Below, in pieces: positions 1 to 64,000 of a DNA stretch of 64,000 bases. Location of the stretch: contig JAOABU010000063.1 in the NCBI GenBank assembly GCA_026418195.1, positions 4,113-68,112 of the forward strand, written 5' to 3'. Below the pieces are notes generated by a model. It was not told where the DNA came from, did no database searches, and saw only the letters and a program-made list of their open reading frames with translations. Position numbers and translations under genes: made by a program. The DNA comes from Spirochaetota bacterium. Its GTDB lineage: Bacteria; Spirochaetota; Spirochaetia; DTKZ01. Position 1 is the stretch's first letter. Every line of letters starts with the position of its first letter.

Positions 1-2691
1 CCTCCTTACCAACCGCACAATTTCTTATCCGCCTCTTATCTGGATAGAAAGATCCTTGTTCGGGGAGCTAAGGAACACAATCTGAAGAATATCTCCATTA
101 CGATCCCCCTAGATCGTTTCACCGTAATCACAGGGGTCAGCGGTAGTGGGAAAAGTACCCTTGCCTTTGACATTCTGTTTGCCGAAGGGCAACGGAGGTA
201 CTTAGAAACCCTGAACGCCTATGCTAGACAGTTCATCGAAGTGTTACCTAAACCTGACGTAGAGGAGGTATTAGGTGTTCCACCCACCGTGTCCATTGAA
301 CAACACACGAGTCGCGGTGGTAGGAAGAGCACCGTCGCCACCGTTACCGAGATCTATCACTTCCTTCGACTTTGGTTCACTAAATTGGGTACCTATCACT
401 GCCCCCGATGTAAAGTTCCCATACAAACCCAGACACCAGAAACCATCATGGATCTCGTCCTAAAAACCCTCAACCCAAGGAATGTGGATTCCCTCCAGAT
501 CTATGCACCTCTTATTATCCATCGGAAAGGGATCTATAAAGAACTCGCTTCCTGGGCAAACAAGCAGGGGTATCCCTTTCTTCGAGTGGACGGAGAACTG
601 TACCCTACGGATTTTTGGCCTACCCTTTCTAGGTACAGGGAACATTCCATTGATCTTCCCATACCCATAGATCCCCACCTACCCATCGAGGAAGCTCTAC
701 TCCAATCTATCAAGAAAGCCCTCCAACTGGGGAAAGGGAGCGTACGAGTTTCCTTCAAACAGGAGGAACGTTTCTATTCTATTAAAAGAATGTGCTCTTC
801 CTGTGGAACGAGTCTCCCTGATCCTGATCCCAGGCTTTTTTCTTTCAATAGTAAGCATGGCTGGTGTCCCCGCTGTTATGGAACTGGTCTGGTTATTTCA
901 GGGTTCGATGAATCACAGACGGGAGAAGAAATTTGGTGGAATGAGTGGTATCAAGGTGAAGAAGTTCCCTGCCCCTCCTGTGAAGGAAAACGGCTCAGAC
1001 CAGAAGCTCTTTCCGTAACCTTTAAAGGGTACTCCATTGCTGACATCGCTGCTATGTCAGTTAAGGAAGCGTTTCGATTCTTTTCCACCATTCAATTACA
1101 AGGGAGAGATCTGGAAATTGGTAAAGAGATTCTTCCGGAGCTTCTTTCCCGACTCTCATTCCTAGAAGAAGTAGGGCTATCTTACTTGAGTCTAGATCGA
1201 TCCGCTCCTTCGTTAAGTGGAGGTGAGAGTCGGCGTGTCCGATTGGCCGCTCAACTCGGTTCCAATCTACGTGGGGTTTGTTACATCCTGGATGAACCCA
1301 CGATCGGCCTCCATAGCCGAGACAATGAACGCCTGCTTTCTACCTTGCGAATGCTCCAGAATAAGGGGAATACCCTTGTAGTGGTGGAGCACGACGAGCA
1401 AACGATTCGACAGGCCGATCATGTGATCGATCTGGGTCCCGGGGGTGGAATCCTGGGAGGGCAGATCCTTGCTGAGGGGTCTCCCAAGACCATCGCTCGG
1501 AATCCCCAAAGCAGCACGGGGAAGTATTTGAACCAACCCCTTCTCCACCCCCTCCGAAAGCACCGGCGGCCTGTGAGTATGGACACCCCTCGACTCTGGA
1601 TCCGAGGGGCTACTCTCCACAATCTTAAAGGGTTCGATGTTGCCATTCCCCTGAGGAGGTTCGTGGTAGTAACCGGTGTAAGTGGAAGCGGTAAGAGTAC
1701 CCTGGTACGTGACGTTCTTCGTACATCCCTCGAACGACTTATCCAAAAGGGAATGCAAAAGCGCTCCTACGAGAAAACAGTATCTACATTGAAAACCCAA
1801 TCTTCAAGCCCCTTTTCCGGATGCCGGAGTATTGAAGGTTGGGAATCCTTAGAAAGAGTGCTGGAAGTAGATCAGACTCCCATCGGAAAAACTCCGCGAT
1901 CTTGTCCTGCCACCTACATTGGGTTCTGGGATCCCATTCGGAAATTTTTTGCTGAACTACCTGAATCCCGGGTTCGCGGATATACACCTAGTCGCTTTTC
2001 CTTCAATGTGCCGGGTGGGCGCTGCCCCAACTGCGAAGGACAAGGAATGAAAACAGTTGAGATGAGCTTCTTGCCCGATGCGGAAGTCCCCTGTGAGGCT
2101 TGTGCAGGGAAAAGGTTTGAATCAGAAACTTGTTCTGTCGTCTTCCGGGGGAAATCCATTGCCGATGTTCTTTCCATGAACGTGGAGGAAGCGGTAAACT
2201 TCTTTTCCTTTCATCCCACCGTCCATCATGCATTGAAACTGATGCAGGAGGTTGGCTTAGGATACCTCACCCTAGGTCAACCGAGCCCCACCTTAAGTGG
2301 CGGCGAGTCCCAACGGCTGAAATTGGTAACAGAACTGGCGAAGATCGGCCATGCGGGGAAAAGAGCACCTCCCCACACTCTCTACATTCTCGATGAACCG
2401 ACTATCGGTCTCCATACAGCGGATATTGAGAAACTCTTAACTGTGTTGCATCGGTTGGTAGACGCTGGACACTCACTCGTGATCATCGAACACAACCTTG
2501 ACCTAATTGCAGAGGCTGATTGGATCATCGACTTGGGTCCTGAAGGAGGAGAGGAAGGGGGCTACCTTGTAGCAGAAGGGAAACCTGAGGATCTAGTGAC
2601 GGGTATGGGTATACACACCCATCCACTCGGGCATGATTCTTACACACGACACTACCTCACTTCGAAACTCCAATCACCCCTTGTCCCTTAA
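1..2691 (+). CDS. uvrA: Excinuclease ABC subunit A (UvrA), 5'-truncated by the window edge; probably the second half of a tandem double-length UvrA
   Basis: Frame is open from base 1 (PPYQPH...[13 protein letters not shown]...GVSGSGKS). Two Walker A motifs (GVSGSGKS), two LSGGE signatures, two LDEPT Walker B motifs and several CxxC zinc-finger pairs. The ORF-track start at 241 is internal. Confidence 0.93.
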
Positions 2692-3420
2692 TGATAGGTA
2701 TTCCTGCGGATAGTTGGTAATAAGAATATCTACATACGAACCGAGGTAGTTTTTTGCCCTCTCTACATCGAATCGTTCCCGGGAAAACCAACCATGTACC
2801 GTAAGACCTGCTTCATGGGCCGCCTCGATAATTTCAGTCTGAGCAAGGTGCATGGGAGGATGTAGTGCCTGTACCCCCAACGAACTTGCATAGGTATGAG
2901 GAGCGAAGAGATGACAACTGTACAGAATACCGGTGCGAACCTTTGGAGCGATGCGTCGAAATCGAAGTACGGTATAGTGATTAAAAGATGAAAGGATCAC
3001 CCGGTCTTCCATCCCATACTTCTGGATTAATGCATAGGTTTCCTCTTCGATACCGGGATAGAAAAAATAATCGGTTTTCAGTTCGATATTTAACAAAAGC
3101 GTTGTGGGCTGTAAGATGTTCAGGACTTCTTCCAGCATAGGAATCCGTTCCCCTTTAAAGGCAGTGCCAAACCACGATCCCGCATCCAATTTAGAAAGAT
3201 CCTTCCTGGTCATCTCCTGAATGACCCCCTTCCCATCGGTAGTACGATCTACCGTTTCATCATGGCAAACCAAAAGATGTCCATCTTTGGATCGGTGCAC
3301 ATCTAGCTCGATTCCGTCGGCCCCAACTTCGATCGCTTTACGAAACGCAGATAGAGTATTCTCTGGGCACTGGGAACTTACTCCTCTATGAGCAAAAATC
3401 AATGGTTTCTTCGTATGCAT
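2674..3420 (-). CDS. Glycerophosphodiester phosphodiesterase (GDPD family)
   Basis: IFAHRG...PENT, GIELDVH, VCHD and NIELK motifs. ATG at 3420 with an AAGGA RBS. Confidence 0.92.
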
Positions 3421-3533
3421 ATCCTTCTCCAAAGAGAGTCTATCAGAAAATTTATCCTTGGGATATGGCTAAAGATCCTAATCTGTGTTATATTAAAAGC
3501 AAACATCACTTCTCGAATCAAGGAGAGGTTCTT

Positions 3534-3914
3534 ATGACAGTTACGCAAGATGAACGGGATCGAGGAATACTGGTTCTAACCTCCATGAGGTTGGACGAGT
3601 TTATGAAAGTTATCGATGCCAAGATCAGTGAATTAAACGACAAATCCAAAGTGTACCTAGAAGAATGTATTGCCGATTACCATCAGTACAAGGGAGCTAC
3701 TCCCCATGAAATCGAGACTGCCATCGAACTCCACAAGCAGTATGTGGCGAATTTGAAGAACATGTTGCAGGACTTAAAGGATACCTGTAAAAAGAATCTC
3801 CACAAAGACTACCTGGTACCTTCCTTAATTGTAGAAACCTTCATCGAACTGGCTAGAAAAGCCACTGCAATAAAATACGTGAAAATGCAACCAACCGTTG
3901 TTCGGGTAGCCTAA
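3534..3914 (+). CDS. Hypothetical helical protein (about 126 aa)
   Basis: AGGAGAGG RBS before ATG 3534 and an intrinsic terminator after the stop. No recognisable motif. Confidence 0.75.
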   Translation: MTVTQDERDRGILVLTSMRLDEFMKVIDAKISELNDKSKVYLEECIADYHQYKGATPHEIETAIELHKQYVANLKNMLQDLKDTCKKNLHKDYLVPSLIVETFIELARKATAIKYVKMQPTVVRVA

Positions 3915-3931
3915 CACTGGCTTTAGGGTAC

Positions 3932-3962
3932 AAACTCTCCCGCAAAGGGAGAGTTTTTTTTT
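3932..3962 (+). terminator. Rho-independent terminator
   Basis: AAACTCTCCC-gcaaa-GGGAGAGTTT stem-loop running into a T tract. Confidence 0.9.
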
Positions 3963-3999
3963 GAATCAGCTGAAAGATTCGCTCTGTTAAAATGGGTAG

Positions 4000-4683
4000 A
4001 TGAAGCTCTACTTGAAAGAAAAGATCTTAAATCTCCCTACAAAGGAACGTCCGAGAGAAAAACTCTACTTCCAGGGAGTAGCTGCTCTGTCAGACGCGGA
4101 ACTTCTGGCCATCCTAATTGGTTCTGGGAATCGAACAGTGAGAGTTGAAAAGATCTCCTCCCTACTGCTAGATCTTTTAGACCGTTCCAATGGAAACATT
4201 ACAGTCGATGCGTTGATGAAGATTCCTGGTGTTGGGAAGGCAAAAGGGACTCTTATCCTGGCTGCACTGGAGTTTTCCAGGCGATTCCTGTGTCCTGAGC
4301 GTAAACGAATAGGGTTCCCTAGGGATGTGCTTCCCCTAGTGTCCCATTATGCCAATCGCAAACAGGAATACTTTCTTTCCATCTCCCTTAACGGTGCTCA
4401 TGAGGTACTGGCCATTCGAGTAGTCTCTATCGGATTGGTCAATCGGTCGTTGGTACACCCAAGGGAAGTGTTTGCCGACCCCCTACAGGATCGAGCAGCT
4501 GCGTTGGTCATTGCTCACAATCACCCTTCGGGGAACCTCGACCCCAGCCTAGAAGACAAGCAGGTAACCATGAGGCTTAGAACCGCAGCAGAACTTCTAG
4601 GAATCGTCTTTCTAGATCATATCATCTTCAGTGAAGAGGGGTACTACAGTTTTCTAGAGCACGGTGAATTAACCAGTCAATGA
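4000..4683 (+). CDS. radC: RadC/JAB-domain protein
   Basis: ERPREKL, LSDAELLAILIGSG, HPREVF, HNHPSG and LDHII motifs. Confidence 0.95.
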   Translation: MKLYLKEKILNLPTKERPREKLYFQGVAALSDAELLAILIGSGNRTVRVEKISSLLLDLLDRSNGNITVDALMKIPGVGKAKGTLILAALEFSRRFLCPERKRIGFPRDVLPLVSHYANRKQEYFLSISLNGAHEVLAIRVVSIGLVNRSLVHPREVFADPLQDRAAALVIAHNHPSGNLDPSLEDKQVTMRLRTAAELLGIVFLDHIIFSEEGYYSFLEHGELTSQ

Positions 4684-5219
4684 ACAATGATCTTTTTAAA
4701 GACTTCCAGGATCATTTCGGTAACTTTCTGTGCATCTGCTCGCGGAACCCGAGCTTCCTTCCAGATGGATTTCATGAAATAATCCCGCATTCCCTCGATA
4801 ATATCGTCGGTCATATAGAAAATATAGGAATAATTCTGACCAAAGGATTTTAATACGGTGAAGGATGTGTAGGTCATCACAGGTTCTTTACCAATCATGA
4901 TTCGGTCCTGTCTGGCACTGGTGTAAATGTTCAGTTCCCTAAGTCGATACGGAATACGCTGAAAATTGTTCCTATAAGCGGGTTCAATATGTTTGTTCGG
5001 ATAGTTTGCAGGTTCTACCAGCACGAACACTTTCTGTCCATCCGCTTGAAACACGAGACCTTCCTCGTTGGTATAGATATCCTTCACATTACTGAAAGAT
5101 ATGATCTCGTACTTCGTGTACGTGGAAGTGTCATCGAAAAACGCACTCACTATATACCCACCTGCAGTAGGTAGTTCTTTCTTGTTGTAGGCCTCAAAAA
5201 GTTCTTTCACTATCGCCAT
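4677..5219 (-). CDS. Conserved hypothetical protein (about 180 aa)
   Basis: GAGGTGG RBS before ATG 5219 and a consensus promoter upstream. Function not recognised. Confidence 0.75.
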   Translation of the reverse strand: MAIVKELFEAYNKKELPTAGGYIVSAFFDDTSTYTKYEIISFSNVKDIYTNEEGLVFQADGQKVFVLVEPANYPNKHIEPAYRNNFQRIPYRLRELNIYTSARQDRIMIGKEPVMTYTSFTVLKSFGQNYSYIFYMTDDIIEGMRDYFMKSIWKEARVPRADAQKVTEMILEVFKKIIVH

Positions 5220-5247
5220 ACACAACCACCTCTTACCGTTTTCTCCT

Positions 5248-5276
5248 ATTGTATGAGTTTCTCTCTATTCTGTCAA
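5248..5276 (-). promoter_or_regulatory. Sigma70-type promoter
   Basis: TTGACA-N17-TACAAT on the minus strand. Confidence 0.75.
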
Positions 5277-5307
5277 ATCTTTCTGCTAGTTTCTGGGGAG
5301 TAATCCC

Positions 5308-5336
5308 TTGTAAAGCTCTACAACCCTATCTATAAT
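5308..5336 (+). promoter_or_regulatory. Sigma70-type promoter, probably giving a leaderless mRNA
   Basis: TTGTAA-N17-TATAAT, 8 nt before ATG 5345, no SD sequence. Confidence 0.7.
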
Positions 5337-5344
5337 CCAAACCA

Positions 5345-6151
5345 ATGACTTTACCCGAAGCGCTTTCCTTCATGCACATCAACCTTCCTACCACGTTGAC
5401 AGACCTAGAAACTACCTATAGAAGCCTTATTAAACAATACCATCCAGATCGAAACCAAGACCGTCTGCAATGGTCACACGAAATGACCCTTAGACTCAAT
5501 GAGGCATACACATTGATCCGAGATGTTCTCACTAAGAATACCGTAGAAGCAGAGGAGACGGAAGAGGAACCCAATACTCCATCACCAATCTACACAGAGC
5601 TCCAGAAAGCTTGGCAGAAGATCGAGAACGGAATCCATCTGTTTTATACCTACGGGTTAGAGAATCCCCATATTCGACAGGAGGGGCCTTTCCACATCAA
5701 GTTTATCCTTGCTCAGAAACAGATCAAGCAGGGGAAAAAAATCCTGGAACTATATGAACAAAAACCACTCCTTCCTGAGGATCGAGAAGAACTTAGCCTG
5801 CAGAAAAGCTTCTGCGAAGCGTTCCTTCAAAACATGCGGATACAGAAAACCTTTGTGGCAGATGGATCCATCCACCACAAAGCGTACAAGCACTACTACA
5901 ATGGGAGTCGTCTTCTCGATGGATTCTTAAAAAAAATCCTATTTCCAGAGGATTACTCGAACCTGATTCTGCCCCCCAAATGCTCCACCCTTTGCCAACA
6001 GGAACTTCTCACGGTCCTTCTTCATTACCATCAAAGCACATGGGTAGGTGAAGCCACGATCAAACTGGCCTTATTGGAAAGCTTTTTGAACCTAATGAAC
6101 TTCCGAAAGGAACGGGATTCTTCCCACCGCTCCTTTTTCTATCGGTTCTAG
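5345..6151 (+). CDS. J-domain (DnaJ-like) protein with a helical C-terminal region
   Basis: YRSLIKQYHPDRN...LNEAY N-terminal J-domain with the HPD motif. No G/F-rich or zinc region. Confidence 0.85.
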   Translation: MTLPEALSFMHINLPTTLTDLETTYRSLIKQYHPDRNQDRLQWSHEMTLRLNEAYTLIRDVLTKNTVEAEETEEEPNTPSPIYTELQKAWQKIENGIHLFYTYGLENPHIRQEGPFHIKFILAQKQIKQGKKILELYEQKPLLPEDREELSLQKSFCEAFLQNMRIQKTFVADGSIHHKAYKHYYNGSRLLDGFLKKILFPEDYSNLILPPKCSTLCQQELLTVLLHYHQSTWVGEATIKLALLESFLNLMNFRKERDSSHRSFFYRF

Positions 6152-6230
6152 AGTGAACAAGTAAAACGCCTTCCTCCTGCGTCAGCCAGGATGCTTTCGG
6201 GGAAGGCGTTCACTGCTTGCTTCAGGCTAC

Positions 6231-8843
6231 CTAAGTACCCTTTTGGGAAAGATTGTACTGAGCAATAGCGAGCTTTGCGATGGGGATCCCATAGGGTGAA
6301 CAGGAAACGTAATTCATTCCTACCTGCTGTGCAAAAGGGATGTTCTCCGGCTCCGCTCCATGTTCTCCACATAGACCCAGCACAATGTCTGGTCGCACCA
6401 ATCGAGCCCGCTCCGACGCAATCTTGATCATTTCTTTCACCTGATCGCCCAATACCTTGAATGGGTTCTGGGGAAGTAGGTCCATTTCGTTGTAATCGGA
6501 AAAGAAGTTGTTGAAATCATCCCGGGAAAGTCCATTGGTAGTTTGGGTTAAGTCGTTGGTTCCGAAGCTGAAGAACTCGGCATATCGGGCAATTTCGCCA
6601 GCCTGGAGGGCAGCGGCAGGTAGTTCGATCATGGAACCAACCCGATAGTGGATGGGTTCTTCGAATCCAAACTGTTTTCGTACTTCCTCTTCGATATCTC
6701 GGATCCCTACGATAGTTTTTCCTTCGATCTTTTTTCCATTCCGGATAATCTTTACCTCGGAAGCGGTCATGACCACAGGAATCATGATTTCCGGAATGAC
6801 ATTCACCCCTTCCTTCTTCAAGCGATACGCCGCTTCGAAGATGGCCCGTACCTGCATATTGTAAATCTCTGGGTACGAAATAGCGATACGAACCCCTCGA
6901 TGCCCTAACATGGGGTTTACTTCCCGAAGCAAGTCACACCGCGCTTTCACTTCTTCGGGTGTCATCTTTCGCTTCCGTTTTTGGAGGTATTTCACAAAGT
7001 CTGCCATTCCTTCCTTCGTGTGAGGAAGGAACTCATGTAAGGGTGCATCGAGAAGTCGAATCGTTACCGGGAACCCTTCCATGATTTTAAAAAGCTGATA
7101 GAAGTCTTCGGATTGGTCTTTCTTCAATTCTTCTAGCACTGCTAATCGCTCTTCCTGGGTCTCCGCAAAAATCATGTAACGGAACCGATTGATCCGATCC
7201 TCGTTGAAAAACATATGTTCAGTTCGGCACAAACCGATTCCCGGCGCTTTGAACAACCGGGCTAACTGGGCGTCTTTCGGTTGATCCGCATTGGCATGTA
7301 CGTCGAAGCCATAGATGTACTTCTGCACGATTTCCAGAAGTTCCAATAAACCGGAATCTTCCGGCGTTGGTTTCATAAGGGTCCCTTTCCCTAAGTAAAT
7401 AGCAGGAGGATCGTAATAAGGGACGTTCAACGTGATCACATCACCCTCTTTCACCAAGTTTCCTGCTATTTTCATTCCCTCTTTCGTGAACTCTATCTCA
7501 GGGTATACCAGAGCTACTTTTCCAAGGCTTCGAGCCACTACTGGCGCATGGGACGCATATCCCCCCTCTGAAGTTAGAACTCCTTTGGCTACTTCAATGG
7601 CTTTCACGTCTTCGGCAAAGGTAGCAGGCATCGCCAGTATGAAATCTGTAGATTGGTTTGTCTGAACTGCCTGTCGATAGGCTTTTAGAAGGGCATCGGT
7701 AGAGAAGTATACTTTTCCTATAGCTGCTCCTACAGCACCCGCAATTCCTCCGGTAACTTTCGGATACTTCTTGACCGACGTAGGATCCAAGGTAGGATGA
7801 AGTATCTCCGAAAGTCTTCCAGGTTTAATCGCTTTGATGACAAACTCTTCATCTACGATCCCTTCGTTCAATAGATCGAGGAGACTCTTGATTTCCGCCT
7901 GTGTAGATTTGTTCGCTGCAGGTTGTTGATCAATAATCCAAAGTTCCCCATTTTCTACCGTAAATCGCACCCGTCGGATCTCCTTGAACTTCCGTTCCAG
8001 TTGTTTGCCAATTTCCTGTAAACGGTTCAAAATCCTAGGTTCTATCTTGGCTATGGGAGTCCCTTCCTTTTCCCGTTCATCAAAGGCTTGGGTGAAGAAC
8101 TCCCCCATCAAAGCATTTTCTCCGCTGATGATATTGTGGGTAAAGAAGCTGCCAAAACAACTCTTCTCGTTGAAATTTCCAAACACCATCGTCTGGATTA
8201 GAAGGGCTGAATCTTCACTGGTAGTGTTTTCCTCTATGACCTTTCGGAAGAGGTTGATAACGAACATGAGCTGCTGATACGCATCTGTATAGATTTCTTC
8301 TGGATAGAGGGACCGGAAGTTTTTAAAAGCCCGTTGAAGAGCAGCTTTCGTTTCTCCGTCCAACGCCTTACGATACGCTTTCAGTTTGGAAATCCGGTCC
8401 TTGTCAGTCTGAGTGAGAAGTTCCAAGTCTATGATGTGTTGAATCACGTTACAATACTCGTGGTATGCAAACTTTTCACCCACAAAAGCTCCGAACCCCT
8501 CGATGGTTGAATCGCACAATCCAATGTTGTGTATGGATTGTGTATTCACGATGTTAAGCATGGGGCTCTCTACTACCTTTACCAGCAGGGGATTCGAGGG
8601 ATCGTTAAACCCTTTCCCAAAGGCTTTCTCTGTCTTGTCCAAAGGTTCCTTCAGGACCTCCCATACCTTATATGTCGTTCTAGGTAAGGATCGTACTGTA
8701 GCATTGGGAAGGATAAAACCGGGAGAGGTAGGGATATTGAGGGTAGCCAATTCAACGATCCGCCTTCCTCGATTTCCAATAGCTTCGATAGCCTCCGGGC
8801 TGTCATCGTATTGGCCGTTACAGAAAAAGTAATAATCTGCCAT
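6231..8843 (-). CDS. ppdK: Pyruvate phosphate dikinase-like protein with a degenerate ATP-grasp domain (possible PEP-dependent protein phosphotransferase)
   Basis: Intact phospho-His loop GGYASHAPVVAR (H432) and PEP/pyruvate domain (GIGLCRTEHMF, IRLLD, NPMLGHRG, MIELP, FSFGTNDLTQ, GLCGEHG). N-terminal nucleotide-binding motifs are substituted. Confidence 0.88.
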   Translation of the reverse strand: MADYYFFCNGQYDDSPEAIEAIGNRGRRIVELATLNIPTSPGFILPNATVRSLPRTTYKVWEVLKEPLDKTEKAFGKGFNDPSNPLLVKVVESPMLNIVNTQSIHNIGLCDSTIEGFGAFVGEKFAYHEYCNVIQHIIDLELLTQTDKDRISKLKAYRKALDGETKAALQRAFKNFRSLYPEEIYTDAYQQLMFVINLFRKVIEENTTSEDSALLIQTMVFGNFNEKSCFGSFFTHNIISGENALMGEFFTQAFDEREKEGTPIAKIEPRILNRLQEIGKQLERKFKEIRRVRFTVENGELWIIDQQPAANKSTQAEIKSLLDLLNEGIVDEEFVIKAIKPGRLSEILHPTLDPTSVKKYPKVTGGIAGAVGAAIGKVYFSTDALLKAYRQAVQTNQSTDFILAMPATFAEDVKAIEVAKGVLTSEGGYASHAPVVARSLGKVALVYPEIEFTKEGMKIAGNLVKEGDVITLNVPYYDPPAIYLGKGTLMKPTPEDSGLLELLEIVQKYIYGFDVHANADQPKDAQLARLFKAPGIGLCRTEHMFFNEDRINRFRYMIFAETQEERLAVLEELKKDQSEDFYQLFKIMEGFPVTIRLLDAPLHEFLPHTKEGMADFVKYLQKRKRKMTPEEVKARCDLLREVNPMLGHRGVRIAISYPEIYNMQVRAIFEAAYRLKKEGVNVIPEIMIPVVMTASEVKIIRNGKKIEGKTIVGIRDIEEEVRKQFGFEEPIHYRVGSMIELPAAALQAGEIARYAEFFSFGTNDLTQTTNGLSRDDFNNFFSDYNEMDLLPQNPFKVLGDQVKEMIKIASERARLVRPDIVLGLCGEHGAEPENIPFAQQVGMNYVSCSPYGIPIAKLAIAQYNLSQKGT

Positions 8844-8851
8844 AATTAACC

Positions 8852-9787
8852 TCAGAACAGATCTAGAACGCGATTCACCGCGCCCCGAAGGAATACTTCA
8901 AACCTTGGGCTTGCGCCTTCATACAGGTACTTCTGAAGCTTAGCAACATCCTTTATGTTATCCCCTACCACACTGATCATGATGGGAGTGCCATGCTTCA
9001 CTTTCCCCCACTTGAAGAGCGCATTGATGTCATTGATCCGCTCGTTCTCGTACCAGATCAACACATCCAAATCAGGATACTTCGCTTTATAGCTCTCGAT
9101 GATTCGTTTCCACGCCTCGACATTTCCATTGTGGAATAGTTCGTTGGTAACTAGGACTCCATACTTAGGGGTCATGCGTTTTTTTACAGAGGGCCCTTTG
9201 GAAGCTTCCACAGTAGGAGAAGTCTTCGGAACCCGCTCCTCGATAGGGGCTACTTCCTTCCTTTTCGGGGAGGTATACTCAGGTCGTGTCGAAATTTTAC
9301 CTCCATCTAATAGGGTAATTGTATCCTTTACCGCAGTATCCAATATATTACCATCCACCGAATCGGATCCTACTGGGCCCGCATACACCACCACCAATTC
9401 ATCCTTTATGAGAGGAAGAGCTTGTTCCCAATGCTCGGCTTTCTTAGGGTTGATGAGGAACGTTCCCGCTTGGGGAGAAGCATACATCAAGACGAGTTGG
9501 ATTCGGTCCCATGGACGAAACACAGAAAGGAGGTCCTTTACATCGTCCCAACCTCTCTGAATATTGTGGGATCTGAACACATAGGAAAATTTATCTACCA
9601 AAAGGGCACTTAGGATCGTTTTTACCTGTTCCCTTCGTACCTCTCCGCTCTCCAATGATTCGTTCAATAGATCCGCCAAGTTTGCCCCTTCTTGGATCTC
9701 CCCCACATACCGATTTACCAGTTTAAAATGGCGCAAAGCCGTGTTAAAACCGGCTTTGCGCGCAAGAAAATTCAGTTCGTTTTCCAT
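8852..9787 (-). CDS. Conserved spirochaete protein with a C-terminal HPr-like domain
   Basis: C-terminal about 95 aa (VLVTNELFH...DLDVLIWYENERIN...GKVKHGTPIMISVVGDN) follows the HPr sequence pattern. Tightly packed between cfpA and the ppdK-like gene. Confidence 0.75.
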   Translation of the reverse strand: MENELNFLARKAGFNTALRHFKLVNRYVGEIQEGANLADLLNESLESGEVRREQVKTILSALLVDKFSYVFRSHNIQRGWDDVKDLLSVFRPWDRIQLVLMYASPQAGTFLINPKKAEHWEQALPLIKDELVVVYAGPVGSDSVDGNILDTAVKDTITLLDGGKISTRPEYTSPKRKEVAPIEERVPKTSPTVEASKGPSVKKRMTPKYGVLVTNELFHNGNVEAWKRIIESYKAKYPDLDVLIWYENERINDINALFKWGKVKHGTPIMISVVGDNIKDVAKLQKYLYEGASPRFEVFLRGAVNRVLDLF

Positions 9788-9790
9788 AGG

Positions 9791-11761
9791 TTAGAGCTCT
9801 TGTAACTCGTCAGACCCGCCTCGCTTTTTCGGGGGTGTTACATCTGCTTTCCCCTTCACCTCTTCTTTGGATTCCTCTCCCGTCGCATATTTCGGGGTTT
9901 CCTTCGGAAGGGTTTTCACGATAGGCTCGTCAATTTCAGAGGTGAAGTGCTGCGTAATATCTTCCCGCACAGTAGATCGTCTGCGCTTGAAGGTAGCGAA
10001 GGCAGCATCCTGGAATCCTTTGGAAATTCCATGGAGGAACTCGTTCAACACGTTAGCCATCTGCATCAATGTGTATTTCTTCCGTTTAATGCTGGTAATA
10101 TTGATATCCAGAAGGAGCCCAGGCTGGATATGGTACGGATTGATCAAGTAATCGAACGCCTCGAACTCTTTTTCCAGGAAATCAACCCTCTGATCCAGGA
10201 TCACTCGAGTCTGGGGATTCTGGTACCCATAGATGATTTTGATCTTTTCCCTGCACTTAGCCAGCATTTTCTTGTACAGGTTCTTCTCGTACAGGTAGGT
10301 TCGGTTCAGTCGTTCTACATCGGTCTCCTCTGCTTTAATTAAAGTGATCTCGTTCCACACCTTTTCGATTTCTTCGTAGAGTGGTTCGGTGCTTTCTTTT
10401 TTCGCTTTCGCTCTCCGGATTCTCCCCGCTACCTTTCGGCTTAAATCTTCGAAATCGTTCACCTTGAAGCTGGACTTGCTGCTCTGATAAATCGCTTCTA
10501 CTACGTCCCACAGATGCTGAATTTCGTTCTTGAAGGACTCCATCTGTTTGTCGTAGGCGGCTTGTTCCTTCTGTAGTTGTTCCGCATCGTAATACTTGAG
10601 GCGAATCACATACCGTTCATCGGGAAGGTTTGCTTCATTCACATCCTCATACTCGCGAATGATCAGTTCCCTTGCATTCTTTAAGTTTTCAATGTACTGG
10701 TAGCCCATCTTGCTGGTATCGAGGATCGAGGTAAGGGAGTTCACCGCTGTGTTGAATCCACGATTTCGGATATTCTCCAGATCTACGATCTTCTTTAAGT
10801 TTTCCCGAATATTGAGGGGATCGAACTCCTTTGGATCGATCTCTGCTCGAAGTCCTTCGATTTTATCCATTAGGTTCTTAGCAAGGAACGTGTACCGTTT
10901 GGACTTTTCATTCTCCACGTCGTCATCTGTATAGTTGGGAACCCGTTTCATTTTCTCAAAGAGGAGCTCCGTATCCTGCAACTCTTCCTTTCCTTCATCC
11001 ACCAGCTGCTCCTGTAGAGCTTCCACTTCTTTTTCGATGAAGTTGATGATGGTTCGGGAAATTTGATCCTTGATGATATACTCTACCGTTGCCTGATACT
11101 GGAAAATCGGGCTAATCAACTCGGAATCAAGGATGTTCACGGATAACTTTACATCCGTTACGGTTTTGGGCTTGGTCAGGTTGTCTTTGAAAGCACACTT
11201 GACCACGGAATATGCATTCTCACCCCGGATGAAAGCACCTACATCCGTCTTCTGCCTCAACAGCGAGTTCGTCTCGTTCTCTAAGTCGTTTAACCCTCTC
11301 TGGATATGACCATGGAGGTGGCCGTACATGTTCACGATGGATTTTTCGATTTCACCCGTATTGAACTTGTCTGCACCGGCAATCTGATCCAGCATCTCGG
11401 CGATCTCTTTGGGAGAATACCGAGCAAGAGTTTTGCTTTCCTCTTTGTCGATGAAGTTGCGGATCTTCTTTACCATCTCGTCTTCTGCGGTGACGATGTA
11501 CCGGTTGAACATATTTTGGTAGTTCTGGTTGAAGTAGTTATAGAGTTTCTCCTTCAACCCCCCCATCACGTCCAACTTTTCCAATACTTCTTTGGGGAGT
11601 TTTGTCTGAATTACATTTAGAATATTCTCTGTTTCTTCCCGGATAACTTGTTCGAATTCCTCTTTCTGCCTTCGGCCTTCCTGAGCTAAACTGTTCCTGG
11701 ACCCTACAGCCGATGGTTTAGTAGGATGAAATACATTCGGGCTCCTGGATATATCTGACAT
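9791..11761 (-). CDS. cfpA: Cytoplasmic filament protein A
   Basis: [21 protein letters not shown] and [26 protein letters not shown] match the treponemal CfpA sequence as I recall it. GGAGGAG RBS before ATG 11761. Confidence 0.93.
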
Positions 11762-11813
11762 ATACAACTCCTCCCTAAAAAATTTCTGGGGCAATCCCCG
11801 AGTTTCCTAATAC

Positions 11814-11841
11814 AGTATAGTACATCTTCAAAGAAAAACAA
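11814..11841 (-). promoter_or_regulatory. Putative promoter of the cfpA operon
   Basis: TTGTTT-N16-TATACT on the minus strand in the 100-bp intergenic gap. Confidence 0.5.
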
Positions 11842-11861
11842 TACAGTACCTTTAACTGCTA

Positions 11862-14525
11862 CTACCTATACACCACCTCCTTCTTTTTACTATTCAAATA
11901 TTCCACAAACGCTTTGCAGTGGGACTCTTGCTGAAGCCCCGCAATAACTCCTTCCAGTTCAGACTTTTTATCCTTCGGGACTACCGATTCTAATGTAGGA
12001 CCTAGGTAGAGTTTCAAGATCCCAATCCCTTTTGCCACTTCCTGTTCGATGTATCGGGTGGTAATACCCCAGAGTGTATCCCCACGTTTCACGACATAAA
12101 GGGAAGAATCGGGTAGTTTGAATTGGTTGCCAGGATAGATCCAGTTAGGATCCGGCCGCAAATCTTTCGGCGAGTCCAATCGTCGGTACCCATTAGCGTC
12201 TGCAATCTCGTTTACCAGGTAGAACACATCCATCACCGTGATCGAAATATTCCCAAGGGGAGGAATATTTGCCGTATAGGTAGAAGGAAATGCATCTACT
12301 TCCTTTTTCTCTTCCGCTCCTTTCTGTGCGATAGGACTCTTTTGTACAGGTGCATCTTGTTGATCCCGCCCTAGTTGAGCCTTCCCCTGAACTTGAACTT
12401 CTTTGGGTCCCTCGGAAGGTTCTCCCGCCTTTAAAAGAATATTCCCTTTTCCTATGGGTTCATCTGTTTTAGTAGTGGTGGATGTCTTATCTTCCTCTTG
12501 TTTCAGGGATTCGCTTTTTCCCGAAGTACCATTAGGTGCTATAGATTGTTCGTGTAGCGTTTGGGTAGTAGACGTACTTCTTCCTATCCCATGAGGAAAC
12601 AGATCGAATTGCCATAGGGCAACCATTAAACCAGAGAGGAATAGCCCTCCTAATAGGTACAGACCCCATCCCCGAATGAATATCTTCTGGTCTTCGGAAG
12701 ATTCCCCTTTTGAAACGGCTCCCCCTAGTTCATCCTTTGAAGGTCGCATGGGGAAAGGGGGCGTTGGAGATGAAAGACTCGAAGGGGTTGCCAGCGAGGG
12801 GGTAGACTTTGGTTGGACAAGCTGTTGGGTAGAGGGTTGCGGGGATCGCGGCTCTGTATGTGAAAGATTCGATGTTGGAGATTGGAAGCTCGCTGTTGTC
12901 GCTGGTTGAGTTCCCACGGCTCTCTTGACCCGCTTAGGGGGAACCTGATGAAGGTGTTCCAGAAACCTTAACAAACGGTCCCGTTCCTGTACGAAGAACG
13001 TCTCCTCCTTTAAGGAGGTTCGTATCTTATCGATATTCTCGATCGATTTATTAGCCTGTAAGAGTTTTAAAGGAGTGAGACGCCCTTCGATTTGATAGAA
13101 GAGATGCATCCCGTTGGGGAACACCCAGAAATCCCCTACAAAGGGAATACACCCTTCTCGATCTTCAGGAAGCTGATACAAGAAAGAGTTCTTGGCCTTC
13201 CTCCTCCATCGTTCCCACACTGTTCCCTTGTTTGAAGGATCAATACTTCTAGAGAGAGTTTCTAAATTCCAAATCAGGTAGGGAATTACAGCCTTCATTT
13301 CATTTAAAGGAAGTTCCCGAATCAGGAGAGGCTCCAAAGATTCAAAAGAAGATATACGAGGAGAGCCTTTTTTCCATTGTTCCTGGATTAGGTTCAACGT
13401 GGAAACCATCATTCTCCACCAATCCTGTTCCAGTAGGTTTCCCACCTCAGCACAATTCTTGGCTATATTCACTCCATACGTAGCAAGTAGAGTTAAAGGA
13501 GAAGGAAGGGGTGAGGAATGAAACCGATAAGGTATGTTTCCTAAGATTCTTGTACCGATGGGTAGTCCCTTGTTTTCCAATGCTTTTTGTAAGTTGTTTC
13601 TCTCATGGGAGAAACCAGAAGAAAGATTGAACGCAATTCCAAAGGGAGAAGGAAACTCGACCGATCCTCCTTCCCCACAGAACCTGAATCCCTGGAGATG
13701 GAAACACCCTGATGCATCAGGTTCAATCGCAAAGAGGGAAGTATCCATTCCTGAAAAAAGATTTATAATGCTTCGAAGTTGTTCGATCCGGTGGGAAGCT
13801 ACCCGAAATTCCTTCTTTATAGCTACCGAGCGTTTCAACTTTTGCAGGATTCCTTCTTCAAACTGTTCTTCGATGCACCACTGGAGCATGTCTGGATCGA
13901 TCCCTGCTCGGGAAAGGGACCAGAGGAAGTCTTTGGGCACATGCACTACCCCCAATCGACCTTCATGAAAGAAATAGATTTGTTGCCCGAGAAGAATAAA
14001 CCCTGGATTCTGGAATACCCTGGCCAAGTATCGTAGAGGGTTATCCTTGACAAAGGAACTTACCCGTTCTGCAAGATAAACGAAGTGAAGATCCTCCGCT
14101 TCCCGCTGCCTGAGGTTGAAAAGTTCATCCCCATTGTGGTGTACATGAAGATTCCCATTCTTAAAAAAGAAAACGATAGATTTCCCTTTTTGGGGAGGAG
14201 ATTCTACAGTTTCGTACTCGAACTCGGCCACTGGAAGGTTTTTTTCGTTTAAAAATTGCTTAAGCCTTTCGATACGGACAGGATCCCCTACGAAACGGGT
14301 TTCCCCATTCAGGGGTAATTCTACATTCTCATGTTCTAGAAAGGGGTTTCCTGTATAGTTATCCGTTACGAGAACTGTAGATACATATTTCTTGATTTCT
14401 TCTGGCAACTTGGCGCTGTTCCCGATACGCAAGAAAGGTCGATACTCCGTGTGGGAACTCCCTAGATAGATGAGGTAACATTCACCATCGATATGGAAAA
14501 CCCGTTCAGCCGGATTTTCTATCAT
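11862..14525 (-). CDS. Large single-pass membrane protein with a C-terminal LysM-like peptidoglycan-binding region
   Basis: About 530-aa N-terminal domain, Pro/Ser/Thr linker, TM helix (WGLYLLGGLFLSGLMVALW), charged linker, then DPNWIYPGNQFKLP and YVVKRGDTLWGI LysM motifs. Confidence 0.8.
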   Translation of the reverse strand: MIENPAERVFHIDGECYLIYLGSSHTEYRPFLRIGNSAKLPEEIKKYVSTVLVTDNYTGNPFLEHENVELPLNGETRFVGDPVRIERLKQFLNEKNLPVAEFEYETVESPPQKGKSIVFFFKNGNLHVHHNGDELFNLRQREAEDLHFVYLAERVSSFVKDNPLRYLARVFQNPGFILLGQQIYFFHEGRLGVVHVPKDFLWSLSRAGIDPDMLQWCIEEQFEEGILQKLKRSVAIKKEFRVASHRIEQLRSIINLFSGMDTSLFAIEPDASGCFHLQGFRFCGEGGSVEFPSPFGIAFNLSSGFSHERNNLQKALENKGLPIGTRILGNIPYRFHSSPLPSPLTLLATYGVNIAKNCAEVGNLLEQDWWRMMVSTLNLIQEQWKKGSPRISSFESLEPLLIRELPLNEMKAVIPYLIWNLETLSRSIDPSNKGTVWERWRRKAKNSFLYQLPEDREGCIPFVGDFWVFPNGMHLFYQIEGRLTPLKLLQANKSIENIDKIRTSLKEETFFVQERDRLLRFLEHLHQVPPKRVKRAVGTQPATTASFQSPTSNLSHTEPRSPQPSTQQLVQPKSTPSLATPSSLSSPTPPFPMRPSKDELGGAVSKGESSEDQKIFIRGWGLYLLGGLFLSGLMVALWQFDLFPHGIGRSTSTTQTLHEQSIAPNGTSGKSESLKQEEDKTSTTTKTDEPIGKGNILLKAGEPSEGPKEVQVQGKAQLGRDQQDAPVQKSPIAQKGAEEKKEVDAFPSTYTANIPPLGNISITVMDVFYLVNEIADANGYRRLDSPKDLRPDPNWIYPGNQFKLPDSSLYVVKRGDTLWGITTRYIEQEVAKGIGILKLYLGPTLESVVPKDKKSELEGVIAGLQQESHCKAFVEYLNSKKKEVVYR

Positions 14526-14604
14526 GCGATATAATATACTGCATTTTTCCTATTTGGTCATTGGGAGACTGTTAATTTTCTAGGAGAAATACTACAATGC
14601 TTCT

Positions 14605-15753
14605 ATGATTCGCTGCGAGAGTTCCTACAGAAAAATTATTCCCATTGCCAGTGGCAAGGGAGGAGTAGGGAAAACCGTACTAGCTGCCAACCTAGGAATT
14701 GCTCTGGGAAAAGCAGGCTTCCGAACGATCTTGGTAGATCTAGATCTCGGCGGTTCTAACCTCCATTCTGTATTGGGCATCAAGAATAAATTCCCTGGTA
14801 TTGGTAACTTTATCTCTGGGAAAACTCTTTCTTTCAAAGAGATCATCCTGCGCACCGAATACCCAAACCTATTCTTTATTCCGGGGGATGTTCTGGTACC
14901 GGGTGCAGCAGATATCAATTACCTTCAGCGAAAGCGTATCCTAGACAACCTTCTGAAATTGGAAACTGATTACATACTTCTCGATCTTGGTTCAGGAACC
15001 CATTCCAGCACTCTGGATTTTTTTCTCAGTTCCAATGCAGGAATTCTGGTTGCCGTTCCCCAGGTGCCTTCCATTCTAAATACCTATAGCTTTCTGAAGA
15101 ATGCTCTTTTTCGATTACTTTCTCGGATCTTCGCCAAGCAGAAGGAAATCTCAGAATACCTGAAATCCCTCCAAAAGGAAGCACAACCCAATTCCATTCC
15201 CGGCACAGGTAAGATCCTACAGGAGATAGAACGGATGAACCCCGAAGCCTGCGCTACCGCCAAACAGATATTGCAGGCCTTCAAGCCTCACCTGATTGTA
15301 AACATGGCTAAGCATCCTGATGATCTAGCTATCGTGGAGAGTTTAAGGAACCTGGTGCAAAAGAATTTGGAAATTCCCTTCGGATGTCTGGGAATCGTGT
15401 TTCGGGATGATCAAGTTCATGAATCCATTGAACAGATGCGTCCCCTTCTACACCTAGCTCCCGAACGACTTGTATCGAAGCAAATTCTCCGGATGGCAGA
15501 AAAAATCCTCCAGTCGAAGAACTTTCCTGATTTACCCCTCGATCTATCCCAGTACAAGGATTCTTTCGAACTTGCCGAGATTGAAGCCCACTATGACCTA
15601 GCAGAAACTACCAGTACCGAAAACGGCAAGAAACAGGAAGAAGCATTGACTCCCGAAGAGTTCCTAACTGTACTCACTGCCCAACAGAAGAAAATCAACG
15701 AACTCCAGGGCACTATCCGAATGCTCACCCTACGAGGAAGACAAGAACCTTAA
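14605..15753 (+). CDS. MinD/FlhG/ParA-family P-loop ATPase with a C-terminal extension
   Basis: Deviant Walker A SGKGGVGKT, DLDLGGSNL, LLDLGSG and IVNMA. Coiled-coil-like C-terminal tail. Confidence 0.88.
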   Translation: MIRCESSYRKIIPIASGKGGVGKTVLAANLGIALGKAGFRTILVDLDLGGSNLHSVLGIKNKFPGIGNFISGKTLSFKEIILRTEYPNLFFIPGDVLVPGAADINYLQRKRILDNLLKLETDYILLDLGSGTHSSTLDFFLSSNAGILVAVPQVPSILNTYSFLKNALFRLLSRIFAKQKEISEYLKSLQKEAQPNSIPGTGKILQEIERMNPEACATAKQILQAFKPHLIVNMAKHPDDLAIVESLRNLVQKNLEIPFGCLGIVFRDDQVHESIEQMRPLLHLAPERLVSKQILRMAEKILQSKNFPDLPLDLSQYKDSFELAEIEAHYDLAETTSTENGKKQEEALTPEEFLTVLTAQQKKINELQGTIRMLTLRGRQEP

Positions 15754-15831
15754 TCATCCCACCATCCTTCTGAAAACGCCCTCACTCGTACAGGTTGTGG
15801 CTTAGCAGGATGCTGAAGTCCACGCGATTGC

Positions 15832-16734
15832 TTACGGTTTCCAAAGTTGTGGGGGGTATTCCCCGGAGGCAATCAATTGATTGATCTTTTCTTTCACAAC
15901 GGGCTTGTCAGCTTGGTACGTAATCCCAAACCAGGAGGAAGTAGAAGGAAGAACCTTCACCCGAATCTCCTTCCGTTGCACCAGTTTCCCTATCACCCGA
16001 GGAATATAACATTCCGACTTTGGATCTTTTCCATCTGTTTTTAGGAAATCAAGAAACTCACGCTCGATTAACGGAAAAAGGGATGGGGTGAATCCAAACA
16101 TGTTCATGGAAGCGAACTCTTTTCCCGTGAACGTTCCAGGTTGGGAAGGTTCGATACTCTCGATTTTACCGTTCTTTTTTATGATCTTCACGTACTCTTC
16201 TACGGAGAGCAGATACCCAGCCGAGTCCACCGAGCAGATACCCCGACTTACACTGCCATGCTCTGAAAGAGTATTTTCCAACCGGTACCCAACCAGGGCA
16301 AAGTCTTTAGAGTCTACAGGCAGCTGGGAAAGGTAGGACTGAAGGATCTCGTACGCATTCCGACCATAAAAATCATCCGCATTGATCACCGCGAATGGAT
16401 TCTTCACTACCTCCCGAACCCGGAGGATCGCATGGGTCGTACCCCAGGGTTTCGTACGTCCTTCAGGTATCGAGAACCCAACAGGGATATCTTCCAGTTC
16501 CTGGTAGACAATTTGATAGGGAACATTGGAAAAACGCCCCTTGCAGAAAGCTCGGAAATCTGCATCGATAGACTGTCGTATAATGAACACCACATCCTGG
16601 AATCCGGCCCGAAGGGCATCGTACACTGAATAGTCCAGTAGCGCTTCTCCGCTGGGACCTACAGGATCGATCTGTTTGATTCCCCCATATCGGGAACCCA
16701 TTCCAGCAGCCATTACCACTAAAGTAGGTTTCAT
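15832..16734 (-). CDS. Sugar-phosphate nucleotidyltransferase family protein
   Basis: LVVMAAGMGSRYGGIKQ, RTKPWGT and VINADDFYG motifs. Confidence 0.9.
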   Translation of the reverse strand: MKPTLVVMAAGMGSRYGGIKQIDPVGPSGEALLDYSVYDALRAGFQDVVFIIRQSIDADFRAFCKGRFSNVPYQIVYQELEDIPVGFSIPEGRTKPWGTTHAILRVREVVKNPFAVINADDFYGRNAYEILQSYLSQLPVDSKDFALVGYRLENTLSEHGSVSRGICSVDSAGYLLSVEEYVKIIKKNGKIESIEPSQPGTFTGKEFASMNMFGFTPSLFPLIEREFLDFLKTDGKDPKSECYIPRVIGKLVQRKEIRVKVLPSTSSWFGITYQADKPVVKEKINQLIASGEYPPQLWKP

Positions 16735-16779
16735 ACGGTCTATATACAGGAAAACCTCCATTCTCGCAAGCGATTCCAG

Positions 16780-17559
16780 CTACGGGTGAGCTTTCCATGC
16801 GCAACCAAGGTAGCATAAACCTGTATATTTAGTGGTGTGGCATTTAAAAAACTTGCACAGTTTCTCATACCCAATTTGTTGTTTAACCCTTTTTCTAAGG
16901 AGAAGAATATGATAGAGAAAGTTCCATCCCGGCATAATTCCCACGATTTCCTTTACCTGAAATCCCAAAGCTTTCAACGTCTTTAGAAGTTCCTCCGGTT
17001 TGATAAAATTTTCCCAACAATGTATGTTTCTGGGAATGATGCTGGTAAACTCACATTCCTGTAAGAGAAACACCACCACAAAGAAACTGAGTAGAGTTCT
17101 ATTGATGGTTTCGAAAAATAGCCACCCCCCTGGTCGTAATACTCGTTTCACTTCTTTTAGCACCTCTTGGTAATCGTTCATGTGTTCTAAGACATCACAA
17201 CAGAACACTATGTCGAAGAAGGAATCAGGGAAAGGAATCCTCTCTCCTATACCTTCTAAGTATTCAATACGCAGACCGATCTTTTCCGCATGAGAACGTG
17301 CAGCTTCCAAACTAGCTAAAGAAGGATCTATCCCTACTATTTTCAACCCGTACTTGGCAATTTCCTCTGTGAGAAATCCACCCCCGCATCCCACATCTAG
17401 CACCTGTAACCCTTCAAAGGATAGGTACTCCATTCCTAAATGCTCCAATACATACTGTAAACGAAGAGGATGCACTGTATAACGGATCAGCATCAAAGGG
17501 CTGTCCTCTCCTGACCACCAGTGTTTTGCTTCCCTATCATAAAACTTATTGTCTATCAT
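16780..17559 (-). CDS. UbiG-like class I SAM-dependent O-methyltransferase
   Basis: VLDVGCGGGFL, CDVLEH, FFETINRT and FIKPEEL motifs. The start is more plausibly ATG 17559 than the ORF-track 17673. Confidence 0.82.
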   Translation of the reverse strand: MIDNKFYDREAKHWWSGEDSPLMLIRYTVHPLRLQYVLEHLGMEYLSFEGLQVLDVGCGGGFLTEEIAKYGLKIVGIDPSLASLEAARSHAEKIGLRIEYLEGIGERIPFPDSFFDIVFCCDVLEHMNDYQEVLKEVKRVLRPGGWLFFETINRTLLSFFVVVFLLQECEFTSIIPRNIHCWENFIKPEELLKTLKALGFQVKEIVGIMPGWNFLYHILLLRKRVKQQIGYEKLCKFFKCHTTKYTGLCYLGCAWKAHP

Positions 17560-17599
17560 TCCTTGCCCTTTAGATCCTGTTCCTAGTATATTTTCGGAT

Positions 17600-18613
17600 A
17601 TGATCCTGTACAACCCCGAATGTACTATGCCGTTAATTGATTTTGGCATCCTCATTCCTATCCAGTACGACAAGCAGGAACGGGTATTTCAAGCTTTAAA
17701 AGAAGGTACATTAGCTCGGTTTCCTGAATCCCAGTGGCATCGAGTTCCTTCCTGTACCGGGATCAAGCGAGAAGATCTTCTCCGAGTACATACTCCTTCC
17801 TATGTAGATAGATTGTTTTCTCCTGCTGTTGAAAAAGAAGCCCTTCGAACGTTTGAACTAGTAGATTCTAACGGCACCTTTCATCGGTATGATCCGTCCC
17901 AAGCAAAACGTCCTTTATCCGATCTGCTTACCCGGGCACTCGCCATTGTCCAGGGCACTTATGAAACCTGTCTAACCGCTCTTGAAAAAGGATTCGCCTA
18001 TTTCCTAGGAGGAGGGATGCACCATGCAGTTCCAGACTACGGGTCTGGTTTCTGTTTGGTGAACGATCTCGTGATCGCTCTGAGAAAGATCCAGGACGAG
18101 GGCAAAATCCAACAAGCATGGATCATCGATGTGGATGCTCATAAAGGGGATGGAACCGCAGTGATTACCTATGGGGACCCTACTATCCGAACTTTGAGCA
18201 TACATATGGCCCATGGCTGGCCTTTAGATGCTCCTGAGTATGATGTTCAGGGAAGGTACAATCCTTCCTATACCCCCAGCGATATCGACATTGGAATCGA
18301 CTCGGGTGAAGAGCCCCTCTACACAACGAAACTGAAAGAGGGATTGTATCGATTGGAACAATTCGGTCTACCAGACCTCGCCCTAGTAGTGGATGGATCG
18401 GATCCGTTTGAAAAGGATGAATTGGAGTCCACACGACTTCTCGCTCTTTCCGAAGAGACTCTATTAGAACGGGACTTGCTGATATATAGGTTTCTCACCG
18501 AACGGAACATCCCTTCTGCATGGGTTATGGCCGGAGGATATGGGAAGGAGTCCTGGAAGATCTATGTGAACTTTCTTGGAACAGTCCTCCCTGAAAGGTT
18601 ATCGCATAATTAA
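17600..18613 (+). CDS. Histone deacetylase-family zinc hydrolase
   Basis: GGGMHHA, GFCLVND, DVDAHKGDGT, GSDP and GGY motifs. Confidence 0.92.
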   Translation: MILYNPECTMPLIDFGILIPIQYDKQERVFQALKEGTLARFPESQWHRVPSCTGIKREDLLRVHTPSYVDRLFSPAVEKEALRTFELVDSNGTFHRYDPSQAKRPLSDLLTRALAIVQGTYETCLTALEKGFAYFLGGGMHHAVPDYGSGFCLVNDLVIALRKIQDEGKIQQAWIIDVDAHKGDGTAVITYGDPTIRTLSIHMAHGWPLDAPEYDVQGRYNPSYTPSDIDIGIDSGEEPLYTTKLKEGLYRLEQFGLPDLALVVDGSDPFEKDELESTRLLALSEETLLERDLLIYRFLTERNIPSAWVMAGGYGKESWKIYVNFLGTVLPERLSHN

Positions 18614-19762
18614 TTAGGATCCCATCCATTGGGAAGGTTCTGGCCAATCAACGCGTTTCTGTTGGAAAATCTTCAAGGGATCTATTAGCACAAACAGAGG
18701 TTCCCCTCCCAATAGAATAGAAGGGACAAGTTTCCAATCAGCTGCTAGTTCCGCTTCGTGTCGATCGACCCAGATAGCCCCCCAGTTACCCCTGCCCCCT
18801 GCGCGGTAGAGCACCATAAGAAAAGGATCTTCCCCTACAGAGCGTCGAACTCCCACAAGTCTTGTTTCGTAACCTATCCGAGTCAGCACATCATAGAAGA
18901 GGAGTGCCTTTTCCTCATCTCTCCCTTTCTTACGCACGATAAGTTCTTCTGGAACTTGGAATCCTCCGATATCTCCAGGTTCTAAGATCCGATTCACCTC
19001 GTTCCAGAGGTTTTTAGAGAAACTGCCCGCTAAACGATGCACCCTGAGAATGAAGGAATGATACGCCGATTTATTCACTTGGATGGGTCTATAGGATACT
19101 AAAGGAAGGGAACTTTCTGCCTCTACCCTATCAGGAAGGTTCTGTAAAAGACCACAACCATCGTGGATTCCCAACAAAGGCTGAAAAGTGTCCCCGACCA
19201 ACGTAGCTGCCAAAAGGACCTCGTCGAACGTGATGGTATCAAGCCAAGGCTCGAAGATATTTTCTGCAGCATGGATCCGTACCACATAGTTCTTCTGGTA
19301 CGCCTCCCGTACTTCTCTTCGGTTGGTAGGATCCTTTGCATAGGTGCGATCGATTAACGCAAAGATCTTTTCATTTGGTTTTTCTAACGAAAAGGAAACC
19401 TGCAATCGAAGGGACGGATCGAAGTACGTATAGACTGTACGATTCCCTCTCTTCTCCCCCCAAATCCAGCTAGGATCCATCCAGCGTTCTTGGAAGCCTT
19501 CCAGAAACTTTCGCAACCCTTGTTCTATCTTGGCATCCACTAGAACTGCAGTGAGAGCCCCATCTGGGTCTGCTACAGAAAGGGTACGAGCAGAAGTGAA
19601 CTCGTGAAAAGAAACAATACGCACTCCCTGCCGTTTCCACGATTTACCAAAGTCCCTAGGGGAAGCGTCGGAATAGATCATCACTCGATCCTCTTCTCCG
19701 CTCCAGAGGGGAAATGGATCAACTATAAGAAAGGTTAAAAGGAGCAATACTATCTGTGCCAT
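18614..19762 (-). CDS. Secreted hypothetical protein, possibly with a degenerate transglutaminase-like C-terminal domain
   Basis: Hydrophobic N-terminal signal. KGRDEEKALLFYDVLTRIGYETRLV resembles the GDCEDxA motif but lacks the Cys. Confidence 0.6.
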   Translation of the reverse strand: MAQIVLLLLTFLIVDPFPLWSGEEDRVMIYSDASPRDFGKSWKRQGVRIVSFHEFTSARTLSVADPDGALTAVLVDAKIEQGLRKFLEGFQERWMDPSWIWGEKRGNRTVYTYFDPSLRLQVSFSLEKPNEKIFALIDRTYAKDPTNRREVREAYQKNYVVRIHAAENIFEPWLDTITFDEVLLAATLVGDTFQPLLGIHDGCGLLQNLPDRVEAESSLPLVSYRPIQVNKSAYHSFILRVHRLAGSFSKNLWNEVNRILEPGDIGGFQVPEELIVRKKGRDEEKALLFYDVLTRIGYETRLVGVRRSVGEDPFLMVLYRAGGRGNWGAIWVDRHEAELAADWKLVPSILLGGEPLFVLIDPLKIFQQKRVDWPEPSQWMGS

Positions 19763-19877
19763 TCAGCTATACTATAATTCCATCCCTCCTACCAAGCAAG
19801 GGGACAACGGATGGTTTGTGGAATGCTCTGGTGACAAAAGACTTGCTTCGAACCTAGGGTTTTACTACATTTAGGCC

Positions 19878-21296
19878 ATGGAACTTACCTTCTGTTCTAA
19901 GGGTGCAGCGTTAGAGGTTACTGGATCTCGGCATTTTCTATCGATCAATGGGCAGCGGATCCAAATAGATTGTGGGGCTTTTCAGGGGAAACGAAAAGAG
20001 ACAGAGGAAAAGAACCGAAGTGGATTCGAGAATGTAGAGCAAACTTCTGCTCTCATCCTTACCCATGGACATTATGATCACTGTGGATTGATCCCATACA
20101 TGGTTAAAAAAGGGTACAAGGGAAACATCTATACCACTCCTGCATCCAGGGATATCGCTTCCCTTATCATGATGGATTCGGCTCACATACAGGCTAGGGA
20201 TAAGGAATACTTAGAAAAACAGGCCCGCAAGAAAGGAGAACCTTTCTCCTGGGAACCCTTGTATACAGAACAAGATGTGGTACAGGCCACAGAGTTGTTT
20301 GTTGGATTTTCCTACCATCGACCCTTCTACATCCTTCCCGGAGTAATGGCAGAGTTCTTCGATGCAGGCCATATTCTAGGGTCTGCCCTTGTGCTTCTCA
20401 CCCTTCAGAAGGGGGCTGGATGGAAGGAAAATCTGAGAATCCTATTCACAGGAGATTTAGGAAGAAAAGGCAAACCCATCATACGGGATCCCGAACCCGT
20501 ACCCGCCCCTGACATCATTGTTCTGGAGGGGACCTACGGAGACAGACTCCACGATACGCAAGAGGAAGTTCTATCGAAATTGGCAAGGATCGTGAATGAA
20601 ACAGTGGATCGAGGAGGAAAACTCCTTATTCCTGCCTTTGCCGTGGAACGAACACAAGAATTGGTTTACCTTCTCCACTTGCTGGTGGATGGGAAACAGA
20701 TTCCAGATATTCCCATATACGTAGATTCACCCATGGCTACCAACGCTACCACCATATTCCAGGTGCATCCAGAATGTTACGATCAAGAGATACACGAGGC
20801 TTTCCTCAAGCATCACAAGAACCCTTTCGGGTTCAACAATCTGCATTTCGTTACCAGTGTGGCAGAATCCAAAGAACTGAACAAGCTAAAAATACCTGCC
20901 ATTATTATTTCCGCGGATGGAATGTGTGAAGCGGGTCGTATCCTTCACCATTTAGCCAACAACATCCAGGATCCAAGAACTACCCTAATGTTCGTCGGGT
21001 ATACCGCAGAACATACTTTGGGACGAAGAATCCTTTCGGGTCAAAAAGAAGTGAAGATCTTCGGAGAAACCTATACGGTCCGCGCCAAAGTAGAAGAGCT
21101 TTCAGCCATGAGCGCCCATGCGGATTATAGAGAAATCGGAGAATACCTACAAGCTTTAGATACAACCTACCTTAAATCGATTTACTTGGTACATGGTGAG
21201 CAAAGTGCATTGGATCATCTCTCTGGTTACCTGGAATCCATGGGATTCCCGAAACCAAAGATCGTTAAACCGGAACGAGTGTATTCTTTAATATAG
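19878..21296 (+). CDS. MBL-fold beta-CASP ribonuclease
   Basis: EVTGS, IDCG, THGHYDH, AGHILGS, FTGDLG, EGTYG, SAHAD and LVHGE motifs. Confidence 0.93.
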   Translation: MELTFCSKGAALEVTGSRHFLSINGQRIQIDCGAFQGKRKETEEKNRSGFENVEQTSALILTHGHYDHCGLIPYMVKKGYKGNIYTTPASRDIASLIMMDSAHIQARDKEYLEKQARKKGEPFSWEPLYTEQDVVQATELFVGFSYHRPFYILPGVMAEFFDAGHILGSALVLLTLQKGAGWKENLRILFTGDLGRKGKPIIRDPEPVPAPDIIVLEGTYGDRLHDTQEEVLSKLARIVNETVDRGGKLLIPAFAVERTQELVYLLHLLVDGKQIPDIPIYVDSPMATNATTIFQVHPECYDQEIHEAFLKHHKNPFGFNNLHFVTSVAESKELNKLKIPAIIISADGMCEAGRILHHLANNIQDPRTTLMFVGYTAEHTLGRRILSGQKEVKIFGETYTVRAKVEELSAMSAHADYREIGEYLQALDTTYLKSIYLVHGEQSALDHLSGYLESMGFPKPKIVKPERVYSLI

Positions 21297-21314
21297 ATAG
21301 TATAAGGAATCGGT

Positions 21315-22817
21315 ATGCTGTATCTCTTGGCAGGCCTCAGTTTCACCGGTATTACAGTCTTATATATTGTGTATTTCCTACCGAAAAGAAAGTTCCCTTC
21401 ACGGTTTCGTGCTATCACTGAGAAACGTATGCACTTCTTTCTCTATATCCATGGGAAATGGAATAGAGAAATTCTTCTGCCCTGGAAAGAAGTTCGAATG
21501 GGGATAGATCCCGACTCGGACTTTTCTTTTGCTGTGTTGGAGGAACTCCTAGCAACTTCCTTCCGTGATCTACCCTCGCACGTCGTTCTATCCCCTACCG
21601 ATGAGTATCTTCGAGTTACCGCTGATCGTCCCCTCTTAATCCAAGGGGTAGAACGATCTTCGGGATGGCTCAGGGTGAATGGCATTCTTCGGTCGGGACC
21701 TGTGAAGCTTGTATTTAAAGGACCTCTGGAAGTGAGAGAACGGGTGCCTGTGAAGCCTTCTTTAAAAGCTTGGGTGAATTACTACGGTCCTGGAGCAGTG
21801 AGTGCATCACTTGCACTCTTATTCATAGGGATGGGTCTGTATTCCTTTGGTTCTTCTAAGGCAAACAATGCTTTTTCACCTACCCCTATAGTCTCAACTC
21901 CTGCTTCCCCTACTTCGAATCCTGAGCAGATCCCTTTACCTTCGAGCCCTGGGATTGACCAAAGTGTATCTACGAACGGTTTGGCTTCCATCGCTCAACG
22001 TCCTTCTATGAAACCGGAACCTCAAAAAGAACCTCTCCCTGATTTTCCAGACTCTCTATCTATCGTAGAACCAGGAGGGAAGATCCCTAACACATCGATC
22101 AAAGTACTTTTCGTGCATGCCCATCCGGATGATGAGTCCATTGAATTCGGAACCCTCATGGCCTTATGCAAAAGGCAAGGGATCCCAACCGCTACCGTTC
22201 TATTCACCGATGGAGAGGGAGGGATCTTTTCCAAAGAGTATTCTGGTCCCCGAACCTCGTTACGGGAGATCCGCATCCGGGAAGCTGCATGGGCCTTGAA
22301 AACGTTGGGAAGTTCTGTTTATATCCGGCTAGGACTATCCAATCTACCCTACAATGGGATTCGTGACGAACAGAAACCGATAGAGGTACTCCAGCGATGG
22401 AGTTCATCCAAACCAATCGATCGAATGGTAGAAATACTCCTAACTCTTAAACCAGATATTGTTGTATCTCCAGAAGAGCCTTCCAAGGCACGAAAACATT
22501 TCGAGCATGAGGCAACAGCCTTGATCGTATGGAAAGCTATCGAACAAGTAAAACGATTGGGTAACTCCTTTCCTAGAGGATACCTCCAAAGCTTAGATCC
22601 TCGGTTTCCCATGGATCGAAAAGGGAAGCTCTCCTTCCCCCGCTCCCAAGCAAAGGATCTTCAACGAACCGCTCTCTCCTTTCATCGAACACAGGCAGAC
22701 GCTTTTTACTTCGGGGTACAGAGGATAGAAAAGTATCCCGAGGAAGAGTACAAGCTGAAGTTTTGGGATCTACTGGAAGATCCCCTTCTCTATTTCATGG
22801 GAAGAGCGGTACAGTAG
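21315..22817 (+). CDS. Membrane-anchored PIG-L/LmbE-family deacetylase
   Basis: Two TM segments, a Pro-rich linker, then HAHPDDE, TDGE, R-x-x-E and HFEH motifs. Confidence 0.85.
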   Translation: MLYLLAGLSFTGITVLYIVYFLPKRKFPSRFRAITEKRMHFFLYIHGKWNREILLPWKEVRMGIDPDSDFSFAVLEELLATSFRDLPSHVVLSPTDEYLRVTADRPLLIQGVERSSGWLRVNGILRSGPVKLVFKGPLEVRERVPVKPSLKAWVNYYGPGAVSASLALLFIGMGLYSFGSSKANNAFSPTPIVSTPASPTSNPEQIPLPSSPGIDQSVSTNGLASIAQRPSMKPEPQKEPLPDFPDSLSIVEPGGKIPNTSIKVLFVHAHPDDESIEFGTLMALCKRQGIPTATVLFTDGEGGIFSKEYSGPRTSLREIRIREAAWALKTLGSSVYIRLGLSNLPYNGIRDEQKPIEVLQRWSSSKPIDRMVEILLTLKPDIVVSPEEPSKARKHFEHEATALIVWKAIEQVKRLGNSFPRGYLQSLDPRFPMDRKGKLSFPRSQAKDLQRTALSFHRTQADAFYFGVQRIEKYPEEEYKLKFWDLLEDPLLYFMGRAVQ

Positions 22818-22890
22818 GTCCATCTTCCTGGACAGAGGAAGATGAAAGCACCCTGCTTGAATCAATTCTAAGAACTTCATGAAATCATCG

Positions 22891-22912
22891 GGGGGCTCTT
22901 TGCAGAGCCCCC
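22891..22912. terminator. GC-rich hairpin between convergent genes (likely terminator)
   Basis: GGGGGCTCT-ttgc-AGAGCCCCC. The U-tract is weak. Confidence 0.6.
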
Positions 22913-22956
22913 TTCAAACCCTTACAGGATAAACCAGCTCACTGGAACTGAGGGTA

Positions 22957-24414
22957 TCAAACTACGTAGGTGCCTGCGGAAACCTTTCCGCCCGTTCCTG
23001 TCCAATTAGTATGGAAGAACTGTCCTCGAGGTTTGTCTACCCTCTCGTAGGTGTGAGCACCGAAGTAATCCCGTTGGGCTTGCAGAAGGTTTGCGGGCAG
23101 GCGTTCACTCCGGTATCCGTCATAGAAGGCCAACGCGGTTGAGAAAGCGGGAACAGGTATACCGTTAAGGGCCGCAACGGACACGACCTTACGCCAGGAA
23201 GGTTCACACTTTTTAATGATCTTGCGGAAATATTCATCCATTAAAAGGTTGTTCAGATTTGGATTTCGATCGAAGGCTTCCTTAATTCGTCCAAGGAACA
23301 CGCTTCGGATGATACACCCCCCTCTCCAAACTAGGGCGATCCCACCATAGTTCAGGTTCCAGTTGTACTCTTTGGCTGCTTCCCTCATCAGCATGTACCC
23401 CTGGGCGTAACTTACAATCTTCGAAGCCAGAAGAGCTTTTCGAATGTCCTCCACGAACTCTTCCTTGTTCCCTTCAAATTTAGGCTTTGGCCCCTTAAGT
23501 ACCTTGGATGCTTCTACTCGCTCATCCTTCAAAGCGGATAGACATCGAGCGTACACCGCTTCTGCAATAAGGGTAATAGGAATCCCCAACTCCACCGAAC
23601 TAATTACTGTCCATTTCCCCGTTCCTTTCTGACCGGCGGTATCGAGGATCTTATCCACCAGTGGTTTCTTATCCTCATCCTTGAAAGCAAGGATATCCCG
23701 AGTGATTTCGATGAGATAACTATTCAACTCACCTTTGTTCCATTCCGCAAAGACTTTGTGCATGTCCATTGCTTTATACTTCAACAGGGTACCCATTAGA
23801 TGGTAAGCCTCGCAAATGAGTTGCATATCTCCGTACTCGATTCCATTGTGTACCATCTTTACGTAATGTCCTGCTCCATCCTGCCCAATCCAATCGCAAC
23901 AGGGTTCACCTTCGGGGGTTTTCGCAGCAATGGCTTGGAAGATCTCTTTCACCAAGGGCCAGGCTTTTGGGTTTCCCCCGGGCATCAGGGATGGGCCATG
24001 GCGTGCTCCCTCTTCTCCTCCAGAGACACCGGTGCCGATGAAGAGAATTCCTTTTTCCTCCAAATACTTGGTCCGTCGGATGGTATCCGGATAGTGAGAG
24101 TTGCCCCCATCGATAATAAGGTCTCCTTTCTCTAGGTGGGGCAGAAGGAGTTCAATGAACTCATCCACCGCTTCCCCGGCCTTCACCATGAGCATGATTT
24201 TCCGAGGCCTAGTTAAAAGGCTTACGAACTCTTCTATGCTTTTGGCTCCGTAAATGGTGGAACGACCTTTCGCTGCATCGTTTAAAAACTCATCCACTTT
24301 CGACACGGTTCGGTTGAATACTGCCACTTTGTACCCTTTATCGTTCATATTGAGTACAAGGTTTTGCCCCATCACAGCCAACCCGATCAACCCGATGTCC
24401 GCTTTTCCACTCAT
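22957..24414 (-). CDS. gnd: 6-phosphogluconate dehydrogenase, decarboxylating (NADP+)
   Basis: [40 protein letters not shown] and [21 protein letters not shown] before ATG 24414. Confidence 0.97.
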
Positions 24415-24451
24415 ATCCCTTCTCCTCCCATTCCTATTGAAATTGATACGA

Positions 24452-25759
24452 TTATACACCGGTACGGGTACCGGCTTCAAATGTTTTGCGGTAAGCCCAA
24501 AGTCCCACCGCAGGATTTGACACAAAGTATACCCGTTCTCCCGAGGGGAGTTCATTCCACCCATCCTTTAGTTGACTCGGATTATACTTTTTCAAAGCTT
24601 CTTCCAGGGGACGATACAGAAACCCTACCCCTTCGATCTCTTCCTTTGTTAAGTGCCCTGGACAATAGGTGATGGAAAACCGCCCCTCCGAGGAACCATG
24701 GATCAAATGAGCGGCTGCACTGAGGTTTTCCTTTAGATCTTTGTTCCTCTCTACCTGGGTGAGGGTATATGGGGTGCCTCTATAACCATACTTACGGATC
24801 AAACCATCGATGGTCTTATCCTCCCCAAACTCCCGTAAGCCGGGTGCTAATACAATCAGTTCCCCTTGGTCGGCCAAGGCCATGCGGGTTCGGTAGATAC
24901 TTTTGTTTCCCAACCAAGTGCTCCGGTATTCGCCTGGATCTAAATACACGATCACTTTCTGAAGCGGTTCTTCCAGCATCGTGATGTTCACCTCTGCTGA
25001 TAGGTCCGCTGCCCGTTCGTAGCATTCCTCATCATCCCCGATGAAAAGTCCCCGAAGAGCCAACTTCCCATCGTTGTCTCTTCCGAGTACGGTAAGTACA
25101 TACAGGATAGGGAGATCCTTAGCGAATTTCTTTGAAGCATAGTTCAACACATCCCGAACAGGAGTACGCTTCCTTCCCATGATCCGTTCCATCCCATACA
25201 CGGCCCCTAAGAAATGACTCTTGTTGATCCCTTCCTGTCCTCCTGTGCCGACAAACACGTTTTTATTGTAATTAGCCATCCCAATCACTTCATGGGGGAC
25301 CACCTGTCCGGGTGAAAGGATCAGATCGAACCCGCCCTTTACCAAAAGGGTGTTCACCTGAGCAGGCCAATCGTACTCCACCCGTCCTTCGGAAACCTGG
25401 GCTACGTACTCAGCCGGTACCACTCCCAAAGTGGTGAGATCCTTCCTCCAGTTATGGACCCGAAAAAGACTCTTGGGGGTAGTACCAAACATCAATTCGA
25501 TTTCCGCCTCTGTGAGAGGAACATGGGTTCCCAAAGCAGGGAGGATATCCGTTAACCGATCCCTATAGTAGCGCCAGGCAAAGTTAGTAATTTCCCCTGC
25601 TCTGGAATGTAAACGGGTGATATCCGGAGGAATCACTAAGACCTTTTTCTTTGGCCCTAAGGCACGAAAGGTCTGCTCCAGAGCCCCTTCCATCTCTTCT
25701 TTCGTAATGTTCTCGGTCTGGGATCCTTTGGCATAATACAGCATACCGTATTCTTTCAT
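24452..25759 (-). CDS. Lactate racemase (LarA) family 2-hydroxyacid epimerase, probably D-mannonate/D-gluconate epimerase (GntE-like)
   Basis: PPDITR, ALGTH, VHNW and [14 protein letters not shown] motifs. Sits directly upstream of gnd. Confidence 0.8.
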
Positions 25760-25819
25760 AGATCCCATTCCTCCGTCAACAGTAGAAGGAAACCCCAGAA
25801 ACCATTACATTAGAACTAT

Positions 25820-26770
25820 ATGACACGATACAAAATAGGAGTACATGTACCTGTAATCGAAGGAGTAAAGAATGTTCCCCTCTTAGCTCAAGCACTAGGT
25901 GCAGAAGCATTCGCTTTCTTCACTAAGAATCAGAAACAATGGAAGGGGAAGCCTCTCACAGAAGACGATATCAGAGCCTTCCAAGGGAACCTACAGAAAG
26001 TAGGAATTTCACCAACCTTTGTGCTCCCCCATAACGGATATCTGATCAATATTGGGAATCCTTACGAAGAAAAACGAAAAAAGTCACTCGAATCCCTCAA
26101 GGAGGAGGCAGAAAGAGCCCGCCTTTTGGGTTTAGAAACCTTGAACTTTCATCCGGGAAGTCATCTAGGACTCCTCTCAGAGCAAGAATGTTTTCGCCTA
26201 GTTGCATCGGGGATGAATGAAGTGTTAGAAGCTGTGCCCCAAATCACCCTTGTTCTAGAAACTACGGCTGGCCAGGGGAACAGTATTGGGTATCGCTTCG
26301 AACACCTGGCAGAACTGATTCAGCTTTCCCTAAACCCGGAACGGGTTGGTATCTGCATCGATACCTGCCATATCTTCGCTGCCGGCTACGAATTGCGCAC
26401 CGACGAAGGATATGAGGCCACCTTCCAAGCCTTTTCTACCATCATTGGTTTCCACAAATTAAAAGGAGTACACCTGAATGATTCGCGATCAACCCTAGGA
26501 AGCAGAATCGATCGGCATGCCAGCATTGGTAAGGGAGAATTGGGAATAGAGACCTTCGTCAGAATCTTAAGGGATCCACGATTCGAAGGAGTTCCCCTTA
26601 TTCTGGAAACCCCTAATCCTTCCCTCTGGCCAGATGAGATTGCTTTCCTGAAAGAGATTCCTCACCTTTCACCCTCTGATCCTTTACCACCCCTTCGGAG
26701 GTCCGAGGATCTCACGGATCACCACCGCTTGCTTCCAGGGAGAAAGCTTCGTGATCTTCTCCGGAAGTGA
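25820..26770 (+). CDS. nfo: Endonuclease IV (AP endonuclease family 2)
   Basis: PHNGYLIN, NFHPGSH, LETTAGQG, CIDTCH, HLNDS, DRHA and ILETP motifs. Confidence 0.95.
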   Translation: MTRYKIGVHVPVIEGVKNVPLLAQALGAEAFAFFTKNQKQWKGKPLTEDDIRAFQGNLQKVGISPTFVLPHNGYLINIGNPYEEKRKKSLESLKEEAERARLLGLETLNFHPGSHLGLLSEQECFRLVASGMNEVLEAVPQITLVLETTAGQGNSIGYRFEHLAELIQLSLNPERVGICIDTCHIFAAGYELRTDEGYEATFQAFSTIIGFHKLKGVHLNDSRSTLGSRIDRHASIGKGELGIETFVRILRDPRFEGVPLILETPNPSLWPDEIAFLKEIPHLSPSDPLPPLRRSEDLTDHHRLLPGRKLRDLLRK

Positions 26771-27103
26771 GGGTAACTGCCTTTTCTCTTCTGCCGACGT
26801 AGGCCCTTCGGGAATACGTACTCCAGTTGGGACAGGAGGGGAGTGCTCTTCTTCTCCTGAGACAAATTCCCCCTCTTTGAACTCTGTGGTTACTTCCTGA
26901 GCCATGGGGTACATGGATCTTTTCTCTCGTTGCCCAAGGGTTATTCCCGCAATGGATCGTTCCCCTTGTAAAACGCGCTTAGGGTAAGAAACCGGTTTAG
27001 TCTGAACCCCAGCCTTTCGTTGAGCCCGAGATTGAAGAATTCGTAGGGCGATTAAGAAAGCCAGAGGAATCAGAACAAATAGATTGGAAAGGATCTCATT
27101 CAT
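26684..27103 (-). CDS. Small membrane-anchored protein of the nfeD-floA operon (YqfB-like position)
   Basis: N-terminal TM helix, C-terminal [14 protein letters not shown]. 4-bp overlap with the floA stop. Confidence 0.7.
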
Positions 27104-28086
27104 TTCGAAGGAGCCTCTCCTCCAATACTTTTTCTCATATTGGTGTCAGCTTGAATATTCATCATTCTATAGTAGTCCATTACCCCTAGTTGACCTTTCC
27201 GAAAGGCTTCTGCGATAGCCAGCGGAATTTCAGCTTCTGCTAACACTACTTTTGCCCTATTTTCCTGTACCAATGCAAGCATCTCCTGTTCTCTTGCCTG
27301 AGCCGCTGCCCTTCGTTTCTCTGCCTCAGCCTGGAACCTTCGCTTATCTGCTTCCGCTTGATCGGCCTGAAGCTTAGCTCCAACATTCGCTCCCACATCA
27401 ATATCAGCGATGTCGATAGAAAGGATTTCAAAGGCAGTTCCTGCATCCAACCCTTTTTCCAGAACAGTTTTCGATATTAAATCGGGATTTTCCAGCACTG
27501 CTTTGTAGGATTCCGCAGAACCAATGGTGGTAACGATTCCCTCCCCTACTCGAGCAATGATCGTCTCTTCGGTGGCTCCTCCGACCAAACGCTCTATATT
27601 GGCCCGAACAGTTACCCTTGCTTTAACTTGAAGCTGGATTCCATCCTTGGCCACTGCATCTATGGTAGTTTTCCCTTTGGAAGGGTCGGGACAATCGATC
27701 ACCTTTGGGTTCACGCTGGTCTTGACTGCTTCCAGTACATCTCTTCCCGCTAAATCTATGGCAGCGGCTCGTTGAAAGGGTAAGGGAATATTCGCCTTGT
27801 TAGCCGCTACTAGAGCTTGACTTACCTTCATCACGTTCCCGCGGGCAAGAAAATGGGTTTCCAGCATATCTGTTTCTACCGGAATTCCAGCTTTAGTAAG
27901 CATGATCCGAGCATCTACGATCACCGAAGGATTCACGTGCCGCAACCACATCCCGATAATTCTACCCATTCCTACTGGAGCACCCGATAGAAGAGCTCTA
28001 AACCACAAGCCAAAGAATTTGAAAAAGAGGATTAGGAACCCTAATACGAGAAGAGTTAATACGGCAAATACGATCAAATACAACAT
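27100..28086 (-). CDS. floA: Flotillin-like protein FloA (YqfA)
   Basis: [29 protein letters not shown] and [17 protein letters not shown] motifs. Confidence 0.94.
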
Positions 28087-28110
28087 AGTACCTCCCTAAT
28101 ATAGACTATA

Positions 28111-29688
28111 TCATATCGCTTTCACTGTGATTCGATTCCCACGTACCTGAACTACCCGTACGGGTGTTCCCTGAGGTAAGAACTCTCCTTCAGTTTCCAC
28201 TGAATAGACTGTATCCTCGATCTTCGCTTTCCCCGATGGTCGTAGGATAGTCAATGCTTTTCCTTCCTTACCTACCAGGTCCTGGGGGATTACCGGAAAG
28301 TCTTCAGGGGAAGGAACACTTTCGAAAGAGAGACTCTCCTGCCCCTCGGTTGTATCACCCTTTCTGCGATCTAAATGTATTACCTCACCTTTACTTAAGG
28401 GTGTAGATCCAGAAGCAGTACCGTAAATCATCGTTTTCAAGGCTAAGCGATCAAAGATTCTCACCTTTGGAAGCAGGAGGATTAAAGCCGCCACTCCCAC
28501 TATTCCCGATAATAATCCACTTCCTACTACGATCAGGTTTCGAACGAAAATATCCCACTGCCAGGAAAACTCAGGGAATACAAAATCTTGCATGGAGAAA
28601 AGGAGGGCCAGACCAATGAGCACAAGACCCGAAATCCCCGTAATTCCAAAACCCGGAAGGATGAAGAGTTCCACCGCGAGAAGCCCTATTCCTACTAGGA
28701 GCATGATGATCTCTAAGGATCCTACCGTACCTAGCAGAGCATTGCTCCCAAACAAGGTTAGGAAACAAATCACCGCCACTGTTCCAGGAATTCCAAACCC
28801 TGGAGTACTGATTTCCATGAATAAAGCTACGAGGCCAACTAGAATCAACAGGGCTTGCACAGGCCCTGATGTGATCAATTCCAGCATCTTGTCTGGAAGG
28901 GTAGTTTCCATCTCTACGATCCCTCCCTCCACCCCCAACTTTGTGGCTAGAGCCGCTAGATCCTCTACCGTACCTTTGGATAAGCCATACCGTTCCGCTT
29001 CCTTTGCTGTAAGGGAAAGGAGTTTCCCTTTTGGGGAAACCAACTGGATCCTCCGCACCTCTTTTGGCCGTTCCTTTTCAAGCCTTTCCAATTCTGGCAG
29101 AGTCATTAATCGAACCTTTCCCCCATGCTCTACTTCCCATACTTCCAGATCCAGATCTACCATGGCTAAGGCTAATTCCACCGGATATCCGTTCTTTTCC
29201 GCTAGAGCTGCCATCTGTGTACGCACTGCGCTCACTACCTTTTCTCCTGCTGGTTGCATGGATCCATCCGCACCGATCGTTACAGGAGCTGCCGCTCCGA
29301 TGGAAGTTCCTGGTGCCATGTAGATCTGTGAACAGGATAACGCGATAAGAGCACCGGCAGACCAGCTTACCCCCATACTGGAAGGTCCACTTCGAATGAA
29401 GGCAATAGTTCTAGCCTTTTTTATGGATCCGATGAAGGAGGAGATCTGTAATGCCGTATCGACCCTACCCCCAAAGGTATCGATATCGAACACTAGAACC
29501 GTAGCCCCCTCGTCGGTAGCCTTGGATACATGCCTTCGAATGAATGATTCGAGGGATGGGACGATGTCTCCATGAACTGGGATGACAAACATTGCGCTAG
29601 GCTTTTTTACCTCTCCAATCAGATTCATATTGGGAAGGACGCCTAACAGTAGAAAGGCTATGCTCCCTAGAACCATTTTTTTCCCCAT
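28111..29688 (-). CDS. NfeD-family membrane-bound serine protease (long form)
   Basis: DTFGG and SAGA ClpP-like domain with the Ser and the EK Lys, multi-TM core (PGFG repeats), C-terminal OB fold (LRPSG). Confidence 0.9.
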   Translation of the reverse strand: MGKKMVLGSIAFLLLGVLPNMNLIGEVKKPSAMFVIPVHGDIVPSLESFIRRHVSKATDEGATVLVFDIDTFGGRVDTALQISSFIGSIKKARTIAFIRSGPSSMGVSWSAGALIALSCSQIYMAPGTSIGAAAPVTIGADGSMQPAGEKVVSAVRTQMAALAEKNGYPVELALAMVDLDLEVWEVEHGGKVRLMTLPELERLEKERPKEVRRIQLVSPKGKLLSLTAKEAERYGLSKGTVEDLAALATKLGVEGGIVEMETTLPDKMLELITSGPVQALLILVGLVALFMEISTPGFGIPGTVAVICFLTLFGSNALLGTVGSLEIIMLLVGIGLLAVELFILPGFGITGISGLVLIGLALLFSMQDFVFPEFSWQWDIFVRNLIVVGSGLLSGIVGVAALILLLPKVRIFDRLALKTMIYGTASGSTPLSKGEVIHLDRRKGDTTEGQESLSFESVPSPEDFPVIPQDLVGKEGKALTILRPSGKAKIEDTVYSVETEGEFLPQGTPVRVVQVRGNRITVKAI

Positions 29689-29792
29689 AACCACCTCTCC
29701 TTAGAATATAGGGCTTTATGAACATCAACTCAAGCAACTTGTCCCCTATATGGATGGAATATTTCTCCGTTCCCTGATACGTTTATAGTAGG

Positions 29793-30476
29793 ATGAAATC
29801 TAGACTTCGGGAAATCGACCTGTACGCCCCTCTAGAAAAGTTCCTAACTGAGCATGGGTACATCGTGCATGCAGAAGTTGTTCTGAGTGACATATCCGCT
29901 ACGAAAGAGGGAGTCCTTCTGGTAGTCGAAGTGAAATTGCGCTTCAACTTAGATGTGATCCTTCAAGCCATCGAAAGACAAAGAGCCGCAGATGCCGTAT
30001 ACATTGCCATACCTATACACAACTTTCGCCGCCACCCCCGAAGATGGAAAGCTATACGTTCCCTTTGTTCCCGCCTTGGGATTGGAATTCTCTTTGTTCG
30101 ATTCGTGGAAGGCAGGGCTCCGGAGGTAGAGGTAGCCCTTCATCGGAGGGATGTATCTAAAGGCAACTCAAAGGCAAAACTCCTCTTCCTGAAAGAAATT
30201 GAAGGCCGTGGGACCAATCGGAACATAGGAGGTTCCTCCCGCGTTCCTCTCTATACTGCCTACCGCAAAGAAGCTTTGCGGATCGCTCAATGCTTAGTGG
30301 AACATGGCCCTCTTTCTCCTCAGCAACTACGTGCGTTAGGATGTGTCCCCTCTACTGGTTCTATCCTTCTGAAAAACTACTATGGGTGGTTCGAACGAAT
30401 CTCTCGAGGAGTGTATCAGCTGAATGAAAAGGGCAAGAAAGCCTTAGAAGCCTATCAAGCAGCATCTTCCCGTTGA
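29793..30476 (+). CDS. DUF2161-family putative PD-(D/E)XK nuclease with a C-terminal winged helix
   Basis: EIDLYAPL, D...VVEVK...LQAIERQ, TAYR and NYYGWFERISRGVY motifs. Confidence 0.8.
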   Translation: MKSRLREIDLYAPLEKFLTEHGYIVHAEVVLSDISATKEGVLLVVEVKLRFNLDVILQAIERQRAADAVYIAIPIHNFRRHPRRWKAIRSLCSRLGIGILFVRFVEGRAPEVEVALHRRDVSKGNSKAKLLFLKEIEGRGTNRNIGGSSRVPLYTAYRKEALRIAQCLVEHGPLSPQQLRALGCVPSTGSILLKNYYGWFERISRGVYQLNEKGKKALEAYQAASSR

Positions 30477-30501
30477 CACCCTTCTACTTTCGATCTATGC
30501 T
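30473..30501 (+). promoter_or_regulatory. Sigma70 promoter of the DeoR-uxa operon
   Basis: TTGACA-N17-TATGCT. Confidence 0.7.
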
Positions 30502-30523
30502 CAAAATCTAAAAGGAATCGTAA

Positions 30524-31276
30524 GTGAGCCTAATCGAACGGCACCAAGAAATTCTACGGATTCTCTCGCATCGGGGGAAACTCACGGTTCAGGAATTGGC
30601 GACTCGATTACAGGTATCTGAGGTAACCATCCGAAAGGATCTATCCTTGCTGGAAGAAATGGGGCATTTAATCAGGACCCGGGGAGGGGCGATTCCTGCA
30701 ACCAAGAAAGAGTTTCTGCATCCTATAGCCCTTCGAAGGAACGAACACCTTCCGGAAAAACAGGCAATCGCTAGAAAGGCTAAAGAGTTCATTCAGGAAG
30801 GAGACACCCTGTACCTCGATTCTGGTAGCACCACTCAAGCCCTCGCAACCCTTCTCATAGAGATGAGTCTGCGGGTGGTTACCAATTCCGTGGACATCGT
30901 ACTGACACTTGAACCGGCTCCTTCGATAGCTGTGTATTGTGTGGGTGGAAGTTACCGGAAGGATGCGGGATCCTTCATTGGACCTTTGGCCTTGGATGGA
31001 CTGAAGAATTTTCGAATCGATACATGTTTTATCGGTACGACAGGTTTCTCTACGGATGGTACCTTCAGTTCTCAAAATATCTTTGAGTCCGATGTGAAAA
31101 GACAGGCTTTGAAACTATCTAGCCGAAAGATCCTTTTGGTAGATAGTTCCAAGTATGGGAAAGAGGCATTCTCTGTGTTCGCAACTGTAAAAGATATCGA
31201 TCTACTCATCAGCGACAAGAAATTAGGGGAACTTACCGATATTGGCAAGTTTCCCTGTGAAGTAATACTTTGTTAA
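30524..31276 (+). CDS. DeoR/GlpR-family transcriptional regulator
   Basis: VSEVTIRKDL...RTRGGA HTH, plus LDSGST and VVTNS sensor motifs. Confidence 0.95.
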   Translation: MSLIERHQEILRILSHRGKLTVQELATRLQVSEVTIRKDLSLLEEMGHLIRTRGGAIPATKKEFLHPIALRRNEHLPEKQAIARKAKEFIQEGDTLYLDSGSTTQALATLLIEMSLRVVTNSVDIVLTLEPAPSIAVYCVGGSYRKDAGSFIGPLALDGLKNFRIDTCFIGTTGFSTDGTFSSQNIFESDVKRQALKLSSRKILLVDSSKYGKEAFSVFATVKDIDLLISDKKLGELTDIGKFPCEVILC

Positions 31277-31297
31277 TCTATTGTGAGGGGAGGAAGT

Positions 31298-32119
31298 ATG
31301 TCTTACGTGGAAGATCTCTTCAGTCTATCGGGAAAACGAGTGATCATTACGGGAGGTGCTGGAGTGATTGCCGGTACCATGGCAGAAGCCCTGATAAAGG
31401 CGGGGGCAAAAGTTTGTCTTTGGGGGAGGGGGACCCATCATCCTGTAGAAGAGGCAGTGAAACGAGTAGCGGAAAAGACAGGGAAACCAAATGCTGTCTC
31501 GGGGGTAACGGTTGACACTGGCATCGAAGAAGATGTGCAGAAGGCCATTGAAAAAACCATACAGGTGATGGGAGAGCCTAACGGCCTAATCAACGCAGCG
31601 GGAGGAAACAAGGGGAAAAGTTCCTTCGTGGATGTGGACATTGCTTTGTTCAACGAGGTAATGCACATGAACCTTCTTGCCGGTCTCGTAATTCCTACCA
31701 AGTACGTCGCTGCCTATTGGATCAAGAATAATATCAAGGGAACCATCATCAATCTAACATCCATGGGATCCTATGTTCCCCTGTCAGGGGTCTGGGCATA
31801 CGATGCAGCAAAATCTGCTACCCTGAATCTCACCATGGCGACTGCAAAAGAGTTTGCCCCTTATGGGATTCGGGTGAATGCCATCGCACCCGGATTCTTT
31901 ATCGGTCACCAGAACAAGGCTCTCTTGATCAAGGATGAAACAACCGGGGAACTGACGGATCGCGGGAAAGCAGTCATTGCTCATACTCCTTTTGCAAGAT
32001 TTGGGAAGCATGAAGAGCTGGCAGGCGCTACAATCTTTCTCATGAGCGATGCGGCTTCGGGATTCGTTACTGGAGTGTCCTTGCCCGTCGATGGTGGATA
32101 CCTAGTCCAGAATATCTAA
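31298..32119 (+). CDS. SDR oxidoreductase, probable fructuronate reductase/D-mannonate oxidoreductase
   Basis: TGGAGVIA, NAAGGN, YDAAK and RVNAIAPGFF motifs. Directly upstream of uxaC-uxaE. Confidence 0.85.
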   Translation: MSYVEDLFSLSGKRVIITGGAGVIAGTMAEALIKAGAKVCLWGRGTHHPVEEAVKRVAEKTGKPNAVSGVTVDTGIEEDVQKAIEKTIQVMGEPNGLINAAGGNKGKSSFVDVDIALFNEVMHMNLLAGLVIPTKYVAAYWIKNNIKGTIINLTSMGSYVPLSGVWAYDAAKSATLNLTMATAKEFAPYGIRVNAIAPGFFIGHQNKALLIKDETTGELTDRGKAVIAHTPFARFGKHEELAGATIFLMSDAASGFVTGVSLPVDGGYLVQNI

Positions 32120-32134
32120 ATCAGGAGGATACCT

Positions 32135-33547
32135 ATGGCTTTCATGGATGAAGATTTTTTACTCCAGTCGGAAACGGCTCGAATCTTGTACCATTCCTAC
32201 GCAAAGTACATGCCTATTTTCGATTATCACTGTCATCTCTCTCCTAAACAGGTGGCAGAAAACAAGAACTTCAAGAACCTCACCGATATCTGGCTGGGCG
32301 GGGATCACTACAAGTGGAGGTTGATGCGAGCTGCAGGAGTGGAGGAACGTTTCATTACCGGCGATGCTTCAGATGAGGAAAAGTTCCAAGCATGGGCAGC
32401 TGTGGTTCCCCAAACCATCGGGAATCCCGTGTTTCATTGGACTCATCTGGAATTAAAACGATACTTCGGAATCGAAGGGATCCTTTTACGTCCTGAGACT
32501 GCCAAAGAGATCTGGGACCATGCCAATGCTCTTCTTCCGAAACCCGAGTTCAAACCTAAGGCGATCATGGAAAAGTTCATGGTGAAGGTGGTATGCACCA
32601 CAGACGATCCCGCGGATGACTTGCAGTACCATAAGTTGGCCGCTTCCGATCCCACCATGAAAACCAAGATGCTCCCCGCATTCCGACCCGATAAAGCCAT
32701 GAACTGCGATGATCCAAACGTATACAACACGTATCTAGATACGTTGGAAAAAGCGGCAGGAATCAAAATTCGAACCTACACGGACCTAATCGACGCATTG
32801 GACAAACGGCACCAGTACTTCCATCAGCTAGGATGTCGATTGACCGATCATGCCTTGTTGGTACCTGTAGCCGAACCCCTGGAAGATAAAGCGCTTCAAG
32901 CAGCTTTCTCGAAGGTCCGTTCAGGAATCGCTTTATCCACAGAGGAAGCAAACCAGATCCGCACAGGGGTTCTCTATGAAGTGGCTCGGATGAATGCCAA
33001 GCGGGATTGGACCATGCAACTCCATATTGGAGCCCTCCGAAACAACAACTCTCGGATGTTCAAGCTATTAGGACCCGATACGGGATTCGACTCCATTTCT
33101 GACCTTCCTATTGCTCGTCCTCTTTCAAAGTTCCTTGATATGCTAGATGCACGGAACGAACTACCCCGAACCATCCTTTATAGCTTGAATCCCAACGATA
33201 ACGAAGTTCTAGCCACGATGATTGGTAATTTTCAGGGTGGAGGAATTCCAGGAAAGATGCAGTTTGGTTCAGCCTGGTGGTTCAACGATCAGAAGGATGG
33301 GATGGAACAGCAGATGCGAATCCTCGCCAATATGGGACTCCTCTCTAGGTTTATTGGAATGCTGACAGATTCTCGGAGTTTCATGTCGTATCCAAGGCAT
33401 GAGTACTTCCGCAGGATCCTCTGCAATCTTCTAGGAACCTGGGTGGAATCCGGAGAAGCACCGAAGGATCTGAACCTCTTGGGGCAGATGGTGCAAGACA
33501 TCTGCTTTAACAACGCGAAGAATTATTTTGGTATACCAATCTGCTAG
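32135..33547 (+). CDS. uxaC: Glucuronate (uronate) isomerase
   Basis: PIFDYHCHL, GDHYKWR, CTTDDP, WWFND and MLTDSRSF...RHEYFRR motifs. Confidence 0.97.
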   Translation: MAFMDEDFLLQSETARILYHSYAKYMPIFDYHCHLSPKQVAENKNFKNLTDIWLGGDHYKWRLMRAAGVEERFITGDASDEEKFQAWAAVVPQTIGNPVFHWTHLELKRYFGIEGILLRPETAKEIWDHANALLPKPEFKPKAIMEKFMVKVVCTTDDPADDLQYHKLAASDPTMKTKMLPAFRPDKAMNCDDPNVYNTYLDTLEKAAGIKIRTYTDLIDALDKRHQYFHQLGCRLTDHALLVPVAEPLEDKALQAAFSKVRSGIALSTEEANQIRTGVLYEVARMNAKRDWTMQLHIGALRNNNSRMFKLLGPDTGFDSISDLPIARPLSKFLDMLDARNELPRTILYSLNPNDNEVLATMIGNFQGGGIPGKMQFGSAWWFNDQKDGMEQQMRILANMGLLSRFIGMLTDSRSFMSYPRHEYFRRILCNLLGTWVESGEAPKDLNLLGQMVQDICFNNAKNYFGIPIC

Positions 33548-33562
33548 ATGAAGGAGAGTAGG

Positions 33563-34810
33563 ATGAAACAGTTGGAGAAATATTCCATTGGAATTGGAGA
33601 CCGGTTCGCCCGCCAGGGGAAAGCTCAGTTGAAGGCTCTAGTAGAGGCAAAAAAACTCGGTGTGAACCTAGTTCCTGTGTGGAACAAATCTTTCAGGGAG
33701 CACACCATTGTGCATACGGATCCAAGCACGGTTCGGAAGGAAGCGGACGAAGCGGTAAACGCGTTAGGATGGAAAGATCCCTATTATGTGGATGCTGACC
33801 ATATCAGTTTAAAGACAGTTGATCTTTTCCTTGAATCCAGTGACTTTTTTACCTTAGACGTGGCAGATTACTCAGGGAAACCAACCTCGGAGAAGGATAT
33901 CGAAGCCTTCGTAAAAGCTCATACCTCCTTTCTGGGAAGCCTTTCCATTCCTGGCATCGAGAGACCCCTTCAGATCACTGAAGAAACCGTCCGTATGACA
34001 GCAAGAAAGTATCTCTTGGCCATACAGGAAGCAGGGAAGATCTACCGCCATATCGAAGCGAAAAAGGGAAAGGGGAACTTCATCACCGAGGTCTCAATCG
34101 ATGAAACCGATGTTCCACAAGCTCCCGTTGAAATGCTTTTCATCCTATCTGCGATCGCGCGTGAAGGAATACCTGCCCAAACGATCGCACCGAAATTTAC
34201 CGGCCGTTTCAATAAGGGGATCGACTATGTAGGTGATGTGAAGCAGTTCGAAAAAGAGTTCAATGAGGATGTTGCCGTAGTTGCCTTTGCAATCAAAGAG
34301 TTCGGCCTGCCTTCCAACCTGAAACTCAGTGTACATTCGGGGAGTGACAAGTTCTCCATCTATGGACCGATCCAGAAAGCATTGAAACGCACAGGAGCAG
34401 GCCTCCATTTAAAGACCGCGGGGACTACCTGGTTGGAGGAACTCATTGGTCTCGCTACGGGAGAAAGTGAAGGCCTGGCCATTGCAAAGGAAATCTACCA
34501 AAAAGCATATGGGCGGTTCGACGAACTCTGCGCTCCCTATGCGAGTGTGATCGATATCGATCGGTCGAAACTTCCAGATCCATCGCAGGTTTCCAAGTGG
34601 GACGGGAAACAATTCGCAGAAACTCTTCGACACGTGCCTAGTAATTCGCACTACAATCCCCATTTCCGGCAACTTCTTCATGTAGGATACAAAATAGCCG
34701 CTGAAATGGGAGACAGGTACTATAAGGCATTGGAAGCTGCAGAAGAGGAAATCTCAAAGAATGTGCAGGAGAACCTATTGGAACGGCACATAAAACGCGT
34801 ATTTCTGTAA
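33563..34810 (+). CDS. uxaE: Tagaturonate/fructuronate epimerase
   Basis: SIGIGDRF, DADH, EVSIDE, KLSVHSGSDKFS and HLKTAGT motifs, in a uxaC context. Confidence 0.88.
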   Translation: MKQLEKYSIGIGDRFARQGKAQLKALVEAKKLGVNLVPVWNKSFREHTIVHTDPSTVRKEADEAVNALGWKDPYYVDADHISLKTVDLFLESSDFFTLDVADYSGKPTSEKDIEAFVKAHTSFLGSLSIPGIERPLQITEETVRMTARKYLLAIQEAGKIYRHIEAKKGKGNFITEVSIDETDVPQAPVEMLFILSAIAREGIPAQTIAPKFTGRFNKGIDYVGDVKQFEKEFNEDVAVVAFAIKEFGLPSNLKLSVHSGSDKFSIYGPIQKALKRTGAGLHLKTAGTTWLEELIGLATGESEGLAIAKEIYQKAYGRFDELCAPYASVIDIDRSKLPDPSQVSKWDGKQFAETLRHVPSNSHYNPHFRQLLHVGYKIAAEMGDRYYKALEAAEEEISKNVQENLLERHIKRVFL

Positions 34811-34844
34811 GAGGATTTGCTTTGATCAGATATGTCAAAGTAAC

Positions 34845-34880
34845 AAAGGCGGCTCTGGTTTACAGACCGCCTTTCTTTTC
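34845..34880 (+). terminator. Rho-independent terminator of the uxa operon
   Basis: AAAGGCGG(c)TCTG-gttta-CAGACCGCCTTT followed by CTTTT. Confidence 0.8.
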
Positions 34881-34930
34881 AATTTAAGGTGATTCTAGTG
34901 CACGAACAAATAGACTTCCTACAAATTACT

Positions 34931-35239
34931 TCATTTCTTTAAGCTACTCAAGGCGACCTTTTTGATTTTATTTCCAACCCGAATATTACAGTACACATCG
35001 ATGGACTGGAAAATACCAGTTCCGGACCCGCCTCTTCCACCTTGGAAGGTCACCTTATCTCCCTTCTTCAACGAAGCAAATTGTTTCAGTAACTCTAAAG
35101 CTCCTTGTAACGTTTTTTCTTTTTTCGTTTCTCTTCCTCGTAAAGCATTCGCTTTCTTCAATAATTCTTTTTGTTTTTCTTTTGGTTGCTGAGCTAGAAA
35201 AAGCGCAATTTCCTCTTCGGTTAATGTTTTTTCTGCCAT
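34931..35239 (-). CDS. Small Lys-rich hypothetical protein with a KOW/SH3-like C-terminus
   Basis: GGAGG RBS and LKKGDKVTF...G motif. AT-rich coding sequence. Confidence 0.7.
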   Translation of the reverse strand: MAEKTLTEEEIALFLAQQPKEKQKELLKKANALRGRETKKEKTLQGALELLKQFASLKKGDKVTFQGGRGGSGTGIFQSIDVYCNIRVGNKIKKVALSSLKK

Positions 35240-35301
35240 GCGTTATTCCTCCATACTATAAGCTCTCATTTAAAAATAACAAACTTTGGAGGTTTTTGCA
35301 A

Positions 35302-36429
35302 CTAGGCATGTGAATATTCAATTAATTTAACACATACAGGGGTTGGTATTTCTATGGAACTAGCTTTAATAAGTTTTCCATCTTTTGTATCTATTTTAAA
35401 GGTGACTATCATATCACTGTCTTGATTTGCTACTACCAGATAATTTCCTGTGGGATCCACCGCAAAATTACGTGGAGTCTTTCCAAAAGTAGATTGATGG
35501 TAATTATACTGTAAACTTCCATTCTCCTCATCCATATTGAACACTACAATACTATCATGACCACGATTTGAACCATATACAAATCTTCCAGAAGGATGCA
35601 CGTGTAAATCAGCGCAAGTATTTGGACCTGTATATCCGATTGGTAGGGTAGAGACAGTCTGTTTCAAGATGAGGTTTCCTGTCTCACCATCGAATTCGTA
35701 CAGTTGTAGAGTGGAAGCAAGCTCATTGATCAGAAAGGCAAATCTTCCCGATGGATGGAACTCGAAATGTCGGGGTCCAGCTCCCTTGGATACTGGACAG
35801 GTAGGTATAGGGGCTTTTAGAAGTTTACCCGTTTTTTGATCGAAGGAATAAATCACAATTTGGTCTATTCCTAGATCTGGAACAAAGGCAAACCTTTCAG
35901 CCAAATCCAATGTAAGCGAATGAGCATGGGGGCCTGTTTGACGAACAGGATCGACACTAGAACCTTGGTGCTGGATGAAATCCGTCGGTTCTCCCAGGGA
36001 TCCATCGGCATGGATAGGAAATACAACGACACTACCGCTCATGAAGTTGGAAACGAATAGGTGCGTACCCTCAGAATTGATCGTAACATGGCATGGATCC
36101 GTTCCCAACGAAGGTTGCCGATTTAAAAAGAGGAACCGCTTATGAAGCCAATCGATGCGGTATGCAGTTAAGCTTCCGGATTGTTTACCCTCGTACTCTT
36201 TTAATTCATTCACCGTATAGAGGAACATTCGGTTAGGACTTACCGTAAGGTAAGACGGATTACGGACCTGCTCAGTGAACCCTTCCCATTGTAAGGATCC
36301 ATCACTCAGATCTAGAGTAAGCCAATAGATTCCCTTTCCTTTTCCCTGTAAAACAACTCCGGTTCCAAAGCGGATCGGTTCCGTGTAAGTACCTATGAAC
36401 ACGGATAGGTATCCTTCAGTTTCCCTCAT
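35302..36429 (-). CDS. Lactonase, 7-bladed beta-propeller (6-phosphogluconolactonase/YbhE family)
   Basis: GTYT, NPSY, RQTGPHAH, PDLG, GPRH, SNRGHDSI and PRNF motifs. Confidence 0.93.
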   Translation of the reverse strand: MRETEGYLSVFIGTYTEPIRFGTGVVLQGKGKGIYWLTLDLSDGSLQWEGFTEQVRNPSYLTVSPNRMFLYTVNELKEYEGKQSGSLTAYRIDWLHKRFLFLNRQPSLGTDPCHVTINSEGTHLFVSNFMSGSVVVFPIHADGSLGEPTDFIQHQGSSVDPVRQTGPHAHSLTLDLAERFAFVPDLGIDQIVIYSFDQKTGKLLKAPIPTCPVSKGAGPRHFEFHPSGRFAFLINELASTLQLYEFDGETGNLILKQTVSTLPIGYTGPNTCADLHVHPSGRFVYGSNRGHDSIVVFNMDEENGSLQYNYHQSTFGKTPRNFAVDPTGNYLVVANQDSDMIVTFKIDTKDGKLIKASSIEIPTPVCVKLIEYSHA

Positions 36430-36435
36430 GTCGAT

Positions 36436-37524
36436 CTACTCCTTTCCATTCGGTTCCAGTACCACCTTCAATGCACAACCCTTGCGAGATACAAAGGTAT
36501 CCAAGGCCTCGGCAAACTGTTCTAGAGGGAACGTATGGGAAACGAGATCCTTCAATTTCAGATTTCCCGTTGCCACTAGATTCACAATTTTGGGGGAGAC
36601 ATTCGGATTGGCCTTGGATCCATAGATGGAAATTTCATTGCTCACTACGTATCGAGTAGGAATAGGATCCGCGACCTTTCCTTCGGGAACCCCTAAAAGT
36701 CCCACCTTCCCTCCTCTGCGTACCATGTACACAGCTTGGAGCATGGTTCCAGCGGCACCGGAACATTCAAAGACTTCATCCGCTCCTAATCCGTTGGTAA
36801 GGGCTTTCACGGCCTCGATCGGATTCGTTTTTTCGAAATCCACTGCCTCATCTGCGCATAGTTCCTTGGCAACCTTTAATCGGTCTCTTCTTCCCACGGC
36901 AATCACTTTCGAAGCACCCAAAGCCTTTGCCATCCTCATAGCGATCAACCCTATGGGTCCGGGGCCGATTACCACTACCGTACCTCCCGCTGTTATTCCG
37001 GTGAGTTCCATCCCATGCATGACGACTCCCGATGTATCCACCAACGCACCTTCTTTGAAGGAGATATGAGAAGGCAGCAGTGTCAAACTACGGATGGAGT
37101 ATGCATTGAACTGCGCATATGCTCCGTTATGGGTAAAACCATAATGGCGATGTCCTGTCTCTGGTTTTCCGTAATTTTCGCAAATATTGTAACTACCTTC
37201 CATGCAACGCCGACAGTAACCACATCCCTTGTGTGCTTGCCCAGCTACCCGATCGCCCACTTTGAAGGTGTGCACTCCTTTTCCCAGTGCCACTACTTCA
37301 CCTGCCCACTCATGTCCGGGAATGAAGGGATAGAATGGTGGCCAGAACCCAGCTAGATCTCCCCGAATGATCTCGGGATCACTTCCACAAATTGCAACAG
37401 CCCGTATCCGGCAGAGCACCTCACCATCCGCGGGTTCGGGCACTGCTACCTCTCGCACTTCGAATTTGCCCGGTTCAGGCAATACCAACGCCTTCATTGT
37501 CTTCGGAATACTGTTATTCCCCAT
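36436..37524 (-). CDS. Zinc-dependent alcohol/polyol dehydrogenase (MDR family)
   Basis: ICGSD, GHE, CGYCRRC...C structural Zn site and GPGPIG. Confidence 0.93.
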   Translation of the reverse strand: MGNNSIPKTMKALVLPEPGKFEVREVAVPEPADGEVLCRIRAVAICGSDPEIIRGDLAGFWPPFYPFIPGHEWAGEVVALGKGVHTFKVGDRVAGQAHKGCGYCRRCMEGSYNICENYGKPETGHRHYGFTHNGAYAQFNAYSIRSLTLLPSHISFKEGALVDTSGVVMHGMELTGITAGGTVVVIGPGPIGLIAMRMAKALGASKVIAVGRRDRLKVAKELCADEAVDFEKTNPIEAVKALTNGLGADEVFECSGAAGTMLQAVYMVRRGGKVGLLGVPEGKVADPIPTRYVVSNEISIYGSKANPNVSPKIVNLVATGNLKLKDLVSHTFPLEQFAEALDTFVSRKGCALKVVLEPNGKE

Positions 37525-37549
37525 GATGGTACCCCTTGATTGAATGTTT

Positions 37550-38377
37550 TTATCCTTTGATTCCGCTCAGCACGATTCCCTGAACGAAATACCGTTGTAG
37601 CGAAAGGAACAGAACCACCATCGGAACCATTGCAATGGTTGCAATGGCCAGTAGCTGGTTCCAATCAGTTCCATAGTTGCTCATGAATAAGGCAATTCCT
37701 AACGTAACAGGGCGGAGATTCTCTGTAGTGATAATGATCAAAGGCCAGATATACATGTTCCAGGATTCTCGAAAAATAAAGATTGCCAAAGCCGTCAATG
37801 CCGGTTGCACAAGGGGAAGAACGATCTTGAAAAAGATTCCAATTTCATCCATCCCATCGATCCGCGCAGCTTCGATCAATTCGTTTGGCAGATCCAACAT
37901 ATACTGACGCATGAGAAAGACTCCAAAAGGATCTGCCAAGAATGGTGCGATAACCCCAAGGAAGGTATTCTGCCATCTCAAGGTTTTCACTACCAGGAAT
38001 AGAGGAACCATCGTAACTTCCAACGGCAGCATCAGCGTGCTTAAAATCAACAGGAAAAGGAGATTACGGCCTAAAAACTTATACTTAGCCAGAGAGAAAG
38101 CGGCTAAGGAACAGATTAAAAGGTTGCCAATCGTAATAGAAAGGGCAATGATGCAACTGTTGAGAAAGTATAAACCAAAGTTTCGTTGTCCCCAAGCTTC
38201 GGGATACGCTTTCCAATAGAAAGGATCGGGAAGAAGCCGTACAGGAACCCGAAAAATATCTTCCATAGTCTTGAAGGAGGAAAGAACCATCCAAAGAATA
38301 GGTACCGTAGCCCATAAGGCTGGAATGAAAAGGAATAGGAAGAGCAGGATTCGAACCCTTTGTTTCTTGCTTACCAT
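37550..38377 (-). CDS. Carbohydrate ABC transporter permease (MalG-like)
   Basis: ELIEAARIDG EAA loop and about 6 TM helices. Confidence 0.95.
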   Translation of the reverse strand: MVSKKQRVRILLFLFLFIPALWATVPILWMVLSSFKTMEDIFRVPVRLLPDPFYWKAYPEAWGQRNFGLYFLNSCIIALSITIGNLLICSLAAFSLAKYKFLGRNLLFLLILSTLMLPLEVTMVPLFLVVKTLRWQNTFLGVIAPFLADPFGVFLMRQYMLDLPNELIEAARIDGMDEIGIFFKIVLPLVQPALTALAIFIFRESWNMYIWPLIIITTENLRPVTLGIALFMSNYGTDWNQLLAIATIAMVPMVVLFLSLQRYFVQGIVLSGIKG

Positions 38378-39249
38378 TACCGATTCTCCGAAAAGAGTCT
38401 CACTTGGATCCAGGAAAATACCATCATGATCAAGAACAAAAGGATAGACATGGCAGCAGCTCTACCCATCTTGAAATAGACAAAGCCTGTTTTATAGATA
38501 TGCAATGGAATCACCTCGGTTGCTCCCGCCGGTCCCCCATCGGTCATTAATTGAGGGATCTCGAATACTTTCAGAGCCGTAATGACTGAAATGACGATCA
38601 CTAAGAGAAAGATGGGTTTTAGTATGGGTAATGTAATATAGAAGAACTCGGTGACAGCATTCGTTCCATCCATTCGACCTGCTTCATAGAACTCTTCTGG
38701 AATCGCTTGTAATCCAGCGGTAAAAATCACCATAAAGTATGGAGAAGCCCGCCAAATTCCGATTTGAATCAGGGCAAGGATCGCTGTGGATGGATGGGTC
38801 AACCAAGGTACAGGAGAAAAACCTAAAAATCGTAAGATCTCGTTTACCAATCCATATTCAAAATACAGGAATCTCCAGAGTACTGCCACGACTACAGGAG
38901 CTAACACAACAGGGATGAAGATCAAGGTTCGAAAGACTCCTCCTCCCCTTCGTAGCTTGACTGTCATCAAGGCTAGCAAAAGGGAAAGGATCCAGACAGG
39001 GATCACTGATCCGATCACGTACGTGAAGGACACTCGGACAGCTTGTAAAAAGGAAGCATCATGGAAGAGATCAATGAAGTTCCTTATTCCAATTAGCTTA
39101 GGTCTGGAGAATAGATCGTAATTCGTTAAACTTAAGTATCCAGCGGCTGTCATAGGAATGAAACGGAACACAAGAAGGATCAGTACGGTAGGAAGAATGA
39201 ACAGGTACGCCCATCGGTTTATTCGACTGGATACATGAAGTTTTCGCAT
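38377..39249 (-). CDS. Carbohydrate ABC transporter permease (MalF-like)
   Basis: LQAIPEEFYEAGRMDG EAA loop, ITLP and MGRAAA motifs. Confidence 0.94.
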   Translation of the reverse strand: MRKLHVSSRINRWAYLFILPTVLILLVFRFIPMTAAGYLSLTNYDLFSRPKLIGIRNFIDLFHDASFLQAVRVSFTYVIGSVIPVWILSLLLALMTVKLRRGGGVFRTLIFIPVVLAPVVVAVLWRFLYFEYGLVNEILRFLGFSPVPWLTHPSTAILALIQIGIWRASPYFMVIFTAGLQAIPEEFYEAGRMDGTNAVTEFFYITLPILKPIFLLVIVISVITALKVFEIPQLMTDGGPAGATEVIPLHIYKTGFVYFKMGRAAAMSILLFLIMMVFSWIQVRLFSENR

Positions 39250-39270
39250 ATATGCCACCAGGATCGTACA

Positions 39271-39302
39271 TAGGTTCTTCCCCAAAGGGGGGGAAGAACC
39301 TA
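39271..39302 (-). other. Intercistronic stem-loop after the solute-binding protein gene
   Basis: 13-bp perfect stem TAGGTTCTTCCCC / GGGGAAGAACCTA. Confidence 0.7.
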
Positions 39303-39310
39303 GATTTAAA

Positions 39311-40705
39311 TCATTTTCCGTCTAGTATTTTCGAAAGTTCTGCATCAGCAGCTTTCAATGCTTCTCGTGGTTCAATCCCCTGGAAGATTACCATCTCGAT
39401 GGCTCGTCCTACATTTTCTACGATTTCGTTTGTATGGACCGAGCGTACATACCAAGAGGCAGTCTCGATATCCTTCAGGTGTACATCAATGTACGGAAAC
39501 TCTTTTGCTGCCTTCGTCTCCATCAAGCCTTTTCGGGGTTGGATGAAGGATGCTTTTATGATCCACTCTTCGGGATTCGCTAGCATGAATCGAACGAAAT
39601 CCCATGCAATTCTCTTTTCTATCGCTGGTTTGTCTTTATTCACACCCCAGGTGAACCCGTACATCATAGTTTTTGGGCGAGATGGATCCAATTGAGCGAT
39701 GCTGGTGAATGCCCAGTCTGTATAGGGTTGACCAAACCGTTCCTTCAACTGATTCGTTGCCCAGGGTCCTGTGTACCAGATAGCCGTTCGACCATCTATA
39801 AAATCTACGTTCGGATCGCTAGGAGTGGCCAGAGAGTATTTAGGATCTCCCGTGACTTTGGTTACATCCCGCCAGAGCTCTAACGCTTTTATGGCTGGTT
39901 CCTTTGCCAGATTGGACTTCTTGTTCTCATCGAGAACGGTTCCCCCAAACTGTTCGATGATCGGTTGTAATGCTTGAAGCTGCCACCGTTTAGATTGATA
40001 GGGGAAATCAAAACCTTTTCGAACGGTCCTACCCCCTTCAACTTTCTTAAGCTTGGCCCCCACTTTTTTCAAATCTTCCCAGGTTTTCGGAGCATCTTTT
40101 GCAAAATCCAACCCGGCTTCCCGGTACGCCTTCAGGTTGTGAACAAAGCTCATGGAATTGGCTTGATAGGGAAGCCCGTAAATATTTCCTCCAAAGGTTA
40201 CTCCCTCCAGAGCTTTCCCTATATACTCGTTCTGGATATCCGAAAGTTTTGCTCCTCCAAAAACTTGAAGATCGATGGGTTCTAATACACCTTTATCATA
40301 GTATGCAGCAAAGAAAGAAATGTCCTGATCCAAAATATTGGGGCCAGTTCCAGAAGCTAGAGCAACCGTGAGCTTTTGGTTCAGATCTGCCTGGCTAGCT
40401 ACTACCTGTTCGATCGTAACATTGGGATGCAATTTTTGATATCGGTCTGCGAGTTCCTTCACATACTTGGTAAAGGGAGCGTACTCATGCCACCAAATGG
40501 AGATTTTGATCGGTCTCGAAGGGAATGTCCATCCTCCTCCTGCAAAGGGCCCTTTTACCCCTTCCATAGGTTTCAACATCACCCCGGGTTCTTCCTTACT
40601 TCCCTCTTTCTGTCCACCCGCCATGGCACCTGGTAGCAAGACCAAGGCTAACAAAAGGAACAGAATGCCGTTTAAGAAAACGGAACTAGATCTTTTCTGC
40701 ATCAT
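39311..40705 (-). CDS. Sugar ABC transporter substrate-binding protein
   Basis: Signal peptide followed by AGGQKE, YGLP, APKTWEDL and TGPW (SBP_bac_1-like). AGGAG RBS before ATG 40705. Confidence 0.92.
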   Translation of the reverse strand: MMQKRSSSVFLNGILFLLLALVLLPGAMAGGQKEGSKEEPGVMLKPMEGVKGPFAGGGWTFPSRPIKISIWWHEYAPFTKYVKELADRYQKLHPNVTIEQVVASQADLNQKLTVALASGTGPNILDQDISFFAAYYDKGVLEPIDLQVFGGAKLSDIQNEYIGKALEGVTFGGNIYGLPYQANSMSFVHNLKAYREAGLDFAKDAPKTWEDLKKVGAKLKKVEGGRTVRKGFDFPYQSKRWQLQALQPIIEQFGGTVLDENKKSNLAKEPAIKALELWRDVTKVTGDPKYSLATPSDPNVDFIDGRTAIWYTGPWATNQLKERFGQPYTDWAFTSIAQLDPSRPKTMMYGFTWGVNKDKPAIEKRIAWDFVRFMLANPEEWIIKASFIQPRKGLMETKAAKEFPYIDVHLKDIETASWYVRSVHTNEIVENVGRAIEMVIFQGIEPREALKAADAELSKILDGK

Positions 40706-40737
40706 ACTCTTTCTCCTTTTCTTATGAATGTATCCAC

Positions 40738-41115
40738 CTAACACATAGGTGTTTGCGTTTCGATTTCTTTCAAACGACTTTCAATATCTGTACGGGGTGG
40801 AGAAAAAATATCCAACGCTAGCACATACTCGTCCAATGATTCGATAGAATGTTCCATATTGGGAGGGACATATGCGAACTCACCCGGACCAATTACCTGT
40901 TCTTCCGTTCCAATGCGCATTCGAAGTTTTCCCTTCAACATATAGGTGATCTGAGCACTCGAGTGGCGGTGAGCGTTGCATTTCAATTTTGGGAAAGCTT
41001 CATGGAGCGCTAGCATCACATCCCCTAGCGTGATGGCCTGACGACTCATTCCTGCGGGTAGCGTATTTCCCTCTTTCACATCTTTCGGAATTCTGTTCCA
41101 GGAAAAGAATGGCAT
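40738..41115 (-). CDS. Cupin domain protein
   Basis: AHRH...QITYMLKG and VPPNMEH cupin motifs, plus DIFSPPR. Confidence 0.9.
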   Translation of the reverse strand: MPFFSWNRIPKDVKEGNTLPAGMSRQAITLGDVMLALHEAFPKLKCNAHRHSSAQITYMLKGKLRMRIGTEEQVIGPGEFAYVPPNMEHSIESLDEYVLALDIFSPPRTDIESRLKEIETQTPMC

Positions 41116-41125
41116 ATACCCTCCC

Positions 41126-41180
41126 GCAATTTACATATTGGATACAGTGTTCAGTATACACCATTATTCCAACCTGTCAA
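41126..41180 (-). promoter_or_regulatory. Promoter of the cupin-ABC operon with a putative GntR operator
   Basis: TTGACA-N16-TATACT on the minus strand, overlapped by TGTATAC/TGTATCCAAT motifs also found upstream of gntR. Confidence 0.7.
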
Positions 41181-41261
41181 GGTCAATTGAGAAAACAACC
41201 AAGTAAAACCGTTAACGAAATAGCAGAGGTAGTTGGAGGTTTATCTAAAAAGGTAGGGGCC

Positions 41262-41945
41262 TTATAATTCTATATCTACCCCTAAGGACTTTGCTATGAT
41301 CCTTGCAGTATTCAATTGATGTTCTCGGGATGTTCGCTCCGCGTTCTCGCGGTCACCTTTAAGCAAAGAGGCGAGAATATCCCTATGTTCTTTACATACT
41401 TGAGCATACCTGCCGGGCAATTCCAATGCTAATGCCCGGTATGCTTCACTCTGATGGTAGTATTGCAGAGCGAGTTCCTCGATCCTCGGTGAATTAGCTG
41501 CTTTGATAATGATCTGATGGAACTCGAAATTCTTTTCAAGCATGAGGTTATGATTCATCGATGCCTGTAGACTTTCCATTTCATCGCATAGGGTTGAAAG
41601 CCTCTCTTTCTGAACCTCCGTCAATTTGGACGTAGCTAAGCGAGCACAGATACCTGCTAACGCAGCACGGATGTAATAGATTTCGATGATTTCATCCACC
41701 GACAACTTCCTTACGATGGATCCTTTGTACGGTATATTTTCTACCAGTCCGATTGAAACTAGCCGATTCAATGCTTCCCGTATAGGGGTTCTGCTTACAT
41801 CAAGTCTCTTGGAAAGGGCTAGGGTGTTCAAAGAATCGCCCGGCTTCAGTTTTCCCGTAAGAATTTCATCCCTTAAAGTCTCGAACACCAGATCTTGCAT
41901 GCTTTTATAAGCTTTCCGGATCGTCCTATATTCTGTCCCATCCAC
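41262..41945 (-). CDS. GntR-family (FadR/FCD) transcriptional regulator
   Basis: LDVSRTPIREAL HTH, with NFEFH and EH motifs of the FCD domain. Confidence 0.94.
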   Translation of the reverse strand: MDGTEYRTIRKAYKSMQDLVFETLRDEILTGKLKPGDSLNTLALSKRLDVSRTPIREALNRLVSIGLVENIPYKGSIVRKLSVDEIIEIYYIRAALAGICARLATSKLTEVQKERLSTLCDEMESLQASMNHNLMLEKNFEFHQIIIKAANSPRIEELALQYYHQSEAYRALALELPGRYAQVCKEHRDILASLLKGDRENAERTSREHQLNTARIIAKSLGVDIEL

Positions 41946-41974
41946 TATGGCCCCCTTCCCCTATCCCCTGTTCT

Positions 41975-42022
41975 GCAATTGTACATTGGATATAGTATAC
42001 ACATAGATTCAAGGGGATACAA
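41975..42022 (-). promoter_or_regulatory. gntR promoter with a putative autoregulatory operator
   Basis: TTGTAT-N17-TATACT on the minus strand, followed by ATATCCAATGTACAATTGC, similar to the 41126-41160 site. Confidence 0.6.
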
Positions 42023-42061
42023 TAGAAAGGTAAAAGAATACTAGGACTGTAAGTGTGCCTC

Positions 42062-42736
42062 TCACACCCGTAATGTAAAGGGGGTAAAATCCGTTTCGGT
42101 ATCTAACGCATCCACACCTTCTCTTTGCTTGAGGAATCGAACAATCTTGTAGGTCAAAGGGGTAATCAATATCTCATAGGCAACTTTCAGGAACCATTGA
42201 GCAAGGATTGCTTCTTGGATTCCTTTGAGGGGGATGATTCCATAAAAAGCCACTGTAATGAATACGATGGAGTCAACCCCACCTCCCACAAAAGTTGAAC
42301 CGATGGTTCTTAACCATAGGAACCTTCCTTTCGTGCGCACTTTCAACTTCGCTAACACGAAAGAGTTGAGGAACTCCCCACACAGGTAAGCAATAAATGA
42401 TGCTACCAATAACCGAGGAGAAAAACCCAGAATCGCTTCCCATGCTTTCTGGTTTTCCGCTGGCCAGAAAGGAGCAGCAGGTAACATCCCGCTGATAAAG
42501 ATGGTGAGTACTGCCAGCAGGTTACAGAGAAATCCTAACCAAATAACCTGTCGAGCCCTGGCAAATCCATATACTTCCGTAAGGATGTCCCCAAAGATGT
42601 ACGCGAGGGGAAATAGAACCATAGCTGCGGGTACATAGAATCCCCAAAAATTCACCATTTTTACTGCCACAATGTTCGAGACGATTAAGGTAGTGACAAA
42701 TAGAGAAGAAATCAGGGGAAAATACCGTAATGTCAC
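42062..42736 (-). CDS. yhhQ: Queuosine precursor transporter (YhhQ/VUT family)
   Basis: [22 protein letters not shown] and RTIGST motifs. GTG start overlaps the queF stop (GTGA). Confidence 0.92.
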
Positions 42737-43158
42737 CGCACCGCCTCCTTTGCAGCTTTCGTTCGCACGTGCTCGCATTCTACGCTAATTCCAATACCCC
42801 CTCGAAGGTTGAACACACCAGTAACCTTTATATAGTGTGGGTCCAGAAGCGTCACTAGATCATCTAGAATCGAATTCACCACATGCTCATGGAAAGCCCC
42901 TTCGTTCCGGTATGACCATAGGTACAATTTCAGGGATTTAGATTCCACGATCTTAGTGTCTGGAACGTACTCGATCCGTATTTTGGCAAAATCTGGTTGC
43001 CCTGTAATGGGGCAAAGGCAGGTGAACTCCTCCGTCTCAAGGGTTACCTTATAGTACCGTCCTGGGTTTTTATTAGGAAACGCCTCTAGTTTTTTACTAG
43101 GTTGTGCTTTCTTCCCAAGGATGGTTAGATCCGGAGGAACTGAATTGGAACTTTGCAT
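42733..43158 (-). CDS. queF: NADPH-dependent preQ0 reductase (preQ1 synthase), short unimodular type
   Basis: [25 protein letters not shown] QueF motif, FHE and RGGI. Confidence 0.96.
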
Positions 43159-43164
43159 GGGATT

Positions 43165-43201
43165 CTCCTATGTTTTTTTAAGGTGGGAACTGCGACCACC
43201 C
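43165..43201 (-). ncRNA. preQ1 class I riboswitch
   Basis: Transcript GGUGG-UCGCAGUUC-CCACC-UUAAAAAAACAUAGGAG: 5-bp P1, UCGCAG loop, A-rich tail running into the queF SD. Confidence 0.88.
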
Positions 43202-43221
43202 GGAGTGTTAAGATTGGTTCT

Positions 43222-43250
43222 ATCTTATTCGTCCAGATAGTAAGGGTCAA
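43222..43250 (-). promoter_or_regulatory. queF promoter
   Basis: TTGACC-N17-TAAGAT on the minus strand, just upstream of the riboswitch. Confidence 0.7.
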
Positions 43251-43277
43251 TAGGGCATGGGGTAAAAACCGAACCTG

Positions 43278-43307
43278 TTGACAAACCCTAGGGCCCTTTT
43301 ATAGAAT
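43278..43307 (+). promoter_or_regulatory. tRNA promoter
   Basis: TTGACA-N18-TAGAAT. Confidence 0.65.
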
Positions 43308-43326
43308 GAGGCAAACGAAGAAACTT

Positions 43327-43410
43327 GCGGCGATGGTGAAATTGGTAGACACACCAGCTTGAGGGGCTGGCGAGCGTTCGCTCATGGAGGTTCAAGTCCT
43401 CTTCGCCGCA
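43327..43410 (+). tRNA. tRNA-Leu (anticodon GAG)
   Basis: GCGGCGA/TCGCCGC acceptor stem, CCAGC-ttGAGgg-GCTGG anticodon arm, long variable arm, GGTTCAAGTCC T arm. CCA is not encoded. Confidence 0.96.
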
Positions 43411-44664
43411 TTAAGTACTAAACTCAACGCGATTCTTGCCATTCATCTTCGCCCGATATAGTAATGCATCGGCTCGATTCACCAATGTTTCTGCAGATTC
43501 ACCCACTTTATACTGGGTCACGCCAATGGAGGTGGTGATTAACTTGGGGATGCCATCCAAATGTTTGGCAGATATGGCTGACCGAACCTTTTCTGCTGCT
43601 TTCACGGCATTTTCCAGCACGGTTTCGGGAAGGATGATGAGGAACTCTTCACCCCCATACCGCCCTGCAATGTCGGAGGCTCGTATAAGGGATTGAATTT
43701 TTTGCCCCATTGCCTGCAATACTCGATCCCCTGCCCGGTGACCATATTCATCATTCACTTGTTTAAAATCATCGATATCCATCAAGAAAACAGACAAGGG
43801 ATGCCCATACCGTTTCGAACGATGGATTTCCTTTTCCAACCGCTCGAAAGAGTGACGATGGTTGAAAAGTCCTGTAAGCCCATCGGTCACTGCCAGATAC
43901 TCCAGTCGTTTTCTCATCTGAAAAGCTCGGGCATTGATCCGAACCCTCGACATCAACTCTGCAGCATCAAAGGGTTTGTGAATGTAATCGTCTGCTCCTG
44001 CCATCAAGATAGTAGTCAACGATTTTTCGCCGGAAAAACGGGACATACTTATAATGATAGCATCCTTGTGGTGCGTTCGAACCCGGTGAACTACCTGTTC
44101 CCCTGACATATCGGGGAGAACAATGTCCAATATATACACGTCAAATAGTTCTTGGGTAGAAAAGAGTTCTCCTGCTGTGGTGAAAAGTTTTACATTTCCT
44201 ATCCCATTCATGGTTAAAATGTGAGATACGATTTTTAGAATTAACTGCGAATCGTCCAGAACCGCGAAGCGCAATTTTCGAATATACCGAGACAGTTCAT
44301 CTTCCGCTGAAAAAGCTTCGAAGTATCGCCTTAATTTTTCTTCGTCCAATTCTGATTTCAGTATGTAATCCATTACCCCCAGACTAAAGAACTTTTCCCT
44401 GAGCTCCAGTGAATCGGAAGACGTTACGATGATAGTGGGGATGTCCTTATGAAGATCCTTCGTTAACGTGCGGATCAGCGACTCTGCTGTTCCATCATCC
44501 AGTTCCAGAGCAGTAATGACTAGATCTACGGGGCGCTCTGCTACGATACCGAGAGCTTCTGCTTGGGTAGCGACACTGGTGATGGAATACCCATACCGTA
44601 CAACCAACTCTCGCATGATTTTTCGAAACAACTCGCTTCGATCCACATGCAATACATGAAGCAT
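43411..44664 (-). CDS. Diguanylate cyclase response regulator (REC-REC-GGDEF)
   Basis: TDGLTGLFN, DIDDFKQVND, RASD I-site and GGEEF. Two receiver-like domains. Confidence 0.93.
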   Translation of the reverse strand: MLHVLHVDRSELFRKIMRELVVRYGYSITSVATQAEALGIVAERPVDLVITALELDDGTAESLIRTLTKDLHKDIPTIIVTSSDSLELREKFFSLGVMDYILKSELDEEKLRRYFEAFSAEDELSRYIRKLRFAVLDDSQLILKIVSHILTMNGIGNVKLFTTAGELFSTQELFDVYILDIVLPDMSGEQVVHRVRTHHKDAIIISMSRFSGEKSLTTILMAGADDYIHKPFDAAELMSRVRINARAFQMRKRLEYLAVTDGLTGLFNHRHSFERLEKEIHRSKRYGHPLSVFLMDIDDFKQVNDEYGHRAGDRVLQAMGQKIQSLIRASDIAGRYGGEEFLIILPETVLENAVKAAEKVRSAISAKHLDGIPKLITTSIGVTQYKVGESAETLVNRADALLYRAKMNGKNRVEFST

Positions 44665-44682
44665 CTTTCACCTCCTCTTCCA

Positions 44683-45975
44683 TCAATGAGGCAATAGTAG
44701 GTACAGGGCAGATGCATACAGGGCGGCACTGCCTAATACAAACAACCCTGGTCTCATCAACCCTCTCAAGCTCTCCCATAATCCGGTCTTAAAGTACTCG
44801 TTGGTAACGATCAAACACACATGAATGGGTGAAAAGATCATTCCTAGATACCCACTAGTATGCGTCAAAGCAATAGTGGAAAACAAGACCCCTGGACTGG
44901 GATCTGTACCCAACAAGCGAAAGATCACTGGATAACTCGCTCCGACATACCCTACGGTAATTCCTGTAGTGACCCCACTGATAAACGGAATGAGAAATAT
45001 CAGTAAAAGGATAGGGATCCCAAACTCGTTTAGTTCTGATCGAATCTGGTCCATTAAGAAGTTCCCTGCCGGTAACCGCGCCTCTATAAAGGCACCGTAC
45101 ACTCTGGCTAGGAGGACAATCACTGCTAAACTCACAGTACGTTTTGACCCTAGTACCCGTTTCCAGACATTCCAGGAAAGGGGTCGTTGTACCTGCAGAA
45201 TGGCAATTCCTGCTAGCACCCCAATCACCATGGGAAGATACTTATCTATTTCCGACAGAGACGGCACAAATGCTAAAAATCCACTGTACACCACAATCAC
45301 AGTTAAAGTTGGTAAGATCAACGGCAAGAACGCCTTTTGAGTTCCGGTAGGATGCGTCGAGTTTTCCCTACTGAGTTTGGAGAGTAAAAAGATGTATCCA
45401 GCTCCTGTAGAAGCAAAAAACATGGGAAACATCACCAGAACGAAATTCCAGACCGAGACTCCTGTAATATCTACTGCCAATAGAATGCCTGGGTATAAGG
45501 GCCACCAGTATTCCCAGATATGACGAAACCAGTAATTGATTCTCGTTTTCTGGAGAGGATCCATTTCATGGTCAGGGTCTCCATCATCCAACAAGGGAGC
45601 AGAGAACAGGGCTCCGGCTGGCATAGGAAGCAAACCTACTACCGCAGGTAGGGCAGCAACCAACCAACGTTTGGAAAGTCGTCGCTCTAAGCTAGACACC
45701 AGATCCTTCATGATTCCTGCTTCTGCAAGGAGGGAACTCAACCAGATGACCCCTACGATCACCATCGTCAAGAAAAGAGAATCCAGTGACCAAACCCTAC
45801 GGATGATAATAACCGATGCCTCAGCCGGAGAATACCCAACCCATAATCCAAGGATAAGAATCCCGACACCTAACGCGAGCTCTAGACTCTTCCATATTTT
45901 TTGGACTAATAAAATACTGAACAAAGACAAAATGACTCGCACCAGATAAGGAGGAAACAGAATAGGTATACTCAT
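44683..45975 (-). CDS. DUF401-family membrane transporter
   Basis: GLLPMPAGALFSAP, NYWFRHIWE and SPIHVCL motifs, about 11 TM helices. Confidence 0.82.
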   Translation of the reverse strand: MSIPILFPPYLVRVILSLFSILLVQKIWKSLELALGVGILILGLWVGYSPAEASVIIIRRVWSLDSLFLTMVIVGVIWLSSLLAEAGIMKDLVSSLERRLSKRWLVAALPAVVGLLPMPAGALFSAPLLDDGDPDHEMDPLQKTRINYWFRHIWEYWWPLYPGILLAVDITGVSVWNFVLVMFPMFFASTGAGYIFLLSKLSRENSTHPTGTQKAFLPLILPTLTVIVVYSGFLAFVPSLSEIDKYLPMVIGVLAGIAILQVQRPLSWNVWKRVLGSKRTVSLAVIVLLARVYGAFIEARLPAGNFLMDQIRSELNEFGIPILLLIFLIPFISGVTTGITVGYVGASYPVIFRLLGTDPSPGVLFSTIALTHTSGYLGMIFSPIHVCLIVTNEYFKTGLWESLRGLMRPGLFVLGSAALYASALYLLLPH

Positions 45976-46018
45976 AGGATGGGGATTAACATACCGGAAG
46001 GAAAAAGAGAAATCAAGA

Positions 46019-46291
46019 TCAGATCACTTCTACCGTCAACGTTGGAAACTCTTTTTCGAATTCAGTCTTTAGATCCCGCATAAGGGATCTTCGGATTGTA
46101 GCTGTGACCACACCGCAGACAAAACAGGGATGACGGGGCTCCTCTATGTCCAGAACTACCAGTAACTTTTTCTCCAATTCACTGTAAGAAACCTTTCCTA
46201 CTAGACCCAGTTCCGCAACACTGCGAAAGGTTTCTGGTTCCTTTACCCGTTCCAGTACCGCATCGATCTTCCGTTTCATTTCTTCAGTCAT
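46019..46291 (-). CDS. DUF59/MIP18-like small protein with CxxC
   Basis: LERVKEPET...SVAELGLV and HPCFVC motifs. Confidence 0.75.
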   Translation of the reverse strand: MTEEMKRKIDAVLERVKEPETFRSVAELGLVGKVSYSELEKKLLVVLDIEEPRHPCFVCGVVTATIRRSLMRDLKTEFEKEFPTLTVEVI

Positions 46292-46934
46292 CTGTTCCTG
46301 CTCCCTTTATGAAGAAGGGTTTCAGTTCTGGCAAAGCGGATTTCAAGAGTTCTTCCAACTTCCCCCTCTCCGGTTTGATATAAAAGAAGAACGTCTTGTT
46401 CTCCCCGTAACAACAAAAGTGATACAGCAATTCTTCATGAGCGATCTTTTCGAGAAAGTTGCGTAGCCGTTCCCCCATTCCCTGTTCTTTCCAGAATAGG
46501 ATGTACCGGCGGTTATTCTTGTACACCTCCTCCGATGCCATGGATTCTACTCCATGGATCGTTCGCCGAGCCTTCCGCTCATACGTACTGCTCACAATAT
46601 GCCCTTCCCCTAGTAACTTTCCTTGGATGAACAGATTCATGTAGTACCGGTCATGTTTGGTGATAAGAAACGAAATAGGTAGGTACAGGATGGATTGGCG
46701 TGGCAGGAGTGTAAAGGTTCCTTTCGCTTCCTGAAAGGGTTTTTTCAGTTTATAGATAAAATTGTACCCTATGGTACCTCCAAAATTCGTATACTGGGTG
46801 TCCACTGGTTTTAACGCTTCTTCGGATTCTCGCGCAATCCATCCCGAGATCCACCGATTCTTTTTCCTACCCTGGAAATATCCAAGGGTAGTGATGAGAG
46901 CGAAAGCGATGAGGGGAACAATCCATTGGTTCAT
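46284..46934 (-). CDS. N-terminally membrane-anchored hypothetical protein
   Basis: N-terminal TM helix followed by GRKKN. Tightly coupled with arsA-like and DUF59 genes. Confidence 0.75.
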   Translation of the reverse strand: MNQWIVPLIAFALITTLGYFQGRKKNRWISGWIARESEEALKPVDTQYTNFGGTIGYNFIYKLKKPFQEAKGTFTLLPRQSILYLPISFLITKHDRYYMNLFIQGKLLGEGHIVSSTYERKARRTIHGVESMASEEVYKNNRRYILFWKEQGMGERLRNFLEKIAHEELLYHFCCYGENKTFFFYIKPERGKLEELLKSALPELKPFFIKGAGTDD

Positions 46935-46938
46935 CGAT

Positions 46939-47856
46939 CTAACTCCTTTCCATGTCCTCCACGAGTTCGGGAATCTCTACCTTCACCAAATCTTCTGGGG
47001 TTTTCAACCCTTCGGGGACGTATACGGATGTGAAAATGGGGAATCGATGGAAGTTCTGTTTTACCTCCTCCCCACAACCACCGTCAGAAGGAGCCTTATT
47101 GAAGCACACACTGTCGATGTGGACATCCAGCTTTTCCAGTTCATGACGGATCCGTAAGGCTTCTGCTAAAGAAAGGGTGTCTGGATTGATGATGACGGTA
47201 AGGTAACTATCGTCTTTGAATAGTTGATGCAATCGAGCTAACCTTGTCTGAATCCCTGACAGCTTCCCATAAATACGATCATCCTCCACTTTGGAAGCCC
47301 CTCGAATCACATGGGCTTCAGGATTGAGATTGAGGATCGTTTGTCGTTTCTTCAATACCTTCTCCCTCATGTCCAAGAGTTCCCGCACCCAAAGCATTGA
47401 TATGGTAGGCATTGCAAGGAACCGTAGCGTTAAGGCTGTAGGGGGAGTGTCGAAGATAATTCGGTCGTAGTTGTCTGCCTGTTCCTTCACCACATGCTCG
47501 ATCGCCCAGAGAACTGCATATTCTTCCGTACCCGGCGTGTACTTCATGATGTTGAGGTATGAGTCTAAGTTGATGGTAGTATGGTAACGGTAGGTGGCTT
47601 GAATTTCCTCCCTACTCTCTTTCAAATAACGGGTGATCCACTCCTGAAGATCCACTTCTATTCCATCCAAGTTAGGGGATAGTGTGGTTCGTTTATTGGA
47701 CAATTTCTTTCCGAACACATCTCCCAAATTGTGAGCAGGATCAAGGGAAACGATTAGGACCTTTCTACCCTTCCTGCTTAAGTAATATGCGGTTGCAGAA
47801 GATAGGGTGGTCTTCCCTACTCCACCCTTGCCTAGAAAAAAAGCTACCTTTTTCAT
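46939..47856 (-). CDS. ArsA/Get3-family ATPase (single domain)
   Basis: GKGGVGKTT, SLDPAHNL, FDTPPT and FNK motifs. Confidence 0.92.
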   Translation of the reverse strand: MKKVAFFLGKGGVGKTTLSSATAYYLSRKGRKVLIVSLDPAHNLGDVFGKKLSNKRTTLSPNLDGIEVDLQEWITRYLKESREEIQATYRYHTTINLDSYLNIMKYTPGTEEYAVLWAIEHVVKEQADNYDRIIFDTPPTALTLRFLAMPTISMLWVRELLDMREKVLKKRQTILNLNPEAHVIRGASKVEDDRIYGKLSGIQTRLARLHQLFKDDSYLTVIINPDTLSLAEALRIRHELEKLDVHIDSVCFNKAPSDGGCGEEVKQNFHRFPIFTSVYVPEGLKTPEDLVKVEIPELVEDMERS

Positions 47857-47867
47857 GTGTGCCTACC

Positions 47868-48155
47868 TCAATCAACGTTCAGCATGCCCATGATGGCACC
47901 CAATGGATCCTGAGCTAGATCTGCCCTGCTGACCATGATTCTGAGTTCCTCTTCCAGATATGGGAGAAGTTCCATGGCCATAGCAGCTGGAGGTGAGGGA
48001 AATCCTATGAAACTACCGAAGATCAGCACCACGAAGAGATTTTCCAATTCGTTCAATTCAAACTCCAGCATTCCGGTTGCCTTGTCTCGGTGAACTTGTA
48101 CGGTGGTTTCCCAGAAGGTTTCCCAAAGTTTTCCTAACGAGAGTTTATTCTTCAT
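47868..48155 (-). CDS. Small CstA/ArsA-associated protein (95 aa)
   Basis: ELENLFVVLIFGSFIGFPSP...MELLPYL resembles small proteins found between cstA and arsA-like genes. Confidence 0.7.
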   Translation of the reverse strand: MKNKLSLGKLWETFWETTVQVHRDKATGMLEFELNELENLFVVLIFGSFIGFPSPPAAMAMELLPYLEEELRIMVSRADLAQDPLGAIMGMLNVD

Positions 48156-48209
48156 AGATGCCCTTCAAGATACTTCGATGCATTAGAAAAAGCAATTGTC
48201 TATTCGATG

Positions 48210-48241
48210 AAAAAAGCCTGCATGGCTATGCCATGCAGGCT
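48210..48241 (-). terminator. Rho-independent terminator/attenuator after cstA
   Basis: GCCTGCATGGC-ata-GCCATGCAGGC followed by TTTTTT on the minus strand. Confidence 0.85.
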
Positions 48242-48262
48242 CGTATGTTTGGGATACGTATC

Positions 48263-49972
48263 CTAAGCGTCTGCTTTGGCAGTCTTGGCACCAAAGTTCT
48301 TCAGGAAGGAAACGATCATAATGACATTGAGAACCAGCATGAAAATTGTAATCGCCCCTACCACTGCGCCGGTGATCTGGTTCTTCACAAAAGCCACATC
48401 CGTCATGTTCGGAGCCCGCACGAAATGAGTAGGAATGATGACGAACTCATACCAGATCAACCCCGCTGTTACGGTGACCCAGAGGAGGAATGCGGGAATG
48501 AGTACCACGTTCGTGTACTTCTCGTTCAGTTTCTTCTTTACCCACATTGCCGCCGTAAGCATCACGATGGAGGCGATCAACTGGTTCGCTCCGGAGAAGG
48601 CAGGCCATAGAACCGTATAGTTCCCTGTCCATGCTAGACCAATTCCTAAGATGGCGATGATGAGGGATGCAGACCACTTGTTGGAGAACAGGCCGTATAG
48701 AGCGGCAGATTTTTCTTTCATGGGCAGTGCCAATTCCCCAATGATGTACCGTCCCAAACGGTTCGTAGTATCGAGGGTGGTCAACGCGAAAGAGGACACC
48801 CAGAGTGAGGCGAAAAGATTCATGAACGCAGGGGTCACGAAGGGAAGTGTACTACCTACCATAGTTCCATAGGACTTGGTAAACCTTAAAAGAGCGGGGG
48901 TAGCCAATACTTTCCCTTCCCCTAAAGCTGCGATTCCAAACCCAGCGATGGAGACTACCACGATCGTGGATAGGAACCCCTCCGTCAACATGGCGCCGTA
49001 TCCAACAAAGAGGGCGTCTTTCTCTTCTCGTAGCTGTTTGGAACTAGTACCGGATGCAACGAGGGAGTGGAACCCTGAGAGAGCTCCACAAGCGATCACC
49101 AGTGGAACCGTAGGCCAGAAGGGAGAAGGTTGACCACCGATGATCTTGGCCGAGAAACTAGTGTAGGCGGGTATGCTGTTGAAACCCTGGAAAGCAACGA
49201 GGGCTGCTATTCCTCCCATCAGGAGTCCGAAGTAGAGGAGGAAGGAGTTCAGGTAGTCTCGAGGTTGCAGCAGGATATTCACTGGAAGGGCTGATGCAAT
49301 CACGATATATATTAGGAGCACGAGGAACCAAGTATCCTTCGTTCCCTTCAAAGGAGCCATCATCCCCAACCAGAAGGAGACAATGAGGAGTATGATCCCA
49401 ATTAGAGTACTGATACCGACTCCAAGACTTGTTCGGTACATGAGCAGACCTAGGATAACAGCCGAAGCACAGAAGAGGAAGAACGTGCTGGCAACAGCCC
49501 CTTCCGCAGCGAACTGACCCGCTACGATATCACCAAAGGCGGCTACTACCAGTATACAGAGGAAAAGGATAAACCATCCAAAGGATTTTCCCGCTCCCTT
49601 TCCCATCAGGTCCTGTGCTACATACTGAACCGAACGCCCATCGTACCGTACGGAAGCCGTCAACGAGAGGTAGTCATGGATAGCACCGATGAAGATGTTG
49701 CCAAACCAGATCCAAAGGAGGGAAGGCAACCATCCCCACGCGACAGCCATGGCTGGCCCTACGATGGGTCCTGCACCCGCAATGGAAGCAAAGTGATGTC
49801 CGAAAAGAACATACTTGCTGGTGGGCACATAATCCACCCCATCGTTCAACCGTTTAGAGGGGGCTTCCGGGGCCTCATGGGACTTGAGGAGATTGGCCTG
49901 TAGCCTTTTTCCATAGGCGAAGTAGAACACAAGATAGACTACCAAGGCCACAATCGCAATTAGAGCACTCAT
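48263..49972 (-). CDS. cstA: Carbon starvation protein A family transporter
   Basis: DGVDYVP, GHHFASIAGAGPIVGP, IACGALSGFH, GYGAMLTEG, TTLDT and FSGANQ motifs. Confidence 0.95.
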   Translation of the reverse strand: MSALIAIVALVVYLVFYFAYGKRLQANLLKSHEAPEAPSKRLNDGVDYVPTSKYVLFGHHFASIAGAGPIVGPAMAVAWGWLPSLLWIWFGNIFIGAIHDYLSLTASVRYDGRSVQYVAQDLMGKGAGKSFGWFILFLCILVVAAFGDIVAGQFAAEGAVASTFFLFCASAVILGLLMYRTSLGVGISTLIGIILLIVSFWLGMMAPLKGTKDTWFLVLLIYIVIASALPVNILLQPRDYLNSFLLYFGLLMGGIAALVAFQGFNSIPAYTSFSAKIIGGQPSPFWPTVPLVIACGALSGFHSLVASGTSSKQLREEKDALFVGYGAMLTEGFLSTIVVVSIAGFGIAALGEGKVLATPALLRFTKSYGTMVGSTLPFVTPAFMNLFASLWVSSFALTTLDTTNRLGRYIIGELALPMKEKSAALYGLFSNKWSASLIIAILGIGLAWTGNYTVLWPAFSGANQLIASIVMLTAAMWVKKKLNEKYTNVVLIPAFLLWVTVTAGLIWYEFVIIPTHFVRAPNMTDVAFVKNQITGAVVGAITIFMLVLNVIMIVSFLKNFGAKTAKADA

Positions 49973-50020
49973 TCAAACCTCCTTGCGTCTGCAAGATATG
50001 TAGAATTAAGTATTTTCGAA

Positions 50021-50049
50021 ATTTTACGCCCACTTTTCTCAATTGTCAA
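50021..50049 (-). promoter_or_regulatory. cstA promoter
   Basis: TTGACA-N17-TAAAAT on the minus strand. Confidence 0.75.
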
Positions 50050-50128
50050 GAAAATCATTACAATATTGCACAGGTAGCATCGACTGTCCCTTGCACGAAT
50101 AGAGCCTTTTGCCGTACAACCTTACCAT

Positions 50129-50596
50129 ATGGAAAGAGTCTATCAACGTACCTTTGCTTTGCTGAAACCAGGAGTCTTGCAACGCCGCTTAGTTGGCACC
50201 GTGCTATCCCGAATCGAAGCAAAAGGGTTGAAAATTATCGGGATGAAACTCCTATGGCTTACTCGAGAACAGTGTAAGGTTCAATATGGAGAACATGAGG
50301 GTAAATATTTTTACCCTCCTTTACTTGAGTATATGACATCCGGACCTGTCATTGCCCTTGTCTTGGCTGGATACGATGCTGTAAAAACCCTTCGACAACT
50401 AGCAGGTCCTACGGACCCCGCACAAGCTCCTCCCGGAACCATCCGAGGTGATTATGGGACCCTGACCCGATACAACATCATTCACGCTTCGGACTCTGAG
50501 GAGAGCGCAGAACGGGAAATATCCCTCTATTTTCAAGAAGAAGAACTCCATGATTGGGAGGATGGAAACACATACTGGTATGGAGGTGCACGATGA
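50129..50596 (+). CDS. ndk: Nucleoside diphosphate kinase
   Basis: RTFALLKP, SGPV, PGTIRGDY and NIIHASDS (catalytic His). Confidence 0.96.
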   Translation: MERVYQRTFALLKPGVLQRRLVGTVLSRIEAKGLKIIGMKLLWLTREQCKVQYGEHEGKYFYPPLLEYMTSGPVIALVLAGYDAVKTLRQLAGPTDPAQAPPGTIRGDYGTLTRYNIIHASDSEESAEREISLYFQEEELHDWEDGNTYWYGGAR

Positions 50597-51690
50597 GTAT
50601 TACAGTTGGTATTCTAGGTGCCGGAGGTTGGGGAACCGCTTTAGCCAAAGTTCTTGCCGAAAAAGGTGCTGAGGTAGAACTCTGGAGCTATGAGGAATCT
50701 GTAGCAAGGGAGATCAATGCATTCCATACGAACACCAAATATCTCCCCGAAGTTACCATACCCGACGGGATCAAGGCATCTACAGACATCCAAACTGTCG
50801 CTACTGGCAAGGAATACATTTTGATTGCCATCCCCTCTCTATTCCTTCTCCCATCGATAAAAAAGATCCTGACAGTTCCCAATATCATGGAAGGGCAGAG
50901 TCTCATTGGGGTCGTTACCAAAGGATTTGTTTCAACCCCCTTGGGGCCACGATTGATTTTGAACACTCTCGAAGACTACTTACCAGGATTCTATAAGGGC
51001 AATCTGGTCTATATTTCTGGTCCTAGCCATGCAGAGGAGGTTGCTAGAGGAAAACTCACTGGATTGATAAGCGCTTCCCTCAACGGGAAGAACTCGATAC
51101 GATTTCGAGAACTCCTTTCCACCTCTAATCTTCTAGTCTTTAGTTCTTTCGATGTAATTGGAGTCCAAGTGTGCGGTGCCACGAAGAATGTAATTGCCAT
51201 CGCTTTTGGAATGCTGGATGCATTGAAAGATTTATCCAATTTCGTAGGAGATAACACAGAAAGCTTACTCCTGGCGGCAGGATTGAACGAGATCCAGACT
51301 CTTGGACGGGCCCTTGGATCCACCCATCCTGAAACTTTCACTTCCATCGCAGGGGTTGGAGACTTGGACGTAACTTGCCGAAGCATCTACGGAAGAAATC
51401 GACGCTTCGGAAGGGAGATCATTCTGAAAGGAGTATTACAGAAGTTTCGGAATCTAGAGGACCTTCTCGAGAGGATCCACGAGTTAGGGTACCTTCCCGA
51501 AGGAGCGGTTGCATGTAAATCCGTCATGAGTATAGCGAACGAACGACAGTTGAAGTTACCCATCGCGGAGACCGTGTTTCGAATTTTGAATCGTGAGCAA
51601 GAACCGTTTCCCCTTATCGAGCAGCTGTTGAAAGCCCTCACTCGATCGAACTTGGAGGGATTATGGATATCCGGAGGACAAGGAACCTAG
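50593..51690 (+). CDS. gpsA: NAD(P)H-dependent glycerol-3-phosphate dehydrogenase
   Basis: GAGGWGTALA, TKG, SGPSHA, KNVIAIA and GDLDVTC...RNRRFG. ATGA overlap with ndk. Confidence 0.95.
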   Translation: MSITVGILGAGGWGTALAKVLAEKGAEVELWSYEESVAREINAFHTNTKYLPEVTIPDGIKASTDIQTVATGKEYILIAIPSLFLLPSIKKILTVPNIMEGQSLIGVVTKGFVSTPLGPRLILNTLEDYLPGFYKGNLVYISGPSHAEEVARGKLTGLISASLNGKNSIRFRELLSTSNLLVFSSFDVIGVQVCGATKNVIAIAFGMLDALKDLSNFVGDNTESLLLAAGLNEIQTLGRALGSTHPETFTSIAGVGDLDVTCRSIYGRNRRFGREIILKGVLQKFRNLEDLLERIHELGYLPEGAVACKSVMSIANERQLKLPIAETVFRILNREQEPFPLIEQLLKALTRSNLEGLWISGGQGT

Positions 51691-51715
51691 CCCATAACCT
51701 ACTCAAACACTTCTT

Positions 51716-52705
51716 CTAATTGTTGGGATAAAACTTTGCCCGGTACTCCTCGATTTCTATCATGGGGGGGCGTTCAATAGTTAGAATTTCGGTTCGAACC
51801 GGTTGATGGATGTTCTCCTTTGCCTGAAGGGCAATATGATGGGAATGTAGCACCGCATCTAGGTGACAATCGCTTCGTTTCTGCAACCGGTTGAAGAAGG
51901 TTGAAAGGATTCCAAAGGACATACGGCTTAGAGCTTCCACACTTTGGTTCCTGTGAACTCGGCGATCGAGGTCTACCTGTGCTAACACGTTTTGCCCAAA
52001 CAGATGGTAGATATCGATCAAATGTCCCAATTCCACTCCATACCCAACGGAAAACGGTAGTTGCTCTAGCAGGTGCCTTCTGCCCGCATATTCACCACTC
52101 AAGGGTTGTATCAGGTACGAGAGTTCCGGATAAAACAGGGAAAATAAAGGGCGAACAAGAATTTCTGTAACCCTGCCTCCTCCTGTCGGTGAAAACCCCG
52201 ATGAAGTCTTCAAAGGTCTTTCGTACAAGGCTTTCACATACCCAATCTCTGGGTTTTCCAGTAGAGGACCTACCAGTCCATATACGAACTTGGGTGCAAT
52301 ATTGTGGATGTCTGCATCGATCCATACGATGATATCACCCGTCAGAATATAAAGACTTTTCCAAAGGTTTTCACCTTTCCCCTTGTAAGTTCCATATTTG
52401 GGTAGGATATGTTTAGACTCGTACACCTTTGCACCGAAGCTAGTGGCAATGGACCTTGTTCTATCGATGGAACCCGAATCGATCACCACGATCTCGTCCA
52501 ACAGTGAGACCCGATCCATCAGTTCAGCCTTGAGAATGAGAATTTCCTTTCCAATGGTGGCCTCTTCGTTCAAAGTGGGAAAAGCCAAAGAAATCCTTAC
52601 CCCTTGCTGAGCTTTCAGTTCTACCAATCGAGAGATATCTGAATACCTGCTATGGTGAAAAGTCTGATGAAAAATAGGATTTGTCTCTAAGGCGTGATGG
52701 TTCAT
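51716..52705 (-). CDS. gpgS: Glucosyl-3-phosphoglycerate synthase
   Basis: PTLNEEATI, GKGENLW, DAD, GGGRVTE, QPLSGEYA, YGVE and RVHRNQ motifs. Confidence 0.9.
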   Translation of the reverse strand: MNHHALETNPIFHQTFHHSRYSDISRLVELKAQQGVRISLAFPTLNEEATIGKEILILKAELMDRVSLLDEIVVIDSGSIDRTRSIATSFGAKVYESKHILPKYGTYKGKGENLWKSLYILTGDIIVWIDADIHNIAPKFVYGLVGPLLENPEIGYVKALYERPLKTSSGFSPTGGGRVTEILVRPLFSLFYPELSYLIQPLSGEYAGRRHLLEQLPFSVGYGVELGHLIDIYHLFGQNVLAQVDLDRRVHRNQSVEALSRMSFGILSTFFNRLQKRSDCHLDAVLHSHHIALQAKENIHQPVRTEILTIERPPMIEIEEYRAKFYPNN

Positions 52706-53925
52706 TCTGTTTCATTCAACTCCATTGCTTCTATTCCAAGTTCTAAAAATACGGGAAGTTGCTGGAACCCTACTTCAATGGGTTCTATTTCAATGTATTC
52801 GTCCTGCTTTCCCTTTTTGCCCCGGGTTATTCCCAATGTGATGGCAGGAATGTCGAAAGAGTGTAAAAACGTTGTCTTGGTGGGGATGGATATAGAGTGT
52901 TTGTGAATCTTCAATCGTTGATACACTTCTTTTAACGTACTAAGAAGTACAGAGTTAAGATCTGGATTTCCAGGAGGGACATGGGAAAGTAGTTTGATTT
53001 CTACGTGGACACCCATTTCTGTTGCGATCTTTTCTATGGTAGCAATTACCGTGTTTTTCATCATTTCAAGAATGGAGTCATTGCGGGAAAACAGTTCCAA
53101 CTCCAGCGTCCCTTCGGTCGGGTAGTATCCAAAACCGACTCCTGCATCGATACGAGCAATATTCAGGGCTGTCTTACTCTCTATGTCCCATTGAATCGTT
53201 CCTAATTGGAAAGTAATATGAGAGAGAACCGCAACAGCAGATGATCGGTTGGCATGGTTCAACCCATTCGGTTTAAGGGTGTAGACCCGTACAGATACCT
53301 TGGACTGTCCTAATGGTTGGGGTTCGAAAATCCCCTGTTGGATACTATACACATAGAGAGTAAAGGATATGCTACCAGGGAAGGTGTTGAGAAAGTATTC
53401 CAAATTCTTGAACTCCCCCGCCTCTTCGGATAGATTCGTGAATAGGCAGACAACGTCTTGAGGGTACTCGTACAAGGTAGTTTGCATCTGTTCAGTAAAG
53501 TTCAATAAAGCTGCAACTGCTATGCTTTCATCCGAAATTCCCATTCCCTTTGCTCGAGTTTCTATCAGATGAACCAGGCTTTCTAGGGGAGAATACTGTT
53601 CTGCTCCTATATCTGTATAGAGCAGGACGTACTTATCGGTAAAACGTGAAGCAGGAAAGATAGCGGCAATATTCCCTCTTTCGTCTCGGTAGGGTGCACA
53701 AATACCAAACTCGTGTAATTTATGAAGAATGAACTCCCCCCGTGGAGATTCAGCTTCAGGGGTAGAAGAAACTTCATTGAAGAGCATTGCATCGGAAAGA
53801 ATGCGGGTTACAATAGAACTGTACCTTCCTTGCGCCGCCTTGGGGGACAGAGATTTGAATTTACCTTTCAGAAACCTGTTGAAAAGAGAGGAAACACTGT
53901 GGGAAAGGGTTTGCATCCATCCCAT
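52702..53925 (-). CDS. M20/M28 peptidase-fold protein with degenerate metal ligands
   Basis: DERGNI, GISD, SEE, NIARIDAG and IPAITLG fit the M20 fold. The expected HxD and C-terminal His are absent. Confidence 0.65.
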   Translation of the reverse strand: MGWMQTLSHSVSSLFNRFLKGKFKSLSPKAAQGRYSSIVTRILSDAMLFNEVSSTPEAESPRGEFILHKLHEFGICAPYRDERGNIAAIFPASRFTDKYVLLYTDIGAEQYSPLESLVHLIETRAKGMGISDESIAVAALLNFTEQMQTTLYEYPQDVVCLFTNLSEEAGEFKNLEYFLNTFPGSISFTLYVYSIQQGIFEPQPLGQSKVSVRVYTLKPNGLNHANRSSAVAVLSHITFQLGTIQWDIESKTALNIARIDAGVGFGYYPTEGTLELELFSRNDSILEMMKNTVIATIEKIATEMGVHVEIKLLSHVPPGNPDLNSVLLSTLKEVYQRLKIHKHSISIPTKTTFLHSFDIPAITLGITRGKKGKQDEYIEIEPIEVGFQQLPVFLELGIEAMELNETE

Positions 53926-54028
53926 GATCTATATTCACTATACTCCACCCTACGGATGCCTGCCATCGAATCTCTAAGGTAAATTTACCCTTGGACAATC
54001 CTTGAAAATTAAGTATCGTATCATAAAC

Positions 54029-54841
54029 ATGGTTCAAAAGATTACCCTTAGGGAACTATCTAGTATTCCTCCCCTTTTCACCTTCCAGGAGAGATATCTA
54101 CTGAGCCAGGAACTCCTAAGGAAAGACCTTTACCCTCCCATCCCTCTATGGTTCAGAGGTAGTAAGGAAGGGGAATGGATCATCTGGGGCAAAGGATTGG
54201 TTGATCAACTAAAAGACCTGAACAAACAAGAGGTGCTTGTCCGGAGGTTCGGACCCGATGAACTGACTTCAACCGATGCCTTGATACTATGGATGGGGTT
54301 GGAACATAGAGAGGAGGAATGGGATTCTTACCGTGTGCAAGAGCTTAGCGCCCTCCCTACTCCTTTACAGACTCTAGTAGCAGAACTGAAGCTGGATCTA
54401 AAGACTGCCATGCGAGTGAAAAGTCTACCATTAAGAATTCTAGAGGCTTTCATTCCTCTCTTGGAAACCTTCAGTTATTCCCAACGGAGGATCTTTCTTC
54501 GACTCTTTTTTGAAGTATTTCATAGGGATCAACTGGATACGATGAAAGGGTTGGAACTCGTTACCTACCTGGTTAGTTCACCCAATCCCTTGGAGGAACT
54601 CCATCGAATCCGATACCCCGAGTTTCATCGATTAGAGCAGTCCTACCGTGCCACCGTAGATCCAATCCTTAAGGGTTCAGGAATACAGGTTTCTCCTCCC
54701 TCATATTTCGAAGGCACTCGCTTTAAAGTAGAGTTTTGCTTTGAAAAAGGCACTCAATTAAAGAAAAAAGCTCAAATCCTACAGAAACTTTCCGAAACGA
54801 TCGATTCTGTGATAAACAGACTGACCCATGATGCAATATAA
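54029..54841 (+). CDS. Hypothetical protein, possibly with a degenerate ParB-like N-terminus
   Basis: PPIPL...WIIWG pattern without the GxRR arginine patch. Overlaps the next gene. Confidence 0.55.
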   Translation: MVQKITLRELSSIPPLFTFQERYLLSQELLRKDLYPPIPLWFRGSKEGEWIIWGKGLVDQLKDLNKQEVLVRRFGPDELTSTDALILWMGLEHREEEWDSYRVQELSALPTPLQTLVAELKLDLKTAMRVKSLPLRILEAFIPLLETFSYSQRRIFLRLFFEVFHRDQLDTMKGLELVTYLVSSPNPLEELHRIRYPEFHRLEQSYRATVDPILKGSGIQVSPPSYFEGTRFKVEFCFEKGTQLKKKAQILQKLSETIDSVINRLTHDAI

Positions 54842-55895
54842 GGTTCCTAAGAACATCTACCTGACCCCTGAAGCGAACACCCTCCCAGCAGTGAAACACG
54901 CTCTTCGATTCCTAGGACATCCTATCTATCAGACGGTAGAAAGCCCAACGGATATTCCTCCAGAACACCAGAATCAGGACACCCTCTTCATTACCTCCTA
55001 TAGGGGGCAAACAGTGCACAAATGTCCAGGTTCCCGTGGACATATCTGTTGCAACTACCTCACCATTGATCTGTACCTCGGATGCACCCTCGGATGCACA
55101 TACTGTATCATGAAAAGTTACCTAAACTTTTCTCCCCTAACGGTATATGCAGACCCTTCCCCATCTATCCAATGGATCCGGGGACTATCGAACCAGTATC
55201 CATATAGAGCAATACGGATCGGTACAGGCGAAACCGGCGATTCCCTACTGCTGGATCCCATCTTCCATCTGAGTCGCCAGTTGATTGAAGGGGTTTGTGA
55301 TCTACCTAACGTATACCTGGAACTGAAAACGAAAACGGCCCATGTAGAGCATCTCCTTGATATTCCAATCAAGGGGAATACGATCATCGCCTTTTCCCTC
55401 AACGCAAGAGAGATCCAGGAACAGGAAGAAGGTACCAGTGCCTCGATCGAGGAACGGATCGCTGCTGCCCTTCGATCCGCTGAAGCAGGGTACAACCTAG
55501 CTTTCCATTTCGATCCTATTCTTCGGTTTCCTGGTTGGGAAGAGCAGTATTCACATACCATCAACCTTCTCAAGAAGGTACCTTCAGAACGGATCCGTTG
55601 GATCAGCCTAGGAACTGTGCGCTTTACCGGGGCTCTGCGGGATCGAATGGAAGATCGGCCTTTCCTGTTTGAGGAGTTTGTACCCTGTCGGGATGGGAAG
55701 TTTCGGTATCTTCAACCGATTCGGATCCAGATGTATCGGTGGTTCTTGAATCAACTCTCAGCCCTAACCGATGCGCCTGTGTACCTCTGCATGGAGAGTG
55801 TAGATGTCTGGAAGGCGGTGTATGGGAAACTTCCTATGAAAATGGATTCATTTCGAGATATATTTACTCATGTGCCTTGTAACTTACGATTTTGA
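54828..55895 (+). CDS. Radical SAM protein, spore photoproduct lyase-like family
   Basis: CTLGCTYC, KCPG...CC, RIGTGETGDSL, ELKTK, FHFDP and YLCME motifs. Confidence 0.85.
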   Translation: MMQYKVPKNIYLTPEANTLPAVKHALRFLGHPIYQTVESPTDIPPEHQNQDTLFITSYRGQTVHKCPGSRGHICCNYLTIDLYLGCTLGCTYCIMKSYLNFSPLTVYADPSPSIQWIRGLSNQYPYRAIRIGTGETGDSLLLDPIFHLSRQLIEGVCDLPNVYLELKTKTAHVEHLLDIPIKGNTIIAFSLNAREIQEQEEGTSASIEERIAAALRSAEAGYNLAFHFDPILRFPGWEEQYSHTINLLKKVPSERIRWISLGTVRFTGALRDRMEDRPFLFEEFVPCRDGKFRYLQPIRIQMYRWFLNQLSALTDAPVYLCMESVDVWKAVYGKLPMKMDSFRDIFTHVPCNLRF

Positions 55896-55905
55896 GGTAA
55901 TAAAG

Positions 55906-56997
55906 ATGAAAAACTCACCTACAACACACAAAATCATCCTATTTAGTATGGGATTCCTCTTTTTTCTGGGTGCACTGCTTTTCACCTATTCAGAAGATAT
56001 TGGAGAAGTTTCCTATATACAACAAGGGGCCACCCTCGTTCGTGATACAAAAACCTTGCCTCTGGATTTCAGTTCTCCCATTGAAAATTACGATTTGGTT
56101 CGTACCAACTCCTCTGGCTTGGTAGAAATCCAATTCTATGAAGGACTAGGAATCCAAGGCAGCCTCCTGATAAAACCTGCTTCCAGTCTATACATTGATC
56201 TTTCCCTTCTATCCGATGGAGGGAAGGCTCGAATCGAACTTCTTTCTGGGACGGTTACGCAGAAAGCGATTAAACTAGCGGGGAAATCTAGCTTCGAGGT
56301 ACGGGCGGGTAACGTATCCATGGGGGTACGAGGAACCACCTTCGAGGTAGCCACTGTGCCCGACGGTTCCATACTCATTTCCTGCGCAGAGGGTCAAGTT
56401 CGATGCGAAACAGAAGATGGTACGACTCTGTTTGCCGAACCAGGAAGCGCGGTAGAGAGTACTCCTGAACGAGGATTCCGCAATATACCTATCATGTTCC
56501 AAGACTTAGAAACCTTTCGACGCAACTGGCATTCAGAGCGGGTTGAAGCGTTTCGTGCCAATGCTCATCGAGCTCTCCGCAACTTCGCCAATCGATATTT
56601 AGAGATGAAAGGAAAGTTCGATGACGCGTATAAATCTTTAATGGCGCGGTACGAAATCTTGGAGAAATGGGTTCGGGAGGACAGAACAAATAGAATCGGT
56701 GCAATGTCTGAAGTCCTCCGAGAAAAGCGTAGTATAGCGGGTCCCCTTTTGAATCTTAGGAAAAAAAGTTTCCTTTTTGAAAAAGTGTACTATCGCCTAG
56801 TAGAACTCCGGGAGTACTACAAACAGGGAATGATTCGAGGGGATCTGGGAAACGGTATGACCGCCGAGCAGTTCTTCCGGCGTTTTGACAACGAAGCGGT
56901 AGATCTAGAAGAAAAGATGAACGTGTTCCGTCAAACGTTAAAGTTGTTCGCCAAACGAAACGAAGGGGTTTCCATCATTGATACGTTGGAAAATTAG
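55906..56997 (+). CDS. FecR-domain protein (secreted or membrane-anchored)
   Basis: N-terminal hydrophobic segment, DLVRT, GVRGTTF and EGQV FecR motifs, helical C-terminus. Confidence 0.82.
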   Translation: MKNSPTTHKIILFSMGFLFFLGALLFTYSEDIGEVSYIQQGATLVRDTKTLPLDFSSPIENYDLVRTNSSGLVEIQFYEGLGIQGSLLIKPASSLYIDLSLLSDGGKARIELLSGTVTQKAIKLAGKSSFEVRAGNVSMGVRGTTFEVATVPDGSILISCAEGQVRCETEDGTTLFAEPGSAVESTPERGFRNIPIMFQDLETFRRNWHSERVEAFRANAHRALRNFANRYLEMKGKFDDAYKSLMARYEILEKWVREDRTNRIGAMSEVLREKRSIAGPLLNLRKKSFLFEKVYYRLVELREYYKQGMIRGDLGNGMTAEQFFRRFDNEAVDLEEKMNVFRQTLKLFAKRNEGVSIIDTLEN

Positions 56998-57004
56998 GAA
57001 AGAA

Positions 57005-57032
57005 GGGGCGGGATGAACGAACATTCCGCCCC
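57005..57032. terminator. Hairpin between convergent genes
   Basis: GGGGCGGGATG-aacgaa-CATTCCGCCCC. Confidence 0.6.
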
Positions 57033-57046
57033 GATTGGTACATGGG

Positions 57047-58543
57047 TTAGCCGGTCCCTTTTTTCCTTTTCAGTTCTTTCACGATCGGCCAAACAATCGA
57101 AGCGATAGTTAAGAGGATCAATGTAACACAGATTGGGGAACCCCAAAAAATGCTCCAGTCACCCCCAGAAATAAGCCGAGCTTGTCGGAAAGACTGCTCC
57201 ATCATACCTCCTACAATCCCAGCGAGAATCATAGGGGAGGTCGGGATATCGGCCTTTTCCATGAACAGCCCAATGAGCCCGAAAATAATCATGATGAACA
57301 GATCCGTCACCATGTTATTAATGGCATAGGTGCCAATGAATGCCAATCCGAGCACAATGGGGAAAAGATACCGGGCGGGAACGGCCAACACCCGTACCAG
57401 CATTTTTGCCAGAGGCATGTTTATTATAATACATATGACATTCCCAATAATCATACTGGCAATCATACCCCAGGCGATGTCAGGATGCTTTTCGAACAGC
57501 AGGGGACCCGGTTGTAGCCCTAACATGAGTAAGGCTCCCATCATGACTGCGGTAGTTCCCGATCCAGGGATCCCCAATGTCATCATGGGGATCAAGGCTC
57601 CTACGGAGGCCGCATTATTGGCTGCTTCTGGTGCGGCTAACCCCTCGATGGCTCCTTTTCCAAACTCCTCCGGATGTTTGGATAAATTCTTTTCGTTATT
57701 GTAGGCCATCAAAGCAGCCATCGTACCCCCAGCTCCAGGAAGAACTCCTACAAAGAATCCAAGGGGTGTACTGCGAAGAATCGGAAGCCATGACCTCTTC
57801 CAATCTTCCTTTGTAATCCAAATAGGCCCAAATTTTGTTTGCACTTTTCGGGTACCTTCATGGATCATCCGGAAACTCTTGAATACTTCTCCCAAAGCGT
57901 AGATCCCCAGGATAATGATGAGGAAGTCGATCCCTCCCTGCAATTCCAAGATACCAAAGGTGAATCGAGATACTCCCGATTGGGCATCCAATCCTACAGT
58001 AGATACCATCAATCCCAAGAAGAGGGAAATAAATCCTTTCACCACGTTGGTTTTTGACATAGCAGCTGTAGCAGAAAGGGCAAACACCATCAACAGAAAA
58101 TACTCGGCAGGACCAAACTTGATAGCTAACCGTGCTACTGGAACAGCTGTAAAAATCATCACGATGGTGGAAATCATTCCTCCAATGAAGGATGCAATAG
58201 CGGATATGGCCAAAGCCGCTTCCGCTCTTCCCTTCATCGCGAGGGGATATCCATCAAAGGTAGCTGCTATGGCAGCTCCATCCCCGGGGGTGTTGATCAG
58301 AATCGAGGAACGGGAGCCGCCGAACATGGCCCCATAGTACCCCCCCGCCATGGTAATTAATGCACCTACAGGTCCCATGGTAAACGTTAAAGGCAGTAGA
58401 ACAGCAACTCCGGTAGCAGGCCCCAAACCGGGCAGCATTCCGATAACGGTTCCCAAAAGTCCTCCAAGGGTTACCCAGAAAATGTTTATCGGCTGGAGAG
58501 CAACCTGTAGACCCAGTGAAAGATTCGATAATATTACGTCCAT
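57047..58543 (-). CDS. tctA: Tripartite tricarboxylate transporter large permease
   Basis: GMLPGLG, INTPG, DGYP, PEAANNA and LGIPGS motifs. Confidence 0.96.
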   Translation of the reverse strand: MDVILSNLSLGLQVALQPINIFWVTLGGLLGTVIGMLPGLGPATGVAVLLPLTFTMGPVGALITMAGGYYGAMFGGSRSSILINTPGDGAAIAATFDGYPLAMKGRAEAALAISAIASFIGGMISTIVMIFTAVPVARLAIKFGPAEYFLLMVFALSATAAMSKTNVVKGFISLFLGLMVSTVGLDAQSGVSRFTFGILELQGGIDFLIIILGIYALGEVFKSFRMIHEGTRKVQTKFGPIWITKEDWKRSWLPILRSTPLGFFVGVLPGAGGTMAALMAYNNEKNLSKHPEEFGKGAIEGLAAPEAANNAASVGALIPMMTLGIPGSGTTAVMMGALLMLGLQPGPLLFEKHPDIAWGMIASMIIGNVICIIINMPLAKMLVRVLAVPARYLFPIVLGLAFIGTYAINNMVTDLFIMIIFGLIGLFMEKADIPTSPMILAGIVGGMMEQSFRQARLISGGDWSIFWGSPICVTLILLTIASIVWPIVKELKRKKGTG

Positions 58544-58552
58544 TCTATCCCC

Positions 58553-59020
58553 CTACAGACCTAAGAAAGGCATTCTGGGAAGCTGAATGTTCAATACTTC
58601 TCCAAAAAGAGCATAGACCCCCACACTGAATCCGATTGAAACTCCCAAGATCGACTTCCATCGTTCCTTCCCGTTAAACAAGGATAGAACTGACGAAAGG
58701 AAAAGGAAAGTTGAAAGGAGGTAACCCAACCGTTCAAAGAAAAACGCATACAAGATGCATAGAAAGGTGACTGTAGCAATGGATTTCCCGTACTGGGTTA
58801 AAGTTAGGGAGACCGACTTTCGTTCTTTCTTTAACAGCCACGCCTTTTCTTGGATCAGAAGAAGTATGCCCATGATCGTCATTCCAAGTCCTAACATGAG
58901 GGGGAAAACGGATGGAGCTATGGGGTTCCCTACTGTCGCGCGAGGCAAGGTCCAGGCCATATACGAGTATCCAATCCCTATCAGGAATGAGAGGATACCG
59001 GTAATTGTATTGATTGTCAT
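58553..59020 (-). CDS. tctB: Tripartite tricarboxylate transporter small subunit
   Basis: 4-5 TM helices, PSVFP and LGY, located between tctC and tctA. GAGGAG RBS before ATG 59020. Confidence 0.9.
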   Translation of the reverse strand: MTINTITGILSFLIGIGYSYMAWTLPRATVGNPIAPSVFPLMLGLGMTIMGILLLIQEKAWLLKKERKSVSLTLTQYGKSIATVTFLCILYAFFFERLGYLLSTFLFLSSVLSLFNGKERWKSILGVSIGFSVGVYALFGEVLNIQLPRMPFLGL

Positions 59021-59091
59021 ATAGAGCTCCTCAGAGGGTAGGCTACCCTCCATGGGAGGTGCCTACCTTTCCGATTTTGATTCAGCACAGA

Positions 59092-60096
59092 TTATTGTTT
59101 TAGCATCCCGATTTCGCCCAACACAGCTTTATAGTCTTCGTTGGTTTTGTCCAGGAAAGCCATGAAGTCTGGGGCATCCATATAGTTCTTGGTCCAGCCA
59201 TTCTGCTTGCAAGCTGCATCCCATTCAGGAGTTTTTACCATCTCTGCAAGAGTTTTCCGCCAGTAATTCACAGCATACTCCGGCATTTCAGGCGGACCAA
59301 ACAACCCTCTCCAGTTTCTAAACACCTCATTGATACCTTGCTCTTTACAAGTAGGAATATCCTTTAAAACATCTGTAGTTACTCGTTCAGGACCGGTTTG
59401 TGCCAGTCCACGCAGGTCTCCGCTTTGTAAAAGGCCTCTTACGTCACTGAGGCCTGTGGAAAGAAGATGAATATGTCCCCCTAACACTTGAGCGGGACCA
59501 GACCCTTCTTGGAAGCTCACGTATTTGATTTTCTTAAGATCCTTCACACCCGCAGCTCTGGCCATGATTAGGAACTGGATATGATCCATACTTCCGACAG
59601 CAGATGTTCCCCCAATCACCACACTGGAAGGATCTTTTTTTAGGTCTTCCATTACCTGGGCAATGGAGGTGTATTTAGAATTCTTGGCTACTACGAATGC
59701 CCCGTAATCGGTAATAAGCGCAGCTAGAGGAGTAGTATTCTTATAACTGTACGGTGAAGATCCATTCAGGTTGATCAGTAGGAGAGGAGGGCTGTAAACT
59801 GCAATAAGGTTATCCGCTCCTTTTTTAGTCTGCATGTAAGCAAGGTTCACCCCACCGCCACCGCCTGGCTTGTTCGTTACGGGAAGGGGTACAGGCACCA
59901 GTTTCGTATCCGTCAGAACCTTAGCCACGGTACGAATGGTGAGGTCCCATCCTCCACCGGCTCCTGCAGGAGCGATCATATCGATCGGTTTCGTCGGGTA
60001 CTTCGGAGCTTTCTCCCCTGCCCCTCCGCCAAAGAGGAAAGCTGTGGTAAGGCACACGAGTCCCAGTAAAAAGACTGCTTTCACGGTTTGTTTCAT
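59092..60096 (-). CDS. tctC: Tripartite tricarboxylate transporter substrate-binding protein
   Basis: YPTKPI, AGGGWD, NKPGGGG, GSMDH and NWRG motifs, with a signal peptide. Confidence 0.95.
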   Translation of the reverse strand: MKQTVKAVFLLGLVCLTTAFLFGGGAGEKAPKYPTKPIDMIAPAGAGGGWDLTIRTVAKVLTDTKLVPVPLPVTNKPGGGGGVNLAYMQTKKGADNLIAVYSPPLLLINLNGSSPYSYKNTTPLAALITDYGAFVVAKNSKYTSIAQVMEDLKKDPSSVVIGGTSAVGSMDHIQFLIMARAAGVKDLKKIKYVSFQEGSGPAQVLGGHIHLLSTGLSDVRGLLQSGDLRGLAQTGPERVTTDVLKDIPTCKEQGINEVFRNWRGLFGPPEMPEYAVNYWRKTLAEMVKTPEWDAACKQNGWTKNYMDAPDFMAFLDKTNEDYKAVLGEIGMLKQ

Positions 60097-60151
60097 GAAA
60101 GCCTCCTTATATGTGAAATATGGATACCCCTCAAGGGGTATGGTTTCTCAG

Positions 60152-61696
60152 TCAAGGCTGAATTTCCCGGATCATATCGATGATGGTTCCATCCCGGTAC
60201 TCTACAAGAGCAACAATTTTTTTCCCGAAGGGCAGAGGCTCAGGGATTCCCGTGACTTTCTCTGCTTTTTTCTTTAGTTCTTCGATGGTGTATACTGGGA
60301 GTCTAGCGGCCTTCAACCTCTCCAGCACCTCCGGTCTTCGGGGATTGACCGCAACCCCATGATCAGTCACCAGCACATCTACCGTTTCCCCGGGTGTGAT
60401 AACTGTAGTAACTTTGTCGATCACAGTAGGGGTTCGTCCTCGTACAAGTGGAGCCACGATGACCGAAAGTCCAGAACCAATGGCTGTGTCCGAATGCCCG
60501 CCAGATGCCCCGCGAATGATCCCATCGGACCCTGTAATCACATTGACATTAAACTCTGTATCGATTTCCATCGCACTGAGCACCACTACGTTGAGTTTGT
60601 TAACCACACATCCTTTATTTAAAGGATTGGCGTAGTAGGAAGCATCGATCTCCGTATGATACCGATTCTCTCCTATGGAACGAACCGCTTCGAGATCGAA
60701 GCTCTGCACATCAAGTATTCGCTTGATCAAACCCTCCTCATGCATCTTTACGATCTGGCTGGTGATGCCTCCCAGCGCGAAACTTGCTTTTACATTCCGT
60801 TCTAACATTTTTTCGCGGAGAAACCGTGTAACCGCAAGAGCGGCTCCACCAGACCCGGTTTGGACAGAAAAGCCGTCTTCAAAATATCCAGAGGTCACGA
60901 TCACCTGAGAAGCTAGTTCAGCGATCAGAAGTTCTCTTGGATCGCGGGTCATGCGGGTAGCGCCTGTGGCAATCCCTTGGGGGTCCCCAATAGCATCCAC
61001 GATCACGATGTAGTCCACTAAGTCCTGATCGATACTGAACGGAGTGTTGGGATAGTCCACTAGATTGTCCGTGATTAACACCACTTTCTTAGCGTGCCGG
61101 GCATCCACAATGGCGTATCCAAGAGATCCACAGGCAGATTTTCCAGAGAAGCCATTCGCGTTCCCATACAAATCGCAGGAAGGCACCCCTAGGAACGCTA
61201 CATCAATCGATAGTTGCCCTGTTTCAATAGCACGGGCTCTTCCCCCATGGGAATGAATCAATACCGGTGTATCCATCAACCCATGAGAGATCTCATCGGC
61301 CAATACTCCCCGCAAACCACTGGTATAAATTCGTTTGATTACCCCTTTTCGAATATGTTCTACCAGCGGAGTATGGCAGCTCGTCAAGGAACTGGAAGCT
61401 AGTGTTAGGTTCTTGATCCCTAGATTGGCAATGATATCCATCACCATATTCACCACGTAGTCCCCTTCCCGAAAATGGTGATGGAAACTCACCGTCATGC
61501 CATCCTGCAACCCGCACTTCAGGATCGCTTGTTCCAACGTATCTACGATTTTGTTCAAGCGAGGAAGCGTTCGGGAGCCTTTCTCTCTTCTCACCAAAGG
61601 AGTACGTGCGTAGGCACCTTGGAAAGGTTCCAATTTTCCGATACCAGGAAACAGTTCTGGAATTTCTCTGCCGGCAGCATTTTTTACGAGCTTCAT
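60152..61696 (-). CDS. citF: Citrate lyase alpha subunit (citrate CoA-transferase)
   Basis: SFHHHFREGD, HSHGGR, QTGSGG, GASGGHSD and YRDG motifs. Confidence 0.97.
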   Translation of the reverse strand: MKLVKNAAGREIPELFPGIGKLEPFQGAYARTPLVRREKGSRTLPRLNKIVDTLEQAILKCGLQDGMTVSFHHHFREGDYVVNMVMDIIANLGIKNLTLASSSLTSCHTPLVEHIRKGVIKRIYTSGLRGVLADEISHGLMDTPVLIHSHGGRARAIETGQLSIDVAFLGVPSCDLYGNANGFSGKSACGSLGYAIVDARHAKKVVLITDNLVDYPNTPFSIDQDLVDYIVIVDAIGDPQGIATGATRMTRDPRELLIAELASQVIVTSGYFEDGFSVQTGSGGAALAVTRFLREKMLERNVKASFALGGITSQIVKMHEEGLIKRILDVQSFDLEAVRSIGENRYHTEIDASYYANPLNKGCVVNKLNVVVLSAMEIDTEFNVNVITGSDGIIRGASGGHSDTAIGSGLSVIVAPLVRGRTPTVIDKVTTVITPGETVDVLVTDHGVAVNPRRPEVLERLKAARLPVYTIEELKKKAEKVTGIPEPLPFGKKIVALVEYRDGTIIDMIREIQP

Positions 61697-62583
61697 AGTT
61701 TCACCTCCTCCGGCACGACCCCCGATGCTTTTGCCAATTCAATCGTCCAACGAGCTCGTTCCACTATAGGCTTGTCGACCATCCTGCCATCCAAAGCAAT
61801 GACCCCCGATCCTTTGGACTCCGCTTCCCGTATTGCTGCCAATACTCGTAGAGCTTTATGGATTTCTTCCTCTGTTGGGGTGTATACGCGATGAACGAGT
61901 TTGATCTGATTCGGTTGTATCACCGACTTACCATCGAATCCGAGTTGTTTAATCAATCGAACTTCTGCGATAAATCCCTCCTCGTCTTGCACGTTGGAAT
62001 ATACGGTATCGATGGCGTTGATTCCGGCGATCCTTGCCGCATATAGTACCTGACTTCGGGCATAGTGCAGCTCGATTCCATCTTTGGAACGGCTAGTCCG
62101 TAAGCTAGTGACGAGATCCTCTGCTCCAAGGGCTATTCCTAAAAGGCGGTTAGACGAACAAGCTATTTCTCGCGCATTCAGTACTCCAAGGGGAGTTTCA
62201 ATGGCTGCAAACAATTTGATCGTCCCAATGGGAAGGCCAATTTTACGTTCTACTCGTTCGATTTCGGTTTCCACATCCGTAACGTCCTGTGCCTTTTCCG
62301 TTTTCGGAATACGTATGATGTTAGGGCGAGCTCGAACCATCGCTTCGATGTCATCCCTTCCATATGGTGTATCCAATCCATTGATTCGCACTGCGGTTTC
62401 TACACCCTCATAGTCAAGCGTTCGAAGAGTCTGGTACACAAGGAACCTAGCCGCATCCTTCTCCCGATAGGAAACAGAATCTTCCAGATCGAACATCACC
62501 GTATCCGGTCTGTAAATGTGGGCATCCTTCACCATGGCAGCACTATTCCCCGGGACGTACAACATCGTCCTTCGCAGTTTCAT
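61693..62583 (-). CDS. citE: Citrate lyase beta subunit (citryl-ACP lyase)
   Basis: LRRTMLYVPG, FDLEDSV, VRIN, IETP and GFDGKS motifs. ATGA overlaps on both sides. Confidence 0.96.
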   Translation of the reverse strand: MKLRRTMLYVPGNSAAMVKDAHIYRPDTVMFDLEDSVSYREKDAARFLVYQTLRTLDYEGVETAVRINGLDTPYGRDDIEAMVRARPNIIRIPKTEKAQDVTDVETEIERVERKIGLPIGTIKLFAAIETPLGVLNAREIACSSNRLLGIALGAEDLVTSLRTSRSKDGIELHYARSQVLYAARIAGINAIDTVYSNVQDEEGFIAEVRLIKQLGFDGKSVIQPNQIKLVHRVYTPTEEEIHKALRVLAAIREAESKGSGVIALDGRMVDKPIVERARWTIELAKASGVVPEEVKL

Positions 62584-62876
62584 TCCAATTCCTCCCATGG
62601 ATACTTTTCTATCCCTGCTGCTCTGAATACGGCAGCGGTAAGACGAGCTCTTATGGTACAGTCCAATGCACTGCGGTCCTGTACACGAACCTTCACGTCC
62701 TGGACTTGGAGTTTCTTCAATGTGTCTGTAATCACTTCTCGAATACGATTCCCGAATCGGGCTTCGGAAATACTCTCCAATTCTATGATCAAACCTTTTT
62801 CAGGGTTTCGTTCTACCGTGATCATTACATCACTGGATTCGAGGGTTCCAGCGGTTCCAGAATGCAAAATTCTCAT
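62580..62876 (-). CDS. citD: Citrate lyase gamma subunit (acyl carrier protein)
   Basis: AGTLESSD (prosthetic-group Ser) and ALDCTIRAR motifs. Confidence 0.96.
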   Translation of the reverse strand: MRILHSGTAGTLESSDVMITVERNPEKGLIIELESISEARFGNRIREVITDTLKKLQVQDVKVRVQDRSALDCTIRARLTAAVFRAAGIEKYPWEELE

Positions 62877-62887
62877 ACTCTTCCTTC

Positions 62888-63922
62888 CTAATGACGAGAA
62901 TTGGGAGCTTTCTTTAACCGATCCAGGATCGGTCGGGCTTCCTCGCTTTGCAGGAACTCAAACGTGGTAGGGGGGACAAGATCCTTTGTTTCTCTCCAAC
63001 GCCCTTCAGAAAGCAATTTCCGAACCGTAGATGCGCTCACGGCTTTTCCCCCTTTTTCTAACCTGGGGATGATCTCTACCTGTACACCGTACTTCGGAAG
63101 AATGTCATACAGACATTGGTTGTAGATTGAAGTCACTGGACAGTATGGTTCCTCCCCCACAAATCGACGGGTAATATTGAGCACAGGACAAATTCGCTTT
63201 CCAAAGATCGTGGCGTCGAATCTTCCATACAACCGAGTTCCCTCGCTAGGCTCCTTCAAGAAGTAGGAAGGAAAGGTGGCTGATGAAATAATATACGGCC
63301 CTCCCCGATGAAGCTTTATATTGTTAATATCCTGGGTTCCTTCCTGTACCAGTTTGAACCGAACCTCTGTCGGGAACACGGATCGATCCTCTTCCACTAC
63401 GAACACATGGAGGGTATGCACGCGGGAAGCGGCATACTCCAGTAGATACCGATGACCGAGGGTAAACGGATTGCAATTCACGACTACGGAACCCGATACC
63501 CCTACTTCCTCTCGATGATTCCGAAGGGCAACAAGGTATTGGACGAATCCATTAGCTCGGTTCTCCAACAAGACTAGGTCCTTCTCCATCCGTTCCACAA
63601 CGCTGAATCCCATGGGAGTAAATACTGTTTCGTTTTCTGGCCGGGTGAACAAAAACAGGTGGTCCCTTCCCCTCCGGAAGGCTTCGTGAACCAATTCAGA
63701 CAGGATCTGTGAAGCGATCCCTTGTCCTTGCAGTGCGGGTTCTACTGCGATACACTTCAGAACCTTACCTGAAAGACTGCCCGTGCCCACGACCCGGTCT
63801 CCTTCTACTGCCACCACCGTATACTCCACATCTTCCTCAAGCCTAAGACCCTGGGATTGAAGGAAGGTTTCCGCCATCCTCCTGTCCGTAGGTAGAGATA
63901 GTACGATTTCCCGCAATTCCAT
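62888..63922 (-). CDS. citC: [Citrate (pro-3S)-lyase] ligase
   Basis: GNAT N-terminus, NCNPFTLGH, SSATFPSYF, RFVGEEP and SAS motifs. Confidence 0.96.
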   Translation of the reverse strand: MELREIVLSLPTDRRMAETFLQSQGLRLEEDVEYTVVAVEGDRVVGTGSLSGKVLKCIAVEPALQGQGIASQILSELVHEAFRRGRDHLFLFTRPENETVFTPMGFSVVERMEKDLVLLENRANGFVQYLVALRNHREEVGVSGSVVVNCNPFTLGHRYLLEYAASRVHTLHVFVVEEDRSVFPTEVRFKLVQEGTQDINNIKLHRGGPYIISSATFPSYFLKEPSEGTRLYGRFDATIFGKRICPVLNITRRFVGEEPYCPVTSIYNQCLYDILPKYGVQVEIIPRLEKGGKAVSASTVRKLLSEGRWRETKDLVPPTTFEFLQSEEARPILDRLKKAPNSRH

Positions 63923-63955
63923 TACCTGTTAGAATGGAATGAGTTTAAGGAACTG

Positions 63956-63988
63956 TATGTAAGAAGTTTTTGCGAGTCTATGTAAGAA
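63956..63988. promoter_or_regulatory. Direct repeat upstream of citC, putative regulator binding site
   Basis: TATGTAAGAA at 63956-63965 and 63979-63988. Confidence 0.55.
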
Positions 63989-64000
63989 ATTGTCCTACAA

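What the first reader, a model, noticed from the sequence alone, without database searches (positions are those of the whole stretch)
8852..9180. Cryptic HPr-like domain in an unannotated protein
The C-terminal segment YGVLVTNELFH-NGNVEAWKRIIESY...DLDVLIWYENERINDINALFKWGKVKHGTPIMISVVGDN-IKDVAKLQKYL parallels HPr element by element (vtitNxxGlH, helix, sdixlxyxgkxvn, Lgvxxgxxixisaxgxd, final helix). His219 (codon at 9131-9133) aligns with His15. The Arg17 and Ser46 equivalents appear absent, so it would not be an HprK substrate and probably has its own dedicated donor. It is joined by a Pro/Lys/Thr linker to an unrelated N-terminal domain of about 165 aa.
Basis: inference. Interest (0 to 1): 0.75.

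Follow-up and report, generated by a model that had tools for sequence, protein, structure and literature searches.

The report
Tandem HPr-fold protein beside cfpA
A conserved spirochaete protein encoded between the cytoplasmic-filament gene and an odd pyruvate-phosphate-dikinase look-alike is predicted to consist of two copies of the fold of the sugar-transport phosphocarrier HPr, the second keeping the key histidine, which hints at an undescribed link between metabolism and the cell skeleton.

Summary
The ORF 8852-9787 (-) is real and conserved (3200 relatives). It belongs to the TP_0747 family.

Sequence similarity to HPr is not above chance. The fold is a different matter. An AlphaFold model (pLDDT 94.7) has HPr's b-a-b-b-a-b-a order with His219 just before helix 1. 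HPr fills the top 25 structure matches (Z 6.7-8.0).

The N-terminal part is not unrelated: residues 69-163 match HPr better still (Z 8.8), so this is a tandem HPr-fold protein.

His219 is His in 267 of 273 relatives. The Arg17 and Ser46 equivalents are absent.

The gene is co-inherited with cfpA and a PPDK paralogue: 106, 107 and 105 of 301 genomes, 102 with all three. That paralogue keeps its catalytic His and PEP domain but has a degenerate ATP domain.

Best reading: a docking partner in a CfpA/PPDK-like module. Real phosphotransfer to His219 is possible, at about 0.3.

The scan noted the same thing earlier on other DNA (e1-5048467).

The parts
8852..9787 (-). ORF of 311 aa, TP_0747-family protein (P0001). 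It is the middle gene of the cfpA / TP_0747-like / PPDK-like trio.
   Evidence: ORF. 3200 relatives with E<=1e-3, all listed ones tagged PF27497. The tag is named TP_0747_N. AlphaFold2 model has mean pLDDT 90.8.
9590..9787 (-). Residues 1-66: N-terminal helical cap (helices 6-9, 11-32, 37-47, 52-66).
   Evidence: DSSP on the model. No fold assignment was attempted for this part alone.
9299..9583 (-). Residues 69-163: first HPr-like fold (b70-75, a84-90, b96-104, b108-112, a117-123, b131-138, a146-160). It has no conserved His at the helix-1 cap.
   Evidence: VIA-align on the whole model: HPr 9s8b_C and 7ff5_A at Z 8.8, rmsd 1.9-2.0 A over 80 of 84-85 residues; 1pch Z 7.5; NPr Z 6.8. The next rows on this domain that are not HPr are at Z<=4.5. 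Conserved residues are Y69 and N75, with an NPKN motif in the family consensus.
9173..9298 (-). Residues 164-205: flexible Pro/Lys/Ser/Glu/Thr-rich linker, variable in length between species.
   Evidence: pLDDT 58-59. Composition. Large length variation in alignment A1.
8897..9172 (-). Residues 206-297: second HPr-like fold (b209-212, a220-236, b241-246, b249-251, a256-259, b268-275, a281-291). It carries the family's most conserved motifs, TNELFHNGNVEAWK and LFKWGKVKHG.
   Evidence: Domain model with pLDDT 94.7 and pTM 0.88. Foldseek. VIA-align. Conservation.
9131..9133 (-). Codon CAC for His219, the residue immediately before helix 1. This is the position of HPr His15, to within one residue.
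   Evidence: for the codon. for the DSSP assignment. His in 267 of 273 distinct relatives that have a residue there. hhalign places the neighbouring N220 under His15, so the register is uncertain by one.
8855..8896 (-). Residues 298-311: conserved C-terminal tail beyond the HPr fold, ending in a near-invariant Leu-Phe.
   Evidence: L310 in 260 and F311 in 264 of 264 sequences with a residue there. F311 is invariant in A1.
9791..11794 (-). cfpA, cytoplasmic filament protein A. Its stop codon lies 3 nt before the ATG of the TP_0747-like gene.
   Evidence: NCBIfam NF040882, 1120 bits against a cut-off of 500. Junction TAA-CCT-ATG.
6231..8843 (-). PPDK-like paralogue (870 aa). It starts 8 nt after the TP_0747-like stop. 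Catalytic His432 (codon 7548-7550), the PEP/pyruvate domain and Cys825 are conserved; the nucleotide-binding N-domain is degenerate.
   Evidence: TIGR01828 at 650 bits, below the cut-off of 843. Only 34-35% identical to this genome's two canonical PPDKs. PPDK_N scores 17 bits here against 185-186 bits in the canonical ones. Conservation split by domain. Invariant residues.

Best explanation
The gene encodes a TP_0747-family protein. It consists of a helical cap and two HPr-fold domains joined by a disordered tether.

It is the middle member of a three-gene module: cfpA, the TP_0747-like gene, and a PPDK paralogue. The module is tightly packed here and inherited together across spirochaetes.

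I read the protein as a non-enzymatic docking or regulatory adaptor. It would work the way Crh and unphosphorylated HPr work when they bind CcpA, Rsd, FruR or glycogen phosphorylase.

- The C-terminal HPr-fold domain presents its conserved face, which corresponds to HPr's partner-binding face: the His219 loop, the start of helix 1, and short helix 2. The likely partner is the swivelling phosphohistidine domain of the PPDK-like enzyme.
- The N-terminal HPr-fold domain, on the other end of the tether, holds the pair at the CfpA filament.

Shown: the gene, its conservation, the two predicted HPr-like folds, the position and conservation of His219, the co-inheritance and gene order, and the degenerate nucleotide domain of the neighbouring enzyme.

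Inferred: which partner each domain binds, and that binding rather than phosphate carriage is the conserved activity.
For: Fold:
- C-domain model has pLDDT 94.7.
- HPr family tops Foldseek, with E 0.013-0.2 and probability up to 0.99.
- HPr also tops two VIA-align runs: Z 7.6 with the next fold at 5.9, and the top 25 rows all HPr or Crh.
- The N-domain matches HPr at Z 8.8.

Conserved face:
- The near-invariant residues are 213-227 and 255-266.
- These form the loop plus helix 1 and helix 2, the elements that make HPr's binding face. That they do so in HPr is recalled knowledge.

Module:
- Intergenic gaps are 3 and 8 nt.
- The PPDK-like gene lies downstream in 80 of 80 loci. cfpA lies upstream in 74 of 75 loci with room to test.
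- 4 further metagenome loci show the same order.
- In 301 sampled genomes of the phylum the counts are 106 (TP_0747 family), 107 (CfpA) and 105 (PPDK-like). Each is 84 of 247 among high-quality genomes, and 102 genomes hold all three.
- Co-occurrence persists where linkage is broken.
- In T. denticola, TDE0842-0844 move together in a transcriptome table (PMC3914990, passages seen).
- One public protein fuses CfpA to the N-domain (P0263).

For docking over catalysis:
- There is no Arg two residues after the His.
- The six relatives without the His still keep N222, E224 and W226.
- The sister N-domain uses the same fold with no His at all.
Against: - No binding was shown by any search.
- A His kept in 267 of 273 relatives, exactly at the helix cap, is more than a docking role strictly needs.
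- The neighbouring enzyme seems to have lost its normal phosphate acceptor site, so it invites a protein acceptor.
- For the C-domain, the margin of HPr over other two-layer alpha/beta folds is only about 1-1.5 Z units. A phosphoglucosamine mutase domain scores Z 6.5 and aIF2-alpha scores 5.9-6.0.
- The tool notes that Z under 8 can reflect a common arrangement.
- Everything rests on predicted, not solved, structure.
- No sequence-level homology to HPr supports common descent.
Confidence: 0.45

Rival explanations
1. Genuine phosphocarrier. The PPDK-like enzyme acts like Enzyme I: it phosphorylates itself on His432 from PEP. Lacking a working nucleotide site, it passes the phosphoryl group to His219 of the tethered HPr-like domain. 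That domain then signals to, or modifies, something at the CfpA filament.
For: - His219 sits at the helix-1 cap and is conserved in 267 of 273 relatives.
- It is followed by Asn-Gly-Asn at the helix N-terminus, where backbone amides could hold a phosphoryl group (inference).
- The PPDK-like enzyme keeps His432, Cys825 and the RTEH and NDLTQ motifs in 30 of 30 orthologues.
- It keeps 107 of 139 columns invariant in canonical PPDKs in the PEP domain, but only 23 of 153 in the nucleotide domain. The GIRTP segment is deleted in 30 of 30.
- Pfam PPDK_N falls from 185 bits to 17 bits.
- The genome has two canonical PPDKs, a pyruvate kinase, a true Enzyme I and a true HPr elsewhere. This pair is therefore surplus to ordinary metabolism.
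Against: - No Arg17 equivalent.
- Six divergent relatives lack the His.
- No detectable sequence relationship to HPr.
- PPDK has no counterpart of the helical HPr-binding subdomain of Enzyme I (recalled).
- A 1.1-Mb relative genome (G102) has neither a canonical PPDK nor a pyruvate kinase, only the PPDK-like gene. That may mean the paralogue is still a working dikinase that needs no protein acceptor.
Confidence: 0.3
2. Filament accessory factor only. The protein helps assemble, bundle or anchor CfpA filaments. The HPr-like folds are mere scaffolds, and the adjacency to the PPDK-like gene reflects co-expression rather than contact.
For: - Near-perfect co-occurrence with CfpA: 105 shared of 106 and 107 genomes.
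- A 3-nt in-frame junction with cfpA.
- The CfpA/N-domain fusion P0263.
Against: - Where linkage to cfpA is lost (four genomes of genus g29), the gene stays next to the PPDK-like gene rather than cfpA.
- The PPDK-like gene shows the same phyletic pattern, with 103 genomes shared.
- The C-domain's conserved face is HPr's enzyme-binding face.
Confidence: 0.15
3. The HPr likeness is a coincidence of a common two-layer alpha/beta arrangement. The C-domain binds a small ligand or nucleic acid, with no functional analogy to HPr.
For: - Best Z is 8.0, in the range the tool calls middling.
- Ferredoxin-like designs, aIF2-alpha and mutase domains score Z 5-6.5.
- hhalign probability is 1%.
Against: - Two independent aligners put HPr first for both domains.
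- The alignments cover 78-84 of ~85 HPr residues at 2.0-2.9 A.
- The N-domain stands more than 4 Z units above other folds.
- The conserved His falls at the one position that defines HPr.
Confidence: 0.08

Closest known systems
HPr (PtsH; Pfam PF00381), phosphocarrier of the bacterial PTS
   Same: - Predicted b-a-b-b-a-b-a open-faced sandwich of about 85 residues.
- A conserved His immediately before helix 1.
- The conserved surface lies on the loop/helix-1/helix-2 face.
- It is encoded next to a PEP-utilising enzyme with a phosphohistidine domain.
   Different: - No significant sequence or profile match.
- No Arg17 or Ser46 equivalents.
- It occurs as the second of two HPr-like folds in a 311-aa protein with a helical cap, a long tether and a conserved 14-residue tail.
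- The neighbouring enzyme is a PPDK paralogue, not Enzyme I.
- The genome has a normal HPr, HprK and Enzyme I elsewhere.
Crh and other non-carrier uses of the HPr fold (Crh-CcpA, HPr-Rsd, HPr-FruR, HPr-glycogen phosphorylase complexes)
   Same: - The HPr fold is used as a protein-binding regulator without His phosphotransfer.
- These complexes are among the structural hits.
- The N-domain here, like Crh, lacks the His.
   Different: - Crh is a clear sequence homologue of HPr and is regulated through Ser46. This family is neither.
- The partners here would be a PPDK paralogue and a cytoskeletal filament.
Enzyme I-HPr pair, and multidomain phosphotransfer proteins with HPr-like modules (FPr, DhaM, MTP; recalled from the literature, not fetched)
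   Same: A PEP-utilising enzyme with a swivelling His domain is encoded beside an HPr-fold module. There are precedents for HPr-like modules embedded in larger proteins and serving non-transport phosphorelays.
   Different: - The enzyme descends from PPDK and keeps a (degenerate) ATP-grasp domain instead of Enzyme I's helical HPr-binding subdomain.
- No EIIA or EIIB lies nearby.
- The module is linked to cfpA.
TP_0747 family (Pfam PF27497, TP_0747_N); T. denticola TDE0843
   Same: It is a member. The precomputed tag sits on this protein and on all listed relatives, and gene order is the same: cfpA, hypothetical, ppdK.
   Different: Nothing differs. The family has no assigned function, and its Pfam entry names only the N-terminal part.

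Membership tests
HPr / PTS-HPr (PF00381) | Significant match to the family's sequence profile | tested here: not met
   - No Pfam hit at E<=1 for the whole protein.
- A whole-genome search with PF00381 finds only the true HPr on contig C113, not this locus.
- BLASTP against that HPr gives E=13.
- hhalign gives probability 1%.
- A family profile searched against PDB sequences finds no HPr at E<=10.
HPr / PTS-HPr (PF00381) | Open-faced beta-sandwich with order b-a-b-b-a-b-a | tested here: met
   On predicted structure only. DSSP order. Foldseek top hits are HPr. VIA-align gives Z up to 8.0 for the C-domain and 8.8 for the N-domain.
HPr / PTS-HPr (PF00381) | Active-site His at the N-cap of helix 1 (His15) | tested here: met
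   His219 is the last non-helical residue before helix 220-236. It is His in 267 of 273 relatives. The register against HPr is uncertain by one residue. That His15 is the N-cap in HPr is recalled.
HPr / PTS-HPr (PF00381) | Arg two residues after the His (Arg17) | tested here: not met
   Position 221 is Gly in 267 of 273 sequences. Positions 220 and 222 are Asn.
HPr / PTS-HPr (PF00381) | Regulatory Ser at the cap of helix 2 (Ser46, the HprK site; present in this genome's own HPr, which sits next to HprK) | tested here: not met
   The residue before helix 256-259 is Asn255, which is Asn in 252 of 274 sequences.
HPr / PTS-HPr (PF00381) | Reversible phosphorylation of the His by a PEP-dependent enzyme | not testable with these tools
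Needs biochemistry.
TP_0747 family (PF27497, TP_0747_N) | Match to the family model | tested here: inconclusive
   The precomputed tag PF27497.1 is attached to this very protein and to all 120 listed relatives, and is named. The local Pfam copy does not hold the model, so it could not be rescored (one search lists no family).
TP_0747 family (PF27497, TP_0747_N) | Position between cfpA and the ppdK-like gene | tested here: met
   This is a regularity, not a formal criterion. It is broken in some lineages.

The most novel reading that the evidence does not exclude
Spirochaetes with cytoplasmic filaments carry a second PEP-driven phosphorelay that is not part of the PTS. A PPDK descendant has lost its nucleotide site and acts as an Enzyme-I analogue. 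It phosphorylates His219 of a tandem-HPr protein tethered to the CfpA filament. The PEP/pyruvate state of the cell is thereby written onto the cytoskeleton, affecting cell division, chromosome handling or shape.
Probability: 0.3. Interest if true: 0.85.

Novelty: new variant of a known kind. Interest (0 to 1): 0.62.

Why it matters
CfpA filaments are a long-known but functionally obscure feature of treponemes and their relatives. The gene next to cfpA has been 'hypothetical', and the one after it has been taken for an ordinary glycolytic PPDK.

Two things turn this into a testable question:
- The middle protein is predicted to be two HPr folds, one with the key His.
- All three genes are inherited as a unit, while the 'PPDK' has a degenerate nucleotide domain.

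The question is whether a PEP-sensing or PEP-driven step acts on the spirochaete cytoskeleton.

It also bears on metabolic reconstructions of reduced treponemes. There, this paralogue is the only PPDK-family enzyme, and no pyruvate kinase was found (G102).

If the His is phosphorylated, this would be a new branch of PEP-dependent protein phosphotransfer, evolved from PPDK rather than from Enzyme I.

Tried and rejected
- **Complex prediction.** The C-domain (residues 203-311, with alignment A1) was folded with the full PPDK-like enzyme (alignment A3). The result was no verdict: score 0.04 against a mark of 0.32. This counts neither for nor against binding.
- **Internal duplication by sequence.** hhalign of the N-domain profile against the C-domain profile gave probability 0.6%. 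The two HPr-like folds cannot be shown to be duplicates.
- **Sequence searches for solved relatives.** A phmmer search and a family-profile search against PDB sequences found nothing meaningful.
- **Relatives without the His.** I wanted the genomic context of relatives lacking His219. A metagenome scan with P0155 returned only four loci, 46-47% identical, and all have the His. A search of 301 phylum genomes with the stand-alone 118-aa form P0261 hit only the C-domains of full-length proteins. The natural experiment was therefore not available.
- **Promoter and terminator scan of 5900-12300.** It found no more sites than shuffled sequence gives.
- **Literature.**
  - 'TP0747' is in 0 papers.
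  - 'TDE0843' is in 1 paper, as a table row only.
  - For 'HPr-like' with 'spirochete' or 'cytoplasmic filament', 30 papers hold two of the three terms. None of the 15 listed holds 'HPr-like'; the other 15 were not seen.
  - 'cfpA' with 'pyruvate phosphate dikinase' is in 3 papers. In the passages read from two of them, no functional link is discussed.
- **Residue-level superposition on HPr.** Neither the model coordinates nor the PDB coordinates can be reached from the script box. The His15 equivalence therefore rests on DSSP position and alignment ranges, and is good to within one residue.

Full report
**What is there.** The finding lies in the last third of a 311-aa ORF at 8852..9787 on the minus strand.
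- The quoted peptide is exact, and codon 9131-9133 is CAC for His219.
- The gene upstream on the same strand (9791-11794) is cfpA, the cytoplasmic filament protein of spirochaetes (NF040882, 1120 bits).
- The gene downstream (6231-8843) is a pyruvate-phosphate-dikinase relative that scores 650 bits on TIGR01828, below the cut-off of 843.
- The three genes are packed with gaps of 3 and 8 nt.
- The ORF is a real, conserved gene. It has 3200 relatives at E<=1e-3 in the large protein collection, all labelled spirochaete where labelled. All carry the precomputed Pfam tag PF27497, which the Atlas names TP_0747_N.
- It has 191 clusters at 50% identity.
- The local Pfam and NCBIfam copies give no family.

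**Is the HPr likeness more than chance?** At sequence level, no.
- This genome has a normal HPr next to HprK on another contig. BLASTP of the C-terminal 109 residues against it gives E=13.
- A whole-genome search with PF00381 does not touch this locus.
- hhalign of the C-domain profile against a profile of 120 spirochaete HPr proteins gives probability 1%, though the weak alignment is collinear over 80 columns.

At fold level, yes.
- AlphaFold2 on a 69-sequence alignment gives a confident model, with mean pLDDT 90.8. The C-terminal 109 residues folded alone give pLDDT 94.7 and pTM 0.88.
- The elements are strand 209-212, helix 220-236, strands 241-246 and 249-251, short helix 256-259, strand 268-275 and helix 281-291. 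This is the order of HPr.
- Foldseek against the PDB ranks HPr first for the whole model (7x7h_B, E 0.045, target-normalised TM 0.74).
- For the domain model, nearly the whole top of the Foldseek list is HPr, Crh or NPr (E 0.013-0.2, TM 0.5-0.64).
- VIA-align, run independently over 48,161 representative chains, puts four HPr chains first at Z 7.6-6.7. The next fold is at 5.9.
- On Foldseek's top 1000 chains, the first 25 VIA-align rows are all HPr or Crh: Z 8.0-6.7, rmsd 2.0-2.9 A, 78-84 of about 85 residues aligned.
- These Z values are middling by the tool's own warning, and a mutase domain reaches 6.5. I therefore put the HPr fold at about 0.85, not certainty.

**The histidine.**
- His219 is the residue just before the first helical residue in both models. 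From recalled knowledge, that is the place His15 holds in HPr.
- The best VIA alignments (model 3 to chain 1) put residue 17 of the domain, which is His219, opposite residue 15. Others, and hhalign, are shifted by one.
- Across 280 distinct relatives aligned to a domain HMM, the position is His in 267 of the 273 that have a residue there.
- The six exceptions (S, Q, N, R, I, G) are the most divergent members, and they still keep N222, E224 and W226.
- Gly221 replaces Arg17, and Asn255 sits where Ser46 would be.
- The most conserved stretches of the whole protein are TNELFHNGNVEAWK and LFKWGKVKHG. These cover the loop, the start of helix 1 and helix 2, the elements that form HPr's partner-binding face.

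**The N-terminal part is not unrelated.** VIA-align on the whole model aligns residues 69-163 to HPr at Z 8.8, with rmsd 1.9-2.0 A over 80 residues. The next HPr-family rows are 1pch at 7.5 and NPr at 6.8. Nothing else on that domain scores above about 4.5.
- The protein is therefore a helical cap (1-66), a first HPr-like fold without a cap histidine, a disordered linker of variable length (164-205), a second HPr-like fold with the histidine, and a conserved tail ending in Leu-Phe.
- The two folds show no profile similarity to each other.
I reproduced it here from this window's own sequence.

**Context and co-inheritance.**
- In 80 related loci from reference genomes, the PPDK-like gene follows in 80 of 80. 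cfpA precedes in 74. Five of the other six have under 300 nt of upstream sequence, and one (L070) truly lacks it.
- Four metagenome loci show the same order.
- In an even sample of 301 genomes of the phylum, the TP_0747 family is found in 106, CfpA in 107, and the PPDK-like orthologue in 105. The orthologue was searched with its own profile at E<=1e-230, which canonical PPDKs do not reach. Each is found in 84 of 247 high-quality genomes.
- Comparing the listed handles, 102 genomes have all three. All but two of the mismatches (G048, 97% complete, and G278, 93%) are in genomes 71-85% complete.
- Linkage is not absolute. In four genomes of genus g29, cfpA is elsewhere while TP_0747-like and PPDK-like stay adjacent. 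In five genomes of family f44, the TP_0747-like gene has neither of the other two within its locus, and cfpA and the PPDK-like gene lie on other contigs (checked for two), yet all three are kept.
- One public protein (P0263, 841 aa) is CfpA fused to the N-domain. With the 3-nt in-frame junction this could be a lost stop codon, so I give it little weight.
- In T. denticola, TDE0842 (cfpA), TDE0843 (hypothetical) and TDE0844 (putative PPDK) fall together in a transcriptome table (PMC3914990, passages read).

**The neighbouring enzyme.**
- This genome has two canonical PPDKs (1376 and 1347 bits), a pyruvate kinase, and a true Enzyme I.
- The neighbour is only 34-35% identical to the canonical pair, but 50-97% identical to its orthologues.
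- Thirty orthologues keep His432, Cys825 and the RTEH and NDLTQ motifs invariant.
- I compared columns that are invariant in six canonical spirochaete PPDKs with what the paralogue keeps. It keeps 107 of 139 in the PEP/pyruvate domain, 22 of 42 in the His domain, and only 23 of 153 in the nucleotide-binding domain. The Lys of GGKGANL is Arg, the Arg of SVRSG is Val, and the GIRTP segment is deleted in 30 of 30.
- Pfam PPDK_N scores 185-186 bits on the canonical pair and 17 bits here.
- That these motifs are the ATP/phosphate site is recalled from the PPDK literature.
- An enzyme that can still take phosphate from PEP onto its histidine, but has an altered acceptor site, is what a dedicated donor for an HPr-like protein would look like.
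- Against that, a 1.1-Mb relative genome (G102) has only this paralogue, with no canonical PPDK and no pyruvate kinase. There it may have to be a working dikinase.

**Weighing.** The fold, the histidine's place and conservation, and the three-gene unit are well supported. Which activity is conserved is not.
- I favour a docking or regulatory adaptor (0.45). Arg17 is missing. The surface rather than the single His survives in divergent members. The sister domain uses the fold without a His. Solved HPr complexes show the fold is a versatile binder.
- True phosphotransfer from the PPDK-like enzyme to His219 is a serious rival (0.3) and the most novel reading.
- A filament-only accessory role (0.15) and a coincidental fold (0.08) follow.

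**Literature.** Nothing on this was found in the open literature with the searches run. Supplements were not examined.

Noticed in passing
window 6231-8843 (-): The 'PPDK' next door is a third, divergent PPDK-family paralogue with a degenerate nucleotide-binding domain. The Thr before the catalytic His is Ala (GGYASHAP). The genome has two canonical PPDKs elsewhere.
   Followed up: yes
G102 (unnamed 1.1-Mb complete genome of the same class), C1:810737-813361: This reduced genome has only the PPDK-like paralogue. No canonical PPDK (TIGR01828 best score 608 bits) and no pyruvate kinase (PF00224) were found. It is unclear how PEP is turned into pyruvate, and with what phosphate acceptor.
   Followed up: partly
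protein P0263 (841 aa, public collection): CfpA is fused in frame to the N-terminal half of a TP_0747-like protein. The protein ends inside the linker. It may be a natural fusion or a lost stop codon at the 3-nt junction.
   Followed up: no
proteins P0261 and P0268 (118 aa each): These are stand-alone homologues of the C-terminal domain alone, 35-40% identical, and they lack the histidine at the cap position. Their source and neighbours could not be retrieved. None was found in 301 sampled genomes of the phylum.
   Followed up: partly
L095, L096, L099, L100, L105 (family f44); L094, L097, L098, L104 (genus g29): These are lineages in which the three-gene cluster has been split but all three genes are retained. 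They are useful natural controls for any co-evolution analysis.
   Followed up: partly
window 11862-14525 (-) and 14605-15753 (+): Upstream of cfpA lies an 887-aa protein with only a weak LysM signal, whose N-terminal part recurs upstream of cfpA in most related loci. Beyond it, divergently transcribed, is a ParA/MinD-type ATPase gene. This may be a cell-division or cytoskeleton neighbourhood.
   Followed up: no
L001 (G000:C113) and G000:C133:41418-43109: The genome carries a standard HPr (with the His-Ala-Arg motif and a Ser46-type site) directly downstream of HprK, and a full-length Enzyme I. The TP_0747 system is therefore additional to a normal PTS core.
   Followed up: partly
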